Translations under genes and position numbers: made by a program
Source: Nitrosopumilus sp.
GTDB lineage: Archaea > Thermoproteota > Nitrososphaeria > Nitrososphaerales > Nitrosopumilaceae
DNA length: 64,000 nt
Direction of reading: 5' to 3'
Assembly (NCBI GenBank): GCA_965249555.1
Contig: OZ252243.1
Location: 2,048,001 to 2,112,000, forward strand
Shown here: in pieces, positions 1-64,000 of the stretch
How positions within the stretch are numbered: position 1 is the stretch's first letter
How the letters are laid out: every line of letters begins with the position of its first letter
Notes under the pieces: generated by a model
Seen by the model: only the letters and a program-made list of their open reading frames with translations
The model's database searches: none
Told to the model about the DNA's origin: nothing

Positions 1-280
1 AACAAAATATCATCTGGTTAGGTTATTTGGGGACATTGTTTCACAGCATATCTATTTTGATATTTTGGCAAATTTTTAAAACCACAACTAAAAATATTCT
101 ACTAAAATCATATTTATTGTAATGGTATCAATATTATTAAAAGCATTACGATATTTCTTGTATTAATTACTCTTTTTTGATAACGGTATTAGTTTTATTG
201 AAATGAAAAAAAATTGATGCGATTAGACAAAAAAATATGATACAAGGATCTTTTAGATCAGATAGAAATGTAGTCATAGT

Positions 281-784
281 ATGTCTACATTATTAGAAAA
301 ACAAATCAGCGTTAATCGGATTGTTACAACAAGCATAAAGCATGCACGTGCAATTGAAGACCCTGCACGAGCCAAAATTGTGGAAATTTTATACCGTCAA
401 GCACTTTCTGCAGATCAGATTACAAGTGCCCTAAAAAAGGCTGGTTACAAAAAAGCATTAACTACGGTTCGTCATCATCTAGAAATTCTTAAAAATTCCG
501 GATTAATTGAAATCGTAAAAATTGAAGAAGCAAGAGGTGCTATAAAAAAATATTATGGCACGTCAACTAAATTATTGGATTTTCAGACTCCTGAAGATTT
601 TGATTCAAAATATTCCAAGATTATTAGCAATACTTCCACCAAAATCGAAAAGATTCTCAATGGTTTAACGCCTAAAACTACCAAATCAAAGAATAAAAAA
701 TCCAAAGAATATTCTCAATATTTAGTCATGGAGATTATGAATAGAGCCATAACAAACATACTTGAAAAGCCTGGCAAAAAATAA
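281..784 (+). CDS. ArsR-like winged-helix transcriptional regulator
   Basis: DPARAKIVEIL...TTVRHHLEILKNSGLIEI wHTH signature. Confidence 0.85.
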   Translation: MSTLLEKQISVNRIVTTSIKHARAIEDPARAKIVEILYRQALSADQITSALKKAGYKKALTTVRHHLEILKNSGLIEIVKIEEARGAIKKYYGTSTKLLDFQTPEDFDSKYSKIISNTSTKIEKILNGLTPKTTKSKNKKSKEYSQYLVMEIMNRAITNILEKPGKK

Positions 785-796
785 TGATGAAAAATA

Positions 797-1201
797 TTGG
801 AAGAAAAATCTATAAAATTATTTTCTGAAAAAAATCTTGTTTTCATTGCAACAATTATGAAAGATGGGTCTCCACAAGTATCGCCTGTCTGGGCAAACTA
901 TGAAGATGGATATGTTTTGATTAATACTGCTGAAGGAAGAATAAAACACAAAAATGTTCTACGTGATCCTCGTGTTGCAGTATCAGTCGTATCAAAAGAT
1001 AATCCACTTGACATGACAACCATTCGCGGAATAGTTGAAGAATTGATTCCAGATTATGAATACAAACATGCAGATAAACTCACACAACAATACATGGGTT
1101 GTAAACACTATCCCTTCAAACGTGATGATGAAAAAAGAGTTATCCTAAAAATAAAACCAAACAAAGTTTTTGTTTTACCTGAATTAAAGATGCAAGACTA
1201 G
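797..1201 (+). CDS. PPOX-class (F420/FMN split-barrel) oxidoreductase
   Basis: ATIMKDGSPQVSPVW, KHKNVLRDPRVAVSV motifs. Confidence 0.9.
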   Translation: MEEKSIKLFSEKNLVFIATIMKDGSPQVSPVWANYEDGYVLINTAEGRIKHKNVLRDPRVAVSVVSKDNPLDMTTIRGIVEELIPDYEYKHADKLTQQYMGCKHYPFKRDDEKRVILKIKPNKVFVLPELKMQD

Positions 1202-1211
1202 TAATTTAGAA

Positions 1212-1237
1212 TGTTTCTAAACTCGAGTTTAGAAACA
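1212..1237. repeat. Perfect 26-bp intergenic palindrome TGTTTCTAAACTCGAGTTTAGAAACA
   Basis: Self-complementary; lies between convergent genes; related copies at 4741, 5378 and 5448. Confidence 0.85.
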
Positions 1238-1282
1238 AGTTTAATTATGAATAAAAAAATAGAAAAAAGTTAGTAAGACAGT

Positions 1283-1597
1283 TTAACGTTTACGTTTAGC
1301 TGCCTTTCTTTTTGGTGCTTTACGTTTAGCTGCCACTCTACGTTTTGGTGCTTTACGTTTAGCTGCCACTCTACGTTTTGGTGCTGCTCTCTTTCGAGTT
1401 GCTGCTCCACGTTTAGCTGCCACTCTACGTTTTGGTGCTGCTCTCTTTCGAGTTACTGCTCCACGTTTAGCTGCTGCCTTACGTCTACGAGAGGCTTTTG
1501 CTTTAGTAGCTGCTGCTGTTTTGGCTGCTGCGTTTCTCTTTCGAGTACGTGCTGCTTTTTTAGCTGCTGCTGCTCTTTTGGCTTTAGATATTGCCAT
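1283..1597 (-). CDS. Lys/Arg/Ala-rich histone H1-like basic protein
   Basis: Almost only K/R/A with repeated KRxAPKRRVAA units; ATG at 1597. Confidence 0.75.
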   Translation of the reverse strand: MAISKAKRAAAAKKAARTRKRNAAAKTAAATKAKASRRRKAAAKRGAVTRKRAAPKRRVAAKRGAATRKRAAPKRRVAAKRKAPKRRVAAKRKAPKRKAAKRKR

Positions 1598-1697
1598 AAC
1601 TTTTTCCAAAAGTTATGCGTGTTATATGGTACAAGTCACACATAACTACGCTATCTATAGAAAAATTTGACAATTTTTTTAATTTAAAAAAATGCGA

Positions 1698-2189
1698 TCA
1701 ACAATTTGTTATGCAAACAACAGCTGTATCCGTAGTTGATTGTTCTTTTTGTGGCCTGATAATTATTTTGTATAATTTTTCTTCATCAAATGGAATATCA
1801 AACTGTGTTGTTATCTCAATTGGTTTGTTTGGTTCTAACCATTCTATGAACAAGTCTTTAGAAGAAAATGTTTCTTCACCATAAATTGCAATATGTTTTT
1901 GTTCTTTTTCATCAACAATGTAGAATTGTCCTCCTGTAAGCAGAGTTTTTTCATCACTGACATTTTTTGCAGTGATTCCAATCATTACAAACGTGTTTTC
2001 AGGTCTTTTTTCTTCACTACCATTATGTGTTCCTTCAAATGTTATTACATATTCCACTGGTCCAACTGTAACTGTCTCTCCAGCAACTGATGAAATGTAA
2101 TTTGTTTGATATTGTGCGTACATGAACATTCCAGCACCCATTGTAGCTATTATTGCACCTATTACAATTATAGCACCCATTTTTACCAT
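1698..2189 (-). CDS. Membrane-anchored DUF4352-like Ig-fold protein
   Basis: N-terminal TM segment; FVMIGITAKN, FYIVD, WLEPNKP..FDIP pattern. Confidence 0.7.
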   Translation of the reverse strand: MVKMGAIIVIGAIIATMGAGMFMYAQYQTNYISSVAGETVTVGPVEYVITFEGTHNGSEEKRPENTFVMIGITAKNVSDEKTLLTGGQFYIVDEKEQKHIAIYGEETFSSKDLFIEWLEPNKPIEITTQFDIPFDEEKLYKIIIRPQKEQSTTDTAVVCITNC

Positions 2190-2415
2190 GAAAACACTGA
2201 ATTATTTTGGTATATAGTTGAAACGCAATTTTTGGTAAAAAAGATCACTTTATGGAAAATACTGCGATCACCAGTGTATTGTGATTATTTTGTACATACA
2301 CAGCGTTATCTTCACAAATGCCCTAGTAATATCGATCGCCCTCAAGACTTTTCATCGTTCTCTGTCTTGAGGATTGATCTTTTCTTGCGATCAAAATGAT
2401 TAATGTAATAATCTC

Positions 2416-3098
2416 ATGTTACACGATTATAATTTAAATATCCTATTTTTGGGATTTGCGTCAATAAATACAAAAACAATCATGGGAATTTCCCTAGCTA
2501 CTGTCTTTGCCATTTCTATGACAATGACTGCTGCAATGGCAGATATCCCAGGTTCTATGACTGTTGTTTCAGCATCATCCGATGGTATAACACATGTTAT
2601 GGAAGTTGAAGACAAAATCAAACAAATTCCAGCAAACAAAGCAGATGATCTAATTACATTCTGGGCTTTTGCAGGTACCTGTACCGGATGATGCTCCTGT
2701 AGGAACTGCGCTTACTGTAGATGCGATTACTATCCATCACTCAGTAAATGATCATCAAGCATTTGGAAAAGCTGCACAATCTTCACCAGTACAAAGTCTC
2801 CATCCTCATCAAGCACATTTTGATGCAAGCTTTTGTATCGTTGGATTAGAAAGTCCAAAAGCAGATTTTAAAGTACAACACAAAACTGTTACTTTAGAAG
2901 CTTCTGATACTGCAATTGCAATAGCTACTGGAACTATCGGTACTCGTGTTGATTGTACTGACTCTCCAACAACTTTGGGAATTACTAGTCTAGTAACCAT
3001 ATAGGGGATTGTGGATCCCCGGACAGGGGTTCGATTCTCCAACAACTTTGGGAATTACTAGTCTAGTAACACCACCAACTGGATTACCAATTCCATAG
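2416..3098 (+). pseudogene. Secreted protein, frameshifted near 2674 and interrupted at its 3' end
   Basis: ORFs 2416-2691 and 2669-3004 join if one G is removed; the likely original C-terminus (TPPTGLPIP*) follows a 35-bp duplication. Confidence 0.65.
3001..3040 (+). other. tRNA-His(GTG)-like fragment (anticodon arm plus T arm) between 35-bp direct repeats at 2963-2997 and 3036-3070
   Basis: GGGGA-TTGTGGA-TCCCC stem-loop followed by GGGG-TTCGATT-CTCC; no acceptor stem. Confidence 0.7.
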
Positions 3099-3684
3099 GA
3101 AGATTTTCTTTCTTTTTCTTTATTTTTTGATCAAAATTTAGGGGGTTTAGCTTTTACGCACAACAATAAAAGATCATACATGTTTAGCTGGGAGATCATG
3201 GTGGTTTGATGATTGCATTTCATATCTAGGCACAAGTGTTCATCCCCCCCTCAAAATGGCTAATTTTGAAAAAATGGTATTGTACCTACATGAACTAAAT
3301 TTCAAGAGGGGTTTAACGTTTAGGTATGATTTTAGAAAACTTGTCATTTTAGGAAATTTTCTAACAATGGAGTAATCCAATTCATTATTTGTGAAAATAA
3401 ATTTGATGAGACTGAAATTCTTCAAAAAAACCATTCACAGACTTGAATGATTCATTCATAGACGTTTCATTAATCTGTAAAAATAAATTTCTAACATTTT
3501 ATTTTTAGATGAATTCTAATTTTACACTCTGCATGTGCATTTGGACACACAATCTATGTGGAATAGGGGGGGGGCTTTTTGGAAAAAATATCACTAATTC
3601 TGAATATTTACAAGATTTTCAAAATGAATATACGTCTTCATTCACCATGTGATGTCACATCACATGTAAATTCAGTCTAATGGA

Positions 3685-3906
3685 TTATGGTTCAAGCTGG
3701 TCTGGTGGATTATAGCCAAGCTGGTCAACAACTTGTTTTTCAGCTTCATCTGCTAGGTTTGAAATTACTTCATTTCCCCAATCCTGTAACATTACATTTT
3801 GTGCTCCTTGATACACCATAGCAAAGAGCAAATCCATAAACTCAATGATTATACTTGGATCTAAACTGAACAATAACTCCAAACCCATAAGTTTTTTGAC
3901 CCACAT
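3685..3906 (-). CDS. Hypothetical protein
   Basis: 73-aa ORF only. Confidence 0.45.
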   Translation of the reverse strand: MWVKKLMGLELLFSLDPSIIIEFMDLLFAMVYQGAQNVMLQDWGNEVISNLADEAEKQVVDQLGYNPPDQLEP

Positions 3907-4010
3907 TTTGTATTAACCGATTGTATGTATAATATTGAAATTACATACATTTGACAAGTTTTTAGATAAAAAATGAGGGTAAACCCTCTACGAAATGATA
4001 GATTTGGACT

Positions 4011-4163
4011 CTATTCTCTTTCTATTTTAATGGTAATTCTGCCTTTTTTGGCAGTATTTACCACTTTGAGAGCTTTATCCAACACTCCCATACCAAATCT
4101 TGACAGCTCTGCTGAAGAAATAGTTAATTCTCTTGGTTTTGATTTTAAGGTTTTTGTTTTCAT
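4011..4163 (-). CDS. Small basic protein, possibly AbrB-like
   Basis: 50-aa ORF MKTKTLKSKPRELTISSAELSRFGMG...KGRITIKIERE read manually. Confidence 0.6.
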   Translation of the reverse strand: MKTKTLKSKPRELTISSAELSRFGMGVLDKALKVVNTAKKGRITIKIERE

Positions 4164-4225
4164 AATTTAGAATAGAAAGTTTTGGATATAAGACACACAC
4201 GTAGAACTGATAAATCATCTATTTT

Positions 4226-4675
4226 TTAGAATGTCTTCATCAAAAATCTTGCAGTTTTTTCATGCATTTCAGATACTCTGTCCATTGCATCAAAAACTGT
4301 CTGTTGGTTGATGTTTTCTTTATCATCTAATACAAAATAAACCCCAATCTTTTGTTTGCCATCTTCAGTGATAATTTTGTTAATGGCATGAATTGAATTG
4401 CAAAAGTCAGCTACTTTTTTTGCAAATTTTTCTTTTTCTTCTTCATTAAATCCTAAATATCTTGCAATTTGGTTATTTTTCATTATTGCTTTTGCTCCTA
4501 CTACTATGACCCCTGATTGTGCTTTTGGTTCAAATATTTCCACAGGAATTCCGTATTGACCTGCATGTTTTACTAGAATTTGAAAAGAGTTTTCCGGATT
4601 TTCCACTTCTTCAAAAGAAAGGCCTTCATGAATTAACCATCTTTCAATATTGTCTCGCATTCTTGATACACTCAT
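4226..4675 (-). CDS. DUF2299-like conserved archaeal protein
   Basis: IERWLIHEGL N-terminus; probable start MSVSRMRD. Confidence 0.7.
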   Translation of the reverse strand: MSVSRMRDNIERWLIHEGLSFEEVENPENSFQILVKHAGQYGIPVEIFEPKAQSGVIVVGAKAIMKNNQIARYLGFNEEEKEKFAKKVADFCNSIHAINKIITEDGKQKIGVYFVLDDKENINQQTVFDAMDRVSEMHEKTARFLMKTF

Positions 4676-4740
4676 AATAACACCTACAAAACAAGTTCTA
4701 TATGATTCTAAATTCAAATGACTACTAGTCTCAATTTATG

Positions 4741-4768
4741 ATATTTCTAAATTCGAATTTAGAAATAT
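4741..4768. repeat. Perfect 28-bp palindrome ATATTTCTAAATTCGAATTTAGAAATAT
   Basis: Self-complementary; same family as 1212-1237. Confidence 0.85.
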
Positions 4769-4801
4769 TGAAAATCTATACCTGAAGAGCATCTTACAAT
4801 T

Positions 4802-5029
4802 CTAGATGTTTACATTAAGTCCTGAATCTAATCCAGGAATTGATGCTGCAATGAAAATATTGAAAATAATTCCAATCACCATAAATGCTAAACCTAGATA
4901 CAAACAATTTTTTGCTTTACGTGGATCATCATGACGTAAAATAAAAAATGCGATAATTCCTCCAATGACTCCAAATAATATTGGTAACAAAAACCATGCA
5001 TTACTTCTTCGTTTTTCTGGATATGACAT
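4802..5029 (-). CDS. Small two-TM membrane protein
   Basis: Two hydrophobic segments around DDPRKAKNCL. Confidence 0.75.
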   Translation of the reverse strand: MSYPEKRRSNAWFLLPILFGVIGGIIAFFILRHDDPRKAKNCLYLGLAFMVIGIIFNIFIAASIPGLDSGLNVNI

Positions 5030-5041
5030 AATTCTTCACAA

Positions 5042-5290
5042 TTATTTTGCAGTTACTGTTTTTTTATGTAACTGTGTGATCTCTATTTCTACTGTTTCTA
5101 ATGGATCTTCAACTTGATTACGTCTAATTGAGAACATTTTTGGTTTTTCAAAATCGTCAGTACAATCAGGGCATGCATAAACTAACACTCTATGTTCATT
5201 TGGTGCCTTTGGGTTAGATAATCTAGGATAGTATACTAGTCTTGCACCACAGTCAACACAATATCTGTTGGCTCTTCTAGTTCTGACCAA
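5042..5290 (-). CDS. Zn-ribbon protein
   Basis: CVDC...CPDC. Confidence 0.75.
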   Translation of the reverse strand: MVRTRRANRYCVDCGARLVYYPRLSNPKAPNEHRVLVYACPDCTDDFEKPKMFSIRRNQVEDPLETVEIEITQLHKKTVTAK

Positions 5291-5377
5291 TGTAAAACTC
5301 CTGCATTATTCTAGATATGCGATCATCTATTAGATCTATATTGTCTAATAGAGTAAACCAATTACTATCAACCGATC

Positions 5378-5475
5378 AATATTTCAAAATTCGAGTTTAG
5401 AAACATAAATTATTCTATATGTAGATTTATCACAGGTGTTCTAAAAGAATATTTCAAAATTCGAGTTTAGAAACA
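5378..5475. repeat. Two identical 28-bp imperfect palindromes AATATTTCAAAATTCGAGTTTAGAAACA at a 70-bp period
   Basis: Copies at 5378-5405 and 5448-5475, just 3' of tRNA-Asn. Confidence 0.8.
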
Positions 5476-5480
5476 AGAGG

Positions 5481-5554
5481 CGCCGCCCATCAGACTTGAA
5501 CTGACGACCATCCGATTAACAGTCGGACGCTCTACCACGCTGAGCTAGGGCGGC
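5481..5554 (-). tRNA. tRNA-Asn(GTT)
   Basis: Full cloverleaf GCCGCCC...GGGCGGCG; anticodon loop CTGTTAA; T loop GTTCAAG. Confidence 0.97.
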
Positions 5555-5626
5555 AACACGTTTGTACCTTGGTAAAAGTGATTTAATCTTTACGACTATT
5601 GAAATTAGACTTACTCTAATGTTAGA

Positions 5627-5914
5627 TTAGTTAAATTTAGAAAAAAATTCTTTGATTTCATTTGAATGGTTTTCTACTAATTTTATAATTTCTAAATGTT
5701 CATCAGCTGTTGGTTCTCTATGATGAACAATCTGAAATGCACCAAGTGCAGAACCTACCATCTCTCCGACAAAAAATCCACACAAAAAATCACCAATACT
5801 TGCACAGTCCCATATTTCCCCAACTCTGGGTGAAGCTCCTGATGTTTTGTATAATTCTAATGTTTGTTCAATTAAATCTGTTGTTTGTTTTGCAAATTCA
5901 GGATCAAGAGTCAT
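5627..5914 (-). CDS. Conserved hypothetical protein
   Basis: Co-oriented ORF directly after the ribosomal protein cluster. Confidence 0.75.
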   Translation of the reverse strand: MTLDPEFAKQTTDLIEQTLELYKTSGASPRVGEIWDCASIGDFLCGFFVGEMVGSALGAFQIVHHREPTADEHLEIIKLVENHSNEIKEFFSKFN

Positions 5915-5930
5915 AAGAAAAATTAGAAAT

Positions 5931-6488
5931 CTATTTTTCTATACCTTTTTTTGTATCATAGATGTAAACACCATCTAAGAAAACTCTGTGGTCTTTGTTT
6001 TTTACTCTAGTTTTTAACTCAATGTTTGCAGCAGTTTGAGTAATATCTGTCCAAACTTCTCCAGTAAGAATTACATCTTCACCTTTAGGAATCACTTTGG
6101 TGTTTCCAACAATTTTTGTAATTCTTGGTGCACGTTCGCCTTGGAAGTTTTCAATTAAAATTTTCTTACCATCTACTTTTACTGTAATTGGAAAGTGTGC
6201 AAAGACAATTTTCATCTTAATTGTATATCCTTTTACTAATCCTTCACAAATATTTCTGATAAGTGATCTTGCAGTATGTAAAATTGAATAATCTCTTTTT
6301 CTAAAACCTGTTGCCTTTAGGAGAACTTTACCTTCTACAATTTCTATTTTTACTGGAATGCTACGAAAACTTTTGTAAGTTTTACCTAATGGTCCTACGA
6401 ATTCTAACATGTTTTTATTTTGTGTAATTTTAACTCCTTCTGGAATAATTACTTCCTCTTGAAATTTTTCAACTTGATTAGTAGACAT
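5931..6488 (-). CDS. rpl6: 50S ribosomal protein L6
   Basis: AHFPITV, NFQGER, KDHRVFLDGVY. Confidence 0.97.
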   Translation of the reverse strand: MSTNQVEKFQEEVIIPEGVKITQNKNMLEFVGPLGKTYKSFRSIPVKIEIVEGKVLLKATGFRKRDYSILHTARSLIRNICEGLVKGYTIKMKIVFAHFPITVKVDGKKILIENFQGERAPRITKIVGNTKVIPKGEDVILTGEVWTDITQTAANIELKTRVKNKDHRVFLDGVYIYDTKKGIEK

Positions 6489-6870
6489 AACCTATCAAAA
6501 ATCCTCCAATTCCTTTTTGTATTGCTTCATGATGAGACATTACCCCTTGATTTGTAGTAACTAGAAGCATTCCTCTATTGTATGCAGGTAAGTACTGTTG
6601 TTCCCAACTGTTAAATTCATCATTTTTTACTTTGAATCTTGGGGAAATTGCTCCACATTTTGTTATTTTTGCTAATAGATTGATTTTGAATTTTCCTCCT
6701 CTTTTGTCATCAATATGTTCAAATTCTCCAACATACCCTTCTTTTTGGAGTGTCTTCAGAACTTCAATTCCTAGTTTTGAGGTTGGAAGAACTATGCATT
6801 TGATATTTCTTCGTGCTTCATTATTGTATATTGTTACAAATAGATTTGCTAAAATGTTCGTTGCTGGCAT
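6478..6870 (-). CDS. rps8: 30S ribosomal protein S8
   Basis: CGAISPRF, TTNQGVMSH, GGFLIGYVY. Confidence 0.97.
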   Translation of the reverse strand: MPATNILANLFVTIYNNEARRNIKCIVLPTSKLGIEVLKTLQKEGYVGEFEHIDDKRGGKFKINLLAKITKCGAISPRFKVKNDEFNSWEQQYLPAYNRGMLLVTTNQGVMSHHEAIQKGIGGFLIGYVY

Positions 6871-6874
6871 AATA

Positions 6875-7054
6875 TCACATATTTTTCCTAAATCCTAAAG
6901 ATACTGCCACTTCTCTGAAACATCGTCTGCATAGCATCAAGTCGTATTTCTGTATAACTGCTGTGTAATCTCCACATCTTTTACACCATCTTGAACCTCT
7001 ACCAAAGTCATGTTTTTTTCTTCCAGTAAATTCGTATGATCTATCTTTTGGCAT
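6875..7054 (-). CDS. rps14: 30S ribosomal protein S14
   Basis: 59-aa ORF read manually: GRGSRWCKRCG...LCRRCFRE; canonical position. Confidence 0.95.
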   Translation of the reverse strand: MPKDRSYEFTGRKKHDFGRGSRWCKRCGDYTAVIQKYDLMLCRRCFREVAVSLGFRKNM

Positions 7055-7575
7055 TATTCTACCGTGACTCCATATTCTTTTACTAGATAATCCTTTGCTT
7101 CTTGACTTGTTATAACATGCGATTTTCCAACGCTTGCTTTGTGTTTGCTTCTTTTTCTTATACTGTAACCTGGTCTAGACAATGTAATTGAAATTCCAAG
7201 ACCTAAAATTCCAATTTGTGGTTCGTATTTTACTCCTGGAATGTCTATGTGCTCATTAATTCCAAATGAATAGTTTCCAAAGTTATCAAATGATTTACCC
7301 TTAATTACGTCTCCTTTAGCTTCTAACAATCTTTTTAGTAATGCTTTAGCATCTTCACCGCGAACTGTTACTGACACTCCTATTGGTTCTCCTTTTCTAA
7401 TTCCCCAATCTCTTTGTGTTTCTTTTGCAGCACGTTCAGATGGTTTTTTTCCTGAAATTTGATTAAGTGCTTTCTTTGCAATTTCAATCACATCTCCTGA
7501 CTTGCCTATTCCCATGTTTAGAACTATTTTCTCTAAAGAAATTTTTTTCATTGGGGTTTCTGTTGTTTGAGACAT
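7054..7575 (-). CDS. rpl5: 50S ribosomal protein L5
   Basis: WGIRKGEPIG, FDNFGNYSFGINEHIDIPG. Confidence 0.97.
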   Translation of the reverse strand: MSQTTETPMKKISLEKIVLNMGIGKSGDVIEIAKKALNQISGKKPSERAAKETQRDWGIRKGEPIGVSVTVRGEDAKALLKRLLEAKGDVIKGKSFDNFGNYSFGINEHIDIPGVKYEPQIGILGLGISITLSRPGYSIRKRSKHKASVGKSHVITSQEAKDYLVKEYGVTVE

Positions 7576-7579
7576 ATGA

Positions 7580-8296
7580 TCACTTTATTTGAATTATTGG
7601 TTCCTCTTTTCCTATTGCTATTACGATGTCAGTTGGGACCTCAATCTTTCTATCACCTAAAGCAAGAATTACTCTTTTTGGAAGAATGAATGTTCCTTTT
7701 TCTATAGATTCAATTTTACCTATTTGACCTGCATTAGTTCCACGTATTACCAAACATTGACAACCTGCTTCTAATTTTATTACTTCAAGAATTTTTTGAT
7801 CTGGTATTTGTATCAAACAAGTATCTCCAATATTCACTTTAATATCTGAAATCGTTGAACGTCCATCACCAAATCCTATTTGCAATTTTCCTTTGTTAAT
7901 TGTAGTTTTACTGGATACTCTAACAATTTTTTTTGATTTTTCTGACTCTTTAATCTTAATTGGCTTTAGTAATTTTTCTTCTGATGGAACTAGACGATAA
8001 ATATCTGGAACATTTTCTAATTCTATCACATCCATTAATCCAATTGCATGGTGAAGTGATTTTCTTACAACTCCGTCAATTTTTACTTTACCTGAATATA
8101 TTGCAGTTTTTGCCTCTCTAAGACTGGCAACAATTTTTAGCGTATCTCTTAGAAACACTGCAGTAGGTATGGAATAACTCTTTTTGTGTGGGCCTGGTCT
8201 CACTGTGATTACAAATCTCTTATTCTTTCTGGTAATTCCCCAGAACTGCGGAGCCATTTGACGTTTGAGTTTTTTACTTCCTGCAATACTTACCAT
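7580..8296 (-). CDS. rps4e: 30S ribosomal protein S4e
   Basis: LKRQMAP, PGPH, KIDGVVR, IGLMDVI. Confidence 0.97.
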   Translation of the reverse strand: MVSIAGSKKLKRQMAPQFWGITRKNKRFVITVRPGPHKKSYSIPTAVFLRDTLKIVASLREAKTAIYSGKVKIDGVVRKSLHHAIGLMDVIELENVPDIYRLVPSEEKLLKPIKIKESEKSKKIVRVSSKTTINKGKLQIGFGDGRSTISDIKVNIGDTCLIQIPDQKILEVIKLEAGCQCLVIRGTNAGQIGKIESIEKGTFILPKRVILALGDRKIEVPTDIVIAIGKEEPIIQIK

Positions 8297-8757
8297 TAAC
8301 TATCATCTTCCTTTTTTTTGGTTTTTTCTACCTCTTTTGTTTCTTTAGGAACCTCTTTTGTTTCTTTAGGAACCTCTTTTGTAGGTGTTTTTTTGGGCTG
8401 TTTTTTAGGATCTTTACCTTCAAGCTTTGCAATTCTCCATCTATTTTCAGTATTGAGTGAAGTTACTACAAGATTTGAGGTGTGGATGTAAACATCAAAT
8501 TTATCCCCTTTTGTTTTTTCTTTCTTTATTCCTTCAATGGTTACACTATTTTTTTGTGGAGATATTTTTCCAATTTTACCATCTACTCCTTTAAATTCAC
8601 CTCTTACAATTTTCACACTGTCTCCTTCATTAACACGAACACTTCGTTTTCCATATTTTTTGTGGAGATCTTTTGATAATGCACTTCCAAGTTGTTTACT
8701 TCTTGTTTGGAATGTTGCTTGATAAATCATCTTATTGCGCATTTTAGTTGGTTTCAT
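8296..8757 (-). CDS. rpl24: 50S ribosomal protein L24, with KEVPKET repeats in its tail
   Basis: KOW motif [13 protein letters not shown]. Confidence 0.96.
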
Positions 8758-8761
8758 TTTT

Positions 8762-9184
8762 TTATACCACCATTGATGCCAAGTTAGCTACTCTTGGCCA
8801 TTTTTCTGAAGCTTCAGCTGCAACTGGTCCTTTGATGTCTGTTCCTCGTGTTTCTCCTTCTGGAGTAATTAGAACTGCTGCATTATCTTCAAAACAAACT
8901 CTAACACCGTTTAATCTTCTAACTGCATATTTTTGTCTAACAATTACTGCACCATGTACTTGTTTTCTTAATTCTGCAGGTCCTTTCTTTACTACTACAT
9001 TACAAAAATCACCTACTGCTGCTGCAGGAAGTCTTGATGCTCTTGTTTTGTGTCTTGGTACATTGATTATTTCTAAAATTTTAGCGCCAGAATTATCAGC
9101 ACACACAATTTGTGCGCCAACTGGAATTACTCTTGTAACATATGGGCGAAATTCTTCTACTCCTTTACCTGCTTGTTTTGCCAT
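8762..9184 (-). CDS. rpl14: 50S ribosomal protein L14
   Basis: [21 protein letters not shown]. Confidence 0.98.
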
Positions 9185-9507
9185 TATGATCTAACCTCTA
9201 CTACTACATATGATATTGATTTTGATATTGGTCTGCATTCTGCAGTCAACACATCATCTCCAAATTCAACATCAATACAACCTGGAACGTGTGCATGAAT
9301 TGTACTTTTACCCCTTGCATATCTCTTAAATTTACTAAAGTAAACCGGTGCATCTTTTTGTAGCGTAATTGTCTGTTTTGCTTTACTACCTGTTACCTTC
9401 CCATCAAAGAGTTTTCCTCTTACTGACAAGTTTCCGTGGAATGGACAATTTTTGTCTGTACATTCTCTTTTTGGTTCTTTTACTTTTAATCCAATGTTTA
9501 GAGTCAT
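9184..9507 (-). CDS. rps17: 30S ribosomal protein S17
   Basis: DKNCPFHG, ECRPISK. Confidence 0.97.
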   Translation of the reverse strand: MTLNIGLKVKEPKRECTDKNCPFHGNLSVRGKLFDGKVTGSKAKQTITLQKDAPVYFSKFKRYARGKSTIHAHVPGCIDVEFGDDVLTAECRPISKSISYVVVEVRS

Positions 9508-9770
9508 GCTTTTCCTCCTATTCTGTCAAATGGTCTTTTTGCAATTTTAGAACCATCTATTATCGTGTCTTTCCCATCAATTGAGAATTTCCAACTATTT
9601 TTTGATTTGGCAATAGATTTTGTTCCCTTCTTTGTGTTTATTCTAAACATTGATTTTGTTTCATCAATAATACTCCCATTTAATCCTATAATTTGTGGAT
9701 TAGATGATTGAATAATCTCAGTATGTAATCCAACGAATTCATGTGATGTAATGTTGTCTATTGTGATCAT
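9504..9770 (-). CDS. rnp1: RNase P protein subunit p29 (Rpp29)
   Basis: HEFVGL, GLNGSIIDETK; canonical position. Confidence 0.93.
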   Translation of the reverse strand: MITIDNITSHEFVGLHTEIIQSSNPQIIGLNGSIIDETKSMFRINTKKGTKSIAKSKNSWKFSIDGKDTIIDGSKIAKRPFDRIGGKA

Positions 9771-9973
9771 TTCTCTTTTTTCATCTCGTTTATTCTAGTT
9801 AGCATTCTTGCAATATCATGACGTAGTGGTTTTAGTTTACCACTTTGTTTTCTTAGTGTACCTTTAGCTCCATCAACTCTAAGTTTTTTAAGCTCACTTC
9901 TTGTCTCTTGAATCTTACTTTTGAGATCTTTTTCGTTTAACTGTTTAATGGTTTTCATACTAAGTCTTGTCAT
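9767..9973 (-). CDS. rpl29: 50S ribosomal protein L29
   Basis: [10 protein letters not shown]; canonical position. Confidence 0.95.
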
Positions 9974-10992
9974 TTCAATTTGGCCTCTTCTTCCTCTAAT
10001 GTTTCAATACTTTTCATTTTTTCTTCTTCAATAACAATTTGCTCTGTTTCTGATTTTACCTTACTTTTTGCATCATCACTTGTCTTTACTGCATCATCAC
10101 TTGTCTTTACTGCATCATCACTTGTCTTTACTGCATCATCACTTGTCTTTACTGCATCATCACTTGTCTTTACTGCATCATCACTTGTCTTTACTGCATC
10201 ATCACTTGTCTTTACTGCATCATCACTTGTCTTTACTGCATCATCACTTGTCTTTACTGCATCATCACTTGTCTTTACTGCATCATCACTTGTCTTTACT
10301 GCATCATCACTTGTCTTTACTGCATCATCACTTGTCTTTACTGCATCATCACTTGTCTTTACTGTTTTTTCTTCTTGAACTTGTTTTGTCTTCTTTACTT
10401 TTTTATCTTTCATTTCAAATTCCGGAATAAATTTTTCTTTTCTTGCAATTCTAATTCGAATACCAATTAACCCCATTGCAGTTTGTACGTGTGCAATGTC
10501 TTCATCAACAATAATTTCTGCGTGATGTCCTGCTCTTGGTAAAATTCCTGCTGTATGTTTTTCAAATGCTGAACGATCCCCTCTGAGTTTTCCAGAAATT
10601 GTTATTTGAACTCCCATTGCACCGCCTTCCATAATTTGTTTCAATGTCCACATCGTCGCTCTTCTGAATGCAGTCCCTCGCTCAATATGTGATGCCATTC
10701 TATTACACATCACACTTGGAGCTAGTTCCGGTTTCTCAATTTCTACTACTGAAATTTGAGGACTCTTTAATCCAAAATCTGTTTCAAGTTTTTCAGTGAG
10801 GGCTCTGATTCCCGTACCTTTTCTTCCGATAACTATTCCCGGTCTTGTTACATGTAATGCAACTCTTGTACCTGTTGGTGTTTTTGATATCTCTGCATGT
10901 GAAAAACCTGCATCTTTAATTGCTTCTCTTAGATAATCTTTGAGAAGCATCATGTTATAGTTATCTTTGATTACATTTTTGATTGCTGACAT
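9970..10992 (-). CDS. rps3: 30S ribosomal protein S3 with an expanded C-terminal repeat
   Basis: KH motif [20 protein letters not shown]. Confidence 0.97.
10069..10362 (-). repeat. 14 perfect tandem copies of a 21-bp unit encoding VKTSDDA
   Basis: TGCATCATCACTTGTCTTTAC x14 (294 bp). Confidence 0.95.
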
Positions 10993-10993
10993 T

Positions 10994-11452
10994 CTAAATC
11001 TCCTGAGCTACCAGCTCTACATGAGTCAATACATCGTTCTTTGCAGTTGCTCTTCCCATTGCTCTTGGGATGAATCTTTTTATGGTTACTCCTTTGTGAA
11101 CAGTTGCGTTTACAATTCTTAATCTATCTAAATCCATTCCTTTGTATTCTGCATTTGATTCTAAATTATCTAAAACTTTGATGAACTCTTTTGCTGTTTT
11201 TTGTGGATAACGACCTGACATCATTCCAGGATCTGATTTATGACCTACTTGGTTTTTGAATCGTCTAAATGCAACTGCTCTGTCTTTGTTAATTACTGCT
11301 TGTAAGAAATCTCTTGCTTTTTCAATTGACAATCCCTTGATAGCAACTGCAACTTCACGTGCATGTTTGTGTGAGATGTCTTTTTCTCTTAATGATGAAC
11401 GAACATGTCTTGTTGCATCATAATTTTGGAAAGCGTAATTGAATCTACCCAT
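10994..11452 (-). CDS. rpl22: 50S ribosomal protein L22
   Basis: [23 protein letters not shown]. Confidence 0.97.
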
Positions 11453-11457
11453 AGCAA

Positions 11458-11853
11458 TCACTTCAATGGCACATAAAGGCTGGATCTTGATGCTCCTACT
11501 CCTGGTGCACCATGTGAGACTTTTTTGTTTGTTATGACATATTCTCCCAAGTAATGACCAATCATTTCTGTTCTAATTACGACTGGTTTGAACTCTTTTC
11601 CTGAAAAAACATTTACTGTAACATCTACCATGTATGGTAGAATGATCAAATCTCTTAGGTGAGTTTTGATGGGATTCTTTAATTTTCCTGCCTTTGCAGC
11701 CTTTATCTCTTCGATTAATTTTCTTTTTCCATCATTAATACCTCTGGTAAGAGATCTTCTTTGTCTAGAGTTGAATAATAAAAATAATTTCTCTAAAGAT
11801 GTATTTTCTAATTCCTCTTTTGGAATTCCTCTGTATAAAAATTCTTTAACCAT
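11458..11853 (-). CDS. rps19: 30S ribosomal protein S19
   Basis: IKTHLRD, EMIGHYLGE, GASRSSLYVPLK. Confidence 0.97.
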   Translation of the reverse strand: MVKEFLYRGIPKEELENTSLEKLFLLFNSRQRRSLTRGINDGKRKLIEEIKAAKAGKLKNPIKTHLRDLIILPYMVDVTVNVFSGKEFKPVVIRTEMIGHYLGEYVITNKKVSHGAPGVGASRSSLYVPLK

Positions 11854-11897
11854 CTTTCTTCTCCTCTGTTAATGTACTTCGAGTTTTATGGTCCATA

Positions 11898-12164
11898 TTA
11901 TAGCATTCCTATCTTTGTTGCCAAATCCCTAGCTTTTGCTGTATTTTCAAACTGAACAAATGCTTTTTTGCCATAAATTGTTCTTGCGGTGTTGACATTG
12001 GTAACGTTTTCATTGTAAAGTGTTTTTACAGCCTCAGCAATTTGTGGTTTGCTTGCTGAAATCTCTACAATGAAACAAATTTTACTTTCATTTTCTACCA
12101 TTGCAAAAGTTTTTTCTGTAATGTATGGTTTAACAATAATTCTACTTGCCTGTTCTACATTCAT
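11898..12164 (-). CDS. rpl23: 50S ribosomal protein L23
   Basis: PYITEK, GKKAFV. Confidence 0.96.
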   Translation of the reverse strand: MNVEQASRIIVKPYITEKTFAMVENESKICFIVEISASKPQIAEAVKTLYNENVTNVNTARTIYGKKAFVQFENTAKARDLATKIGML

Positions 12165-12976
12165 TGTGTTTTCACCATTAACTCCAGATGTGTTGATTTG
12201 ATTTTTCCAATTTCTGTTATTGCTGATTTGGAATATACTGTTAATCTAATTGGATCCGATCCTGGAGCCAAATCTAATACGCTTAGATCTTTGACATTTT
12301 TTGCCTCTACGCCCGGAAGTGCCCCTATTGCTTTTCTCAAGTTTGAAGAATCCATTGTTACAAACAATATACTCTTTCCAACTTTCTTACTTCTTCCTCT
12401 AAGTCTTGATTGCCCAGAACGTACTTTTCTTGATTCTAATCTTTTAACGTCTTGCGATAGGTTTAGTGAATCCAACACTTTGGTGATTTCACTTGTTTTA
12501 GAAATTGATTCTATATCGTCTGACACTATAATTGGAAATGATTCAATACCTTCAACTTTGTGACCACGTGATTCTACAAGATCTTTTGATGCCGTAGCTG
12601 CAATTGCAGAACACAATGCAAGCTTTTTTTCTTTTTTGTTTAATTTCTTGTAAATTACCTTCCCTACGATAGGTGGATGTGCTTGTCTTCCTCCTCTAGT
12701 TGATGCAACTTCTGCACCTTGGCCTGATCTTCCTCCTCCTCCTCCGGTTGCTCGGGCTACACGAGATACACCTTGACCTGTTGGAGGATTATTTGAGTCT
12801 GCTACTACATCTTGACCTGCGGTTGGATGTCTTCCTTGTGGTTGGAATTTATGCGATGTTAAATTAGTGAAAGCCTTGTGAATCAATTCTCTTCTAAATG
12901 GAGTTGAAAATATTATTGGAAGTTCTACTTCTCCATCTTTTGTTCCAGTAGTTGTGTATGCTGCAGTCTTCATCAT
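12161..12976 (-). CDS. rpl4: 50S ribosomal protein L4
   Basis: TRGGRQAHPP, LDLAPG. Confidence 0.96.
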   Translation of the reverse strand: MMKTAAYTTTGTKDGEVELPIIFSTPFRRELIHKAFTNLTSHKFQPQGRHPTAGQDVVADSNNPPTGQGVSRVARATGGGGGRSGQGAEVASTRGGRQAHPPIVGKVIYKKLNKKEKKLALCSAIAATASKDLVESRGHKVEGIESFPIIVSDDIESISKTSEITKVLDSLNLSQDVKRLESRKVRSGQSRLRGRSKKVGKSILFVTMDSSNLRKAIGALPGVEAKNVKDLSVLDLAPGSDPIRLTVYSKSAITEIGKIKSTHLELMVKTQ

Positions 12977-13965
12977 ACTACTACCTCCAAAATGTTTGGT
13001 TTGTTAACTTTGACTGGTGCATTTCTAATCTGACTTCGTAGTTTAATCAATCTTCTATATGTTCCTGGAACTGAACCTTTTAGAACAATAAAATCTCCTT
13101 TCACTAATCCAAAGTGTTTGTATCCTCCATCTGGATTTATTTTAATTTGATCATCATTTGTATTACCTATTATCATAATTCGTTTATCATATTCAGTTCT
13201 TTGATGGAATCCCATTTGTCCTGCTCTTGGAACAGTATACATGACACTTTGTGGAGATATTGGACCAAGTGAACCTACTTCTCTAACTGTTTTTCTTGAT
13301 TTGTGTTGTTTCTTTTTTACTCCCCATCTTTGTATAACACCTTGCCATCCTTTGCCTTTAGTAATTGCTGCAACATCTACTGTTGAACCAATTTCAAAAA
13401 TTTGATCAATTTTGATTTCTTTTCCAAGTAACTCTTTAACATGGTTGAATTGTTTTTCTATATCCCCACCACTAACTGAAGCTTCAAAAATATATGGTTT
13501 CTTTTGTTCTAATCCTGCTGAACGCGGAGAAACTGCAACGATTGCAAATATTTCTTTAATTTTTCTTAATCTTTTTCCTGCATTTTCTAATGCTCCTTCT
13601 TTATTTTTTAATTTAATTTCTTTTGCAATATGTTTTGGAATGTCTTCTGCATATACATCAAATTCTGCATGTAATCCATCATGATCTTTTGAATACCCTC
13701 TAATTCCTAAAATTAGTACTGGTGGAGTTACTAAGACTGTTCCAAGACTAACAAGTTGTTTTCCTGCATTTGGAGTCTTTTCACGATCGTCAATACTCAC
13801 AATCTGTACGCATCCTGCTTTGAATCCGCAATGAGCTAAAATCTTTGGTTCTTCTGTGTCTAATTTTGGCCATGCTCTAATTCTTGCTTCCATGCTTTTG
13901 GCACGTCCTCTTGGTGAGTATGCAAGGCTTCCTCTACGTGGTGAATGGCGTTTTCGAGCTCCCAT
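12973..13965 (-). CDS. rpl3: 50S ribosomal protein L3
   Basis: PRRGSLAYSPR, TKGKGWQG, RAGQMGFHQRTE. Confidence 0.97.
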   Translation of the reverse strand: MGARKRHSPRRGSLAYSPRGRAKSMEARIRAWPKLDTEEPKILAHCGFKAGCVQIVSIDDREKTPNAGKQLVSLGTVLVTPPVLILGIRGYSKDHDGLHAEFDVYAEDIPKHIAKEIKLKNKEGALENAGKRLRKIKEIFAIVAVSPRSAGLEQKKPYIFEASVSGGDIEKQFNHVKELLGKEIKIDQIFEIGSTVDVAAITKGKGWQGVIQRWGVKKKQHKSRKTVREVGSLGPISPQSVMYTVPRAGQMGFHQRTEYDKRIMIIGNTNDDQIKINPDGGYKHFGLVKGDFIVLKGSVPGTYRRLIKLRSQIRNAPVKVNKPNILEVVV

Positions 13966-14059
13966 GGTTAAGTCGCATCATCGATTTCCCTCTATTAAAC
14001 CATATGAGATATCGTTAACCACTTAGGAAATCTTGGTTAACAATCTATTTGTTAAATTG

Positions 14060-14170
14060 TTATAGATTTAACAAATCTATTATCACATTCCAAACGGTAA
14101 TTCCGCCAATAATAATTCCTATCACTCCCATCCCAATTGCCAATAGTAAGAAATTTTTTCTCTCTGCCAT
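14060..14170 (-). CDS. 36-aa single-TM protein
   Basis: MAERKNFLLLAIGMGVIGIIIGG...; starts 1 bp after the upstream stop. Confidence 0.55.
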   Translation of the reverse strand: MAERKNFLLLAIGMGVIGIIIGGITVWNVIIDLLNL

Positions 14171-14171
14171 G

Positions 14172-14984
14172 TTATGATGTTCTTTGAGCATTAATTATTG
14201 CTAGTGTTCCTAATAGTGCTTCTTCTAGACGTACAGTTTGAGTAGCCTGATCTGGAAAAAAGTTTAGAATCTTTGCATTTTGCACATTTTTCATTTTTCC
14301 TCGAAGGATCTCATGAACTCCTTTTTCAGGTGAACCAAATACTATCAGTGTTGGTTGATCTGATTTTGTATATTTAGAAACCTGCTCTTTTGTTGCAGTT
14401 TTTCCTTTTCTAGATGTGATGATAATGTTTCCTTTCCACTCATTTAATAGTGAAAACAAGTTTGCTCGCTCTTTGACTGAATATCCCCAATACTCTTGCA
14501 CTTCATTCTTATCAATTTCTTTTACTGAAAATCTAGGATGACCCTCTTTGAATTGAACTGTGACTCTTTTTCCTACTGAAGTCTTACCAAAAAACTGTAC
14601 TAGTTGATTTATTCCAACATCTACAAATCTTTTTCCTTTTATACTAACTACAATCCCTTCTCTGACATCCCCTCTATTGATGTTTTTTGAATTTGCTGGT
14701 GTGATGTGACTAGGAATTTTTAATGGCTGAAGTACTCCTGCAAATTTCAAGTCATTCATTTTAGGAAATAATCTTCTTCTCAAAAATTGAGGTGTTTCTA
14801 AATATTTTAGAATCATCACAAGTAGACTTCCATCCTGTTTATTGTCTCCATCTTGATACACATAGATTGTTTCTATTTTGAAAATAGAGCATGCCCTTGC
14901 TAAAACTGATATTTTTCTAGTTTTGTCTATCTTTAGTGAATCATCAGATAGTGCTGATTCGGGAATGGCTACTGATAATTTCAA
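14172..14984 (-). CDS. SPOUT RNA methyltransferase (DUF171 type)
   Basis: YLETPQFLRR, FGSPEKG, QATQTVRLEEA. Confidence 0.9.
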   Translation of the reverse strand: MKLSVAIPESALSDDSLKIDKTRKISVLARACSIFKIETIYVYQDGDNKQDGSLLVMILKYLETPQFLRRRLFPKMNDLKFAGVLQPLKIPSHITPANSKNINRGDVREGIVVSIKGKRFVDVGINQLVQFFGKTSVGKRVTVQFKEGHPRFSVKEIDKNEVQEYWGYSVKERANLFSLLNEWKGNIIITSRKGKTATKEQVSKYTKSDQPTLIVFGSPEKGVHEILRGKMKNVQNAKILNFFPDQATQTVRLEEALLGTLAIINAQRTS

Positions 14985-15016
14985 TGTAATTTTATCTCAC
15001 AAGCAGTTAAAAGTAA

Positions 15017-15754
15017 TTATTTTTGATCGTGTGGGTATTTCTCTTTTGCAGTCTTTGCATAGTTTGCTATCTGCTCCTTAGAAATTATTTCATACTCACC
15101 TGTTTCTGTTTTTATTTGTGCCATTCTAATATGATCCATTCCTTCTTTATCTTCACTTGATAGATAAATTCCTGCTGTAGCTAATACTGCGGCATCCTCT
15201 AATGAAAGATCATTTTTGTAAGTTTTTTCTAAAAAGTCAGTTACTTGATCCGAACTTGCTCCAATTGCAATTGCATCATATGAGATGTATGTTCCACTAG
15301 GATCAGTTAGATACAACTGTGGTGTTTTGTTTATTACTCCACCTAGAATAAGTGCAACACCAAAAGGTCTTACACCTGCATATTGTGTGTATTGTTGACA
15401 TTGGTCAGCTAAATGCTTTGCAATTGCTTCAACTTCAACTGGTTCATCATAAATCATTTTGTTACTTTGAGAAAAGAATCTTGCATTGTCTACTTGGCTT
15501 CTTGCATCTGGGATATATCCTGCTGCTGCAACTCCAACATGATCATCAATTTGGAAAATCTTTTGTGCTGTTTCAGAAATTTGTAATTTTCTTGGTTTTT
15601 CTTCAACTGCAATAACTATTCCATCTTTACATTTTACACCAACTGCGATTGTGCCTCTTCTTACAGTTTCAATAGCATACTCTACTTGGTAAAGTCTACC
15701 ATCTGGTGAAAATACTGTAATTGCTCTATCGTAACCTTGTTGTGCAGGAAGCAT
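15017..15754 (-). CDS. psmA: Proteasome alpha subunit
   Basis: YDRAITVFSPDGRLYQVEYA, RPFGV, TDPSG. Confidence 0.97.
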   Translation of the reverse strand: MLPAQQGYDRAITVFSPDGRLYQVEYAIETVRRGTIAVGVKCKDGIVIAVEEKPRKLQISETAQKIFQIDDHVGVAAAGYIPDARSQVDNARFFSQSNKMIYDEPVEVEAIAKHLADQCQQYTQYAGVRPFGVALILGGVINKTPQLYLTDPSGTYISYDAIAIGASSDQVTDFLEKTYKNDLSLEDAAVLATAGIYLSSEDKEGMDHIRMAQIKTETGEYEIISKEQIANYAKTAKEKYPHDQK

Positions 15755-15903
15755 TTGATTCCAATGCTTAGAATGTACAATTTAAACTGTACCCATTATT
15801 GGAAAAAATTGCTACTTTGATCGAAGCCTAAGACATTGGTGTATTTTTGTAAATTATGCCATCTTTCATGAAAGCTTATTTGCAACTGAATTATTGTGGA
15901 TTT

Positions 15904-16320
15904 ATGAAATTTGAAATTGAATTTTTTGGACATGAAAATATTAGATCAAACCATCAAAAGACTATCGAGATTACAAAAGAATCTCATTTAACACCTCAAG
16001 GAGATTGTATAATTGGTATCAATGCAACTTCAAGTTGTGCTGATTTACCTCAAGAGTTAAAAGATAAACTCAAAACATCTGATACCAAAATAATTTTTTC
16101 AATTAGTGTAGGTAAACATGAATTTCTAATAGAGGGAAAAGGTCATCCTGATCTAATACTTACCCATTCTGAAGATATTGTAATTAGAAAAAGTGATTTT
16201 ATTTGTCCAAGAACGTTGGCCATTAATTGTGATAAGGCATCTGATTTCTTACCACGAGAGATGGTTTCATTATTACAGAATCCTAAAACAAAAGGTGTCT
16301 TTACTATAACCGTAGACTAG
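15904..16320 (+). CDS. DUF371 family protein
   Basis: GHENIRSNH..TIEITKE..LTPQGDCIIG, IVIRKS. Confidence 0.9.
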   Translation: MKFEIEFFGHENIRSNHQKTIEITKESHLTPQGDCIIGINATSSCADLPQELKDKLKTSDTKIIFSISVGKHEFLIEGKGHPDLILTHSEDIVIRKSDFICPRTLAINCDKASDFLPREMVSLLQNPKTKGVFTITVD

Positions 16321-16359
16321 TACTGTGACAATTTTATAGGCGTATATCTAATTTTGATT

Positions 16360-16479
16360 ATGGGTCGTAAAACTAACATTTTCATTTTGATCCCATTAGC
16401 AGCTTTTGCAACAATAATTCTTGGATTTGGGATGTACAACACATTATGCAAAAACTCTGAGATTCCTTTACCTTGTTAA
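16360..16479 (+). CDS. 39-aa single-TM protein
   Basis: MGRKTNIFILIPLAAFATIILGFGMY... read manually. Confidence 0.5.
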   Translation: MGRKTNIFILIPLAAFATIILGFGMYNTLCKNSEIPLPC

Positions 16480-16567
16480 CATTTGTCAAATATTCTCTGA
16501 TTATTTCTTGTTTTAGTTAATTCTGGTTTAGCAAGATTCTCTTAAAGTATAAGCCATTAGAATTTTC

Positions 16568-16909
16568 ATGGTAAAACCAATAGTAGAATTACCAATTTCT
16601 AAAAAACCTACCGATGCGGAACTCAAAAAACTCAAAGAATATTTCAAAGAAATGCCAGTTGCTGAGATCCTTTCAGGACTAAAATTTGCAAAGAATAGAT
16701 GGTCTGCAAAAGATGCTGGAACTCTAAAGGTGGGAAGGAAAAGCATTATTCAAAAAGAGGTTCATTCTGTTACTACTGAGCAAGCTCAATGGAGATTAAA
16801 GAATTGGAAGATGATGATAGCAAATTATCGTAGACGTGGATACAGTTATCCTACAATTTCTAGAATAAAGAAAATTCTTGTTCAGAAAAGTAAAAAGAAA
16901 TCTAAGTAA
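16568..16909 (+). CDS. Conserved basic hypothetical protein
   Basis: 113-aa ORF; possible C-terminal HTH (GYSYPTISRI). Confidence 0.7.
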   Translation: MVKPIVELPISKKPTDAELKKLKEYFKEMPVAEILSGLKFAKNRWSAKDAGTLKVGRKSIIQKEVHSVTTEQAQWRLKNWKMMIANYRRRGYSYPTISRIKKILVQKSKKKSK

Positions 16910-17264
16910 ATTGGAGATTCCATTGATGAGACCATTTACGAATAAAGTACACTGTTATTGAAAATTCTACTATTATCATCATCAAAAATGATGGCAAACC
17001 AAGTTGATGGTCTGTACGTAACATCATTTCTACCCAATCAATATCCAAATTTTCTGCAGTTTGTCCTCCTCCTATGAACATTCTGTCTGAGTTATATTCA
17101 GGAATCAATGCCATGTGAATTCCGGCTAATGATAGTTCTACAATAATCACAATAAGCAAATATTTTCTGAATTTTTTGATATGATATGCTGCATACCAAT
17201 TCATAATTGGAATAAAACAGTAAATTGTTTGTCTTGTTAAGCTTACAGGACCATCAGCCGGCAT
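16902..17264 (-). CDS. Membrane protein
   Basis: Hydrophobic segments. Confidence 0.7.
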   Translation of the reverse strand: MPADGPVSLTRQTIYCFIPIMNWYAAYHIKKFRKYLLIVIIVELSLAGIHMALIPEYNSDRMFIGGGQTAENLDIDWVEMMLRTDHQLGLPSFLMMIIVEFSITVYFIRKWSHQWNLQFT

Positions 17265-17323
17265 AAATCACAAAAATTCTGATTGTTAATTAGTATTGCT
17301 AATGACTTTGTAAAAACAAAATT

Positions 17324-17974
17324 CTATAATAAAATGTCTGATCTCTTCTCAGCTATTTGTTGTTTGAGACTATCAGGAATTTCTGGAATTGTTGATTTGG
17401 TCTGACCTGCAATTACACTGTGTGCCTCTTCTAGAATTGCTAGCGTATCTGCATTTGTCTCAGCACCAATACTGATACCATCGCCCATAGCTAATGATGA
17501 ACCTGACATTACATCACCAAGTATTTTTGATAAATCTTGCATAGAAGCATTTGCCTCCGGCATAATTCCTTTTAGTGATGGAGCTAGTCCTCTGATAATT
17601 GACATACATGGGCTCAGTGTTACTACTACATCACCAAGTTCTGATACTGTATCTAGTCTAAGTTTGATCTGTTCCATAGATAATTTTGCACCACTTACCA
17701 TATTTTTCATCTTTCTAACCTGAGTCAGTTCTCCTGCATATGCATGAGCATAACCTGTTTTGTTATTTCTTTGAGCATTTACAATCTTCTCAAAGATTGT
17801 ATCGTGTTTTTTCTGTAATTTTTCATTAATTACTTCTAATTTTGAAATCTGAAATTGTAATTTTTTTTGTGCAAAATCAATTTTGTTTTTAATTGGTTTC
17901 TCAGGCTTTACCTTACCAATTACTCTCTGAGATATGCTTTCTCCTTCTCCTTTGTTCCAAGAGTTGCTTAACAT
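17324..17974 (-). CDS. ESCRT-III/Snf7 (CdvB-like) paralog
   Basis: YAGELTQVRKM, LSMEQIKLRLDTVSELGDVVVTLSP. Confidence 0.9.
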   Translation of the reverse strand: MLSNSWNKGEGESISQRVIGKVKPEKPIKNKIDFAQKKLQFQISKLEVINEKLQKKHDTIFEKIVNAQRNNKTGYAHAYAGELTQVRKMKNMVSGAKLSMEQIKLRLDTVSELGDVVVTLSPCMSIIRGLAPSLKGIMPEANASMQDLSKILGDVMSGSSLAMGDGISIGAETNADTLAILEEAHSVIAGQTKSTIPEIPDSLKQQIAEKRSDILL

Positions 17975-18068
17975 GCCTTAATTTACCTAGTCTCTCTCAA
18001 AATTTTTGTTTTAAACAGATTTGTCACTGCATCTAGTGTCACTGGAGTGACAACGGGGAATGGTTACA

Positions 18069-19178
18069 CTATCCAAAGGTAAATGTGAATATCTGAAATC
18101 CTTTATCTTCAATCTGTATTTCTAATAAGTGCGATTCACTATTTTTACTGCTTATAATGTTGTATAGATCAGGCTCTGAGACTATCAACATATTTCCAGA
18201 TGTAATATCATCTCCTGAATACTTTGCAGGAATTGGTTTCCCATCAAGAAATATTTTTAATTCTGCAACATTGTCTGTCACTATGTTTACTTGTTTTGCG
18301 TTGTATCTCAACTTGATGGTTCCAGTATCTGATACTAATTCCATACTGTCTTCATAATTCCTCCAATCCCCTGTCAGGTAGAATTTATGCAAGTCTGTTT
18401 TACCTGATTCTAAATATGTAACAGTTTTTCCTAGATTAAATCCTTCTTCACTTCCTAATTGATTTCTACTTTGTGCAAATTTGTAACCAAAGTATAATTC
18501 AGGTGTTCTAAACATTGAATGTTCAAATTCATCAATGTCTACAAGTGATGCAGCTGAAGCCATCTGAATTCCAAGTGATGCAGCTCTTTCATCTAAAAGT
18601 TGTTGAATAATTTTTTCAGTTTCTTGATATCCCCCTTCTCCAATATGATCATATCTGATGTATCCTTCATGGTCTGCAATGTATTTTCTTGGCCAGTATC
18701 TATTTTCAAATGCCTTCCATGTCTCCATATCGTTATCCAAAATAACAGGATAACTAATACCGTATTTTTCTATTGCCATCTTGACATTCTCAGGATCTTT
18801 TTCAAATTCAAATTCTGGAGAATGAATTCCAATGATTAACAATCCTTGGTCTGCATATTTGTCATCCCATGCAGTGATGTATGGAAGTGTTCTAATGCAA
18901 TTAATACAACTGTATGTCCAAATGTCATAAAGTATCACTTTATCTTTGATCTTTTCGCTTAATTCTTCAGGTGTGGTGTTGAGATAATGGGCAATTCCAA
19001 CTAAATCTGGGGCTGTCTTGAATCTTGATTTATCAATTTTAACCATTGAATTTTCTTCAGATGTAATATTTGCTGACTCAAATTTTTCATCAAATGACGA
19101 AAAAATCATGCTCGTTATTCCTAATCCTGTGACAATTACAATTCCTAAGATTAACGCTGTTTTTATTTCTGATTTCAT
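18069..19178 (-). CDS. Membrane-anchored redoxin (DipZ C-terminal-like)
   Basis: WTYSCINC, IHSPEFEFEK, NRYWP, TPELY. Confidence 0.92.
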   Translation of the reverse strand: MKSEIKTALILGIVIVTGLGITSMIFSSFDEKFESANITSEENSMVKIDKSRFKTAPDLVGIAHYLNTTPEELSEKIKDKVILYDIWTYSCINCIRTLPYITAWDDKYADQGLLIIGIHSPEFEFEKDPENVKMAIEKYGISYPVILDNDMETWKAFENRYWPRKYIADHEGYIRYDHIGEGGYQETEKIIQQLLDERAASLGIQMASAASLVDIDEFEHSMFRTPELYFGYKFAQSRNQLGSEEGFNLGKTVTYLESGKTDLHKFYLTGDWRNYEDSMELVSDTGTIKLRYNAKQVNIVTDNVAELKIFLDGKPIPAKYSGDDITSGNMLIVSEPDLYNIISSKNSESHLLEIQIEDKGFQIFTFTFG

Positions 19179-19182
19179 TTAA

Positions 19183-19914
19183 TCACCCTAGTAACACCAA
19201 ATCATTAAGAAGTGGGAAATTTGCAATGTATGCAAGTTGATTTGTAAATACTAGAATTCCTAAAATGATGATGAATGCACCCAAGATTACGTTGTAGTAT
19301 TTGAGATGTTTAGACATTGAACGAATTAGTCTTGTGGCTCTTGAGAAAAAGACACCCATTAAGATGAATGGAATTCCTAGACCTAATGAATATGCAAGTA
19401 ATAAGCTAAATGAAAGAGATGGAGTGGTAGCTGCTAAAGTAAGTATTGTTCCAAGTATTGGCCCAACACATGGAGTCCATCCTACTGCAAAAGCTAAACC
19501 AAATACAAATGACATTGGATAGCTTGACTTTGAACTTTTTGGAAAGAATTTTTTCTCTATATTTAATGAACGAATTTTTGTAGATAACAACATAAAAATC
19601 CCAAAAGAAATAATAATTATTCCACCTACAAAATTAAGACTCTCTGTAAATTCACTAGCAGCGTTAGAAAGAACACTGTTAATCAAAACTCCTAAAATAG
19701 AAAATACTATTGAAAATCCCAAGACAAAAAATACGGTATTTAGTACAATGTTTAATCGATTAATAGTAAGGACAGATCCGCTTTTAGAGCCAAGTTCTGT
19801 AACAGTTGTTCCTGATATGTATGCAAGAAAAGCTGGAATCATTGGGAGAATACAGGGAGCAATAAATGAACCTAGGCCAGCAAGTAATGCTACAAATATT
19901 GTAGGATCTGCCAT
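19183..19914 (-). CDS. ccdA: CcdA/DsbD-type thiol-disulfide transporter
   Basis: PCILP and GWTPCVGP; multiple TM segments. Confidence 0.92.
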   Translation of the reverse strand: MADPTIFVALLAGLGSFIAPCILPMIPAFLAYISGTTVTELGSKSGSVLTINRLNIVLNTVFFVLGFSIVFSILGVLINSVLSNAASEFTESLNFVGGIIIISFGIFMLLSTKIRSLNIEKKFFPKSSKSSYPMSFVFGLAFAVGWTPCVGPILGTILTLAATTPSLSFSLLLAYSLGLGIPFILMGVFFSRATRLIRSMSKHLKYYNVILGAFIIILGILVFTNQLAYIANFPLLNDLVLLG

Positions 19915-19979
19915 GCGTTAAAATTGCAATTTTTCCTTTAAAGCATTCTTCCATATTATTACCTAATACAATGTATGTA

Positions 19980-21063
19980 TAGCGAAGAGTCAAAGTTCGT
20001 GAACTAAAAATCATCAAAACACTTTTTGATCACCACACACAATGAAACACATGGACAAGTTAGAACAGCTTGAAGCAGCATACAAAAAGGAAAACTCCAA
20101 AGATATAGTCAGGATGCTTGCAGTACTAATGGTTCTCAAAGAGGGTAAGGAATTAGAGTACGCACAAACACTACACCGCTGTACAAACTGGGTACGCAAA
20201 TGGGTTGATCGTTTTAAAGTAGATGGCCTATATGATCACCCAAGGAGTGGAAGACCATGTGTAATCCCAAAGAAGCAAATGGATTCTATTATGTTCAAAA
20301 TTATGTTGACACTATTTACACCTGTAATGCTGCAGCAGACAATATTTGATTCTACTGGAATAAAATTTCACATAACACATGTCAGAAAAATAATGCACCA
20401 GTATGGAATGTATGGAATGTCTGCTAAAACTGCACAAAAATATCACGTCAATCATGCAAGTGTAACAGCTGTGCGCAGCTGGGCAGCAACGCATGAAAAA
20501 GAGAATTCCACACCTAAAAAAGAGTGGATTCACCATTGCAATGCTTGATGAGGCATTCTTTGTTAGGGATGTAAAGGCAGGACGAAAATATTGGTCACCA
20601 GTTGCCAAAAGAATATTTCTCCCATATGTGGGAAACCATGAAAGTTTGGCAGTGTATGGAACAATTACAATCAATGGAGACCAACTGTTTAGAATTTATA
20701 AAAAATTCAACGGTATAACATTTGTAGAATATCTAAAAGAGCTACACTACAAATATGGTAAAATTGCGTTGATACTTGACAGGGCATCAGTGCAGCAATC
20801 AAAGAAGGTCAGGGACTTTTTGACAGATAATCCAGATGTTAAACTGATTTGGCTACCAAAAGGACCCACCATATCTAAACATGATAGAGCAGTGTTGGAA
20901 AATAGGCAAGCATGTGTTGTTGGTATCAGAATATTATGCAATGTTTGCAATAATGAATAATGCAGTGTCACAATACTTTGGAACAAAAAAATTCAAACTT
21001 GATGTTGTTAATTATATTTTTAGAAATCCTGCAAAGATGTTCACGAACTTTTGATCGTCGCTA
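19980..21063 (+). mobile_element. IS630-family element, copy 1 (frameshifted transposase)
   Basis: Imperfect TIRs TAGCGA..AAAGTTCGTGAAC; flanking TA; HTH ORF (DHPRSGRP) plus DDE ORF (LDEA, ILDRAS). Confidence 0.9.
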
Positions 21064-21258
21064 TACCATCACCCTCCTTTTTGATCAAATTGCCTGATCT
21101 AGCGGAATGCTCCCATTTGCCATCTATGTGGTATTTTGTTTTCCGCTCACTTTGAGTTAGTCTGTGTAACGCCCTTGTACATGGCAGTAATAATTCAACT
21201 CTCAGGCCCAACAGTAGGTATACATCACAAGATATGAAAAAGATTTCGTATAACGTCT
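21064..21258 (-). ncRNA. IS110 family B left end / bridge-RNA-like region; transposase cut off by IS630
   Basis: Near-identical to 44217-44410. Confidence 0.75.
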
Positions 21259-21350
21259 GTTAAGAGATTGATCATCAGAAACTGGGGGGCCTAAATACAT
21301 CAGGAATAATGAAATGGAATTGATTTTATACTACGTTTGATCAAAATATA

Positions 21351-21578
21351 ATGATGAAACCAAAAAGCAAACTCTCTTTTACAGTATGTAGTGAAGATGA
21401 AGGTGGATTTAGTGCACAATGTATTGAATTTCCAGGAATTATAACTCAAGCTGATACAGAGTCTAAACTCACAGAAATGATGACTGATGCAGTAAATGGC
21501 TATTTTGAATCCTTTCCAGAAGAACGAAAGAGATTACAAAACATAAAGAAAAATAAAGTGATAGAGATCAGTGTCTAA
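21351..21578 (+). CDS. hicB: HicB-family antitoxin (short form)
   Basis: EDEGGFSAQCIEFPGIITQADT. Confidence 0.88.
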   Translation: MMKPKSKLSFTVCSEDEGGFSAQCIEFPGIITQADTESKLTEMMTDAVNGYFESFPEERKRLQNIKKNKVIEISV

Positions 21579-21783
21579 AAAACTACCAATTCTATCATCT
21601 AGAGATATTCTGAGAATACTGCGCAGACACAAATTTTGGCAAACTGGACAGACTGGTAGCCATATTTTTATGACTGATGGAAAGCACAAGGTCACAATTC
21701 CACAAAGAAAGGAAATGAAGAAAGGGACTATGATATCCATAATTACACAGTCAGGATTAACACGAGAAGATTTTCTCAAATAA
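21571..21783 (+). CDS. hicA: HicA-family toxin
   Basis: QTGSHIFM, VTIP, KKGTMISIITQSGL; overlaps hicB. Confidence 0.9.
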   Translation: MSKKLPILSSRDILRILRRHKFWQTGQTGSHIFMTDGKHKVTIPQRKEMKKGTMISIITQSGLTREDFLK

Positions 21784-21963
21784 TGGATATCACATTTTAT
21801 GTCAAAAACTATCTTATGCCTTTTGAACACATCATCAACTGCTCAACACTATCGGAGACATTTCAAACCGATGTGATAATTGTCAAATACTGTGGTGATA
21901 TTCGGTTGATTTGCTAGAATGGGTTTTGAACAGAAGAGTTATACCATTATACTCAAAACTGAT

Positions 21964-21999
21964 GTATGTATTGATTTGTGCGTGAAGGTTGATACATAC
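21964..21999 (-). mobile_element. 36-bp miniature IS66 derivative
   Basis: Reverse strand GTATGTATCAACCTTCACGCACAAATCAATACATAC = first 29 nt of the IS66 at 24451 plus TACATAC. Confidence 0.7.
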
Positions 22000-22011
22000 T
22001 TCACATGGATA

Positions 22012-23095
22012 TAGCGACGATCAAAAGTTCGTGAACATCTTTGCAGGATTTCTAAAAATATAATTAACAACATCAAGTTTGAATTTTTTTGTTCCAAAGT
22101 ATTGTGACACTGCATTATTCATTATTGTAAACATTGCATAATATTCTGATACCAACAACACATGCTTGCCTATTTTCCAACACTGCTCTATCATGTTTAG
22201 ATATGGTGGGTCCTTTTGGTAGCCAAATCAGTTTAACATCTGGATTATCTGTCAAAAAGTCCTTGACCTTCTTTGATTTGTGCACTGATGCCCTGTCAAG
22301 TATCAACGCAATTTTACCATATTTGTAGTGTAGCTCTTTTAGATATTCTACAAATGTTATACCGTTGAATTTTTTATAAATTCTAAACAGTTGGCCCCCA
22401 TTGATTGTAATTGTTCCATACACTGCCAAACTTTCATGGTTTCCCACATATGGGAGAAATATTCTTTTGGCAACTGGTGACCAATATTTTCGTCCTGCCT
22501 TTACATCCCTAACAAAGAATGCCTCATCAAGCATTGCAATGGTGAATCCACTCTTTTTTAGGTGTGGAATTCTCTTTTTCATGCGTTGCTGCCCAGCTGC
22601 GCACAGCTGTTACACTTGCATGATTGACGTGATATTTTTGTGCAGTTTTAGCAGACATTCCATACATTCCATACTGGTGCATTATTTTTCTGACATGTGT
22701 TATGTGAAATTTTATTCCAGTAGAATCAAATATTGTCTGCTGCAGCATTACAGGTGTAAATAGTGTCAACATAATTTTGAACATAATAGAATCCATTTGC
22801 TTCTTTGGGATTACACATGGTCTTCCACTCCTTGGGTGATCATATAGGCCATCTACTTTAAAACGATCAACCCATTTGCGTACCCAGTTTGTACAGCGGT
22901 GTAGTGTTTGTGCGTACTCTAATTCCTTACCCTCTTTGAGAACCATTAGTACTGCAAGCATCCTGACTATATCTTTGGAGTTTTCCTTTTTGTATGCTGC
23001 TTCAAGCTGTTCTAACTTGTCCATGTGTTTCATTGTGTGTGGTGATCAAAAAGTGTTTTGATGATTTTTAGTTCACGAACTTTGACTCTTCGCTA
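22012..23095 (-). mobile_element. IS630-family element, copy 2 (inverted relative to copy 1)
   Basis: Same length and lesions as copy 1 with few substitutions; TA flanks. Confidence 0.9.
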
Positions 23096-23247
23096 TATCA
23101 ACCTTCGCGCACAAATCAATAGCTATATGTGAATACAAAAAGAAGGAATTCAGATAGCATAAAAAATGAACCCAGGTTCAGGACTCGTAATTCATCGTCC
23201 TCAAAGAAAAGTCCAAAGAGACAGATTAGGGGGAAAAAGACAAGGGC

Positions 23248-24231
23248 ATGTATGTTGGCATTGACTTGCACAAGAAATTTCTTCAAGTGGCAACAATGGA
23301 TAATGACGGAAAGATATTACAAAACATAAAAGTTGAGAACACTCATGAATCAATCAGGAAACATTTTACAGACATACAGATTCATGCCAATATTGTCATG
23401 GAATCATCATCAGTATAACACGTATGGATTTCTTACAGATGAATTGGGATACAAAAACGTGACACTCTCAAACCCGTATCTTACAAAGACAATAGCCGCA
23501 TCAAAAAAAACAGACAAGATTGATGCCAGGATACTGGCAGATCTTTTGCGTGGAGGATACATTGCAACATGCCATATTCCAAACAAAAAGATAGTAAAAC
23601 ATCGCCAGCTGGTAAGATACAGAAAAAAACTCATTCAGTGGAGAACATCTCTCAAAAATTCTGTCCATGGAATTTTGTTACAGGAGGGAATCAAGATACC
23701 CGGAGTCACATTCACTGTAACATACAACAAAAGACTCACCTCCCTAGGTGACTATCGCATAGATGGATTTGTACGACAGATAGACTATCTTAATCTGCAA
23801 ATTGCAGATATTAATTCAAGAGTGTATGCTGCTGTAAATGCCAGTCCTGATGCCATGATAATAAAATCAATACCCGGAATTGGTGACTACTCGTCACTAG
23901 TTATCGCATCAGAAATTGCAAATATTAGCAGATTCAATGACTCTCACAAGTTATGCGCATATGCAGGAGTCGTGCCATCAGTCAGAAACTCTGCAGATTA
24001 CACCATGGCAGCATAACCAAAAGAGGAAGCATGACACTACGATGGGTCCTTATCCAATGCGTCCATTCTCATGCAATACATGCCAAGAACAGTGACATTA
24101 CAAAATTTTACAATCGCATTAAAAAGAAGAGAGGCTCATCAAAAGATGCAGTTGCCGCATCATCCCAGATTCTGTGAGTGATTTACTGGATGCTAAAAGA
24201 GAGGAGAGAATTTGTACAGAATTACAGTTAG
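23248..24231 (+). pseudogene. IS110-family DEDD recombinase/transposase, disrupted
   Basis: MYVGIDLHKK, VMES, KTDKIDA, IPGIG, YAGVVPSVRNS, GSITKRG; stops and frameshifts. Confidence 0.9.
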
Positions 24232-24397
24232 GACTGCAAGTCGCGTTTGGTATGTTGAGGGACAAGCCTCGGTTGATAACTGCGAATAGGTCCTAACGAA
24301 GGGATGAAGATAGCATTGAGGAAGAAGCCTCGTATGGATACATGTCCGTCATCTTTTGTTTGAAAGCATTCCCTAGCGAAAGCTATGCCTTGGGATG
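24227..24397 (+). ncRNA. Bridge/seek-RNA-like structured RNA of family A
   Basis: Two stem-internal loop-GAGG/CCTC hairpin domains whose loop strands match the target and donor; TAGC-GAAA-GCTA hairpin. Confidence 0.8.
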
Positions 24398-24450
24398 TAA
24401 AAAAGTAGGAAATGTATAAAAACAATTCACATGGATACATACCTAAACAG

Positions 24451-25913
24451 GTATGTATCAACCTTCACGCACAAATCAACACTATTACACAAAAAGATCT
24501 AAGATCAACTAAATCATCATACAAAACATGTCAGGTTGTGGTCATGAGAAAATCATCATACAGCTACAAAAAAAGACAAAACAACAAGACGAAGTGATAA
24601 AACAACTACAAGCAGAGATAAAACAACAAAAACTAATCACAGGGAATCTCATAGAATCAAACAAGGAACTACAAAAAAGACTGTCATATTATGAGAATGC
24701 GCACTCTCCGCCATCAAAGAATTCCCTTGAATGGAGAAAGCAAAAAAGACAACACAGACAGCCAGGCAAATCAAGACGTGGTGGAATAGCAGGACACGTT
24801 GGCAAGACACAGAAATTCAGACCAACTAGCACCAAACACCACAGATCAGATGCATGTCCCAAATGCGGTAGTGAAAATATTCATCAAACCAAAACCTGCA
24901 AAAGGATAATGGTTGAGATTCCTCCACCAACACCCTACGGTATAACTGAGCATGTTTTGAATCAATACATCTGCATGGACTGTTCTGATAATTTTCAAAC
25001 CACGGGAAACCTTCCACTACATGGATGTTTTGATGGTTCAGTGATACGTGAGGTAGTCTCACTGTTCTCAAAGAGATTGACATACGATGCTATCAGAACC
25101 ACACTCTATGAAAGATATGGATTAGAAATCAGCAATACAACCGTACAATCCATTCTTCGCAACGGTAGTGTGATGTTAGAGTCATTTTACAATGACATCC
25201 ACAGCGAAATCGTGACTGAAAAGATTCTCGGAATCGATGAGACCGGATTTTCAATTGATGGAAATACTGGATGGATGTGGGTTGCAAGAAGCAAGACTAG
25301 TGCACAGTATGCCTTGGAGTACAGCAGAGGTGCCAATGTTCTAAAAAAGTACTGGAAGAAATTCAAAGGAACCCTAGTGTCTGACGGATATGCTCCGTAC
25401 AGGACAGTATTTTGTGATAACACAAAGCAGAGATGCACCGCACACCTGCAGCGCGATGCCAAATATCTGGCAATAAAATCAAAGGACAAAAAGGCCAGGA
25501 TTCTATATGAGAAACTCTCAGGGATGCTAGGTCATGCCAGGGTTTGGAGTGTAGGTAATCGTCATACAAAACGGCGGGAAACGTACAGGAATGATTTACT
25601 AAAACAGCTGGACCGTATCATTGCACGATATTTGAAAGGTGATACGGAGATGGTTCAGTTTGGCAAGAAGCTAAAGACTGCAAGGAACAGCATGTTTACG
25701 TTTGTCATGGATGGTGATGTCCCGTCAACTAACAATGATGCAGAGAATTCCATTCGAAAGTGCGTGATGCAGAGGAATGTTCGCGGGCAGATGAAGAGTG
25801 ATCAGGGCATGAGGATGATCTCAGTCTTTCTCACATGCTTTGAGACATGGAGAATAAGGGAATTGAACATGTTTTCTGAGATGGCAAAATACATCTAAGT
25901 GCTTAATACATAC
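24451..25913 (+). mobile_element. IS66-family element (single-ORF type)
   Basis: TIRs GTATGTATCAA / TTAATACATAC; 8-bp direct repeat CTAAACAG at 24443-24450 and 25914-25921. Confidence 0.92.
24528..25898 (+). CDS. tnpC: IS66 TnpC-like DDE transposase, apparently intact
   Basis: Coiled coil, HSPPS, CPKCG, IDETG, SDGY, QRCTAHLQR, TNNDAENSIR. Confidence 0.92.
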   Translation: MSGCGHEKIIIQLQKKTKQQDEVIKQLQAEIKQQKLITGNLIESNKELQKRLSYYENAHSPPSKNSLEWRKQKRQHRQPGKSRRGGIAGHVGKTQKFRPTSTKHHRSDACPKCGSENIHQTKTCKRIMVEIPPPTPYGITEHVLNQYICMDCSDNFQTTGNLPLHGCFDGSVIREVVSLFSKRLTYDAIRTTLYERYGLEISNTTVQSILRNGSVMLESFYNDIHSEIVTEKILGIDETGFSIDGNTGWMWVARSKTSAQYALEYSRGANVLKKYWKKFKGTLVSDGYAPYRTVFCDNTKQRCTAHLQRDAKYLAIKSKDKKARILYEKLSGMLGHARVWSVGNRHTKRRETYRNDLLKQLDRIIARYLKGDTEMVQFGKKLKTARNSMFTFVMDGDVPSTNNDAENSIRKCVMQRNVRGQMKSDQGMRMISVFLTCFETWRIRELNMFSEMAKYI

Positions 25914-25952
25914 CTAAACAGTTATTTATATAGAAATTTAGTAATTGAGTAT

Positions 25953-26222
25953 ATGATGTCAGCAATGCATCAAATGCAATACACTGGATTCACAACAACC
26001 ATGTTAGCTCTTGAACCAACTGCAACTGATACTGAAGTCTATTTTGTAGAATTAAAACAAGATGAAGATGGACGTTTTGTTGCTACTGTTCCAAAATTAC
26101 CTGGTGTTGTAACTGATGGTGCTACAGAAGATGAAGCATTAGATAATGTTAATGATGCAGTTCAAGCCATGTTAGAAGCTAAAGGATTAAAGCAACAGTT
26201 TATTCTTATCAGTGTTTCATAA
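25953..26222 (+). CDS. hicB: HicB-family antitoxin
   Basis: DEDGRFVATVPKLPGVVTDGATEDEALDN; start uncertain. Confidence 0.88.
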   Translation: MMSAMHQMQYTGFTTTMLALEPTATDTEVYFVELKQDEDGRFVATVPKLPGVVTDGATEDEALDNVNDAVQAMLEAKGLKQQFILISVS

Positions 26223-26229
26223 CGTCGTA

Positions 26230-26451
26230 TTGCCTAAGTTACCACGACCTTCTACTAGAGAATTAGCAGCTTTTCTAAATACTCAAGGTTACACTTTGGA
26301 TCATTCAAGAAAACATCATGTTTTTAAAAATAGTGCAGGAGCAATGGTAACTGTTCCTGAAAGACAAGAAATAGGAACTGGATTACTGATGGCAATATTG
26401 GCTGAAATTGGTTGTAGTAGAGATGATTTTATGAAATGGTGGCAAAAATAA
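26230..26451 (+). CDS. hicA: HicA-family toxin
   Basis: LPRPSTRE, KHHVF, VTVP, EIGTGLLMAIL. Confidence 0.85.
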   Translation: MPKLPRPSTRELAAFLNTQGYTLDHSRKHHVFKNSAGAMVTVPERQEIGTGLLMAILAEIGCSRDDFMKWWQK

Positions 26452-26497
26452 ACTCAAAAAGCATAGAACATATAATTCAGTGGGGTAAAACCTTGAT

Positions 26498-26953
26498 ATG
26501 ATTCCTGAAGAAGAAATTCGAAACAACCTTGTTGATATGGGATACATATTGGCAACACCAAGAGCACTTTTTCCAAGTTATTACAAATTGAATGATGGAA
26601 CTATTGCTAGAGCATTAATCAACATAAATTATCTGATCGCCGATCCACAAGCTCCACAGGGTTTTGCAGTAAACCAAACCAATTCCGTTACTGCATTTGT
26701 ACCAAAAGAAAAGCGACATCCTGAATTATTTCAACCATATAATACTGCAGAGTTATTGAAAGACCCTATAGATGAAGATGTGGAATTTGAAGTTTTACGA
26801 GAAAACTTTAGCGTTTATGATCTCAGTAATGATATGATTCTTAGTGTTAAGACAGTTGTAGGTCAAATCATAAAATCAAAATATCATACTAGAGACGGAG
26901 AACCAATCTATAGTATTAACACAAATCCAATCATCAAAGCAAAAAAGAAATAA
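26498..26953 (+). CDS. Hypothetical protein with an internal two-fold repeat
   Basis: YKLNDGTI and YDLSNDMI halves; co-oriented with hicBA. Confidence 0.7.
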   Translation: MIPEEEIRNNLVDMGYILATPRALFPSYYKLNDGTIARALININYLIADPQAPQGFAVNQTNSVTAFVPKEKRHPELFQPYNTAELLKDPIDEDVEFEVLRENFSVYDLSNDMILSVKTVVGQIIKSKYHTRDGEPIYSINTNPIIKAKKK

Positions 26954-27038
26954 AATAGAATTTTTTAGGCATGAGACATATTCAAAATCATTGTTAATTA
27001 AAAAAGAACGTCAATTTCTTACTGAAAAAACGTATGTA

Positions 27039-27544
27039 TCCATGTGAATTGTTTTTATACATTTCCCACTTTTTTACATCCAGAGGAATAGCTTTCGCTA
27101 GGGAATGCTTTCAAACAAAAGATGACGGACATGTATCCATACGAGGCTTCTTCCTCAATGCTATCTTCATCCCTTCGTTAGGACATATTCGCAGTTATCA
27201 ACCGAGGCTTGTCCCTCAACATACCAAACGCGACTTGCAGTCCTAACTGTAATTCTGTACAAATTCTCTCCTCTTTTTTAGCATCCAGTAAATCACTCAC
27301 AGAATCTGGGATGATGCGGCAACTGCATCTTTTGATGAGCCTCTCTTCTTTTTAATGCGATTGTAAAATTTTGTAATGTCACTGTTCTTGGCATGTATTG
27401 CATGAGAATGGACGCATTGGATAATGACCCATCGTAGTGTCATGCTTCCTCTTTTGGTTATGCTGCCATGGTGTAATCTGCAGAGTTTCTGACTGATGGC
27501 ACGACTCCTGCATATGCGCATAACTTGTGAGAGTCATTGAATCT
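27039..27544 (-). mobile_element. IS110 family A, 3' part including the ncRNA end
   Basis: Near-identical inverted copy of about 23930-24435; again abuts TACATAC. Confidence 0.88.
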
Positions 27545-27680
27545 CCCATACGAAATCGTCTCCAATTACTACGGACACTTTTTAGCGTGCTTTGCTGAAT
27601 CAGGACATCTCAGATATGCCTTGCATCTTATACTTTTGTTGTGTCAGTTCATGATTTTGTGTACGATACACTTTCAGAAT
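27543..27680 (-). mobile_element. IS110 family B right end, joined to family A transposase sequence
   Basis: Matches 50126-50262; sub-terminal GATTTCGTAT. Confidence 0.75.
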
Positions 27681-27713
27681 TGCAAAGAGAAGAGGAAGTG
27701 GAAATGTGTGTGC

Positions 27714-28113
27714 TCATCTTTTCCCAATCTTGCCCCGGATAAACCGGTACATCTTCTCTGCTGATTTTTTTGGTATTGCATCAATTGTACCGTTTGTGTT
27801 TCTTCCCCAGAAGATGTGATTCCTTTCACTCTTTGACATTTCCGTCATTCCCCTCACAAAGAAGACCAGCGATGATGAGAACAGTCCCTTCTCCAGTCTG
27901 ATGTTTGTGATGGTATTGTAATAGTACTCTTCAATGTTTTCCCCAAAGCCCAGCCGTATCAGGTTTCGGATAATTACCCTCTTTTCTGTAAGATATACGG
28001 TGTTTGGGTTGATTAGTGCCGCACCACCGGGCAGTACCCTTGACTGTCTTGCAGACATTATTAGTCTCGCCAGAATCCAGCCGGTCTCTGATCTTTTCTA
28101 CCTCTGAGCTCAT
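27714..28113 (-). pseudogene. PH-domain (bPH-like) protein, frameshifted
   Basis: VYLTEKRVII, YNTITNIRLEKGLFSSSL; split over two frames; visibly more GC-rich than the core genes. Confidence 0.65.
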
Positions 28114-28359
28114 GATGTACCCTGTATGTTTTGTATAAAAGGTATATCTTGCAGTTTAGGGCAGCACACCAGATATAAGATCCTGGATTATCTTGTATGC
28201 CCCAAGCAGCGCATCATGTAACATGTCATATGATATGGCAAATACTCCCGTATACCACAGGACTATCACTATACCAAGAAACACACAGAGCTTGAGAATC
28301 CCCCACATGTATACATACAATACAATCCGTTTTTAACTGGGTTGAATGGAATTTTTGGC

Positions 28360-28464
28360 ATGAACAAGCGTCTCGTAATGGTAGGTGTACTTTTAGGGAT
28401 TATAGTTACATTTGCAGTAATTATTGGCTCACCTGCATTAGGTGGATTTGATACTTTACGATAA
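28360..28464 (+). CDS. 34-aa single-TM protein
   Basis: MNKRLVMVGVLLGIIVTFAVIIGSP... read manually. Confidence 0.5.
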   Translation: MNKRLVMVGVLLGIIVTFAVIIGSPALGGFDTLR

Positions 28465-29595
28465 TCACCCAAATTTAGTATGTGCTTTTTCAAAAATTTC
28501 AAGCGTTTTTTCAATATCTACCTTTGATAACCACGCAGTAACAGAAATTCTCAATCTTGCTTGATTTTTTGGAACTGTAGGGTATCTAATTGGTTGTGCA
28601 AATACTCCATTATTAAACAAAAATTCTCCAAAGTCCATTGCTGACTTTTCATTTCCGATAATTATTGGTATGATATGTGTTGGAGAATTTGTCTCATATC
28701 CAATTTGTCTCAATCCTTTTGAGAGTTGTTTGACATTTTTTTCTAGCTTTTCCTTTTGTTTTTCTCTGTTTGATTCAAATCTTTTCAGGGAATGTTCAAT
28801 CAAAAATGAAGGAAGTGCAGATGTGTAAATAAATGATTTTGATTTGTTAATACATAAATCAATCACATTATTTTGTGATGCAACATATCCTCCAAATGAT
28901 CCTAGCCCTTTACTTAGACTACTAATATACAAATCAATTTTTTTTGCAACATTGAAATAATTTGGAGTTCCTTTCCCGTCTTCTCCAATAACAAAATCCC
29001 CGTGTGCATCATCTACAATAGTAATTGCATTTGTTTTTTCTGAGATCTCAGTTATTTGTTTTAATAATGAAAAATCTCCATCCATACTAAATATTCCTTC
29101 AGTGATTACAACTTTGTTTTTCCCATTCTGCTTTAGTTTCTTTTGTAAATCCTGCATATCATTATGTTTGTAAATTAAAACTTTAGCATCTGATAATTTA
29201 CATGATTCTATAATACTTGCATGGTTTAACTCATCACTTAGAATCAAATCGCCTTTTTTTACAATTGAAGAAATTGCCCCAAGATTTGCCATGTATCCTG
29301 TAGGGTAAACTAAACTGTTTTGTTTTGATTTATGTTTTGCAAGGATATCTTCTAATTTTTTGTATGATTCATCATTTCCAGAAACAAGTCTTGAACTTGA
29401 CTGAAGCTGTTTAAATTGAATCTTTGTTGTTGTAATTCCAAGATAATCATTTGAACATAAGTTGAGAAGTTTTTTACCATTAATTGTAATATGTGAATCT
29501 TTTACCTTACCGTATCGTAATTTTCTGTAGAGGTTGTTTTGCTTAATTTTACCTATCTCTGAATCAATAAAGTCTAGTTTATGCTTTGAGACCAA
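28465..29595 (-). CDS. bioF: 8-amino-7-oxononanoate synthase
   Basis: SNDYLG, SDELNHASII, FSMDGD, DDAH, SLSKGLG. Confidence 0.93.
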   Translation of the reverse strand: MVSKHKLDFIDSEIGKIKQNNLYRKLRYGKVKDSHITINGKKLLNLCSNDYLGITTTKIQFKQLQSSSRLVSGNDESYKKLEDILAKHKSKQNSLVYPTGYMANLGAISSIVKKGDLILSDELNHASIIESCKLSDAKVLIYKHNDMQDLQKKLKQNGKNKVVITEGIFSMDGDFSLLKQITEISEKTNAITIVDDAHGDFVIGEDGKGTPNYFNVAKKIDLYISSLSKGLGSFGGYVASQNNVIDLCINKSKSFIYTSALPSFLIEHSLKRFESNREKQKEKLEKNVKQLSKGLRQIGYETNSPTHIIPIIIGNEKSAMDFGEFLFNNGVFAQPIRYPTVPKNQARLRISVTAWLSKVDIEKTLEIFEKAHTKFG

Positions 29596-30556
29596 TTTTC
29601 TCTATCATTTTAAGGTCTTTTTTAGCCTCATTTCCATCCATCGTCAGATATCCTGCAGTGATAATCCCATTTGCACCACTTTGAAGTAATTCTTCACCAG
29701 AATCATCAAGATTTGTTTCTCTTCCACCAGAAATTTTGATGACTGATTCTGGTAAGAGAAATCGGATCACAGAAAACATTCGAATAATCTCTGAATTAGA
29801 TAACTCTGTTTGCAATTCAAGTGGAGTTCCAGGCATTGGCACTAACATGTTAATTGTCACTTCTTCAGGGTATAGTCTGGATAATTCTAATGCTAACTCT
29901 CGTCTCTGTTCTCTTGTTTCTCCAAGTCCGATAATTCCCCCAGTGCATAACTCTAATCCTGCATCTCTTGCAATTTTTAATGTCTTTAACCTATCTTCAT
30001 ATGTATGCGTAGTACAAATTTCGGAAAATTTTGATTTTGCAGTCTCCAAATTATGGTTGTATCTTTTTACTTTGAGTTCTTTTAGCTTTTTTGCTTGTTC
30101 TTGTGTTAGAAAACCTAAACTACATTCTATAGTTATTCCAACTTTATCATTAACTTCAATAATTATTCTACATACTTTATCAAAATCTTTTGGTGATGGT
30201 TCTCTCCATGCTGCAACTAGACAATATGATTCGGCACCTTCATCTTTTGCTTTTTGAGCTTTTTCAACTATTTCTTCAGGTGTAGGTAATTGGTATGTTT
30301 CAATTCCTGTATCAAAAAAAGCAGATTGTCCACAAAATGTACAGTCTTCACTGCATGCATTTTTTTTAATATTGTTTAACTGCTCCACATCTACCCTATC
30401 TCCATTAAAATCCCTGGTGATCTCATTTGCATAACTTGCTAAATCTTTTAGATTTTCATCTGGAATATTAAATAATTTTTCAGCATCTTCTGATGATATT
30501 CCAATTCCAGAAAATACTTTTTCCTGACACTCTTTGATAAACTCTAGAGTATTCAC
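29579..30556 (-). CDS. bioB: Biotin synthase
   Basis: CSEDCTFCGQS radical SAM motif, YNHNLET, CTGGIIG; start uncertain. Confidence 0.96.
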   Translation of the reverse strand: MNTLEFIKECQEKVFSGIGISSEDAEKLFNIPDENLKDLASYANEITRDFNGDRVDVEQLNNIKKNACSEDCTFCGQSAFFDTGIETYQLPTPEEIVEKAQKAKDEGAESYCLVAAWREPSPKDFDKVCRIIIEVNDKVGITIECSLGFLTQEQAKKLKELKVKRYNHNLETAKSKFSEICTTHTYEDRLKTLKIARDAGLELCTGGIIGLGETREQRRELALELSRLYPEEVTINMLVPMPGTPLELQTELSNSEIIRMFSVIRFLLPESVIKISGGRETNLDDSGEELLQSGANGIITAGYLTMDGNEAKKDLKMIEKIGLKA

Positions 30557-30629
30557 AATTAACTTCAACAATTTTTCATTAATAACACTAGTGGAAAGGT
30601 TAACCTTTGTGGTTGTAGGGGGTTAACGG

Positions 30630-31946
30630 TTAAACTACCTTTGATTTTGCAGTCTGAATTGTTTTTATTGTCCTATTTAGGAGCAAATCCAGTTCTTTTT
30701 CTGAAATTGCCAGTGGTGGAACAAGCATGACGATGTTTCCTAGAGTTCTAAGATAGATTCCATTCTTTTTACCCTCTTCAAAAAATATCTTATTGATTGA
30801 TTTTTTAGGATGAATTGGAGTTTTTTTCTTTTTATTAGTCACTAATTCAATTCCCATCAACATTCCTTTGTGTCTAACATCTCCTACAATATCGATTTCT
30901 GAAATTTCTTGATAAAAATTTTCAAAGATTTTTGATGTTTTTTGAATCTTTTTGATCAAATTATTTTTTTTATACATTTTGAGATTTTCATTTGCAACCG
31001 CTGCTGCAATGGGATTTCCTGTGTATGTATGACCGTGAAATAGATGCTTCCAATCATTAAATTCACCTAAATACGAATCATAAATTTTTTTGTTTGTCAA
31101 GGTTGTAGCCATTGTTAGATATCCACCAGTTAACATTTTTCCATAAGCAACAATGTCTGGAATACTTTTTTGTTCTTCATACTGTATCATGGAACCTAAT
31201 CTTCCAAAACCAGTTGCTATTTCATCTAAAACAAATAATACATCATATTTTTTACAAATCTGGCTGATTTTTTTCTGAAATCCTTTTGGATAAATCATAA
31301 CGCCTCCTGCTACTTGTGCACCACTTTCCATTACAAAAGCTGCAATGTTACTACTTTTTGAGATTTTTTTTTCAATTTTTTCTAAACAATAGTTTTGATA
31401 ATCTAAAAAAGTAAATCCTTTGGGTATTCTGTATTTGTTAGGAACTGAAAATTGTATTGTTGAAAATAATTGTTTTTTAAATTTACCAAAAAATTCCGGT
31501 ACAAATCCTACTGACATTGCTCCAAATGTATCTCCATGATATCCATTTTTTAGTGTGGCAATCTCTGTTTTCTTTTCATTTCCAATGTTTTTCCAGTATT
31601 GTAATGCTAGTTTGATAGCAATCTCCATTGCAGTAGAACCATTATCAGAATAAAAGACTCTGTGCATTCCTGGAGATATTTTTACTAGACTTTCTGCAAG
31701 CCTCTCTGCAGGCTCATTTGTGAGATTAAACATGGAAGAATGCTGCAGTTTTTTACTCTGATTTGTAATGGCTTTCACTAATTCTGGATTAGAGTGTCCC
31801 CATACATTGCACCACATTGATGCTACTCCGTCAAGCATTTTGTTGCCTTTAGTATCAATTAACCACACTCCTTTCCCTTTGGTGATTGTATCAAACGAAT
31901 TCCATTCTTTCATCTGAGTGTTTGGGTGCCAAATAGAACTTTTCAA
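30630..31946 (-). CDS. bioA: DAPA aminotransferase
   Basis: WHPNTQM, YHGDT, DEIATGFGR, GKMLTGGY. Confidence 0.95.
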   Translation of the reverse strand: MKSSIWHPNTQMKEWNSFDTITKGKGVWLIDTKGNKMLDGVASMWCNVWGHSNPELVKAITNQSKKLQHSSMFNLTNEPAERLAESLVKISPGMHRVFYSDNGSTAMEIAIKLALQYWKNIGNEKKTEIATLKNGYHGDTFGAMSVGFVPEFFGKFKKQLFSTIQFSVPNKYRIPKGFTFLDYQNYCLEKIEKKISKSSNIAAFVMESGAQVAGGVMIYPKGFQKKISQICKKYDVLFVLDEIATGFGRLGSMIQYEEQKSIPDIVAYGKMLTGGYLTMATTLTNKKIYDSYLGEFNDWKHLFHGHTYTGNPIAAAVANENLKMYKKNNLIKKIQKTSKIFENFYQEISEIDIVGDVRHKGMLMGIELVTNKKKKTPIHPKKSINKIFFEEGKKNGIYLRTLGNIVMLVPPLAISEKELDLLLNRTIKTIQTAKSKVV

Positions 31947-32017
31947 CTGATTTTGTAAGATTACAGATCTTAATAATTAACCGATAAAGTTAATCAACTA
32001 AATATCCTGAATCTAAT

Positions 32018-32707
32018 TTGTTGAAATCACTCTTTGTTACTGGGACCGACACGGATGTTGGAAAAACCTACATCACTGCAGGTCTCGGAGCCGTAATTCG
32101 TAAAATGGGAATTGATGTAGGGGTAATGAAACCATTTGCAGCTGGGAGTGCTCAAAAAAAAGGGTACAAATCTAAAGATATTGTAATAATATCAAAGGCA
32201 GCCCAAGCATGTGATCCTGAAAATTTGGTAAACCCGCAATTTTTTCCAATTCCTGCATCTCCGTACACTGCATGGAAAAATTTGAAAACCAAACCAAAAA
32301 TATCTACAATATTGTCTAGTTTCAAAAAACTTTCAAAACTTCATGACATGATTCTTGTTGAAGGAATGGGGGGAATTATGACTCCAATTTTGAAAGACTA
32401 TTACATTACAAATCTAATCAAAGAAATGAAAATTCCTGCAGTTATTGTAACAAGAAGTAAAATTGGAACTGTTAACCATACAATTATGACCGTAAAAATG
32501 TGTAATGCATATAAAATTCCAATTAAAGGAATAATCATAAACGATTTTGATTCGGATGGTTATAAAATAAAAGAACTCACACGTGATTTCAAAAGTCTAA
32601 CTAAGGTGCCTGTTCTAGGATCGATCCCATTTATCAACAACTTTACTAATGCCTCATTGTATAAAATTTTCAAAAAAAATATTAATTTTAAGTTATTACT
32701 GCAATAA
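32018..32707 (+). CDS. bioD: Dethiobiotin synthase
   Basis: GTDTDVGKT, VEGMGG, GTVNHT. Confidence 0.95.
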   Translation: MLKSLFVTGTDTDVGKTYITAGLGAVIRKMGIDVGVMKPFAAGSAQKKGYKSKDIVIISKAAQACDPENLVNPQFFPIPASPYTAWKNLKTKPKISTILSSFKKLSKLHDMILVEGMGGIMTPILKDYYITNLIKEMKIPAVIVTRSKIGTVNHTIMTVKMCNAYKIPIKGIIINDFDSDGYKIKELTRDFKSLTKVPVLGSIPFINNFTNASLYKIFKKNINFKLLLQ

Positions 32708-32712
32708 TTTAT

Positions 32713-33264
32713 TTACACTCGTAAAATTTTGAATTTATTTGAGCCTCCAACATTACTAAATTGAGCAATCTCAAAGATAATTTTTGAAAATGAATTATTT
32801 TCTTTGGATAGCACAAAATATTTTTGATTTATAGAAACATTTTCTGATAAAACTACCCAAATGTTCTCTTTTTCAGGTTGTATTTTCTCTAACTGAGAAA
32901 TCTTCTCTTCAATGATATTCTTGTTTGATGATTTTGGAATACAAATTAACAGTGTTTTTTCAGGATCTTTTTCTAGTGTTTTAATGTCTGGAATTACGAT
33001 ATCTATTTCTGTTCCTTTATGTTCTACTTTTCTTTGACTGTTAATCAATGCATTAGTTAACAAATAATGCAACAATCCTGTTGCTAAAACCCCTACACTT
33101 TCATCTTTTTCTCCTAGTGTGATGATTTTATCATAACAATTTGCAATAACATCATCAATTATTTCTGAGAATTTTTTTTCAGAGATTAATTTTTGAATTG
33201 CCACTTCTGATTTTGACAGGTAATCAAAGAGATAATCTTTGATCGGATTTGGTTCTTCTTGCAT
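32713..33264 (-). CDS. Conserved hypothetical protein
   Basis: 183-aa ORF; EIDIVIP weakly suggests a PD-(D/E)XK-like fold. Confidence 0.65.
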   Translation of the reverse strand: MQEEPNPIKDYLFDYLSKSEVAIQKLISEKKFSEIIDDVIANCYDKIITLGEKDESVGVLATGLLHYLLTNALINSQRKVEHKGTEIDIVIPDIKTLEKDPEKTLLICIPKSSNKNIIEEKISQLEKIQPEKENIWVVLSENVSINQKYFVLSKENNSFSKIIFEIAQFSNVGGSNKFKILRV

Positions 33265-33467
33265 TATTTTGAAGTAATTGGATTCCTAATATGAATAATT
33301 AACATACCTGAAAGAAGATATACTTGATTATTGATATTCTAATCATGAAACCTCAAGATATTGCTAACATCTGTTATGGCCTTCTTGGCATGGGAATTGT
33401 TGCATATGCAGTAAATCATTTTGTAACTACATAGTGATTTAATTATTAAAATTGATTTTTAGATATA

Positions 33468-34862
33468 TTATTCATTAAAGACGTAACGTCTTTCACCTTT
33501 AGATTCTGTTTCAGTTTTTACATCTATTAGGACAAATTCTTTTTTTGTATGAACCATAGATTCAGCAATGTCTACTTTGTTTTCATGTAGTTTTTCGTAT
33601 TCGTCCCATGTCAGTCTTTTTCTATTTCCTATTTCTGATTCCAAGTTCATATTCTTTACAATTTCTTTGTATTCTGGTTGAATGACTCCACTGAATACCA
33701 TTGCACTAGCGCCACTACCATATGATCCAAATCCAACTCTTTTTCCTTCTAAATCAATTCCTTTTTGATATTCAAATTCTAAACTACTTCTAAATCCTAA
33801 ATATAATGATGCTGTATACAGATTTCCAATCATACTAGATGCAATAAGTGAACTTGCAAGTTTTGATTCATACACTTCTTGGAATTCAGGAGTTTTTGAA
33901 AACAATTTTGTAAATTCATGGTCTTTTGCCATAAAGTCTGCATCACTTAACACTGATTCAATGGTACCACGTGGGTCTTGTGGTACTGGTTCATCTAATC
34001 CTATTTCTTGCAAAATTGTCCTCCATCGTGGAAGTTGACGCCATTCATGTCTAACCATATATGCTAAGGCCTTTTTCCCCATGTTACTATATGGTAAGTG
34101 CATGTTGATGTAGTCCATATGATCTAAGATTGTTTCTCCAGGTTCTATTTTGATTAGTCCTGTTGAGACTGCCTTTTTCTTATAGGCATCAAGTGCTTTT
34201 CTTACTTGAATCATGTAAAGTAAATTAGAATATTGACCATGGACTATTGGTGTCTCTTTTCCAAAAGGTCTGTAAAAGTCATATTCATCTTTAATTGAAG
34301 TAGATGTGACTTTAGGATCAAACTCCATTAATCTTGGATTCTCATTGAGAAGCATGACCACTGCTCCTGCTCCTTGGGTCATCTCCCCACTAGAACCCAT
34401 GTCGTATTTTGCAATATCTGATACTATTACTAGTGCAGACTTTCCATCTGCTTCGTCCGCCCTAATCCAGTTTGTATTGTCATAAAGAGCATACGAACCA
34501 CTGACACAAGCAAATTTGGTCTCAATGCCTCCACAGTGCTCAAATGCACCTTGACCATAAACTTGCTCTAGCATTCCAATAACATAAGAGTTCATTGCCT
34601 TTGATTCATCAAATGCAGATTCAGTTGAAACATATAATCTTCCAATATCTTCTGGAGATAGTTTGTTTTTTTGCATAATTCTCAAGCATGCATTTGCTGC
34701 AAGACATGCCGGGTCTTGGTTAGCATCAACAATTGCCATTTGAGAAACTCCAAGACCTTTTTGTAATTTTACTGGGTCTAAACCTCTGGCTTCTGCAAAA
34801 TCAGCTGCATCGATATACAATCTAGGGATGTATATTGCAATATCGTCTATACCAGCTGCCAT
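33468..34862 (-). CDS. Hydroxymethylglutaryl-CoA synthase
   Basis: TES..DESK, KFAC, TQGAGA, DFYRP, GNLYTAS, SYGSG. Confidence 0.93.
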   Translation of the reverse strand: MAAGIDDIAIYIPRLYIDAADFAEARGLDPVKLQKGLGVSQMAIVDANQDPACLAANACLRIMQKNKLSPEDIGRLYVSTESAFDESKAMNSYVIGMLEQVYGQGAFEHCGGIETKFACVSGSYALYDNTNWIRADEADGKSALVIVSDIAKYDMGSSGEMTQGAGAVVMLLNENPRLMEFDPKVTSTSIKDEYDFYRPFGKETPIVHGQYSNLLYMIQVRKALDAYKKKAVSTGLIKIEPGETILDHMDYINMHLPYSNMGKKALAYMVRHEWRQLPRWRTILQEIGLDEPVPQDPRGTIESVLSDADFMAKDHEFTKLFSKTPEFQEVYESKLASSLIASSMIGNLYTASLYLGFRSSLEFEYQKGIDLEGKRVGFGSYGSGASAMVFSGVIQPEYKEIVKNMNLESEIGNRKRLTWDEYEKLHENKVDIAESMVHTKKEFVLIDVKTETESKGERRYVFNE

Positions 34863-34974
34863 AAGCTTGGCTCCGATGGTTCACTAATAAGGATATCCTG
34901 TTAATTCTATCTAACTAGGAAATGAAGTTTTAGCAGTTTCTTGTTCTTTTTTTGCTATTTGATCGCTAATTTTT

Positions 34975-35679
34975 TTATTTTTTTAGTTCTATTTCAAAAA
35001 TCTTTTCAAATGTCTCAAATGGCTGTGCTCCAAAAACTCGTGTAGTCTTACCATCAGGACCAATGACAAAAAATGCTGGTGTTCCTGTTATGCCGAGATT
35101 TTTTGCATCTTCATTACTTGCAAGAATCGTTTGTGAATGATGTTCATTTGTCACACATTCAGACCATTCATCCATGTCTAAACCAATCTCTTGAGCAAAC
35201 TTTACAAGGTTTTCAGAAGATGCCCATCCATTGTTTTCTCCAGTCCAATTTGAATACAAAATATCGTGATATTCCCAAAACAATCCCTGATCATTTGCAC
35301 AATGTGCGCCGTGTGATGCTCTTATCGAGTCAGGTCCAATTATGTTGTAATCTTTGAAAATCATTTTGACTTTTCCTGTTTCTACATAGTTTTTCAAAAT
35401 ATCATCTTCAGTTGAATGAAAGAAAACATTACAGAAATGACATTGATAATCTCCAAACTCCACTAAAGTGACTGGTGCATTGGGATCTCCCAGCATGGGT
35501 GAGCCATTTGCTAAAAATGTCTCCATGGTAATTTTTGCTGGTCCAAATTCTTGAATGGTTGGAGCTGGTTCTATTACAAGTTCTGTCTCATTTGAAATTC
35601 CATCAAACCCAATAAATGTTATAATTATTAGTATTGATGCAATTGTAGCACCTATTGCAAGAGATGGACCATGAATCAA
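34975..35679 (-). CDS. DsbA-family thioredoxin-fold protein
   Basis: EFGDYQCHFC, GTPAF, GAQP. Confidence 0.9.
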   Translation of the reverse strand: MIHGPSLAIGATIASILIIITFIGFDGISNETELVIEPAPTIQEFGPAKITMETFLANGSPMLGDPNAPVTLVEFGDYQCHFCNVFFHSTEDDILKNYVETGKVKMIFKDYNIIGPDSIRASHGAHCANDQGLFWEYHDILYSNWTGENNGWASSENLVKFAQEIGLDMDEWSECVTNEHHSQTILASNEDAKNLGITGTPAFFVIGPDGKTTRVFGAQPFETFEKIFEIELKK

Positions 35680-35728
35680 TGAATATTAATTTTTTTTTAG
35701 TACATTTAGTCTTTTGTACTATAAACTA

Positions 35729-36061
35729 TTAATCAATAACTGATGTAGTCAAACTAACTATCTGTAATATTTTTGATGCTTTCGAATTTTCATTCTCTGC
35801 ATTTATGGTTACAGTAAATTCTCCTATAGTATATCTTGGAACAAAAAATTCAATTTCAAGTAATCCGTTATCATTAGTAATTCCATCTACAGAATAAAAT
35901 TCTTGATTTTCATCACCTATCACTAAAACTTTGATATTGGTATTTGGAATTAACCCATAATTTTGATAAAAATCATTTAATTTGTTTTGCTCTGTATCGT
36001 AAATTTTAACATCTATACGTGCAAAATTATTTTCATAAATTTTTTGTGTGTATTGAACTAC
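35729..36061 (-). pseudogene. 3' remnant of an Ig-fold-like exported protein
   Basis: Frame open from about 36061 with no start; joined to an unrelated fragment. Confidence 0.55.
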
Positions 36062-36064
36062 AAA

Positions 36065-36231
36065 TCAAATACCTTTCTAACAATTTGGATTCCGACTACA
36101 TATTCTAATGCTTGACACCATGTAATCCATTTTTTTTATTTCGAACCTTTATGTTTCCAGCTACTATGTTTTTTTCACTTTCAAAAATTTTAACAATTTC
36201 TGTTAATGAATTTTTGGATGCTAATGTATCT
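36065..36231 (-). pseudogene. Internal fragment of a family 2 glycosyltransferase
   Basis: Manual translation ...VAGNIKVRNKKKWITWCQALEYVVGIQIVRK. Confidence 0.6.
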
Positions 36232-36232
36232 G

Positions 36233-37030
36233 GGCACAAATCAGACATCAAAAAGAATCACTTACCAATTGCAGGAATTGACACAAATGCCAAGTGGGGA
36301 TTCTCCAAATCAAGGGGTTGGGTGTATGGATACAAACTACACATGAGTTGCAGTACAGGAAAGACTAGTTGTTCCATTATCTGCCATGTGTAACTACTGC
36401 AAATGTTCATGATAGCAAGCCATATGAAAAATTGATTGGGTCACTTTCTGGATTGATGAATAACATATGGTGTGATCCGGCATATGATGATTCCAAACCA
36501 TACGAGTCAACTAAGAACTTAGCAAGTCTGCCAATACGTCTGAATCAAGTTTGTCGTTTTTGAGCTTTGCCTGTGCAATTATCTTGGTCTTTGCAGGATG
36601 TGCAAGAATTGTATCAATTCCATGGTCCTCTAGTGTGTCATGTAGTCTGATCCAATAGTTTGCAGTTGATTCGCACATTGCCTGTATGTCATTACCATAT
36701 GTCTTTTTGATATGTTTGATAAAACCCATTATTCCATTTGTGGTATTATCAAAGCTTGTCTGCTCTAGATTCTTTCTGGATTCCTATTTTGTTGCAACAC
36801 ATTTTATTTTGTAGACATTAATTCCTATGCTGATCATACCATCACCTCCTTTTTGATCAAATTGCCTGATCTAGCGGAATGCTCCCATTTGCCATCTATG
36901 TGGTATTTTGTTTTCCGCTCACTTTGAGTTAGTCTGTGTAACGCCCTTGTACATGGCAGTAACCATTCAACTCTCAGGCCCAACAGTAGGTATACATCAC
37001 AAGATATGAAAAAGATTTCGTATAACGTCT
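36233..37030 (-). mobile_element. Chimera: IS110 family B left end and transposase 5' fragment (36511-36837) fused to an opposite-strand IS982/IS5-like fragment
   Basis: Inverted near-duplicate of 44217 to about 44990 with the same junction. Confidence 0.85.
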
Positions 37031-37058
37031 ATAAAGTTATAGTGATGTAGAAATAATT

Positions 37059-40000
37059 TTACGGGGTTGAATCGGTGACAACTCTTACAAAGTTAGAATG
37101 CTCAGAATGGATAAAATCATTGATGGCTATGACACGAAAGACATAGGCAGTGTCAGGTGACAGATGCTCAACAACATGTGTAGTATCAGAGCTTCCAGTA
37201 TCAAAAATACAAATGTACAGATCATCTCTGCACAAAATAGTGTATCCGGTTGCTCTATCATCATTAGTATCATCCCAGCTTAGCGTGACAGAGTTATGGG
37301 TTGTACCAGTAACTAGAAGATTGGTAGGTGCAAGTAGAGTGGTACTAATCTGTACATAGTTAGACTGCGGGGACTCCTCAATGCCATTGATAGATATTAC
37401 ACGAAAGACATAGACAGCTCCTGATAGCAGGTTCTCAACAACATGTGTGGTATCAGTGCTTGCAGTATCCTCAACGCATGGCTGCAATGCATCTCCAGTA
37501 GATATGTCTCTGCACAGAATCTTGTATCCCGTTATGGAGTCATCATCAGTATCATCCCAGCTTAGCGTGACAGAGTTAATAGTTGTACCAGTAACTAGGA
37601 GATTTGTAGGGGCATGCGAAGTGGTAGGGGCATGCGAAGTGGTAGGGGCATGCGAAGTGGCAGTACCAAACCTTACAAAGTTAGAATGGGGGGATTGGCC
37701 AGTATCATTGATAGCTATGACACGAAAGACATAGACAGCTTCAGATGACAGGTTCTCAACAACATGTGTAGTATCAGAGCTTGCAGTATCCTCAACGCAT
37801 GGCTGCAATGCATCTCCAGTCGATATGTCTCTGCACAGAATCTTGTATCCCATTATTGAATCATCATCAGTATCATCCCAGCTTAGTGTGACAGAGTTGG
37901 TATTTGCACCAGTAACTAAAAGACGAGTGGGGGTAGAAGGAAGAACAGGAGGGGATGAAACACTAACAGATACAGTAAAACTTGTACTAGCTGAATTTCC
38001 AGAATCATCAGTAGCAGTACAGGTTACGATGGTAGTGCCAATGAAAAATGAATGGTCAGATGCATAGTCACAAGTGATAGTTACTGGGAAGATATCAGTA
38101 GCAACTGGTTCATTAAAATTTACAATAGCTGATGTACTGGCAGTTGAGATGGCAATGTCTGCAGGTGTAACAAATACGGGCTTTGTCGTATCATGAATTG
38201 TTACCATTTGGGCTGCACTTGATCTATTATTACCAGAGTCTGTCGCATACCATATCACTATGGTATCACCTAATGGGAAGGAATTTGGCGCATCATTTGT
38301 GATTATTGGATTTCTATCCACAGAATCAATAGATGTTGCCTGGCCAAGTTGAGACGAAGATACCCTGGTAAGTACATCAGTGGATTCCAATGTAACATCA
38401 GATGGCGCAGTGATGGTTGGCGCAGTCGTATCCTGGACTGTTATTGTATTTGCAGTTGTTGCAGTATTTCCATTAGAGTCAACTAGCGTCCAGTTAATTA
38501 CAGTATCACCTAGTGGGAACTGCATTGGTGCATCATTTGTGATTGTGACAGTAAAGTGATCAGTTGCAGAAGGAGTGCCATAGTCACTTTGAGATAGCGG
38601 TGTTGATAGTCCTGTTGCTTCAAATGTCATATCTTGTAGTATTATGAACTGTGGCGGGATTGTATCTGCAATTATTATATCTTGAGATGTACTAGCTGGA
38701 TTTCCCGAGGTGTCAATTGCGGTCCACGTTACTGTAGTGGTACCTAGTGGGAACTGCATTGGCACATCATTTGTGATAGTTGTTGGAAAGATGTCAGTTA
38801 CTGTAGGGTTTGATAAAGTCAGAACGGTAAAGTCAGACATTGCCTCTATTGTAATATTGCTTAAACTGCTAATTATTGGTGCAGTGGTATCTTGGATTGT
38901 AATTCTTTGTACAGCACTAGATTGATTGTCAGAATCATCAGTTGCAGTCCACGTAACTAGAGTAGTGCCAAGTGGGAATGTACTTGGAGCATTATTTGTT
39001 ATGTCGGGTTCTGCATCTCTGTTATCAGTAGCTGTTGCTTGACCTAACTGAGATGCACTAATTGGTGTGAGTTGTGATGTTGCTTCAAATGTTTTATCAC
39101 CAGGTAGAGTAATTACAGGATTTACATCATCAGAAGATAAAGTGACTGTAACATCAAATGATATGGTTGCAGGATTACCAGCACTGTCAGTTGCAGTACA
39201 GGTTACGATGGTAGTGCCAATGAAAAATGAATGGTCAGATGCATAGTCACAAGTGATAGTTACTGGGAAGATATCAGTAGCAACTGGTTCATTAAAATTT
39301 ACAATAGCTGATGTACTGTCAGTTGAGATGGCAATGTCTGCAGGTGTAACAAATACGGGCTTTGTCGTATCTTGTATTGTTACCATTTGGGTTGCACTTG
39401 ATCTATTATTACTAGAGTCTGTCGCATACCATATCACTATGGTATCGCCTAATGGGAAGGAATTTGGCGCATCATGTGTGATTATTGGATTTCTATCCAC
39501 AGAATCAATAGATGTTGCCTGGCCAAGTTGAGACGAAGATACCCTGGTAAGTACATCAGTGGATTCCAATGTAACATCAGATGGTGCAGTGATGGTTGGT
39601 GCAGTCGTATCCTGGACTGTTATTGTATTTGCAGTTGTTGCAGTATTTCCATTAGAGTCAACTAGCGTCCAGTTAATTACAGTATCACCTAGTGGGAACA
39701 GTTCAGGTGCATCATTTGTGATTGTGACTGTAAAGTGATCAGTTGCAGAAGGAGTGCCATAGTCACTTTGAGATAGCGGTGTTGATAGTCCTGTGGCTTC
39801 AAATGTCATATCCTGCAGTATTATGAACTGTGGCGGGATTGTATCTGCAATTATTATATCTTGAGATGTACTAGCTGGATTTCCCGAGGTGTCAACTGCG
39901 GTCCACGTTACTGTAGTGGTACCTAGTGGGAACTGCATTGGCACATCATTTGTGATAGTTGTTGGAAAGATGTCAGTTACTGTAGGGTTTGATAAAGTCA

Positions 40001-42773
40001 GAACGGTAAAGTCAGACATTGCCTCTATTGTAATATTGCCTAAACTGCCAATTATTGGTGCAGTGGTATCTTGTACTGTGATTGTTTGCGTGGCACCAGC
40101 TGAATTGCCTGAATCATCAGTTGCAGTCCAAGTAACTAGAGTAGTGCCAAGTGGGAATGTACTTGGAGCATTATTTGTTATGGCAGGCGACAAATCCCCA
40201 TCATCAATTGCCGTAGCAGTGCCAATTTGTGAATCAGTTATAGGTGTTAGTGCTGCTGTTGCCTCAAATGTTTTATCACTTGGTATGGTAAGGATGGGAG
40301 AAATATTATCCCGAAATACCAAATTTACATTAAATGTAATAGTTGCTAGATTGTTTGCAGAATCAATAGCAGTACATGTAACTATAGTATTGCCAGTTGA
40401 AAATACAGATCCACTAGGTGGATCACAAATAACTGCAACTATACCATCTGTATCATCAGTTGCAGTAGGTATGGTGTAATCAAATACTTTGGAATTTGCA
40501 TTATCTATAAAATCAAATTTGTCATTAACTGGTGAAAAAACTGGTGGCATATTATCAATAGGTGCAGCAGCGTCATAAACAGAGATACTATCTAACTCTG
40601 TATCCTCACTATTACTGTTAGATATAGCATCAAATCGTAGTTTGAATTGGGAAGAAGAATAACTACTCAGATCATACTCTGCAAAATGCCACTGGCCATC
40701 ATCGTATGCATTACCATCATCATCTGTTTGATCAGCTGTAAATGATTCTAATACTTGCCAAATATTCCCATCATTTTCTGAAACATATGTGACAATACCT
40801 TCCTGACTTCTAGCATCCGCTCCTGTTGCTACAAACCAGTTGAAGCTTAGTTTGGGGGTTGTCATTTGTGTCAAGTCAACATTATCAACCATTATCATAG
40901 TACATACATCATCACAGTCTTCAGTTCCTGCTACTTTATTGCCAGATATAGAATCAAGTACTGGAATAAGAGGGGAATTTCGTATACTCCAAAATTCATC
41001 ATCACCTGTAGTTAAAATCCAGTTTGACATGTCTGTCTCAAAGTTATCAATAAAAGAGGTTAATGTATTTGAAACAGGTACATTAACAGTTAAGGTAATA
41101 CTGGAACTAGCTCTTACTCCATCACCATTTTCTGCTGAAACTGTAATGGTATGCACACCATTTGTTAATCCAGTTAAAGTGGATTCAAAGTTTAGACTGA
41201 CATCTTCTGATATTACACGAGTCATTATTGGATCAATACTAGTAATACCATCAACTCTGATTGTAATATCTTCAATTCCCGATGACATTGACTCATAGAT
41301 AAATCCCTCAATTACTACAAATGAGGACATTATAGTAGTATTATCCCTTGGAGATTGTACAGTAATACTAGGAGGTGAAGTGTCTGGGATGTGGACATTT
41401 AAGATATTTGATGGAGTAGATGCACCAAAGTCATTGCTTGTAAAAATTCTAAAGAATTGATTGTATCCTTCGTGTCTCACATAATCAAAGCTAGTTGTAG
41501 TTTCACTATAACTATTATGATGTTGCCAATTTATAGAATCCCTAGATCTCTCAACTTCATAAAATGTAATCTCAGAACTACCCTCATCTGGATGACTCCA
41601 GGTAAAATGCAATGTTGTACCTGATAGGGTATAGGCAAAGTCATCTACAGCAGCAGGGATTGCCTGAATTGATCCTGGGCCAACAATTGATATTAATCCC
41701 TCTCTGGTATGTCCAAATCTTCCATCAGTTACAGAATATCTAATGGTGTCTGATTCAGGAGGAAAGATTGCAGGTGTGTATATTAATTGAGATGAATCTC
41801 CATCAGTGTTAGTTAGAGGGATAGTTTTATTGTCATGGGTTAAAAATCCATTAGTTGGAAAATCTACAAGTTTATAGGTTAAATAATCAAAATCAGTATC
41901 AACTGCATCTAAGTTAATAGTAACAGCATTATCATTGCTTACTATCTTATCTATATTTTGAGGGGTAGGAATTTGGTTTCTAACAGCTATAACATCGCAA
42001 TCAATTTTTGTTACACTTCCTGCAACAAAAGAGTTATCTCTACATTTTTTGCCCAAATATCCTTGATCTTCATCAACTGCAAAAACTACAGCACTACTTG
42101 GTAGATTTACCCAAACATTATTTTGTTTTATTTTCATATTTGTAAACTTGCTCATAGGAATGGATGAATATCCAAGAGGTGCAGGATCAGAAGCAGAAAC
42201 TGTTCCCTCTATTCCAATATTAGCATTAAAGACACTCTCAGGATGTAAGTTAACGCGTGCAGGGTGATCTAAAAAATATGGAGTACTAACAGTGACTGCA
42301 ACTCCAAGTCCATCTGTATCTTCTATAGTTACTTTAACATTCTCGCCAGGATCTACTCTGCCACCAGGAACTAAATATTCTATATAATTAGGTATATTAT
42401 CTTCATTAACATTGTTTACTGCATAATAGATACTTAGTTTTGTGACACATTCAGGGTCACCAACTCCACCTATCCTAAACTCTCCTTTTGTTACTCCAGA
42501 TTCAACCCACTCTACAAGTTCATTATCACCTATAGGATCAGCAATAAGCCAACCAGCAGATACAGCAATATTACTACAAGCATTTCTGTCAATGTAAAGA
42601 TCAGGAGAATCTAACTCATATTCAACTCCAGTAATTTTGGTAAATCCGTCAGTTCTGATTTGTGAATGACAACGGTCATCAAAAGTACATGGAGATGCAA
42701 AGGCATCTTCATGACTAATAGCTAGAACACACAGTGTAAAGACAATTGAAGATAACGCTATAGCTTTAATCAC
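37059..42773 (-). CDS. 1904-aa secreted surface protein: putative neprosin-like head, Ig/cadherin-like, FN3, jelly-roll, HYR repeats, three FN3
   Basis: Signal peptide; DTTxP..FPLGTT.VTWTA.D HYR repeats; SVTLSW..GY..YVFRV.A.N FN3 repeats; head assignment is inference. Confidence 0.85.
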   Translation of the reverse strand: MIKAIALSSIVFTLCVLAISHEDAFASPCTFDDRCHSQIRTDGFTKITGVEYELDSPDLYIDRNACSNIAVSAGWLIADPIGDNELVEWVESGVTKGEFRIGGVGDPECVTKLSIYYAVNNVNEDNIPNYIEYLVPGGRVDPGENVKVTIEDTDGLGVAVTVSTPYFLDHPARVNLHPESVFNANIGIEGTVSASDPAPLGYSSIPMSKFTNMKIKQNNVWVNLPSSAVVFAVDEDQGYLGKKCRDNSFVAGSVTKIDCDVIAVRNQIPTPQNIDKIVSNDNAVTINLDAVDTDFDYLTYKLVDFPTNGFLTHDNKTIPLTNTDGDSSQLIYTPAIFPPESDTIRYSVTDGRFGHTREGLISIVGPGSIQAIPAAVDDFAYTLSGTTLHFTWSHPDEGSSEITFYEVERSRDSINWQHHNSYSETTTSFDYVRHEGYNQFFRIFTSNDFGASTPSNILNVHIPDTSPPSITVQSPRDNTTIMSSFVVIEGFIYESMSSGIEDITIRVDGITSIDPIMTRVISEDVSLNFESTLTGLTNGVHTITVSAENGDGVRASSSITLTVNVPVSNTLTSFIDNFETDMSNWILTTGDDEFWSIRNSPLIPVLDSISGNKVAGTEDCDDVCTMIMVDNVDLTQMTTPKLSFNWFVATGADARSQEGIVTYVSENDGNIWQVLESFTADQTDDDGNAYDDGQWHFAEYDLSSYSSSQFKLRFDAISNSNSEDTELDSISVYDAAAPIDNMPPVFSPVNDKFDFIDNANSKVFDYTIPTATDDTDGIVAVICDPPSGSVFSTGNTIVTCTAIDSANNLATITFNVNLVFRDNISPILTIPSDKTFEATAALTPITDSQIGTATAIDDGDLSPAITNNAPSTFPLGTTLVTWTATDDSGNSAGATQTITVQDTTAPIIGSLGNITIEAMSDFTVLTLSNPTVTDIFPTTITNDVPMQFPLGTTTVTWTAVDTSGNPASTSQDIIIADTIPPQFIILQDMTFEATGLSTPLSQSDYGTPSATDHFTVTITNDAPELFPLGDTVINWTLVDSNGNTATTANTITVQDTTAPTITAPSDVTLESTDVLTRVSSSQLGQATSIDSVDRNPIITHDAPNSFPLGDTIVIWYATDSSNNRSSATQMVTIQDTTKPVFVTPADIAISTDSTSAIVNFNEPVATDIFPVTITCDYASDHSFFIGTTIVTCTATDSAGNPATISFDVTVTLSSDDVNPVITLPGDKTFEATSQLTPISASQLGQATATDNRDAEPDITNNAPSTFPLGTTLVTWTATDDSDNQSSAVQRITIQDTTAPIISSLSNITIEAMSDFTVLTLSNPTVTDIFPTTITNDVPMQFPLGTTTVTWTAIDTSGNPASTSQDIIIADTIPPQFIILQDMTFEATGLSTPLSQSDYGTPSATDHFTVTITNDAPMQFPLGDTVINWTLVDSNGNTATTANTITVQDTTAPTITAPSDVTLESTDVLTRVSSSQLGQATSIDSVDRNPIITNDAPNSFPLGDTIVIWYATDSGNNRSSAAQMVTIHDTTKPVFVTPADIAISTASTSAIVNFNEPVATDIFPVTITCDYASDHSFFIGTTIVTCTATDDSGNSASTSFTVSVSVSSPPVLPSTPTRLLVTGANTNSVTLSWDDTDDDSIMGYKILCRDISTGDALQPCVEDTASSDTTHVVENLSSEAVYVFRVIAINDTGQSPHSNFVRFGTATSHAPTTSHAPTTSHAPTNLLVTGTTINSVTLSWDDTDDDSITGYKILCRDISTGDALQPCVEDTASTDTTHVVENLLSGAVYVFRVISINGIEESPQSNYVQISTTLLAPTNLLVTGTTHNSVTLSWDDTNDDRATGYTILCRDDLYICIFDTGSSDTTHVVEHLSPDTAYVFRVIAINDFIHSEHSNFVRVVTDSTP

Positions 42774-43822
42774 TTCATTACACTCTCAAACACTGGAATT
42801 AATTCATCTAGTGTATGATAATAAGAATTTACATATAAAATGGTATATTCATCAGGTGCAAAAGCAACATTAGCTATGTAATAATTTAAATCGTTTCCAC
42901 CGGCATAGGCACTTACAAATTTACCATCTCTAGTCATTTCTCTAAGTTCACCATAATTACCACGTTGAGAAGATCTTGATTCCCATAAACTCTCAGCAAT
43001 ATCCTCCTGTGAATTCCAAGGAACATCTGCAATTTTAACTACAATACCATATCCATTAGATTGTCTGTACAAACTAGTATCAGTTACATTTGGATATAGT
43101 ATAAAATCACTAGGAACAAAACGATACCCAACAGAGTGAACTTCATAAGCAGAATTGGGATCATAGTTACGCTGTAGTTGATAATTGTTAGAATACGCAT
43201 ATAGTAATTTGTAGCCGTCAAGAATGTATGTAGGCATCCAGTCTTCAATGTATAGTCCAACACCTTGGTTTTTTGAATATTTTTCATGTGGAGGAGAAGA
43301 TATTGAAGCTAAACCACTTACATCATTATTACCAATTACCAAATCATAGCCCATAATTTTATCAAATATTGGCCGAGGTCCTGGTCCTCTTTGTAAAACA
43401 CCCTTGTATTCTCTACCATCATCAACAAATTCTACAGGTGAGGCCACATTCAAAACTGTAATTTGTGGCTCATCATTTACATTATCAACTGTTAATTTTA
43501 CATTTGTAGAATCAGGTTCTTCTACATCCATATTTGTAGAATCAGGTTCTTCTACATCCATATTTGTAGAATCAACAGTAATTGCTATAACATTAAATCC
43601 AATTTGCAACAATCTATCTACCGAGTTTTCAGTTACACAAGCTGGAGTGTTTCGTGGTGATTCCATTAAAATTTTCGAACCATTACATTGAATTTCATTA
43701 ATTGGTATTCCCGAACTGTATTGTTTGAATGGTGATAAGATTTCTGTCTCTGCAAGTGCAGGTATTGCACTTAATCCGATAGCAATGACTGCAAGCAGTA
43801 TTGATGTTGTTATATTATTCAA
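42770..43822 (-). CDS. Secreted protein with an N-terminal SPFKQ...CV..RL..GF module
   Basis: Signal peptide; stop overlaps the start of the 1904-aa gene; N-terminus shared with 51119-52516. Confidence 0.8.
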   Translation of the reverse strand: MNNITTSILLAVIAIGLSAIPALAETEILSPFKQYSSGIPINEIQCNGSKILMESPRNTPACVTENSVDRLLQIGFNVIAITVDSTNMDVEEPDSTNMDVEEPDSTNVKLTVDNVNDEPQITVLNVASPVEFVDDGREYKGVLQRGPGPRPIFDKIMGYDLVIGNNDVSGLASISSPPHEKYSKNQGVGLYIEDWMPTYILDGYKLLYAYSNNYQLQRNYDPNSAYEVHSVGYRFVPSDFILYPNVTDTSLYRQSNGYGIVVKIADVPWNSQEDIAESLWESRSSQRGNYGELREMTRDGKFVSAYAGGNDLNYYIANVAFAPDEYTILYVNSYYHTLDELIPVFESVMK

Positions 43823-44083
43823 TAATTTATAATAGTATAGAAGTATATTAGAGATTGGTAACTTAACTGGAGCTGTTTTCTCGTGGAAAGTGTCGGGAGC
43901 TGACGTTTTGAATCAGTGGTCTATTATAGTGACATAGGCATGAAATCACGATCTTATTCAGATTCAAAAATTAAAATGGAATAAAAAGAATCAAAAGACG
44001 GTTCAGAGCAAAGCCTAATCATCACGATTGGCTTCAGACTAACGCTTTCTTTATTCCGGGATGGGAAAATAGGCTAATCTATC

Positions 44084-44188
44084 ATGTCCCGAATCAAACA
44101 CTTTTGGAAAATACCCATAATATCGAAATTGGGATTTTCCATGTCCCTAATCAAACAGCAGGTGGAAGTGTCCCAAAGTTTGAACAGT
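44084..44188 (-). repeat. Putative transposon end with three TGTCCC-containing repeats
   Basis: Repeats at 44084, 44141 and 44168; inverted partner at 53060-53109. Confidence 0.55.
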
Positions 44189-44216
44189 ACCATATTCTAC
44201 CACTCGCAGATTACAC

Positions 44217-44409
44217 AGACGTTATACGAAATCTTTTTCCCATCTTGTGATGTATACCTACTGTTGGGCCTGAGAGTTGAATGAATACTGCCATGTACAA
44301 GGGCGTTACACAGACTAACTCAAAGTGAGCGGAAAACAAAATACCACATAGATGGTGAATGGGAGCATTCCGCTAGATCAGGCAATTTGATCAAAAAGGA
44401 GGTGATGGT
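44217..44409 (+). ncRNA. IS110 family B left end with a bridge-RNA-like structure (44268-44383)
   Basis: GCCTGA/TCAGGC closes two stem-internal loop-hairpin arms; loop strands match insertion flanks and the donor end; AGGAGGTGA ribosome-binding site follows. Confidence 0.8.
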
Positions 44410-44736
44410 ATGATCAGCATAGGAATTGATGTTCACAAAATAAAATGTGTTGCAACAAAATAGGAATCCAGAAAGAAGCTAGAGCAGTCAAGCTTTGATA
44501 ATACAACAAATGGGATAATGGGTTTTATCAAACATATCAAAAGCACATATGGCAATGACATACAGGCAGTATGTGAGTCAACTGCAAACTATTGGATCAG
44601 ACTACATGACACGCTAGAAGACCATGGAATTGATACAACTCTTGCACATCCTGCAAAGACCAAGATAATTGCACAGGCAAAGCTAAAAAACGACAAACTT
44701 GATTCAGACGTATTGGCAGACTTGCTAAGTTCTTAG
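44410..44736 (+). pseudogene. IS110 family B transposase, N-terminal DEDD domain, truncated
   Basis: MISIGIDVHK, VCEST, KNDKLDS; internal stop. Confidence 0.88.
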
Positions 44737-45494
44737 TTGACTCGTATGGTTTGGAATCATCATATGCCGGATCACACCATATGCTATTCATCAATCCAGA
44801 AAGTGACCCTATCAATTTTTCATATGGCTTGCTATCATGAACATTTGCAGTAGTTACACATGGCAGATAATGGAACTAGTCTTTCCCGTACTGTAACTCA
44901 TGTGTAGTTTGTATCCATACGCCCAACCCTTTGATTTGGAGAATCCCCACAATTGGTAAGTGATTCTTTTTGATGTCTGATTTGTGCCATACTGGACCTG
45001 AAGCTTTTAACATTGAACTATCAACTGATGCTGATTCACTATTCACCAATCCTTCTGAGACAAACAAATCGCCTACAGTGTCAATAATTTCATTGATTGG
45101 CAAACATTGAAATCTTTTGTCAATTGTCCTTCTGTCAGGGATTTAATCTGCAAACCTTGAGTAATTTGTCATTGGTACATTTGATTGAGAGAAAATAATG
45201 CAGTGTGCTGTCACTTGGAATTCTCATCCATGACTTTATGATGTATAATTACACCATCAGAACAGTCAAATGGACATATGGTAGTCCTCGTCTCATTGCA
45301 TTCTCGTACAGATATAGTGTTCCCGCCAGATACAAAACACCAATAAGAAATGACTCACATAGAATCCTGCTAGGGATTTTTATTTGTTTTGTAATCATTT
45401 CAATGAACAAAACATGATGAGATCCTTTGCTTTTTCTATTTGAATAATTTGAGAAATCGGTTAAAAATTAGAATGGATTATGCCCATGTCTCAG
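44730..45494 (-). mobile_element. IS982/IS5-like element, left two-thirds, degenerate
   Basis: Homologous to 62109 to about 62900; TIR CTGAGACATGGGCATAAT ends at 45494. Confidence 0.85.
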
Positions 45495-45664
45495 TAAACT
45501 GTGAATGTTTTTTTGGTGCTTTGATTTTGTTTTATTGGTATAACCGTACAATTTGTGGGCTGCAGACCTTACGTATACTTTGTAAGATCGCAAATTGCCA
45601 TAAATTTGTTTATTATTTTGAGGCATACCGCAAGTCATTATCAATTTTATTATAACAAGGTGCC

Positions 45665-46582
45665 GTGTATAGTACAATGACATTGAAAATGACAATACCA
45701 TTGTTAATAGCGATGCTGTTAGTTCCGGCAGGGATTAATGGTATTACTGCACAAACAGTACAAAACGAATCTACGTTAGAACTAGAATTAACAGCATATG
45801 AGAAATCAATGTTGGAAAGCCCTAGTCTGAAAGATGTAAGTGAAGAAGTAAAAATTGATTTTATTAAAAATCTAAGAGAATTCAGAAATAATCTTTCTGG
45901 ATACGATGCAAAAATTGTAGAAAAATTAGATGAACTTGCAATTGCAGATCTCAAACTCAAAGAGGCCAATAATTCAAACAAAGATGAGAAAACAATACAA
46001 AAATATGAATCTCAAAAAGCATTAAAAATATTTGAATTAGAAGATTTGGGAGTACCATCACAAGAAAGATTGGAGGCAAATCCACAATACTGGACAGAAA
46101 AAGCAATTGAATCTAAAAAACGTATTGAAAGTAACAATACACAACCAGTAATTGGAACTGATAGAAATGATGACATTTATTTCATCCATTCTAGTGATTC
46201 AGCTCTGAAGAGAGTATCAATACTTTGGGTTCCTTGTTGGAATGAAGGATTCCAAGTTAGTTGTCCTAATCTTAATTGGGGTTGGAATGTAGGGACTACT
46301 ACAGCATTCTGGTGGATTCCTACTGATGGAATTATGAGTTTTGGAAGCCAAATTTGTAATGATAGTGATATCAATCATGACACGATTAACTACAATATGA
46401 GAATTGAACGTGAAATCATTAGTATTTTCCAAACAACTGTATATGATTTTGATAACACTACTAGTGAAAGTCTAGATGCTGATCGATACAATTGTGACAA
46501 TACTACATTTTACAAGTCTGTTAATGCAGGAAGCCGTACTGAATTAAGTACATCAATCAGTAACATTTTTGTTACTGGTTAA
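45665..46582 (+). CDS. Secreted protein of unknown function (helical N-part, Cys/Trp-rich C-domain)
   Basis: Signal peptide; 305-aa ORF. Confidence 0.75.
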   Translation: MYSTMTLKMTIPLLIAMLLVPAGINGITAQTVQNESTLELELTAYEKSMLESPSLKDVSEEVKIDFIKNLREFRNNLSGYDAKIVEKLDELAIADLKLKEANNSNKDEKTIQKYESQKALKIFELEDLGVPSQERLEANPQYWTEKAIESKKRIESNNTQPVIGTDRNDDIYFIHSSDSALKRVSILWVPCWNEGFQVSCPNLNWGWNVGTTTAFWWIPTDGIMSFGSQICNDSDINHDTINYNMRIEREIISIFQTTVYDFDNTTSESLDADRYNCDNTTFYKSVNAGSRTELSTSISNIFVTG

Positions 46583-46599
46583 CTCTCTATTTTTTTATT

Positions 46600-46875
46600 A
46601 TGCAAATACAAAATTTTATCTTTGGTATAGGTATTTTTTTTATATTCATGTCAGGTACTTTTTACCATCCTTTATTGGGGGTAATTTTAGTAGAGTCTGT
46701 AGGAGCTAGATTACAACTAGACATAGAAAATTCTGAAAATATTGTTGATGTATCAAAACCATCAGATGTATTTTACTCTAATGCATATATTTCTGCAATA
46801 TATGGGCTGCCTTTTTTAATATTGGGTTTTTATTTCATATACAAATTTAAAAAATTACCAATTAAGAAAATTTAA
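46600..46875 (+). CDS. Small two-TM membrane protein
   Basis: Hydrophobic ends; 17 bp after the upstream gene. Confidence 0.65.
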   Translation: MQIQNFIFGIGIFFIFMSGTFYHPLLGVILVESVGARLQLDIENSENIVDVSKPSDVFYSNAYISAIYGLPFLILGFYFIYKFKKLPIKKI

Positions 46876-46979
46876 AATATTTTTGGTTGTTAAATATAAA
46901 CAGTAATCAAAACATATGGTAAAACCAAATGGCCATCATAATGGGAGTAATTTTAGTATTCTTATCCTACTGAGAAAAG

Positions 46980-47255
46980 GGTTCTGTGAAGTTATAGAGA
47001 CCTAAGACTAGATTGAATTTTCTTTGTGTAGTGAGGCGTTTTGAATGATAGTCTTCCATTTGTTAGCACCAACCATTTCTATCAGTGAGGCTTGAGCTGG
47101 TGTCTTACCTTTCAAGGCACTATGCTTTTTTGTGAAATTGTAATACACTTTCATGCCCTCAATTATTGAGGTATCCATCTTTTTGAGACCCCTAAAGGTT
47201 TTCTTTCTGTCTCTTATCTCACCGTTAAGACGTTCCATTTTGTTGTTGTTCATAT
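46980..47255 (-). mobile_element. IS6-like transposase C-terminal remnant with terminal repeat
   Basis: NNNKMERLNGEIRDR.K.FRGLK, YYN...H..L.GKTP; GGTTCTGTGAAGTT end. Confidence 0.7.
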
Positions 47256-47455
47256 TTAATACTTGTATCACTTTCAATCATTTCAGCATAATTGCATATA
47301 AAATCATCAGGATTCTTTAACAAGCGTAAGTAATACTTCAAAGTGCCTAATATGCCATTAACGATTACTTGACACCCATGAGTTCGATTAATCTTTATAA
47401 TTTCATTAGTAATCTCAATATCATTTTTACAATCTTCATCAGTGCTTAAGAGATA

Positions 47456-48528
47456 TAGCGACGATCAAAAGTTCGTGAACATCTTTGCAGGATTTCTAAA
47501 AATATAATTAACAACATCAAGTTTGAATTTTTTTGTTCCAAAGTATTGTGACACTACATTATTCATTATTGTAAACATTGCATAATATTCTGATACCAAC
47601 AACACATGCTTATTTTCCAACACTGCTCTATCATGTTTAGATATGGTGGGTCCTTTTGGCAGCCAAATCAGTGTGACATCTGGATTATCTGTCAAAAAGT
47701 CCTTGACCTTCTTTGATTGCTGCACTGATGCCCTGTCAAGTATCAACGCAATTTTACCATATTTGTAGTGCAACTCAGATATTCTACAAATGTTATACCG
47801 TTGAATTTTTTATAAATTCTAAACAGTTGGCCCCCATTGATTGTAACTGTTCCATACACTGCCAAACTTTCATGGTTTCCCACATATGGAAGAAATATTC
47901 TTTTGGCAACTGGTGAGCAATATTTTCGTCCTGCTTTTATATCCCTAACAAAGAATGCCTCATCAAGCATTGCAATGGTGAATCCACTCTTTTTTAGGCG
48001 TGGAATTCTCTTTTTCATGCGTTGCTGCCCAGCTGCGCACGGCTGTTACACTTGCATGATTGACGTGATATTTGTGCAGTTTTAGCAGACATTCCATACT
48101 GGCGCATTATTCTTCTGACATGTGTTGTGTGAAATTTTATTCCAGTAGAATCAAATATTGCCTGCTGCAGCATTACAGGTGTAAATAGTGTCGACATAAT
48201 TTTGAGCATGATATAATTCATTTGCTTCTTTGGGATTACACATGGTCTTCCACTCCTTGGGTGATCGTAGAGGCCATCTACTTTAAAACGATCAACCCAT
48301 TTGCGTACCCAGTTTGTACAGCGGTATGGTGTTTGTGCGGTGTACTCTAATTCCTTGCCATCTTTGAGAACCATTAGTACTGCAAGCATCCTGACTATAT
48401 CTTTGGAGTTTTCCTTTTTGTATGCTGCTTCAAGCTGTTCTAACTTGTTCATGTGTTTCATTGTGTGTAGTGATCAAAAAGTCTTTTGTTTTGATGATTT
48501 TTAGTTCACGAACTTTGACTCTTCGCTA
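47456..48528 (-). mobile_element. IS630-family element, copy 3 (more degenerate)
   Basis: Same TIRs and TA flanks; additional frameshifts. Confidence 0.9.
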
Positions 48529-48725
48529 TACAACATCATTAAAAATTCATAAAACTATATCCCCAATAGTTGAACATTATGAGAATGATGCGGCTACTAA
48601 ACTATTACTATATAATGAGATGATAAAATGATAGGTTAAATATTAACAAAATTCTTTGCATAACTAAACAAATTTTTAATGAATCGATGATCCGTTTTAT
48701 TATACAGTATATATTCAAATAACTA

Positions 48726-49317
48726 ATGACTATGAATTACGTAATAATGACAATATTAACTGTAGCAATACTTGCAGTTAGTATCAATCCGATATTTGCC
48801 GAACATGATTTACCAGAGGATAATCCATTCAATAGTGGAATTTAATCCATTTGTTATGATATTGGGACATTGAATTCTATAACTGTGAATGGATCCGATG
48901 ATAATGGATTGCTTTTAGCAAATGAAGCTGATGAATCCAGACAAATGATAGACGCTACAGATATGACAGTAAGCCATGATTCACAATGCAGTACGGGAGA
49001 TAACCGTGTTGGAGGTGGTAATCTTGGTTATTCTAGTAGACAAGGTGTAGAACTTGAATACAATATTGGTAACAATGATCAATATTCAAAAATCTACATC
49101 AATAATCTTAGAAATTGGTCTACATCTAGTACCTGTGGTTGGTTTCAAGATTTGAATCCGGAATATGTCTTTAATCATGAATTTGGACACTGCAGGATTA
49201 GATCACACAGAAAATTGGTGGACTAGTAATAGTCACAGTTTAATGAAACCAAGTTGTAATAGTGAATTTGATGACCTCAAACCTGACAACATTATACAAA
49301 TCAATGGAATTTATTAG
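48726..49317 (+). pseudogene. Secreted metzincin (matrixin-like) metalloprotease
   Basis: Signal peptide; in-frame TAA at 48843; HEFGH then, after a frameshift, AGLDH...SLMKP (Met-turn). Confidence 0.75.
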
Positions 49318-49323
49318 GAGATC

Positions 49324-49908
49324 ATGAAAATGAAATTTCTACTTCCAGTAATCTTTGCAAGTGTAATTGTTGCAGTTAGTATGGTAATGGTTAATGATGA
49401 TACATATAGTACATATGAATATGTACCATCAGATATTACAAAAGCAAATTCAAATATCAAACTCGCAAGTGGCAGTTCATCATTTGATACAATCAACCCT
49501 TCAGAAATAAAAGACAAAATTACTCACACTGTTATAGCCGAAGTAAAATCTGTAGATGATGTTATTCCTTGGCAAGATAAATGGGGCGAAACCTATGGTG
49601 CAGTTCCTGTAACTCTAAAAGTAATGGAAGTTGTAAAAGGTGACATATCCACAAAAAAAATAACCATTTATCTGCATGGAATGTATGAGCAAGATGAATT
49701 CTATCTTTTACCAAATGAACCACAATTTGAAATTAATGAAAAAGTTCTAGTTCATTTAAGCACACAAGATAAAAATGGGTTTGAAGAAGGAGTATTATAT
49801 GTTCAGATAGCTGAATATGGTAAATATAAGATTGTCAATGATCAAGCATACAACAAAAATAATCCAAACGGAAAAAGTTTAGATTCTGCAAAGAACGAAT
49901 CTAAATGA
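49324..49908 (+). CDS. Exported protein of unknown function
   Basis: N-terminal hydrophobic segment; 6 bp after the metzincin stop. Confidence 0.75.
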   Translation: MKMKFLLPVIFASVIVAVSMVMVNDDTYSTYEYVPSDITKANSNIKLASGSSSFDTINPSEIKDKITHTVIAEVKSVDDVIPWQDKWGETYGAVPVTLKVMEVVKGDISTKKITIYLHGMYEQDEFYLLPNEPQFEINEKVLVHLSTQDKNGFEEGVLYVQIAEYGKYKIVNDQAYNKNNPNGKSLDSAKNESK

Positions 49909-49999
49909 TTTTTCTTTTTTTCTAATTATGGTATTTGCTCAGATATGAGGACCTAAAAGAATAACACTAAAGTCATACCTCATTACTATTGATAAAATA

Positions 50000-50126
50000 G
50001 GCTCTGGTCAGTTCTGGTGATCTAGCATAGATAGTGGTCAGAAGTGACAAATATGGATCTTCTCAAGATTGCCCGACCCCCTTGAAAAATCCTTGGTCAG
50101 AAGTGATATAAAAAATTCTTGAATAC
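50000..50126 (+). repeat. About 127-bp dispersed repeat, probable IS end (GGCTCTGGTCAGTT...)
   Basis: Second copy at 58049-58178; internal TGGTCARAAGTGA twice. Confidence 0.7.
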
Positions 50127-50482
50127 TCCCATACGAAATCGTCTCCAACCCTACTGAGGACACTTACTAGCGTGCTTTGCTGAATCAGGACATCTCAGAT
50201 ATGCCTTGCATCTTATACTTTCGCTGTGTCAGTTCATGATTTTGTGTATAATACACTTTCAGAGTTAACATGTGCCCGGATTATTGCAAGCATCCGGTCT
50301 TGCAGCTGCCACCTTTGTTTTCACCTCTTTGCAATTCTGAAATAGAATGATCCCATTCTTTCATCAAATCGTACTGTAGTATTTGCAGCCTCTACCATTG
50401 CGTTACGTAACCATGCAGAACCCCTCTTTGTTATTCCGCCTCCTCGGTGCACATCTGCACTATCCCTGTGCGATGGTGCAAA
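50126..50482 (-). mobile_element. IS110 family B transposase C-terminal fragment and right end
   Basis: APSHRDS..GGITKRGSAWLRNAMVEAA; ends GATTTCGTATGGGAG. Confidence 0.85.
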
Positions 50483-51053
50483 TCGTAATCTTTTCACCAT
50501 CACGAATTTGTTGTGGTATTTCAATATGTCTAGAATTTGTTTGTAATGTGGATTGTAATGCAAAAGAATCATCCATTTGGTTAAACTCTGAATTTATTGC
50601 AGGTGGTATCTCCCAAGTATTTCCATATTGTGTGGGATCCATTTTTTTAATTATATGGGTAGTATCATTTATTGTAGTTATAACATAATTTTTATCAATT
50701 CCTCTCATTTCCATACGGATCATACTATCAATTACAACAATTGATACAGTACCATCTTCAATGATACCTTTGTATCTGTATTCGTCATCTGTTCTATAGT
50801 TAATTTTTTCTCGTGTAATTTCTATTATTTCACCAAAGATGTTTAATTGCATTTTTGGTTGATTTAGTGCATCCAGATTAATATTCACATATGCAGCATT
50901 GGAAACTGTAGGTGTTGTTATTTCAGGTGGACTCGCTATATTAGATGGTATTAATTCAACAAGATCTGGTACTTGCTGTGCAAATGAATCTTCCAATATG
51001 GGAGACAATAATACCAATACCAGAAAAGGAATTACATTTTTTACTAAAGTCAT
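50483..51053 (-). pseudogene. Secreted protein truncated by the IS110 fragment; resembles a reprolysin/M12-type prodomain
   Basis: Signal peptide and a beta-rich YKGIIEDG..V.IV..YVI..HII pattern; family assignment is inference. Confidence 0.55.
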
Positions 51054-51118
51054 TAAATGGCAAAGTGCATAACCACGTTAAAAGATTGTCGATCAAACTA
51101 TTACTTGTTGGTTTTATA

Positions 51119-52516
51119 TTATTGCATTCTCTTTAGAATATCTATTGCTTTTTGCACATCATTATCAGCATCAATTAAAGCCTGTGTTGCATCGTGACGT
51201 GACACTATAGCTTCATTTGCCACATACCTAATATCATCAGCATCGATATGATAATCAACTGTTTCTCGTAGAGGTATGAATTCTTCAAATTCCCCTGTTT
51301 CATCATTAACTCTAGACCCGCCTGCACTTCCAGTTCTTTCTACATATAATAGATTTCCAGTTACTGCATCAAAAAATCCAAAATAGGTCAAAGATACACC
51401 ATCTGAGGATCTTGTAGGTGAAGGTATGCTACAATATACAAGTTGGAGTTTGTAAATAGGTCTCTCATCATATAGTTGCAATGAGGGTTTGGTCCATTGT
51501 TCGAAATATATACCATCTTCAACATGATTATCTTTACAACCAACGTTAAGAAATTTATCATGTTCTAAGACAAATCTTGTAGATGCTTCTTTAAGGTTTG
51601 TTGGGTCTGCAAGTTTCATCTCATTTAGATTGTCATTCCAATAACCAAAGAAGATCATAGTATAACCACCATGTAGATTTACATGAAGTGTATTAGTAGA
51701 TAAATGATAACCATGTGCATTCTGAAAATAACGCTTTTTATCAACGCTAGTAGGTCTAATAGCACTTTCATATGTTGCAAGTTTCAAATCAATTCCCATA
51801 TATTCAAAAAAATCTCTTGCTTGTTCGTGACCAGTTGATATTTCAAAACTATGTGGATGTACAAGTTGAATAGTTACTTTAAGATACCTCTGTGTGTATT
51901 TTTCAAGTTCTATATAACCCTCATTTTCTAAAAAATATCTGTATTTGTCATACATCTCTCTTTTGTCTATTATTCTAATACCAAAATAATCGGCAATCTT
52001 TTGTGCAAAAGCATCTGGATCATCAGGGGGTAATTTTATTACACTAGGGTAAAGAATATCTTGTGGAATTAATTCCGAGATATTTTTAGGGTTTAGAATA
52101 TACACTGGTTCCTCATGTGTGGTTTGAACCGTTGAATTTGTACTGGTTGATTTATCAACACTGGCATCCAATTCTTCAATAGGTGAAGCAATTACAGGAT
52201 TTACATTATCAACTGTTGATTTTACATTTGTAGAATCTTGTTTTTCTACATCCGTATTTGTAGAATCGACAGTAATTGCTATAACATTAAATCCAATTTG
52301 CAACAATCTATCTACCGAGTTTTCAGTTACACAAGCTGGAGTGTTTCGTGGCGATTCCATCAAAATTTTAGAATCACTGCATTGGATTTCATTAATGGGT
52401 ATTCCCGAACTGTATTGTTTGAATGGTGATAAGATTTCTGTCTCTGCAAGTGCAGGTATTGCACTTAATCCGATAGCAAAGACTGCAAGCAGTATTGATG
52501 TTGTTGTATTATTCAA
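51119..52516 (-). CDS. Secreted protein with the SPFKQ module and a C-terminal UBA/NAC-like tail
   Basis: N-terminal ~100 aa near-identical to 42770-43822; ends DDIRYVANEAIVSRHDATQALIDADNDVQKAI. Confidence 0.8.
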   Translation of the reverse strand: MNNTTTSILLAVFAIGLSAIPALAETEILSPFKQYSSGIPINEIQCSDSKILMESPRNTPACVTENSVDRLLQIGFNVIAITVDSTNTDVEKQDSTNVKSTVDNVNPVIASPIEELDASVDKSTSTNSTVQTTHEEPVYILNPKNISELIPQDILYPSVIKLPPDDPDAFAQKIADYFGIRIIDKREMYDKYRYFLENEGYIELEKYTQRYLKVTIQLVHPHSFEISTGHEQARDFFEYMGIDLKLATYESAIRPTSVDKKRYFQNAHGYHLSTNTLHVNLHGGYTMIFFGYWNDNLNEMKLADPTNLKEASTRFVLEHDKFLNVGCKDNHVEDGIYFEQWTKPSLQLYDERPIYKLQLVYCSIPSPTRSSDGVSLTYFGFFDAVTGNLLYVERTGSAGGSRVNDETGEFEEFIPLRETVDYHIDADDIRYVANEAIVSRHDATQALIDADNDVQKAIDILKRMQ

Positions 52517-53299
52517 TAATTTATAATAGTATAGGATGTATATTAGTAATCTTTAAATTTATCTTCAGTATTTTTAAACACTCTTAAAATAATTCCTGCA
52601 ATCTTAACGAAATATTTGAAAATATCAAATCAGATGTGACTGTCATAAATAAAAATTTGAGAAAGTATATTTGATGCACTACTAGTTTGTCTGTAATTTT
52701 GCAGTTGGAACTCTGGTGTACCCCAAGATACTTTGCTTCAATTTTCACCTCTATGCCAATAATTATGGCAAACACTACACAAAGCCCTACTACCCATCCA
52801 ATCCATTCAGGTAAGATTTCTCCAATCTCAAATGGAATAATTACACCTGCGCCATATGCACTCTGTATATTTGTAAACAATAAGGTTTGTAAAGTGATGG
52901 ATCATCAGATATCTTTGCATAATTTCTTTGAATTAATGATTCTACTGATTTTTCAAATATACATATTAGTTTACCATTGAAAACTTTTTCCATTACAACA
53001 CAATCCCTAACAATACATGGTGAAAGTATTTTGGTATTATTCAAGTCCAAATCTCTTACACTGTTCAAACTTTGTGACATTTCCACCTGCTGTTTGATTC
53101 GGGACATGGGAGATTTGTATCCTAGTATTTAGTGTAATAGGCACGGACCGAAAATCTCTTGTGACAATTTTTACAGAAACTATCTGCATAATTAATAAAA
53201 GGCATCATATCCATATCTCCCAGAATATCATCTTGCATATGCTATCACTAAATCATACCTGATGTCAATTAATAATATATGAATCATTTAGAAATAATT

Positions 53300-56200
53300 T
53301 TACGGGGTTGAATCAGTGGCAACTCTTACAAAGTTAGAATGCTCAGAATGGATAAAATCATTGATGGCTATGACACGAAAGACATAGGCAGTGTCAGGTG
53401 ACAGATGCTCAACAACATGTGTAGTATCAGAGCTTCCAGTATCAAAAATACAAATGTACAGATCATCTCTGCACAAAATAGTGTATCCAGTTGCTCTATC
53501 ATCATTAGTATCATCCCAGCTTAGTGTGACAGAGTTATGGGTTGTACCAGTAACTAGAAGATTGGTAGGTGCAAGTAGAGTGGTACTAATCTGTACATAG
53601 TTAGACTGCGGGGACTCCTCAATGCCATTGATAGATATTACACGAAAGACATAGACAGCTCCTGATAGCAGGTTCTCAACAACATGTGTGGTATCAGTGC
53701 TTGCAGTATCCTCAATACATGGCTGCAATGCATCTCCAGTAGATATGTCTCTGCACAGAATCTTGTATCCCGTTATGGAGTCATCATCAGCATCATCCCA
53801 GCTTAGCGTGACAGAGTTGGTATTTGCACCAGTAACTAAAAGACGAGTGGGGGTAGAAGGAAGAACAGGAGGGGATGAAACACTAACAGATACAGTAAAA
53901 CTTGTACTAGCTGAATTTCCAGAATCATCAGTTGCAGTACAGGTTACGATGGTAGTGCCAATGAAAAATGAATGGTCAGATGTATAGTCACAAGTGATAG
54001 TTACTGGGAAGATATCAGTAGCAACTGGTTCATTAAAATTTACAATAGCTGATGTGCTGGCAGTTGAGATGGCAATGTCTGCTGATGTACTGTCAGTTGA
54101 GATGGCAATGTCTGCAGGTATGGCAAATACGGGCTTTGTCGTATCATGAATTGTTACCATTTGGGTTGCACTTGATCTATTATTACTAGAGTCTGTCGCA
54201 TACCATATCACTATGGTATCACCTAATGGGAAGGAATTTGGCGCATCATGTGTGATTATTGGATTTCTATCCACAGAATCAATAGATGTTGCCTGGCCAA
54301 GTTGAGACGAAGATACCTTGGTAAATACATCAGTGGATTCCAATGTAACATCAGATGGCGCAGTGATGGTTGGCGCAGTCGTATCCTGGATTGTGATTGT
54401 ATTTGCAGTTGTTGCAGCATTTCCATTAGAGTCAACTAGCGTCCAGTTAATTACAGTATCACCTAGTGGGAAGGAATTTGGCGCATCATGTGTGATTGTG
54501 ACAGTAAAGTGATCAGTTGCAGAAGGGGTGCCATAGTCACTTTGAGATAGTAGTGTTGATAGTCCTGTTGCTTCAAATGTCATATCCTGTAGTATTATGA
54601 ACTGTGGCGGGATTGTATCTGCAATTATTATATCTTGAGATGTACTAGCTGGATTTCCCGAGGTGTCAACTGCGGTCCACGTTACTGTAGTGGTACCTAG
54701 TGGGAACTGCATTGGAGCATCATGTGTGATAGTTGTTGGAAAGATGTCAGTTACTGTAGGGTTTGATAAAGTCAGAACGGTAAAGTCAGACATTGCCTCT
54801 ATTGTAATATTGCTTAAACTGCTAATTATTGGTGCAGTGGTATCCCGGATTGTAATTCTTTGTACAGCACTAGATTGATTCCCAGAATCATCAGTTGCAG
54901 TCCACGTAACTAGAGTAGTGCCAAGTGGGAATGTACTTGGTGCATTATTTGTTATGTCTGGTTCTGCATCTCTGTTATCAGTAGCTGTTGCCTGACCTAT
55001 TTGAGATGCACTAATTGGTGTGAGTTGTGATGTTGCTTCAAATGTTTTATCACCAGGTAGAGTAATTACAGGATTTACATCATCAGCAAATAAAGTGACA
55101 GTAACATCAAATGATATGGTTGCAGGATTTCCTGCACTATCAGTTGCAGTACAGGTTACGATGGTAGTGCCAATGAAAAATATACTACCAGATGATGGGT
55201 CACAAGTTACAGTACCACTCTCATTTATGAGAGGTGTTGGAAATGATACAACAATACCAGTACCATCTGTTTGAGCAAGTACATCAACAACAGTGGAAGT
55301 AAAAGTAGGTGGTGTAGTATCTGTAGGTCGTGGAGGAGATCCTCCGCCGCCACTACTTACACGAGATATTAAGAGATTATCAACTTCTATTTTTTCACTA
55401 CCATTACTAGATTTTGCAACAAAACGGAAATTAGCTGTATCTTCTCTAATGTTGAGAATAAGACGAGTACTCATCCATTGATCTGTGTGTTGATTGTTAT
55501 TTTCAGTGTAAGATACAAGTGTAATCCAAGTATTTCCATCAACAGAATATTGGACGTATAGTCCTTCGTCCCGATCTACATTATCAGCAACATATCTATC
55601 AAAAGAAACATTTAGTCGCCTCGATGTATCTAAAGGTTGATTTAATGTAACTATACATTCTCTATCACAATTCTCAGAGTGTATGACCATATTAGTACGA
55701 CTATTTTCATTTGGTACATTTTCTTGAGGTCTATCTACTATCCAATTTCTATCACCTGACAAAGTCCAATTATTCAAATCATCAAAGTCATCAGCATATG
55801 AATTAGTTGGTGGAAGAATAGGATTAATTGGTTGTGGAGGAGTTGTAGTAACAGCAAATGGGAATTTGTCAATTCCATGTGTGCTAGAAAGTACAAAGGG
55901 CTCACCAGATAAAGTTATCAAAGTTCCATCAGAGCTTACAGTGATAACATAGTTTCCTGTCTGTGATGCATCAAACACAATAAACTCGTTATTTTGAATA
56001 TCAGATGTACTGCGTTTTATTGTACCGTCAGGATAAACTATCTTTAGATCATAATTATGAAATTGGCTAGGCAAAGAAACAAAAGGACTATCAATAGGTA
56101 ACGTAGCATTTATAATTGCAAATTTAGGATGTTACTAGCCCCAACAACCGACTTTGCTTGACTCATTGTAAGACTTTGATCTTGTTGGAGCTCTAATTCA

Positions 56201-56589
56201 GGCTCATCTCCTAACTTGTAAATAAAATTAAAAGATGCCAACTCTGAAATTCTATTTATAGGGATATCTGCAGATACAAAATCTAATAACGTTGATACAA
56301 AAATATTTTCAGCATTCATATCTTTTAAAATTCCTTGTAATTGATTCTCATAGCCATCAATCACATTGATTAAAACGTATTGTGTCGGGATTGCTTGTGG
56401 TTCTCTAGTATCTGATGGACTCTTTTCATTTTGCAAGTCCAATTGTAGTTGTTCAATTTTCTCATAAAATCCTACATCAAACTTGTAAAGATTCTCATCT
56501 ATTGTGGCATCAGCTTGTTGAGATGTAAATGCAATACTTGGAATTAAGAGTGAAAAAAATAACATGACTGCTAATTTTTGTGTGAACAT
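53300..56589 (-). pseudogene. Subtilase-like surface protein lacking its catalytic domain; HYR/FN3 stalk shared with the 1904-aa gene
   Basis: 56110-56589 has a signal peptide and I9-like propeptide; 53300-56074 begins with a PPC-like NYDLKIVYPDG..NNEFIVF..GNYVITV domain; no D/H/S motifs between them. Confidence 0.7.
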
Positions 56590-56777
56590 ATATTTATGAT
56601 GTGGATATGCTTGTCTATAAGAAATAATCGTTTTACGTCAATCATAAAATAATCAATCAAATACCACTATCAGAGAAACCTAATTTTTATCAAAAAATAC
56701 ATGAGGAGGATTCTTTTATCATATTTTAAAAATGGCCAAGGCAAAGTTATTTTAGATACAAAGGCGTATTTGCATAA

Positions 56778-57884
56778 TTGGGAAAATCATGGTTTTGTGC
56801 AGTTACAATGCCAGTTATGGCGTTAATCATACTGGCAATACCTGAAGTCTATGCAGAATTAGAATGTGAGGATCGTGCACTTGAAGATGGATTCCAGTAT
56901 CGAACAATTGAGCCATTAGACTATTCAATTACAGGTGGCAAATTTCATGGTCTTTGTGCAGAGCCTGATTATTTATGGTATAATATTAGTCTTGAAACCC
57001 AGGATGCAGGAAGTTTGACTATAACAATTCCAAAAGATCAGCTTGATCTAAAACAGTTTGATTATGAATCCTGTTATGCTAATGATTTGCATACAAATCT
57101 TGCGTTTGACAGAAATACGGCAGTAACGCAAATTGCACAGACTGATAACTCGCGCACTTTAAAGTTTGTCTGGAGTGAGCCTATAGACTATATTGATTAT
57201 TTTGGCACTTATGCAATTATTGATGGTGTTGATTATTCAGAGCCTAATTGGTGTATTGGTTTAGTTGAGAGTGGACAAAAAAGTGCAGAAATTCACATCA
57301 AAACGTTGGATGAGTTGTATGATGAGTATTGTTCTGGAGCAGAGATCATGCTAAATCATACACTTGATCATGGCACAGTTAAAAGATTCTGTAGTCCTTA
57401 TCACGCCGGATTTTTGATACATACACAAAACATTGATGCCGATGCAATTTTTACTATTGATGTTCCATATACAGTATTGCCGCTGGCCACAAATGAAAAC
57501 ATACAGAAATTTCGTCTAAAGTTGGATGATACAAGTATTCCACAGAATGAAACTGGGAATCTGATAACTCACCAGTATTTAGAGTATCAGACTTTGGAAT
57601 TTAATATGCCTAAAAGTACCAGTTATTCGTACTTGAAGTTTGCAGCTATGTTTACAATTGAAGCAAAAGATGACGGTATTGATCATGAATACAATCTAAC
57701 AATACCCTTGCTAGAAATTGAAGATACAGACAAGGAATCGCCATCTCACACTGAGACAGAAAAAATAGAATGCAGGTCAGAGTTCGTATCCCTTATGAAA
57801 TATGATAAAAGCAAATCTGTTTGTGTGACCCCTGCAACTGCAGAAAAACTAGTCCAACGGGGATATGGTTTTTTTGAGAGTTGA
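56778..57884 (+). CDS. Secreted protein with thaumarchaeal surface-protein-like domains and a C-terminal CV.P.TAEKL..RG module
   Basis: Signal peptide; YSITGG..GSLTITIP..LD. Confidence 0.8.
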   Translation: MGKSWFCAVTMPVMALIILAIPEVYAELECEDRALEDGFQYRTIEPLDYSITGGKFHGLCAEPDYLWYNISLETQDAGSLTITIPKDQLDLKQFDYESCYANDLHTNLAFDRNTAVTQIAQTDNSRTLKFVWSEPIDYIDYFGTYAIIDGVDYSEPNWCIGLVESGQKSAEIHIKTLDELYDEYCSGAEIMLNHTLDHGTVKRFCSPYHAGFLIHTQNIDADAIFTIDVPYTVLPLATNENIQKFRLKLDDTSIPQNETGNLITHQYLEYQTLEFNMPKSTSYSYLKFAAMFTIEAKDDGIDHEYNLTIPLLEIEDTDKESPSHTETEKIECRSEFVSLMKYDKSKSVCVTPATAEKLVQRGYGFFES

Positions 57885-58048
57885 TGTTATGATTTTGAAA
57901 ACCTAGAGCCTTCAAGACTGATATCTCAGTCATGATCAGTGAACAGTTCCACCCAAAGCAGATTACAGCTTATGACCATTCTTTTGGTGAGCTGAATTTT
58001 GGTTCCGGTACTGAATAGTTGCCCGGTGTCTTGGCAGTTTGCTGTATG

Positions 58049-58178
58049 GGCTCTGGTCAGTTCTGGTGATCTAGCATAGTTAATGGTCAAAAGTGACAAA
58101 TATGGATCTTCTCAGGATTGCCCGACCCCCTTGAAAAAACCCCTGGTCAAAAGTGATATAAAAAAAATTCTTGAATAC
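58049..58178 (+). repeat. Second copy of the ~127-bp repeat
   Basis: Aligns with 50000-50126. Confidence 0.7.
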
Positions 58179-58259
58179 AAGTCAGAATTTCTAAAAATAT
58201 GACCTGTACAATTTTGGTGATCCGTACTCAGAATTCTAAACAGATGTTTCTGACCTTTC

Positions 58260-58508
58260 TTGATAGGCTTTTTGTTTTTACCAGTAGATTTTTTGGAATT
58301 TCTTAGCCTTCAAGACAAAATTGATGAAAATTCTTTTGATCTTTTAATGGAACTAAAAAGAAAGCGTAACAAGTTCTATCATAATGGAAAGCCTGTAGCA
58401 AAAGATTATGCCGATCGCTGTCTCAAATATGCCATGAGGCTACTTGTTGAGAAAATTCATCCGTACATTCATTTATCAGATAATCTGATGCTTACCAAGG
58501 TAGCATAG
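58260..58508 (+). pseudogene. HEPN-like domain fragment
   Basis: Helical segment with RNKFYH (RxxxxH). Confidence 0.5.
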
Positions 58509-59037
58509 AGAATAAAGTTAAAATTCTCACTCTATTATTCTATTTAGAAAATATGTTGAGACCTGATGACCTGTTCTATCAAATTAAACTAATTTCGAAT
58601 TTTCAAATGAATTGAAAAAAATAAATTAATTTCCAAGTAAAATTTAATTTTCAAACAAGGGGGGCTTGTCCTGAAATGATTAATTTTAAATTAAAATAAA
58701 AAAATTAATTTCAATCTAGTTCAAAATATCTGAATCAGGATCAAATGATTTGCTAGTAAAAAATTAAATTTCAATAAAAGAGGGCTTGGTAAACTTAAAT
58801 TTACGATATCAAGAATTAAATTTAAAGATCAGAAATTAATTTTAATGTGAGACTATTGAAATGATTTTAGAAAACACAGAAACAGTTGGATTAATTTAAA
58901 GTTAGAAAATCAAATGTGTCACTCTCAAGTACGGGGATAGAAAAATAAAATGTATAGAAAAGAAGAAGGGTTAAAGTTAATTGGACGGAGACAGAAAATT
59001 ATATAATTTTGAGGACTGACAGACTTTGCTAATAATT

Positions 59038-59403
59038 TTATCGTCTTTCTGGCTTGATGATTAGAGTATCTTTTGTACAATAAACATAAAATGCTTGGTT
59101 CTTTGATAAATTAAGTTCTCTTATGAATTTGATTGGTATTGTTACTCTCGTAGAGTAATACCTTTGGTTCTTGTACGTTTTGGTAAGTTTGTGTCGTATC
59201 TTGACTTGTGTGGAATCTTTGAGTAGTTTCTTGCGGAGTCAAATGATTCTAGTCTTTTTTGATGTTGTAGCATGTAGAATCACATTATCTTGTAGTGCCA
59301 ATTCTTGGGATATTTTGTAGGGAATAATAATGGTGTAACTGTCATGTCTTTGTATTCCGTAGTTTTCTTTTTTTGTTTTTGAGAACACTTGGAGTTTTGG
59401 CAT
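59038..59403 (-). pseudogene. Tandem AbrB/SpoVT-like DNA-binding protein with an internal stop
   Basis: Manual translation SYTIIIPYKISQELAL...*...TRVTIPIKFIRELNL. Confidence 0.6.
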
Positions 59404-59821
59404 TATATGATAAAAAAAAATTTGAATTTAAAGGCAGAAATTATCTATCTTGATTATTTCTTTGTAACCTCTGTCAAATGTTTGGCACAGGTTGTTTTGT
59501 ACTTTTCTTAGATGATTTGTGTTGTTGGCATCAATTGATAGTAACTACGATGATGAACCAAACTATCGTGTTTGCAAATGCTGAGAGTATTTGGTATTTC
59601 ACTGTCTAGCCAGCAACGATTATTTTACAGCATTATGATTTGTGAGACTTGTGGGGTTATTCGTAATTTTACTCCACAACATTGACATCTTAGGTTTGTA
59701 GTTTTGATTGTTACCTGACATGTTGAGCAACGCTTGTATCCTTTCTCATAGGAATATACAAATTTTGATGGTGTGTTTGGCACATTGCACATTTAATTAG
59801 GCTTGGCAGGTTTTTTTAGAT

Positions 59822-60037
59822 ATGCCTTGCAAGGGGATTTGTATCCGATATCGTGTAAATGGTCCACTTTCTGATGGACGATACGCTAATGGCAAGAAGC
59901 GATGCCAGATATGTGATATTTTCATAGACTGGGATGGACTGTACTGCCCATGCTGCCATTGTAAGCTAAGAGTCAAACCAAAGGGAACCAAAACAAAACA
60001 CAATCTAATGATACAACAGAATGTGAAGCGAATTTAG
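59822..60037 (+). CDS. Small Cys-rich zinc-binding protein
   Basis: CKGIC, RCQIC, CPCC. Confidence 0.75.
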   Translation: MPCKGICIRYRVNGPLSDGRYANGKKRCQICDIFIDWDGLYCPCCHCKLRVKPKGTKTKHNLMIQQNVKRI

Positions 60038-60329
60038 AATCTTCAAATACCCTGTTGTGTATTGTACTATCATGAAGACATATTGCAAGTGTGGATGTGA
60101 GACTCCACTAACTGACTATGAGTATCGCAAGTTCTCAGGATACAAGCGAGGACATGAGCCTCTTCCGTAATGCAATTGTGTAAATTTCCTAAAATGTGGT
60201 TTTGCAAGAATTGTATTTACTAATCTGAATCCACACAGCTAACGCTAGGGTATAAAGATGCCATTATACCACGATCAGAGAATGCATGACATATGTAATT
60301 ATGACATTATTTTTTCAGATAGTTGTATC

Positions 60330-60504
60330 TGAGACTTGGGCATAATGATTTACAAAAAAACCAAGACTTTTCTCTAACAACAAAGCATTCTTTTCACAAT
60401 CCTTGGATTCTCACTTCCAATTACACAGACGTTATACGAAATCTTTTTCATATCTTGTGATGTATACCTACTGTTGGGCCTGAGAGTTGAATGGATACTG
60501 CCAT
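60330..60504 (+). mobile_element. IS982/IS5-like right end joined at TTACACAG to a partial IS110 family B left end
   Basis: Same junction as 61876-62110. Confidence 0.8.
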
Positions 60505-60530
60505 ATCTATGAAGCAGACCCTTACACAAG

Positions 60531-60803
60531 TTACTTTTCAATAATTGTCAAGTCAACCAAATTGTTACCAAGTCTCTTTTCAATGTCATGTGATGATATG
60601 ATAGCATCTTCCCAACTTGAGAATGTTTTTACCGCAGTATGATCATAACTTTTATCCTTTACAGTTTTGTTTTTAAAATTATACATTGAGAGCCGAGTTT
60701 TCTTGCATGAATCCTCGTTCATACAAGTCAATCTAAATTCAAAGACAGGTATTGGAATTATTTCTTTAATTTCACATAATAATGTATGTTCAAGACAATA
60801 CAT
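60531..60803 (-). CDS. Hypothetical protein
   Basis: ORF only. Confidence 0.4.
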   Translation of the reverse strand: MYCLEHTLLCEIKEIIPIPVFEFRLTCMNEDSCKKTRLSMYNFKNKTVKDKSYDHTAVKTFSSWEDAIISSHDIEKRLGNNLVDLTIIEK

Positions 60804-61055
60804 TCATCCCATAAGCCCTCTCTAATTCTGTTTGGAATTGTTTGTTCTATTAACTGCTTTTCTATGAATATAGTTTTCATGATACAAATCATCTGTTTCA
60901 TTTAGATAGGATGTGGTGTAGAAGATGCAATCTACAAAATATTTACTTCTTGGGAAGATGCAAAAACAGCACTCAATCTGAGATAATTTTTCACCTTTCT
61001 TTTTTTACTACAAATTAATGGCGATTCTTTAATACTCTAATTAAAAAATATATTA

Positions 61056-61637
61056 ATGTCAAAAGTAACCATTGCACTATTTTTTAGTATTTTGTTACTC
61101 ATGATAGTTCCGGGAAACGTGTATGGTGATTTTACCTACGAGTCATGCATGCCAGAATTTGGCAAAACAAAGATGATGAAAAACAATGATGATACAGGAA
61201 GAATATACTGCGTATCTGTTTCTACTGCTGAAAAACTAGAAGAGAGGGGATGGGGTACTTTAAATCATAATTATTTTTTTGTTAAATTACAAATTCATGG
61301 AGGTAATACACCTTTTAGAAATTTTGATGATGTTATTTTCTTAGTAGATTATAAAAAACAAAAAGATATTTTTGATAAATATGAAAAAGATTGCCAGATT
61401 CAGGAACAAGAGATGTTTAAATCAAGTAAAAATAAAATAGATTGTTTTGTTACTTTTTATAATAATACTGTATTTTACTCCCCATGGCTAGCAGGAGAAG
61501 ATTCAAAAATAGAAAATTTTTGGGCACAAGGAATTATAACAATAACAGATAATAAAATTACATATTATTTTGAAAACAATAATGGAACTTACTGGGAAGG
61601 AAAAACAACAAGTTTAGAAACTTTTTATAAAAAATAG
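61056..61637 (+). CDS. Secreted protein with an N-terminal C..CV..TAEKL..RGW module
   Basis: Signal peptide; YCVSVSTAEKLEERGWG. Confidence 0.75.
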   Translation: MSKVTIALFFSILLLMIVPGNVYGDFTYESCMPEFGKTKMMKNNDDTGRIYCVSVSTAEKLEERGWGTLNHNYFFVKLQIHGGNTPFRNFDDVIFLVDYKKQKDIFDKYEKDCQIQEQEMFKSSKNKIDCFVTFYNNTVFYSPWLAGEDSKIENFWAQGIITITDNKITYYFENNNGTYWEGKTTSLETFYKK

Positions 61638-61875
61638 ATATGTTTAGTGCAAGCTAAACTCGTTTTGTATTAGTTCCCAAGGTATGATTACAGTGTGTCT
61701 TTGTTGATATGTATTTGTAGGATGATTTATTGGATTTGTCTTCCAATTATCAAATGTGTAATCGCATATTTTGTGATTGTTTTGACCCAATGTTGATCTT
61801 ACATCAATTGATTCGTTTTCAGTATCAAGTGGTGATTCATATTGACATATGTGTCCACTATGCATTCCAATTAGT

Positions 61876-62110
61876 TGAGGCTTGGGCATAATGATTTACA
61901 AAAAAACCAAGACTTTTCTCTAACAGCAAAGCATTCTTTTCGCAGTCCTTGGATTTTCACTTTTAATTACACAGACGTTATACGAAATCTTTTTCATATC
62001 TTGTGATGTATACCTACTGTTGGGCCTGAGAGTTGAATGGATACTGCCATGTACAAGGGCGTTTAACAGACTAACTCAAAGTAAGCGGAAAACAAAATAC
62101 CACATAGATG
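61876..62110 (+). mobile_element. IS982/IS5-like right end plus IS110 family B left end, cut by the next IS
   Basis: Homologous to 60330-60504 and 44217-44354. Confidence 0.8.
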
Positions 62111-63252
62111 AGACATGAGCATAATCCATTCTAATTTTTAACCGATTTCTCAAATTATTCAAATAGAAAAAGCCAAGGATCTCATTATGTTTTGTTCATT
62201 GGAATGATTACAAAACAAATAAAAATCCCTGACAAGATTCTATGTGAGTCATTTCTTATTAGTATTTTGTATCTGGTTGGAACACTATATCTGTATGAGA
62301 ATGCAGTGAGACGAGGACGGCCATATGTCTATTCAACTGTTCTGATGGTTCAGTTATTCATCGTAAAGTCATGGATGAGAATTCCAAGTAACAACACACT
62401 GCATTATTTTCTCTCAATCAAATGTACCAATGACAAATTACTCAAGGTTTGCAGACTAAACCAAATCCCTGACAGAAGGACAATTGACAGAAGATTTCAA
62501 TGCTTGCCAATCAATGAAATTATTAGCACTGTAGGAAATTTGTTTGTCTCAGAAGGATTGGTGAATAGTGAATCAGCATCAGTTGATAGTTCAATGCTAA
62601 AAGCTTCAGGTCCAGTATGGCACAAATCAGACATCAAAAAGAATCACCTACCAATTGCAGGAATTGACACAAATGCCAGGTGGGGATTCTCCAAATCAAA
62701 GGGTTGGGTGTATGGATACAAACTACACATGAGGTATAGTACGGGAAGACTAGTTGTTCCATTATCTGCATGTGTAACTGCTGCAAATGTCCATGATAGT
62801 AAGCCATATGAGAAATTGATTGGGTCACTTTCTGGATTGATGAATAACATACTGTGTGATCCGGCATATGATGATTCCAAACTATACGAGTCAACTAAGA
62901 ATAATGCCATGAGATTAATCTGTCCGGTCAAAAAATACCCGTCTACGCCGCCAGCCAGAATAAAGTTGATAGGGTTTTACAATTCAGCAGTTGGTCGGAA
63001 ATTATATTCTCAGAGAAAAATATCAATTGAACCACTCTTTGAAATAATCAAGGATACGTTTAACATTAGAACAGTTCCGGTGAAAGGATTTGAGAACGTA
63101 CAATCATTCGTGCTGATTTGTGTGCTGGTGTATCAGTTGGCAGTGTATTATAATTGTGTAATTGGAAGTGGGAATCCAAGGATTGTGAAAAGAATGCTTT
63201 GTTGTTAGAGAAAAGTCTTGGTTTTTTTGTAAATCATTATGCCCAAGTCTCA
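62109..63252 (+). mobile_element. IS982/IS5-like element with TGAGAC(A/T)TG(A/G)GCATAAT terminal repeats
   Basis: Inverted ends at 62109 and 63252 around a DDE ORF. Confidence 0.85.
62192..63208 (+). CDS. DDE_Tnp_1-type transposase, apparently intact
   Basis: VDSS, YGYKLH, ANVHD, DPAYD, RKISIEPLF. Confidence 0.9.
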   Translation: MFIGMITKQIKIPDKILCESFLISILYLVGTLYLYENAVRRGRPYVYSTVLMVQLFIVKSWMRIPSNNTLHYFLSIKCTNDKLLKVCRLNQIPDRRTIDRRFQCLPINEIISTVGNLFVSEGLVNSESASVDSSMLKASGPVWHKSDIKKNHLPIAGIDTNARWGFSKSKGWVYGYKLHMRYSTGRLVVPLSACVTAANVHDSKPYEKLIGSLSGLMNNILCDPAYDDSKLYESTKNNAMRLICPVKKYPSTPPARIKLIGFYNSAVGRKLYSQRKISIEPLFEIIKDTFNIRTVPVKGFENVQSFVLICVLVYQLAVYYNCVIGSGNPRIVKRMLCC

Positions 63253-63372
63253 GTTATACAATTAACGCATTGCAAACATATAATGTAGAAGAAGGGTTAG
63301 TTGAGTGTTATAAAATCTCTTAATGCATGATTTTTTTGTGTAACTTAAATATACAGTTAGAAATGATTTTTT

Positions 63373-64000
63373 ATGAATAAAGAATTTTCAAGTATTATTA
63401 TGTTATTATTAGTGGTATTAATTCCTCTTCAAGGTGTAGCAATTGCACAGACTGATAATTTCAATTCAGTTGATGATGACTCTGACTTTGATAATAATTC
63501 TAACAATTTTGATGGTTTAACTTCTGTTGATCCAATTCAGAATATTGGTGTAATTGAAAAAGGACATTCTGATATTACAAGTTTAATGATTGATGATTCA
63601 AATAATATCTTAGTAGATGAAAATTTACATGGAATTTTTTCAATGGTTTATGTTGATGAAGAAACTATGGAGTTAGTTGTTGTGTTGAATCAACTTCTGT
63701 TATTTAGTTCTGGAATTGATGCAGGAGACATTGAAGATATTTTAGGTGAAGACTTTCCATTTACTGTAAAATATGGTTATGTTGAATCTTATTCACATAC
63801 AACCCCTTATCCACAAAGTTATATCGATAGATGGTTAGTATGGTGGACTCTATACGATTGTGTTGCTGGTTCTAGTGGAATTTGTCATGCAGTTTATTAT
63901 AATTTACATAATGTTAATCATTATACTTTAGATTCAAATAACAATTGGCATTCACAATCTGATTCTTCAAGTGATGAAGACGAAGCAACTTCTTCATCAA
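63373..64000 (+). CDS. Secreted acidic protein, partial (runs off the window)
   Basis: MNKEFSSIIMLLLVVLIPLQGVAIAQ signal peptide; frame open to the end. Confidence 0.7.
   Translation, partial: MNKEFSSIIMLLLVVLIPLQGVAIAQTDNFNSVDDDSDFDNNSNNFDGLTSVDPIQNIGVIEKGHSDITSLMIDDSNNILVDENLHGIFSMVYVDEETMELVVVLNQLLLFSSGIDAGDIEDILGEDFPFTVKYGYVESYSHTTPYPQSYIDRWLVWWTLYDCVAGSSGICHAVYYNLHNVNHYTLDSNNNWHSQSDSSSDEDEATSSS

Follow-up and report, generated by a model that had tools for sequence, protein, structure and literature searches.

Positions 23120–24437 of the 64,000-nt stretch of DNA analysed here (the window) are a broken, decayed copy of an IS1111-type element of the IS110 family; all features lie on the forward strand unless stated otherwise. 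We estimate a probability of about 0.85 that this element moves by recombination guided by a bridge or seek RNA whose target loop would be directed at the terminal repeat of IS66-family insertion sequences. The sequence complementarity, the covariation and the distribution of junctions on which this reading draws were observed directly. An IS1111-type RNA of this kind, aimed at the IS66 repeat, had been proposed in a first-pass annotation of the window, and the family profiles, covariation, junction enrichment and a relative in another genome with the guide TGATTCATAA all agree with it. The host genome is 2.23 Mb in size and Nitrosopumilus-type; the archaeal origin supposed at that stage is supported by the archaeal AmoA that it encodes and by homologous loci carrying Nitrosopumilus names.

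BLAST searches of the genome returned nine full and approximately 30 partial copies of the element with 90–95% identity, and a comparison of 21 left ends and 29 right ends among these copies set its boundaries. In the window copy (copy 1) the TA core dinucleotide is found at both borders, 23120–23121 and 24436–24437; the left end reads TAGCTAT, and the right end, ...CACATGGA-TA, stops at 24437 and is followed by CATAC (24438–24442). TA borders all 21 left ends and 27 of the 29 right ends, the other two right ends being TC. Fourteen left ends start with TAAC and seven with TAGC, with G as the third element base; the left flank AATCAA is also present at seven of the 21, each time paired with the TAGC start. 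Subterminal inverted repeats of 8 bp, located 7 and 5 nt from the element ends, are conserved in all copies, and direct reading places them in copy 1 at 23127–23134 (ATGTGAAT) and 24425–24432 (ATTCACAT); repeats of 7–17 bp are given for IS1111 elements in PMC11208160. As expected of an IS1111 element, insertion is site- and orientation-specific, no long target duplication is made, and the two borders carry the same dinucleotide. The layout is also that of IS1111, with a short left end of 129 nt and a long 3′ non-coding end, which measures approximately 260 nt in the window copy. In the intact copy L001 it measures approximately 206 nt: the ORF begins 129 nt into the element and stops at 1425, with the element boundary at 1631.

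A second copy in the window (copy 2, 27037–27544, reverse strand, identified by BLAST) comprises the 3′ 508 nt of the same element, including the predicted bridge RNA (27112–27251; 179.7 bits with covariance model R1) and the right end at TA 27037–27038, which adjoins GTATG at 27032–27036. It is interrupted at element position 811 by another repeat, with an identical junction in six copies. Direct reading of the sequence recovered every motif that the first-pass annotation had placed in it. Both right ends in the window do abut TACATAC, as had been described, yet this arrangement is not general and holds for 16 of the 29 right ends in the genome. A circle junction was not found in the genome, the homologous loci or the metagenome contigs; assemblies rarely retain such molecules. 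For the copy at 282102–283432, the contigs of four sequencing runs span both junctions and none skips the element, and therefore no empty allele was seen there, contigs as short as these being no proof either way.

The recombinase gene of copy 1 (23248–24177) is split into at least three frames with stops, as ORF fragments at 23248–23418, 23333–24016 and 23953–24177, in agreement with the disrupted transposase noted earlier. Three of the nine full copies retain an intact 331-aa ORF. The intact homologue P0001 (331 aa) carries a DEDD_Tnp_IS110 domain (PF01548) at residues 3–148 (E = 2.9e-25; score 89.3 bits, cut-off 29) and a Transposase_20 domain (PF02371) at residues 207–292 (E = 1.6e-21), and the presence of both profiles places the protein, as judged from its sequence, in the IS110 family. 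It also contains GVVPSVRNSA, which fits the motif G--P----S(G/A) as set out in section 6 of PMC11187229, the serine being followed by A and not G. P0001 matches the IS621 and ISCro4 structures by sequence with an E-value of about 1e-13, and its alignment with IS621 spans GIDxxK, the E of MES, and TDKIDA.

Folding of the 3′ non-coding end gives the two stem-loop domains that had been anticipated. The target-binding domain (24227–24297), delimited by folding and by covariance model R1, has an outer stem in which GTTAGGAC (24227–24234) pairs with GTCCTAAC (24290–24297), an inner stem (24241–24247/24278–24285) and an apical hairpin (24256–24271). The donor-binding domain (24299–24357) is closed by a stem (24299–24306/24350–24357) and has its apical hairpin at 24317–24332; the GAGG/CCTC apices of the two domains lie at 24257–24270 and 24318–24331. 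Both domains were recovered in an alignment of 80 model matches, 46 of them distinct, from other Nitrosopumilaceae genomes, and the stems covary across these homologous RNAs. Compensatory changes were found in 16 of 33 stem pairs, which are altered on both sides (five, three and two pairs in helices 1–3 and three each in helices 4 and 5), a count reached by none of 500 shuffles; paired cells amount to 95.9% across the 80 matches vs. 34–46% in slid controls. As this alignment (A4) was fitted to the model, the pair counts lean towards structure. An Rfam search of window positions 20000–30000 at E-values up to 1 gave no known RNA family, its sole match being a chance one to SNORD31.

The strands of the donor loop spell the joined ends of the element itself, as first suggested: ATAGC (24310–24314) pairs with GCTAT of the left end, and ATGGATA (24334–24340) corresponds to the right end plus core. 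Among the 80 matches the loop and the ends change together, with right end ATGGA accompanied by guide ATGGATA in 43 and ATAGA by ATAGATA in 27, and left end ACCAT accompanied by guide ACCAT in 11. Against left ends of the commoner TAAC type, the guide ATAGC has a mismatch at their first base. The CATGT stretch after ATGGATA was considered as a handshake guide for the target and rejected; it does not follow the right flank in other families.

Read together, the strands of the target loop give GGTTGA-TA-CATAC, the sequence at the tip of the inverted repeat of IS66. The 5′ strand, which contains GTATGT at 24250–24255, holds the putative right-target guide TTTGGTATGT (24246–24255), whose reverse complement ACATACCAAA matches the flank A-CATAC-CTAA; the 3′ strand holds the putative left-target guide GGTTGATA (24271–24278), which has the top-strand sequence of the repeat tip, GGTTGA, together with its TA core. 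At the copy starting at 709347, located in an IS66 left repeat, the left guide matches in all eight positions; the IS66 holding this copy is a fragment of 264 nt only. In copy 1 an IS66 left repeat reaches the left end with its inner 22 bases (TCAACCTTCGCGCACAAATCAA, 23098–23119), a junction shared by six other loci that have the full 29-nt repeat and differ in upstream sequence. The CATAC at 24438–24442 is then the outer five bases of an IS66-type repeat tip, severed from the repeat by the insertion; in the 16 right ends with TACATAC, unrelated sequence follows. That so many right ends run on into CATAC might also mean that CATAC is part of the element, its ends having been misdrawn and no target being recognised. 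We regard this as very improbable: 13 of the 29 right ends are without CATAC, several of these have a guide that changes with the flank (CATAT, CAATCATAA, ATTAC, ATC), and at the left junction of the 709347 copy the remainder of the IS66 repeat, ...GAAGGTTGA, comes right before TA.

If the loops act as guides, the guides of individual copies should be found to follow their flanks, and covariation of this kind was observed. When the right guide was compared with the right flank of its own copy in the 21 copies of the genome, the summed run length was 111 vs. a shuffled mean of 73.5, with none of 20,000 shuffles as good. The copy at 282102, for instance, has the guide reverse complement ACAATCATAA and the right flank A-CAATCATAA, its whole target reading GATTTT-TA-CAATCATAA; five of the 21 copies match their own right flank by two bases or fewer. 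The left guide did not track the left flanks within this genome (46 vs. 44.7; 7269 of 20,000 shuffles as good). In other genomes, where one representative was taken for each unique guide, both guides tracked their flanks (right, 147 vs. 104.6 for 23 guides; left, 74 vs. 47.9 for 12 guides; 0 of 20,000 shuffles in each case). The guide columns are also the most variable part of the element, at 11 of 16 vs. 196 of 1320 columns (Fisher 2.1e-6) and, in a second comparison, 13 of 16 vs. 57 of 244 (Fisher 4.4e-6). Site choice by protein-DNA contacts, with loop complementarity as a by-product, would fit the negative left-guide test within the genome and the fact that the role of the RNA here is read from sequence. 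It is hard to reconcile, and in our view highly unlikely, with guides and flanks that co-vary within and between genomes at 53–86% protein identity, with the concentration of variability in the guides of an otherwise 90–95% identical element, and with the RNA requirement established by experiment for family relatives (abstract and sections 6, 9 and 13 of PMC11187229; passages of PMC11208160).

The distribution of insertions likewise points to RNA guidance towards IS66. The 13-mer GGTTGATACATAC occurs 46 times in the genome vs. 0.1 expected from composition, and 36 of these lie at BLAST-defined IS66 copies. Twelve of the 21 left junctions fall in IS66 sequence, at four distinct sites, while IS66 makes up 1.9% of the genome (binomial 5.5e-16); only three are at the canonical repeat-tip site. 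The genome holds 12 guide pairs, the commonest one and 11 others, several of which aim at three further sites inside IS66. For the pairs TCAACT/TAATGATTTT and GTCAAT/TTGTAATTAG the best IS66 matches (12/13) are exactly at two of the observed left-junction sites, with only five and three of 400 random segments, respectively, scoring equally. The same scan gives no score for the repeat-tip site, part of which falls outside the IS66 element. A relative with 76% identity in another genome has the guide TGATTCATAA, aimed at the tip of the IS66 right repeat. Of its 14 distinct loci, 12 have (T)TGATTCATAC after the element; one of these lies directly after an IS66 transposase gene, and others are in IS66-type miniature elements. 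Relatives in sister genomes are directed either to the right repeat of IS66 or to other IS110 elements, at their left end. TT replaces the TA core in 15 of 26 IS66 right repeats, which might reflect escape of the prey from the guide. The target word with the TT core reads GCTTGATTCATAC.

It could be argued that the RNA is a true bridge RNA for which IS66 is not an evolved prey, the guide specifying (T)GA-TA-CATAC and IS66 ends being merely its commonest carriers. Of the six full copies whose right flank is CATAC, three do have non-IS66 left flanks (CTCAATGA, ATCATATAA and CCGTCA), 28 of 67 TGATACATAC words lie outside BLAST-defined IS66, and most perfect IS66 sites are empty (46 GGTTGATACATAC and 11 GCTTGATACATAC sites counted as empty). 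We nevertheless consider such an incidental association unlikely, since the match of the loop strands to the IS66 repeat runs over 13 consecutive bases, beyond its 7-base tip, other guide pairs target three more IS66 sites at which junctions are present, and the guide of the relative in another genome follows the variant tip TGATTCATAC.

The complete IS66-family element at 24451–25913, downstream of copy 1, is an independent neighbour and not the copy hit by the element. It begins with the left end GTATGTATCAACC at 24451, has an 8-bp duplication, CTAAACAG, on both sides and contains one ORF only (24528–25898; Pfam DDE_Tnp_IS66, 5.5e-41); the accessory genes of classical IS66 are presumably absent from it. 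Perfect 8-bp duplications flank 21 of the 26 full IS66 copies in the genome. In the window and at genome position 2221607 an IS66-type left repeat starts exactly 8 bp past the TACATAC that follows the IS110 right end, as would be expected if IS66 inserted beside IS110 ends and the association were the reverse of the one proposed. This is the least probable of the alternatives, with next to no weight in our assessment: the IS66 duplications are their own, the IS110 junctions split the repeat internally at TA, and at 709347, 502031 and 1345526 the IS66 sequence is continuous up to TA.

With RNA-guided insertion into IS66 as the preferred reading, the recurrent left junction AATCAA-TA-G, found in seven copies, is not fully accounted for. 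The difference between this flank and GGTTGA had been explained by wobble pairing; the guide would indeed pair with it through four exact and four wobble positions of eight, but a sibling guide, GGTCAATA, fits AATCAA better. Descent of the TAGC left ends as a single clade was rejected, as a tree and an alignment of the 21 left ends show TAGC copies interspersed with TAAC copies, and simple descent is therefore no explanation. As a working idea, the AATCAA-TAGC insertions may have been made by a sub-lineage with the left guide GGTCAATA, after which recombination between copies swapped their 3′ parts. Such an exchange of 3′ parts could be the reason why the right flank, 170 nt from the guides, alone still tracks them. 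The target word with AATCAA reads AATCAATACATAC.

Upstream of copy 1 the window contains further pieces of mobile elements. A 36-bp mini-element (21964–21999, reverse strand, direct reading) consists of the 29-nt IS66 left repeat and the tip TACATAC, which meet at a TA; the genome has no second example of it, and an 8-bp duplication is absent. Next to it lies the short right-end remnant noticed before, TTCACATGGA (10 nt, 22000–22009), which does adjoin a TA (remnant plus TA, 22000–22011, direct reading). An IS630-like element with a TA duplication (22010–23097, reverse strand; terminal repeats, Pfam DDE_3 at 5.9e-12 and HTH domains), present as 18 BLAST pieces in the genome, is inserted in the IS66 repeat remnant, and once it is removed, the right-end remnant adjoins TCAACC of the repeat at 23098. 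At least six copies of the IS110-family element are solo 3′ modules that keep only the 3′ 508 nt with RNA and right end, and these derive from one junction that they have in common, where a second IS110-family element (element X) is lodged at position 811. For the suggestion that the hybrid end formed by insertion into IS66 may stay mobile we found no support, as the hybrid lacks flanking 8-bp duplications: none of the six intact left 8-mers before its IS66 repeat recurs after any right-end CATAC, vs. the regular duplication of ordinary IS66 copies. Mobilisation of the hybrid by the IS66 transposase was therefore rejected; the one complete hybrid, at 2210570–2211904, lies between TTGTGTGT and GTTAATGT.

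We propose the following mechanism. The element would leave as a circle in which ...CACATGGA-TA is joined to (A/G)CTATATG..., and the 331-aa DEDD/Tnp recombinase, intact in three siblings of copy 1, would bind the RNA from the 3′ non-coding end; we infer that this RNA is made, bound by the protein and directs catalysis. The donor loop would pair with the joined ends (AUGGAUA to the bottom strand, AUAGC to the top strand) and the target loop with GGTTGA-TA-CATAC (GGUUGAUA to the bottom strand, (U/G)GUAUGU to the top strand). With this pairing and strand exchange at TA, the commonest guide pair would therefore put the element seven bases inside the IS66 terminal repeat, in one orientation.

A comparable situation was reportedly described by Partridge and Hall in 2003 for IS4321/IS5075, IS1111-type elements with subterminal repeats that insert in one orientation at a fixed point of another mobile element, within its terminal repeat. 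The element described here shares its type, its subterminal repeats and its fixed position in another element's terminal repeat with these, and differs in the archaeal host, the IS66-family prey, the 12 guide pairs at several sites and the 13-base target word with a TA core. ISEc11, ISPa11 and ISKpn4 of the IS1111 family use seekRNA (Siddiquee et al. 2024, PMC11187229). As in these elements, a non-coding region lies downstream of the transposase, which has 330–350 aa and G--P----S(t)G according to section 6 of that paper, and the top-strand match of the RNA is 5′ of the bottom-strand match, the two overlapping in the target (section 9). Identity to them is low, at the level of family profiles only, the serine is followed by alanine, and the RNA is a prediction. 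Like IS621 and ISCro4, as presented by Durrant et al. 2024 (PMC11208160) and Hiraizumi et al. 2026 (PMC13626964), the element would have an RNA with a target and a donor loop, each reading both strands around the core dinucleotide, and a protein with DEDD RuvC-like and Tnp domains. It differs from both in having the predicted RNA in the right end and not the left, TA and not CT as the core, long subterminal repeats, and a protein related to theirs at an E-value of only about 1e-13. Small-RNA modules apart from complete elements are also described for ISPpu9 of Pseudomonas putida (IS110 family) in PMC12288879, although the solo modules found here go back to their common junction with element X. 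A literature search on IS110 in Nitrosopumilus and other archaea and on bridge RNAs with IS66 gave no description of such a case; the tables of PMC11208160 and PMC11187229 with predicted RNAs and targets of ISfinder entries may include archaeal members.

It is well supported that a known bridge system is here aimed at other mobile elements in archaea, with natural guide diversification that is unusually rich. Bridge recombination has been worked out in few bacterial elements, and this genome constitutes a natural experiment in an archaeon, in which near-identical copies differ mainly in their guide letters and the insertion sites record the action of each guide. It offers ready guide-target pairs for deriving the rules of programmability, i.e., the TA core, the tolerated mismatches and the unequal weight of the guide strands, and the compact 331-aa recombinase, intact in three copies, is a mesophilic marine archaeal orthologue for tool development. 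More tentatively, and with a good deal less confidence, archaeal bridge-RNA elements might form a guide-diversifying hyperparasite population living on other insertion sequences. If so, guide turnover and prey escape would amount to an arms race between mobile elements, and the mini-elements joined precisely at TA would be what RNA-guided excision leaves behind once copies have recombined. The genome also presents a case in which to study how mobile elements prey on each other and thereby shape genomes with high insertion-sequence loads.

The home genome, a single contig of 2.23 Mb with 34% G+C, encodes an archaeal AmoA (E 1.5e-117), and the public loci homologous to the element carry the titles Nitrosopumilus sp., Nitrosopumilaceae archaeon, Nitrososphaerota archaeon or Cenarchaeum sp. 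An archaeal host is therefore supported; two of the homologous loci coincide with same-genus genomes from the search for relatives. The motifs named in the first-pass annotation were all found where it had placed them. Between 21964 and 27544 of the window, four kinds of insertion sequence are piled up: a 36-bp IS66-derived mini-element (21964-21999), a 10-nt right-end remnant (22000-22009), an IS630-like element with a TA duplication and DDE_3 and HTH domains (22010-23097), 22 nt of an IS66 left repeat (23098-23119), the IS110-family element (copy 1; 23120-24437), CATAC (24438-24442) and a complete IS66 (24451-25913) with CTAAACAG on both flanks and a DDE_Tnp_IS66 match at 5.5e-41. A gene pair at 25953-26451, with a Pfam match of 3.6e-06 for the HicB-like antitoxin and 2.7e-07 for the HicA toxin, separates this IS66 from copy 2, which is 5′-truncated and lies on the minus strand (27037-27544).

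BLAST revealed nine full-length and about 30 partial copies of the element in the home genome at 90-95% identity. The 331-AA open reading frame is intact in three of the nine full copies and broken in the window copy, in agreement with the earlier view that the transposase there is disrupted. The intact product, P0001, matches DEDD_Tnp_IS110 (2.9e-25) and Transposase_20 (1.6e-21), as well as the sequences of the solved IS621 and ISCro4 recombinases (1.5e-13 and 2.7e-13), and contains GVVPSVRNSA, compatible with the G--P----S(G/A) motif described for these transposases by Siddiquee et al. (PMC11187229). The element has a short left end, 8-bp subterminal inverted repeats, TA at each border and a 3′ non-coding end, which measures about 206 nt in L001, an intact copy, and some 260 nt in the window copy; this is the layout outlined for the IS1111 group in PMC11208160 and PMC11187229. 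In a sister genome, the copy with 85% identity (L010, G015) is itself split at 4610-4740 (genome coordinates) by a short element whose terminal repeats are of the IS630 type.

Folding of the window-copy 3′ end as a single sequence gave the two domains that had been proposed. A ten-copy fold produced the same consensus with no compensatory changes, because the stems are invariant within the genome; for this reason a covariance model was built for other genomes, from five gap-free copies and a hand-written structure taken from the single and ten-copy folds. Searched against 74 loci from other genomes, the model gave 80 matches, every one full-length. Sixty-eight lie directly behind a recombinase gene, 11 upstream of it and one on the opposite strand. 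In the alignment of 46 distinct rows, which was fitted to the model and so is biased toward the structure, 95.9% of cells pair, vs. 34-46% with partners slid, and the pairing values were matched by 0 of 500 shuffles. Changes on both sides were seen in 16 of 33 stem pairs, with at least two such pairs in each of the five helices. Despite the model-fitted alignment, the slid controls and double changes are still strong evidence for the RNA structure.

The donor loop varies in step with the ends of the element itself. At the right end, ATGGA occurs with the guide ATGGATA (43 matches) and ATAGA with ATAGATA (27 matches). At the left end, ACCAT is accompanied by the guide ACCAT in 11 matches; in 30 matches the left end ACTAT occurs with a guide that reads GCTAT, the core-adjacent base being mismatched. 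At a distance of 15 nt from the right end there is an outward-facing TATA-like word, which is TATAAAAA in the window (24415-24422) and elsewhere TTTAAAAA; judged from its sequence, it could drive transcription through the abutted ends of a circle.

The IS1111-type elements IS4321/IS5075 are known to insert within terminal repeats that belong to other transposons. Joined together, the two strands of the target loop in the window copy read GGTTGATACATAC, the reverse complement of IS66 bases 1-13, and 12 of 21 left junctions lie within IS66 sequence, which makes up 1.9% of the genome (binomial 5.5e-16). The proposal that the target loop is programmed against the IS66 terminal repeat is thus supported. 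The window-copy guide pair is identical in 8 of 22 copies, with one change in three more. The 12 junctions are spread over four sites: the repeat tip, with 709347 lying in a left repeat and 502031 plus 1345526 in right repeats; AAAA-TA-CATCTAAAG, which lies 20 nt into the right repeat (left junction 1950019, with 733912 and 724917 as right junctions); AATCAA-TA, where the left repeat has its inner edge (seven left junctions); and GATCAAC-TA-AATCAT in the 5′ leader (729404). The guide pair TCAACT/TAATGATTTT fits the 5′-leader site, and GTCAAT/TTGTAATTAG the inner-edge site, at 12 of 13 positions each, scores equalled by only 5 and 3 of 400 random segments, respectively. For the site 20 nt into the right repeat, the fit of GGTAAT/TGTTAGATGT (11/13) is weak, as 40 of 400 random segments score equally. 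At the same time, 46 + 11 perfect tip sites are unoccupied, and so either activity is low or insertions have been lost.

A relative with 76% protein identity in another Nitrosopumilus genome carries the guide TGATTCATAA and is placed before (T)TGATTCATAC at 12 of 14 distinct loci; an IS66 transposase gene (54.7% identity) precedes it at one locus and IS66-type miniature elements of about 100 bp at others. Targeting of IS66 ends therefore recurs, with a guide suited to another repeat variant and another cut position. The IS66 right repeat (window 25900-25913) is itself polymorphic exactly at the IS110 core: the 26 full copies in the home genome comprise 15 with GATTCATAC (TT for TA), five with GCTTGATACATAC, five with GCTTAATACATAC and one with GATGAAATACATAC. 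The TT-core repeats may represent escape from insertion. The guide of the relative in the other genome fits the TT form.

Twenty-two copies in the home genome keep the target loop, with 12 different guide pairs. Guides are enriched in variable columns both among the nine full copies (11/16 vs. 196/1320 elsewhere; Fisher 2.1e-6) and among 21 copies (13/16 vs. 57/244; Fisher 4.4e-6). In the 21 copies that keep the right end, we matched the 5′ loop strand, as its reverse complement, against each copy's own right flank; the summed match was 111 vs. 73.5 for shuffled pairs, and 0 of 20000 shuffles equalled it. Guide (as reverse complement) and right flank read ACAATCATAA and A-CAATCATAA in copy 282102, ACATACAAAA and A-CATACAAAA in copy 533297, ACATATAA in both for copy 194526, and TAATTAC in both for copy 2220177; in 5 of the 21 copies the match was two bases or fewer. 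Within the home genome the left guide did not track the left flanks (46 vs. 44.7; 7269 of 20000 shuffles equal or better), and good fits were confined to copies 709347 (8/8) and 283432 (7/8). Across genomes, with each unique guide represented once, matches exceeded the shuffled values for right guides (147 vs. 104.6; 23 guides) and left guides (74 vs. 47.9; 12 guides), with 0 of 20000 shuffles in either case. The guide-flank covariation that the first-pass annotation proposed to test thus holds on the right side in the home genome and on both sides across genomes, but not on the left side within the home genome.

The right flank lies 170 nt from the guides and the left flank 1.1 kb. Seven left ends begin with TAGC, each after a full IS66 left repeat ending AATCAA, and the other 14 with TAAC; in the left-end alignment the TAGC copies do not form a clade. 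We infer that a sub-lineage made the TAGC insertions and that 3′ parts were later exchanged by recombination among the roughly 40 copies. Such recombination would explain the mosaic left-end alignment, and the exchange of 3′ parts would explain why the right flank alone still tracks the guides. The earlier reading of AATCAA as a wobble match to the window-copy guide is numerically right, but AATCAA also fits the left guide GGTCAATA of three copies, four of the pairs being exact and two G-T. Copy 1247675-1250087 is flanked by AATCAA-TA and TA-ATCATATT, and both flanks fit the guides GTCAAT/TTATGATTAG carried by copy 1194764-1196063.

In the 36-bp mini-element (21964-21999) and a 54-bp one at 506636 of the home genome (about 506580-506640), a TA links the IS66 left repeat either with the repeat tip or with the site that lies 20 nt into the right repeat. 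No 8-bp duplication was present around either, and they may be footprints of precise excision from chimeric copies. For the suggestion that the hybrid of IS66 left repeat, IS110-family element and TACATAC is mobile through the IS66 transposase, no support was found. In TTCACATGGA-TA-TCAACC (22000-22011 plus 23098-23103), TA connects the 10-nt right-end remnant to position 8 of an IS66 left repeat, in the orientation opposite to guide expectation. Three tandem IS66 copies at 2202955-2207296 of the home genome have the 8-bp spacer gttttatg in common. At two places (window 24436-25921; home genome 2221600-2221650), exactly 8 bp separate an IS110 right end with TACATAC from the IS66-type left repeat that comes next, and in the window these 8 bp are present again beyond IS66. 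At 2221507 of the home genome, an IS66 right repeat is fused to IS110-element position 1218 via the shared word GATACAT, which is present in both the IS66 repeat tip and the donor loop.

Six copies of the first element, window copy 2 among them, are joined at position 811 to another member of the IS110 family, element X. In the window X lies at 27545-27681 (minus strand), with more left ends at about 21258, 37030, 44217, 60427 and 61973. It encodes a protein with about 36% identity to P0001; 37 right ends terminate in CGATTTCGTATGGG and 25 left ends begin with AG-ACGTTATACG. Its flanks are usually ...TTACAC-AG-AACC, to which the site in the first element, AG-ATTC, is a near match. In other Nitrosopumilus genomes, one RNA family with guides GAAACTATA / TTTTCACAT (fetched loci L040, L044-L046, L091, L076, L077, L093-L095, L099 and L102, at about 812-1006 or 2204-2349) is placed at TAACTA-TA-TGTGAATA, within the left end of other IS110 elements, a case of one bridge-RNA element aimed at another.

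The mechanism class is already known: bridge RNAs of IS110/IS1111 elements (PMC11208160), seekRNAs (PMC11187229) and the excision cycle (PMC13626964) have been described, and 662 archaeal IS110 recombinases are catalogued (10.1101/2024.06.21.599552). Supplementary tables aside, we found no published account of these Nitrosopumilus elements, nor one in which IS66 is the target. What stands out is the number of natural guide variants within one genome, the four target sites in a single prey element, IS66, and the nesting of element in element, with X at position 811 of the first element and with relatives whose target is the left end of other IS110 elements.

Follow-up and report, generated by a model that had tools for sequence, protein, structure and literature searches.

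Experiments on the RNA-guided recombinases of the IS110 and IS1111 groups have been carried out in only a handful of bacterial elements. As described in PMC11187229 and PMC11208160, the sub-terminal inverted repeats of IS1111 elements are 7-17 bp long, most often 11-13 bp, and the element extends past them by 7 bp at the left end and 3 bp at the right (PMC11187229). [quoted passage not shown] ISMtsp17 (PMC11187229). In IS621 and the IS110-group bridge RNA, as described by Durrant et al. 2024 (PMC11208160), the RNA is encoded ahead of the recombinase gene, within the left end, and has two internal loops, the target loop first and the donor loop second, each of which reads both strands with the core dinucleotide included; right-donor pairing is discontinuous or weak, the core is CT and the repeats are 2-3 bp.

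The locus reported here lies in the genome of an ammonia-oxidising archaeon, Nitrosopumilus sp.; the window, i.e. the whole stretch of DNA that was analysed, is 64,000 nucleotides of contig OZ252243.1. The feature at 44219-44729 is very probably a truncated and dead copy of an IS1111-type element of the IS110 superfamily, with a two-loop RNA encoded upstream of the transposase gene and with insertion directed by the guides of that RNA. Judged by its layout, it is placed in the IS1111/seekRNA branch and not in the IS621 branch. With ISEc11, ISKpn4 and ISPa11, the IS1111 elements described by Siddiquee et al. 2024 (PMC11187229), it has in common a DEDD transposase, sub-terminal repeats with 7/3-bp extensions, the guide order (presuming that the RNA is read in the transposase direction), targets that are often repeats or mobile elements, and natural re-direction among relatives. 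[quoted passage not shown] Throughout the thaumarchaeal clade the left end is about 190-200 nt long and the right end extends about 50-75 nt after the gene, unlike the IS1111 arrangement with its downstream region; in the more distant relatives L061, L071, L074 and L081, which have repeats of 11-13 bp and 7/3 extensions, it is the right end that is long and the left end that is short. The upstream position of the RNA and all the loop properties listed above are shared with IS621, whereas the reversed guide order and the 10 bp repeat set the archaeal element apart from IS621-like members of the IS110 group, and its core is AG, not CT (PMC11208160). An upstream RNA in an IS1111-type element is a minority layout that is already in print, and the mechanism is already known, so that no new mechanism is revealed here. 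A literature search for IS110 elements or bridge RNA in Nitrosopumilus and archaea returned no description of this clade, members of which may be included in the supplements of PMC11208160 and PMC11187229.

The boundaries of the element were determined from one filled site set against empty sites, three of which are identical and two nearly so. With the element in place the sequence is ...CTTGAT AG [ACGTT...TATGGG AG] TATTCAAG, and the empty site sequence ...CTTGATAGTATTCAAG is present in the three identical copies; the filled site exceeds the empty one by exactly the element and one AG, which proves the boundary proposed in the earlier note. Insertion is at an AG dinucleotide, target duplication is absent, and this short core without terminal inverted repeats is what is found across the IS110 superfamily. 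The intact element is ~1.32 kb in size, and the copy at 44219-44729 (+) retains positions 1-511 of about 1320. It is preceded at 44211-44218 (+) by the left target flank TTACAC and the core dinucleotide AG (44217-44218), and at 44730 it gives way to part of an unrelated DDE insertion sequence, in reverse orientation. The same 44729|44730 junction with the foreign fragment recurs in the copy at 37030(-). The left sub-terminal inverted repeat ATACGAAATC occupies 44224-44233 (+) and is matched by GATTTCGTAT, set 3 bp in from the right end; the two form a perfect 10 bp repeat that is present in all right ends of the family, and outside them remain AGACGTT on the left (7 bp, core counted) and GGG on the right (3 bp). 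The 30 right ends of the family terminate in ...GATTTCGTATGGGAG, apart from one copy with ...GGGAA.

The remnant of the IS110-family transposase gene at 44411-44729 (+) is interrupted by an in-frame TAG (44462-44464) and breaks off after some 106 codons. The best copy in the genome is scrambled near its C-terminus; its longest reading frame contains PF01548 (E = 7.7e-19) and PF02371 (E = 7.2e-26), i.e. the N-terminal DEDD/RuvC-like and C-terminal Transposase_20 domains that characterise the IS110 superfamily, and scores 216 bits against NF033542 ('IS110 family RNA-guided transposase', cutoff 140). No intact transposase of this element family was found in the genome, where every copy is broken, and the element therefore records past activity. 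The in-frame TAG is shared by at least 8 copies at different sites. A role of this TAG, at codon 18, as a recoding signal was considered and ruled out, since five of 14 aligned copies have a sense codon with a 3-bp difference, one more copy has CAG, and intact relatives lack the stop. A protein search at E <= 1e-20 returned 972 relatives, the intact ones of about 356 aa; the few that are named come from Nitrosotenuis, Nitrosotalea and Nitrosopumilaceae, and 79 loci were fetched. Related elements are common in Nitrosopumilaceae and allied genomes; of 150 genomes sampled from the same family, 20 contain them, a tally that includes one match in an unpublished genome (G077). Named plasmid relatives were of no help in placing the element, as their annotations are generic ('IS110 family transposase') and their identities <= 39%.

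Between the left repeat and the broken transposase gene, and upstream of the latter, lies a ~116-nt gene for a two-loop RNA. Its core (44268-44383, +) consists of a closing stem, GCCTGA / TCAGGC (44268-44273 / 44378-44383), a target-binding arm with the stem GAGTT / AACTC (44274-44278 / 44317-44321) and a GCC/GGC hairpin starting at 44290, and a donor-binding arm with the stem AGCGGAA / TTCCGCT (44328-44334 / 44368-44374). The stems, loop strands and repeat described in the earlier note are thus all present, and a 5' RNA does occur together with sub-terminal inverted repeats. Across 28 relatives, 87.8% of 672 stem cells are paired, vs. 27-48% when the partners are slid; compensatory changes on both sides are found at 13 of the 24 stem pairs, and the 67 double-change cells were reached by none of 500 shuffles. 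Because folding of the single sequence (44219-44400) was uninformative, being no better than shuffles (z = 0.10 on the + strand, -0.21 on the - strand), the structure rests on this comparative evidence. An RNA model, R1, scores 140 bits at 44268-44383, has 25 matches in the whole genome and recovers the same five window copies that had been listed before. With Rfam 15, no family reached its threshold at the RNA locus, where the best matches at E <= 10 were at chance level (11.5 and 9.3 bits), and within the window only one tRNA, located elsewhere, passed the gathering thresholds. The wobble cells in the stems of relatives (27 G.U vs. 27 A.C) leave the strand undecided; by likeness to characterised elements the RNA would be read in the direction of the transposase, and its ends are predicted on the same basis. 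None of the 19 public runs listed for the locus is recorded as RNA.

[quoted passage not shown] In loop 1, the 5' strand TGAATACT (44282-44289, +), the right-target guide, is complementary to AG+TATTCA, and the 3' strand TTACACAG (44306-44313, +), the left-target guide, is identical to the left flank and core at 44211-44218 of the same copy; the two bases that follow it, AC, are also those with which the element starts. The left-donor guide ATGGGAG (44359-44365, +), on the 3' side of loop 2, has the sequence of the right end and core, as had been proposed, in all 30 right ends of the family except the copy with GGGAA. The 5' strand of loop 2, the right-donor guide AAC (44335-44337, +), pairs with GTT of the left end ACGTT. 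This strand had been named as a weak point: it is true that only these three pairs form in the 44219-44729 copy, but the position covaries with the left end in relatives. The correspondence proposed for the reverse-strand right flank near 50120-50127 also holds, as the copy there ends at 50126 and is followed by AG+TATTCA.

By homology to the characterised bridge and seek RNAs, the transposase would bind the two-loop RNA. The 5' strand of loop 1 would then pair with the core and right flank, usually with the A before CU left unpaired, while the 3' strand would read the left flank and core; the 3' strand of loop 2 would pair with the right end of the element in the same manner as in loop 1, and the 5' strand, more weakly, with its left end. 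The remaining recognition of the ends would probably come from the long inverted repeats. Insertion would be a recombination between the AG core of the excised junction, presumably in a circular intermediate, and that of the target, with the chemistry presumed from the characterised elements. A degenerate 24-nt pattern for the circle or tandem junction had five matches in metagenome contigs, all in unrelated sequence, and the contigs of four runs on the full-length locus L003 break inside the repeat and contain neither an empty site nor a circle junction; such assemblies are a poor test.

Correspondence between guides and DNA is strong in relatives from other genomes, and here the reading as a bridge RNA is well supported. 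This comparison covers the 41 of the 79 fetched loci with a protein match starting between residues 1 and 4; six alignment rows in which some columns were incomplete are omitted. The left-target guide agrees with the flank at 4.72/6 vs. 1.84 +/- 0.22 after shuffling (32 distinct pairs), the right-target guide with its DNA at 3.89/5 vs. 2.48 +/- 0.18 (27 pairs) and the right-donor guide with the left end at 3.52/4 vs. 2.76 +/- 0.10 (25 pairs), each with 0/20000 shuffles as high, counts that overstate independence because the loci are related to one another. The right-target test omits eight more loci, five without a right-end candidate, two with a sub-terminal repeat score of 1, and L021, which has two equally good right ends. 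All sites are covered by right-target pairing only if two registers are allowed: the TATTCA target alone is matched exactly in the contiguous register, which by itself is weak across genomes (2.07 vs. 1.62 +/- 0.15; 36/20000 shuffles as high). In L026 the sequence GGCTG is found both in the left-donor guide and at the right end, the two having changed together.

In addition to the copy at 44219-44729, a second truncated copy (36518-37036, -; genome position 2085036(-)) has the left flank CTTTATAG and the guides TGGTTACT / TTACACAG, and a third, of which only the left end of about 198 bp is left (21063-21264, -; genome 2069264(-)), has the left flank CTTAACAG and the guides TTATTACT / TTACACAG. 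The piece at 61967-62110 (+) comprises a flank 8-mer (61967-61974) and 136 bp of the element (61975-62110) with the guides TGGATACT / TTTAACAG, and that at 60421-60504 (+) a flank 8-mer (60421-60428) and 76 bp of the element (60429-60504) with the guide TGGATACT, in a flank of the same kind. These are the guide variants listed before (TGGTTACT at 37036(-), TTATTACT at 21264(-), TGGATACT with TTTAACAG at 60421 and 61967). Two further pieces retain the right end: a 5'-truncated copy (50126-50484, -) with the own-strand right flank TATTCAAG, and a fragment (27537-27681, -) that abuts ATTCAATG within the transposase gene remnant of a different IS110-family element. The 61967-62110 piece is flanked by the DDE insertion sequence, an end piece of it on one side and a full copy on the other, and this composite is present in five places in the genome. 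Since all five copies agree in their flank, in the 136-bp fragment and in the adjoining DDE element, independent insertion is ruled out for the 61967-type copies, which have spread as passengers. That these are fragments carried by another insertion sequence had been overlooked in the earlier note, as had the breakage of all transposase copies of the family and the IS1111 layout.

When 25 left ends from the genome are compared, differences cluster in the guides, where 9/16 columns vary vs. 20/178 elsewhere (Fisher one-sided P = 6e-5); only two columns have three alleles, both in the second guide. Each target guide has six alleles in the genome. Among left-flank contexts, 10/13 are an exact match to one of the six guide alleles, whereas consensus-matched random sites gave 2.6 on average and never more than 8 (5000 draws). 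For right-flank contexts, 9/21 are exact to one of six alleles and 17/21 match at >= 4 of 5, with means of 0.36 and 4.2, respectively, at random AG sites. Many of the occupied sites are inside other repeats and insertion sequences. Within this genome, the left-target guide of a copy agrees with its own flank no better than expected (3.63 vs. 3.41 +/- 0.24; 4533/20000 shuffles as high), whereas in two related genomes own guides do match own flanks (4.2/5 vs. 2.01 +/- 0.41, 0/20000 shuffles, and 4.18/5 vs. 2.87 +/- 0.39, 27/20000 shuffles). For this test, two of 15 fetched regions were left out in G065 (L108, with an extra TAG at the junction, and L118, without a left end), and two of 13 in G080 (L097, without a left end, and L102, identical to L101). 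The proposal of guide reprogramming within one genome is supported at the level of the repertoire; copy by copy, covariation between guide and flank is significant in the two related genomes and not in this one.

It might be supposed that the variable 8-mers are merely an unconstrained loop and that the likeness of the flanks reflects a fixed target consensus read by the protein. The flanks in this genome do share a loose consensus,.T..A[CT]AG, which together with the non-significant own-copy covariation would be expected if there were no guidance. Against this, guides and flanks change together at every position across genomes, e.g. GACCGGCAG, GTTATGCAG and GGGCAACAG, the donor loop covaries with the element ends, and the 10/13 exact left matches exceed what sites of the same consensus yield. 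We regard an unguided loop as very improbable, and return to guide-directed insertion, for which the mismatch between resident guides and flanks has to be accounted for.

One account is that copies were inserted under their own guides and that later homologous recombination or gene conversion among the ~30 copies, together with decay, shuffled the guides relative to the flanks. The copies at 44217 and 37030 share the same odd 44729|44730 junction, yet their left flanks and right-target guides differ, which is direct evidence of mosaic copies. Copy 540532 has left and right flanks from two different repeat contexts, and a partial copy near it carries the matching right flank; in L101, a copy in a related genome, the right-target and left-target guides come from different allele pairs. 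Inverted copy pairs (851541/860919 and 1913922/1915795) point in the same direction. Recombination alone leaves unexplained the spread to several sites of copies with a shared premature stop, and we consider this account a reasonable possibility that falls somewhat short of probable.

The spread of the TAG copies to different sites would fit mobilisation by a transposase encoded elsewhere, and the insertion of a copy may similarly have been directed by the guide RNA of a different one. All copies have the same donor loop and ends, so that the RNA of any allele could serve any copy, and the occupied sites match the repertoire of the genome, often not the resident guide. For instance, the 2085036(-) copy carries TTACACAG next to the flank CTTTATAG, and the 2069264(-) copy carries TTACACAG next to CTTAACAG, which is a 7/8 fit to the TTTAACAG allele. 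Since the repertoires match and the own guide fits its own flank no better than chance, action in trans is possible but unproven; the same pattern is expected from inter-copy recombination or from mutation after insertion, and the matching of own guides to own flanks in the two related genomes suggests that use in cis is the norm of the clade. On balance we think action in trans rather unlikely. With similar reserve, a genome of this clade may tentatively be pictured as holding a small library of guide alleles for one common donor, with the same ends and donor loop. One to three base changes in the two 8-nt strands would then be enough to retarget the element population; RNAs would act in trans on sister copies, those with a dead transposase gene included, many sites would lie in rival insertion sequences, and the right-target guide would be used in two registers (the A before CU paired or bulged).

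The clade is archaeal, and it is compact: the transposase has about 356 aa and the RNA core measures about 116 nt. It combines the upstream RNA of IS621 with the guide order and long sub-terminal repeats of IS1111, and is thus informative on the way in which the RNA gene was transferred between element ends. The co-resident guide alleles with their matching sites constitute natural data on the minimal changes needed for retargeting, and the same data set bears on whether guides act in trans.

A mobile element has its left end at 44211-44410. With these 200 nt as a query, the five copies counted in the window by the earlier note were all found, and 29 matches were obtained in the surrounding 2.23-Mb genome. 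One full-length copy lies inside a repeat of ~157 bp that is also present uninterrupted; the filled site reads ...CTTGAT AG (ACGTTATACGAAATC ... GATTTCGTATGGG AG) TATTCAAG, with the element in parentheses, and three uninterrupted copies read ...CTTGATAGTATTCAAG. The comparison of filled and empty sites gives an element of about 1320 bp, inserted at an AG dinucleotide that is present on both sides without further duplication, so that the boundary and the "AG core" proposed earlier from the sequence were correct. Inverted repeats of ten bases (ATACGAAATC / GATTTCGTAT) are set back from the two ends, by 5 bp on the left and by 3 bp from the right-hand AG; assigning the core to the left end gives extensions of 7 bp (left) and 3 bp (right). 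The window copy (44219-44729) is cut short at 44729 by part of an unrelated DDE insertion sequence in reverse orientation.

PF01548 and PF02371 both match the longest frame that can be read in the best copy, as does the NCBIfam model NF033542, "IS110 family RNA-guided transposase" (216 bits, cutoff 140). This genome holds only decayed copies of the element, and no intact transposase of the studied family was found in it. Codon 18 of the best copy is an in-frame TAG, and a stretch close to its C-terminus is scrambled; the remaining copies are split across frames, in several the first catalytic Asp is replaced by Asn, and the reading that starts at 44411 in the window copy ends in a stop at 44462. 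The codon-18 TAG, together with a 3-bp deletion (element positions about 251-253), is common to 8 of 14 aligned copies at different sites, and a non-autonomous sub-lineage carrying it seems to have spread. Intact relatives of ~356 aa are numerous; a search at E ≤ 1e-20 gave 972 proteins, of which the small number with a name are from Nitrosotenuis, Nitrosotalea and Nitrosopumilaceae. The majority of the 79 genomic loci fetched come from Nitrosopumilaceae assemblies, which makes the host an ammonia-oxidising thaumarchaeon.

Folding of the single sequence was uninformative for the putative RNA gene at 44268-44383 (z = 0.10 and -0.21), and no Rfam family matches the locus; the evidence for the RNA comes from comparison. 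At 41 related loci (match beginning at residue 1-4), the 240 nt that precede the start codon align with the window copy on one common plan, comprised of a closing stem (GCCTGA/TCAGGC in the window copy), two arms each with a stem, an internal loop and a small hairpin, and a spacer followed by a ribosome-binding motif, GGAGGTGA. When the structure drawn in the earlier note was scored on 28 of these 41 sequences, 87.8% of 672 cells were paired, compared to 27-48% with the 3' partners slid by 1-3 columns, and changes on both sides were seen in 13 of 24 pairs, giving 67 double-change cells, a number reached by none of 500 shuffles. The arm-2 stem is nearly invariant and gives little evidence for or against, and the closing stem is 72.6% paired, its 3' side being partly misaligned. 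Wobble cells (27 G.U vs. 27 A.C) do not decide the strand, and the RNA is here taken, by analogy with elements already characterised, to lie on that of the transposase. Reading the alignment by eye shows a conserved T/A-rich motif (TTATC / TTATA / TTTTCATAT) that precedes the closing stem by ~26-30 nt, at element positions about 14-25 (window 44232-44243), and has the same position in relatives; it may be an archaeal TATA box placing the 5' end of the RNA near a conserved TGTTGG.

Across relatives, each loop strand covaries with the DNA it would read. The 3' strand of loop 1, the target arm, repeats the sequence of the left flank and core (flank/guide GACCGGCAG/GACCGGCAG, GTTATGCAG/GTTATGCAG, GGGCAACAG/GGGCAACAG and, with a TG core, GCCTATGTG/GGCTATGTG), and the two bases 3' of this guide appear to match the first bases of the element, AC here and AT where the left end begins with AT. 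In its 5' strand, loop 1 carries the complement of the core and right flank (GTGCAACT with AG+TTGCAC, TGGTACCT with AG+GTACCA, CACGAACT with AG+TTCGTG). In loop 2, the donor arm, the 3' strand ATGGGAG equals the right end plus core, and one relative, L026, has GGCTG in both places; the 5' strand pairs with left-end bases 2-5 (ATCAA/TTGAT, AGTG/CACT, GGCA/TGCC). In the window family AAC of loop 2 pairs with GTT of ACGTT; given the covariation among relatives, this AAC, listed as a weak point in the earlier note, is a genuine, short right-donor guide. Observed fits were 4.72 of 6 for the left target guide (shuffled 1.84 ± 0.22; 32 distinct pairs), 3.89 of 5 for the right target guide (2.48 ± 0.18; 27 pairs) and 3.52 of 4 for the right donor guide (2.76 ± 0.10; 25 pairs), each reached by 0 of 20,000 shuffles; the loci are mutually related and these counts overstate independence, although the matched sequences are quite different. 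The right-target guide needs two registers. In the first, which serves most relatives and 15 of 21 right contexts here, the partner of the first flank base is the fourth base counted from the hairpin stem, and the A of ...GGTT-A-CT is unpaired in the window family; the second is contiguous and serves the TATTCA target (TGAATACT with AGTATTCA). Taken alone across genomes, the contiguous register is weak (2.07 vs. 1.62 ± 0.15; 36 of 20,000 shuffles as high). Comparative structure and guide-to-DNA correspondence together confirm what the earlier note saw and bear out the reading of this RNA as a bridge RNA.

In PMC11208160, sub-terminal repeats are 2-3 bp; compared to the elements treated there, the studied element has the reversed guide order and repeats of 10 bp. 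It shows the combination reported for the IS1111 family by Siddiquee et al. (PMC11187229), in which the RNA has the top-strand complement first and sub-terminal repeats leave extensions of 7 bp (left) and 3 bp (right). The RNA gene of that family lies downstream of the transposase gene, apart from a few members such as ISMtsp17. More distant relatives (L061, L071, L074 and L081; 30-39% transposase identity) show the classic layout, with repeats of 11-13 bp, 7/3 extensions and repeat arms 52-90 bp before and 168-258 bp after the gene, and downstream of the gene in L071 the complement of the right flank and then a match to the left flank can be read by eye. The corresponding distances of the repeat arm in the thaumarchaeal clade are ~190-200 bp before the gene and ~50-75 bp after it. 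On guide order, repeats, extensions and the layout of these relatives, we file the element as an archaeal representative of the IS1111/seekRNA kind, with the RNA gene moved to the less common upstream position. The mechanism is already known; the element is a new member of that kind.

A covariance model built from the 28 sequences scored above was run on the window's genome and 150 sampled genomes of the same family. It matched 25 places in the former and 20 of the 150 others (one of them the unpublished G077), in 10 of 27 genera; the nine further genomes sampled from the same genus gave no match. Remnants of a second IS110-family transposase, which shares 30-40% identity with the studied one, lie at 23333-24177 (+) and 27297-27521 (-), and the genome has many further copies; the model gives no match beside these.

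Many of the occupied sites fall within repeats of other kinds, namely in the end of the DDE element (left flank ...CCAATTACACAG), in the 157-bp repeat (left and right flanks CTTGATAG and TATTCAAG) and in the portion of a different IS110-family transposase gene that encodes the C-terminus (right flank ATTCAATG...). A fixed site inside the second transposase gene adjoins the right end of the studied element in six places. The ~157-bp repeat occurs at G000:C1:1496363-1496519 in the window's genome and in about 12 other places, including window 50081-50125, and is a recurrent target, with at least five uninterrupted and at least five occupied copies. The DDE insertion sequence is also multi-copy (window 62111-63255; reversed fragment 44730-45498); its transposase of 338-357 aa matches PF01609, with weak IS5/IS982/IS1182-like matches, and its terminal inverted repeats begin GAGAC.TG.GCATAAT. 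The two elements interrupt each other. Where this target in the DDE element is uninterrupted (window 63150-63180 and a further 10-11 genomic copies), it reads ...TTACACAATTATAAT. Its core is AA, whereas the filled site has AG at each junction; the copy that received the insertion may have been different, or a mismatch in the core may be tolerated. The copy at 61967 is of a type in which a 136-bp fragment is flanked by an end piece of the DDE element on one side and by a full copy on the other; the DDE element carries it to five genomic places, and these five occurrences have identical surroundings, indicating spread as a passenger. Frames near the element at 42770-43822, 45665-46582, 49324-49908, 50460-51053 and 51119-52516 (194-465 aa) had no Pfam match at E ≤ 0.001.

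Among 25 left ends in the window's genome, variable columns are concentrated in the guides (9/16 vs. 20/178 elsewhere, P = 6e-5; with the minority base in at least two copies, 8/16 vs. 10/178, P = 9e-6). Each guide has six alleles, and columns with three alleles occur in the left-target guide only. Ten of 13 distinct left-flank contexts match one allele exactly at five non-core positions, compared to means of 0.11 for random AG sites and 2.6 (maximum 8 in 5000 draws) for sites matched to the loose consensus. For right flanks, 9 of 21 contexts are exact and 17 of 21 agree at no fewer than four of five positions, where random AG sites average 0.36 and 4.2. The earlier note proposed testing whether variation is enriched in the loops and covaries with the flanks; the enrichment held, but a copy's own left-target guide fits its own flank no better than shuffled ones (3.63 vs. 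3.41 ± 0.24; 4533 of 20,000 as high).

The link between copy and site is loosened in this genome. Recombination between copies may have shuffled guides relative to flanks, an account we hold tentatively, at a little under even chances. Direct support comes from the copies at 44217 and 37030, which have an odd foreign-fragment junction in common but not the flank or the right-target guide, from the copy at genomic position 540532, whose flanks come from two different contexts, and from one copy in a related genome with a mixed guide pair. Action in trans, the guide RNA of one copy directing the insertion of others, is a hypothesis we consider rather unlikely, made plausible by the ends and donor loop common to all copies and by the occurrence of the same premature stop at different sites. 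The two are not mutually exclusive. In two related genomes, each rich in copies, own-copy fit is clear: 4.2 of 5 vs. 2.01 ± 0.41 (0 of 20,000 shuffles) in G065, where 13 copies carry nine different guides, and 4.18 vs. 2.87 ± 0.39 (27 of 20,000) in G080. Diversification of guides within a genome is thus a trait of the clade, and the presence of several guide alleles side by side is what makes the element most interesting.
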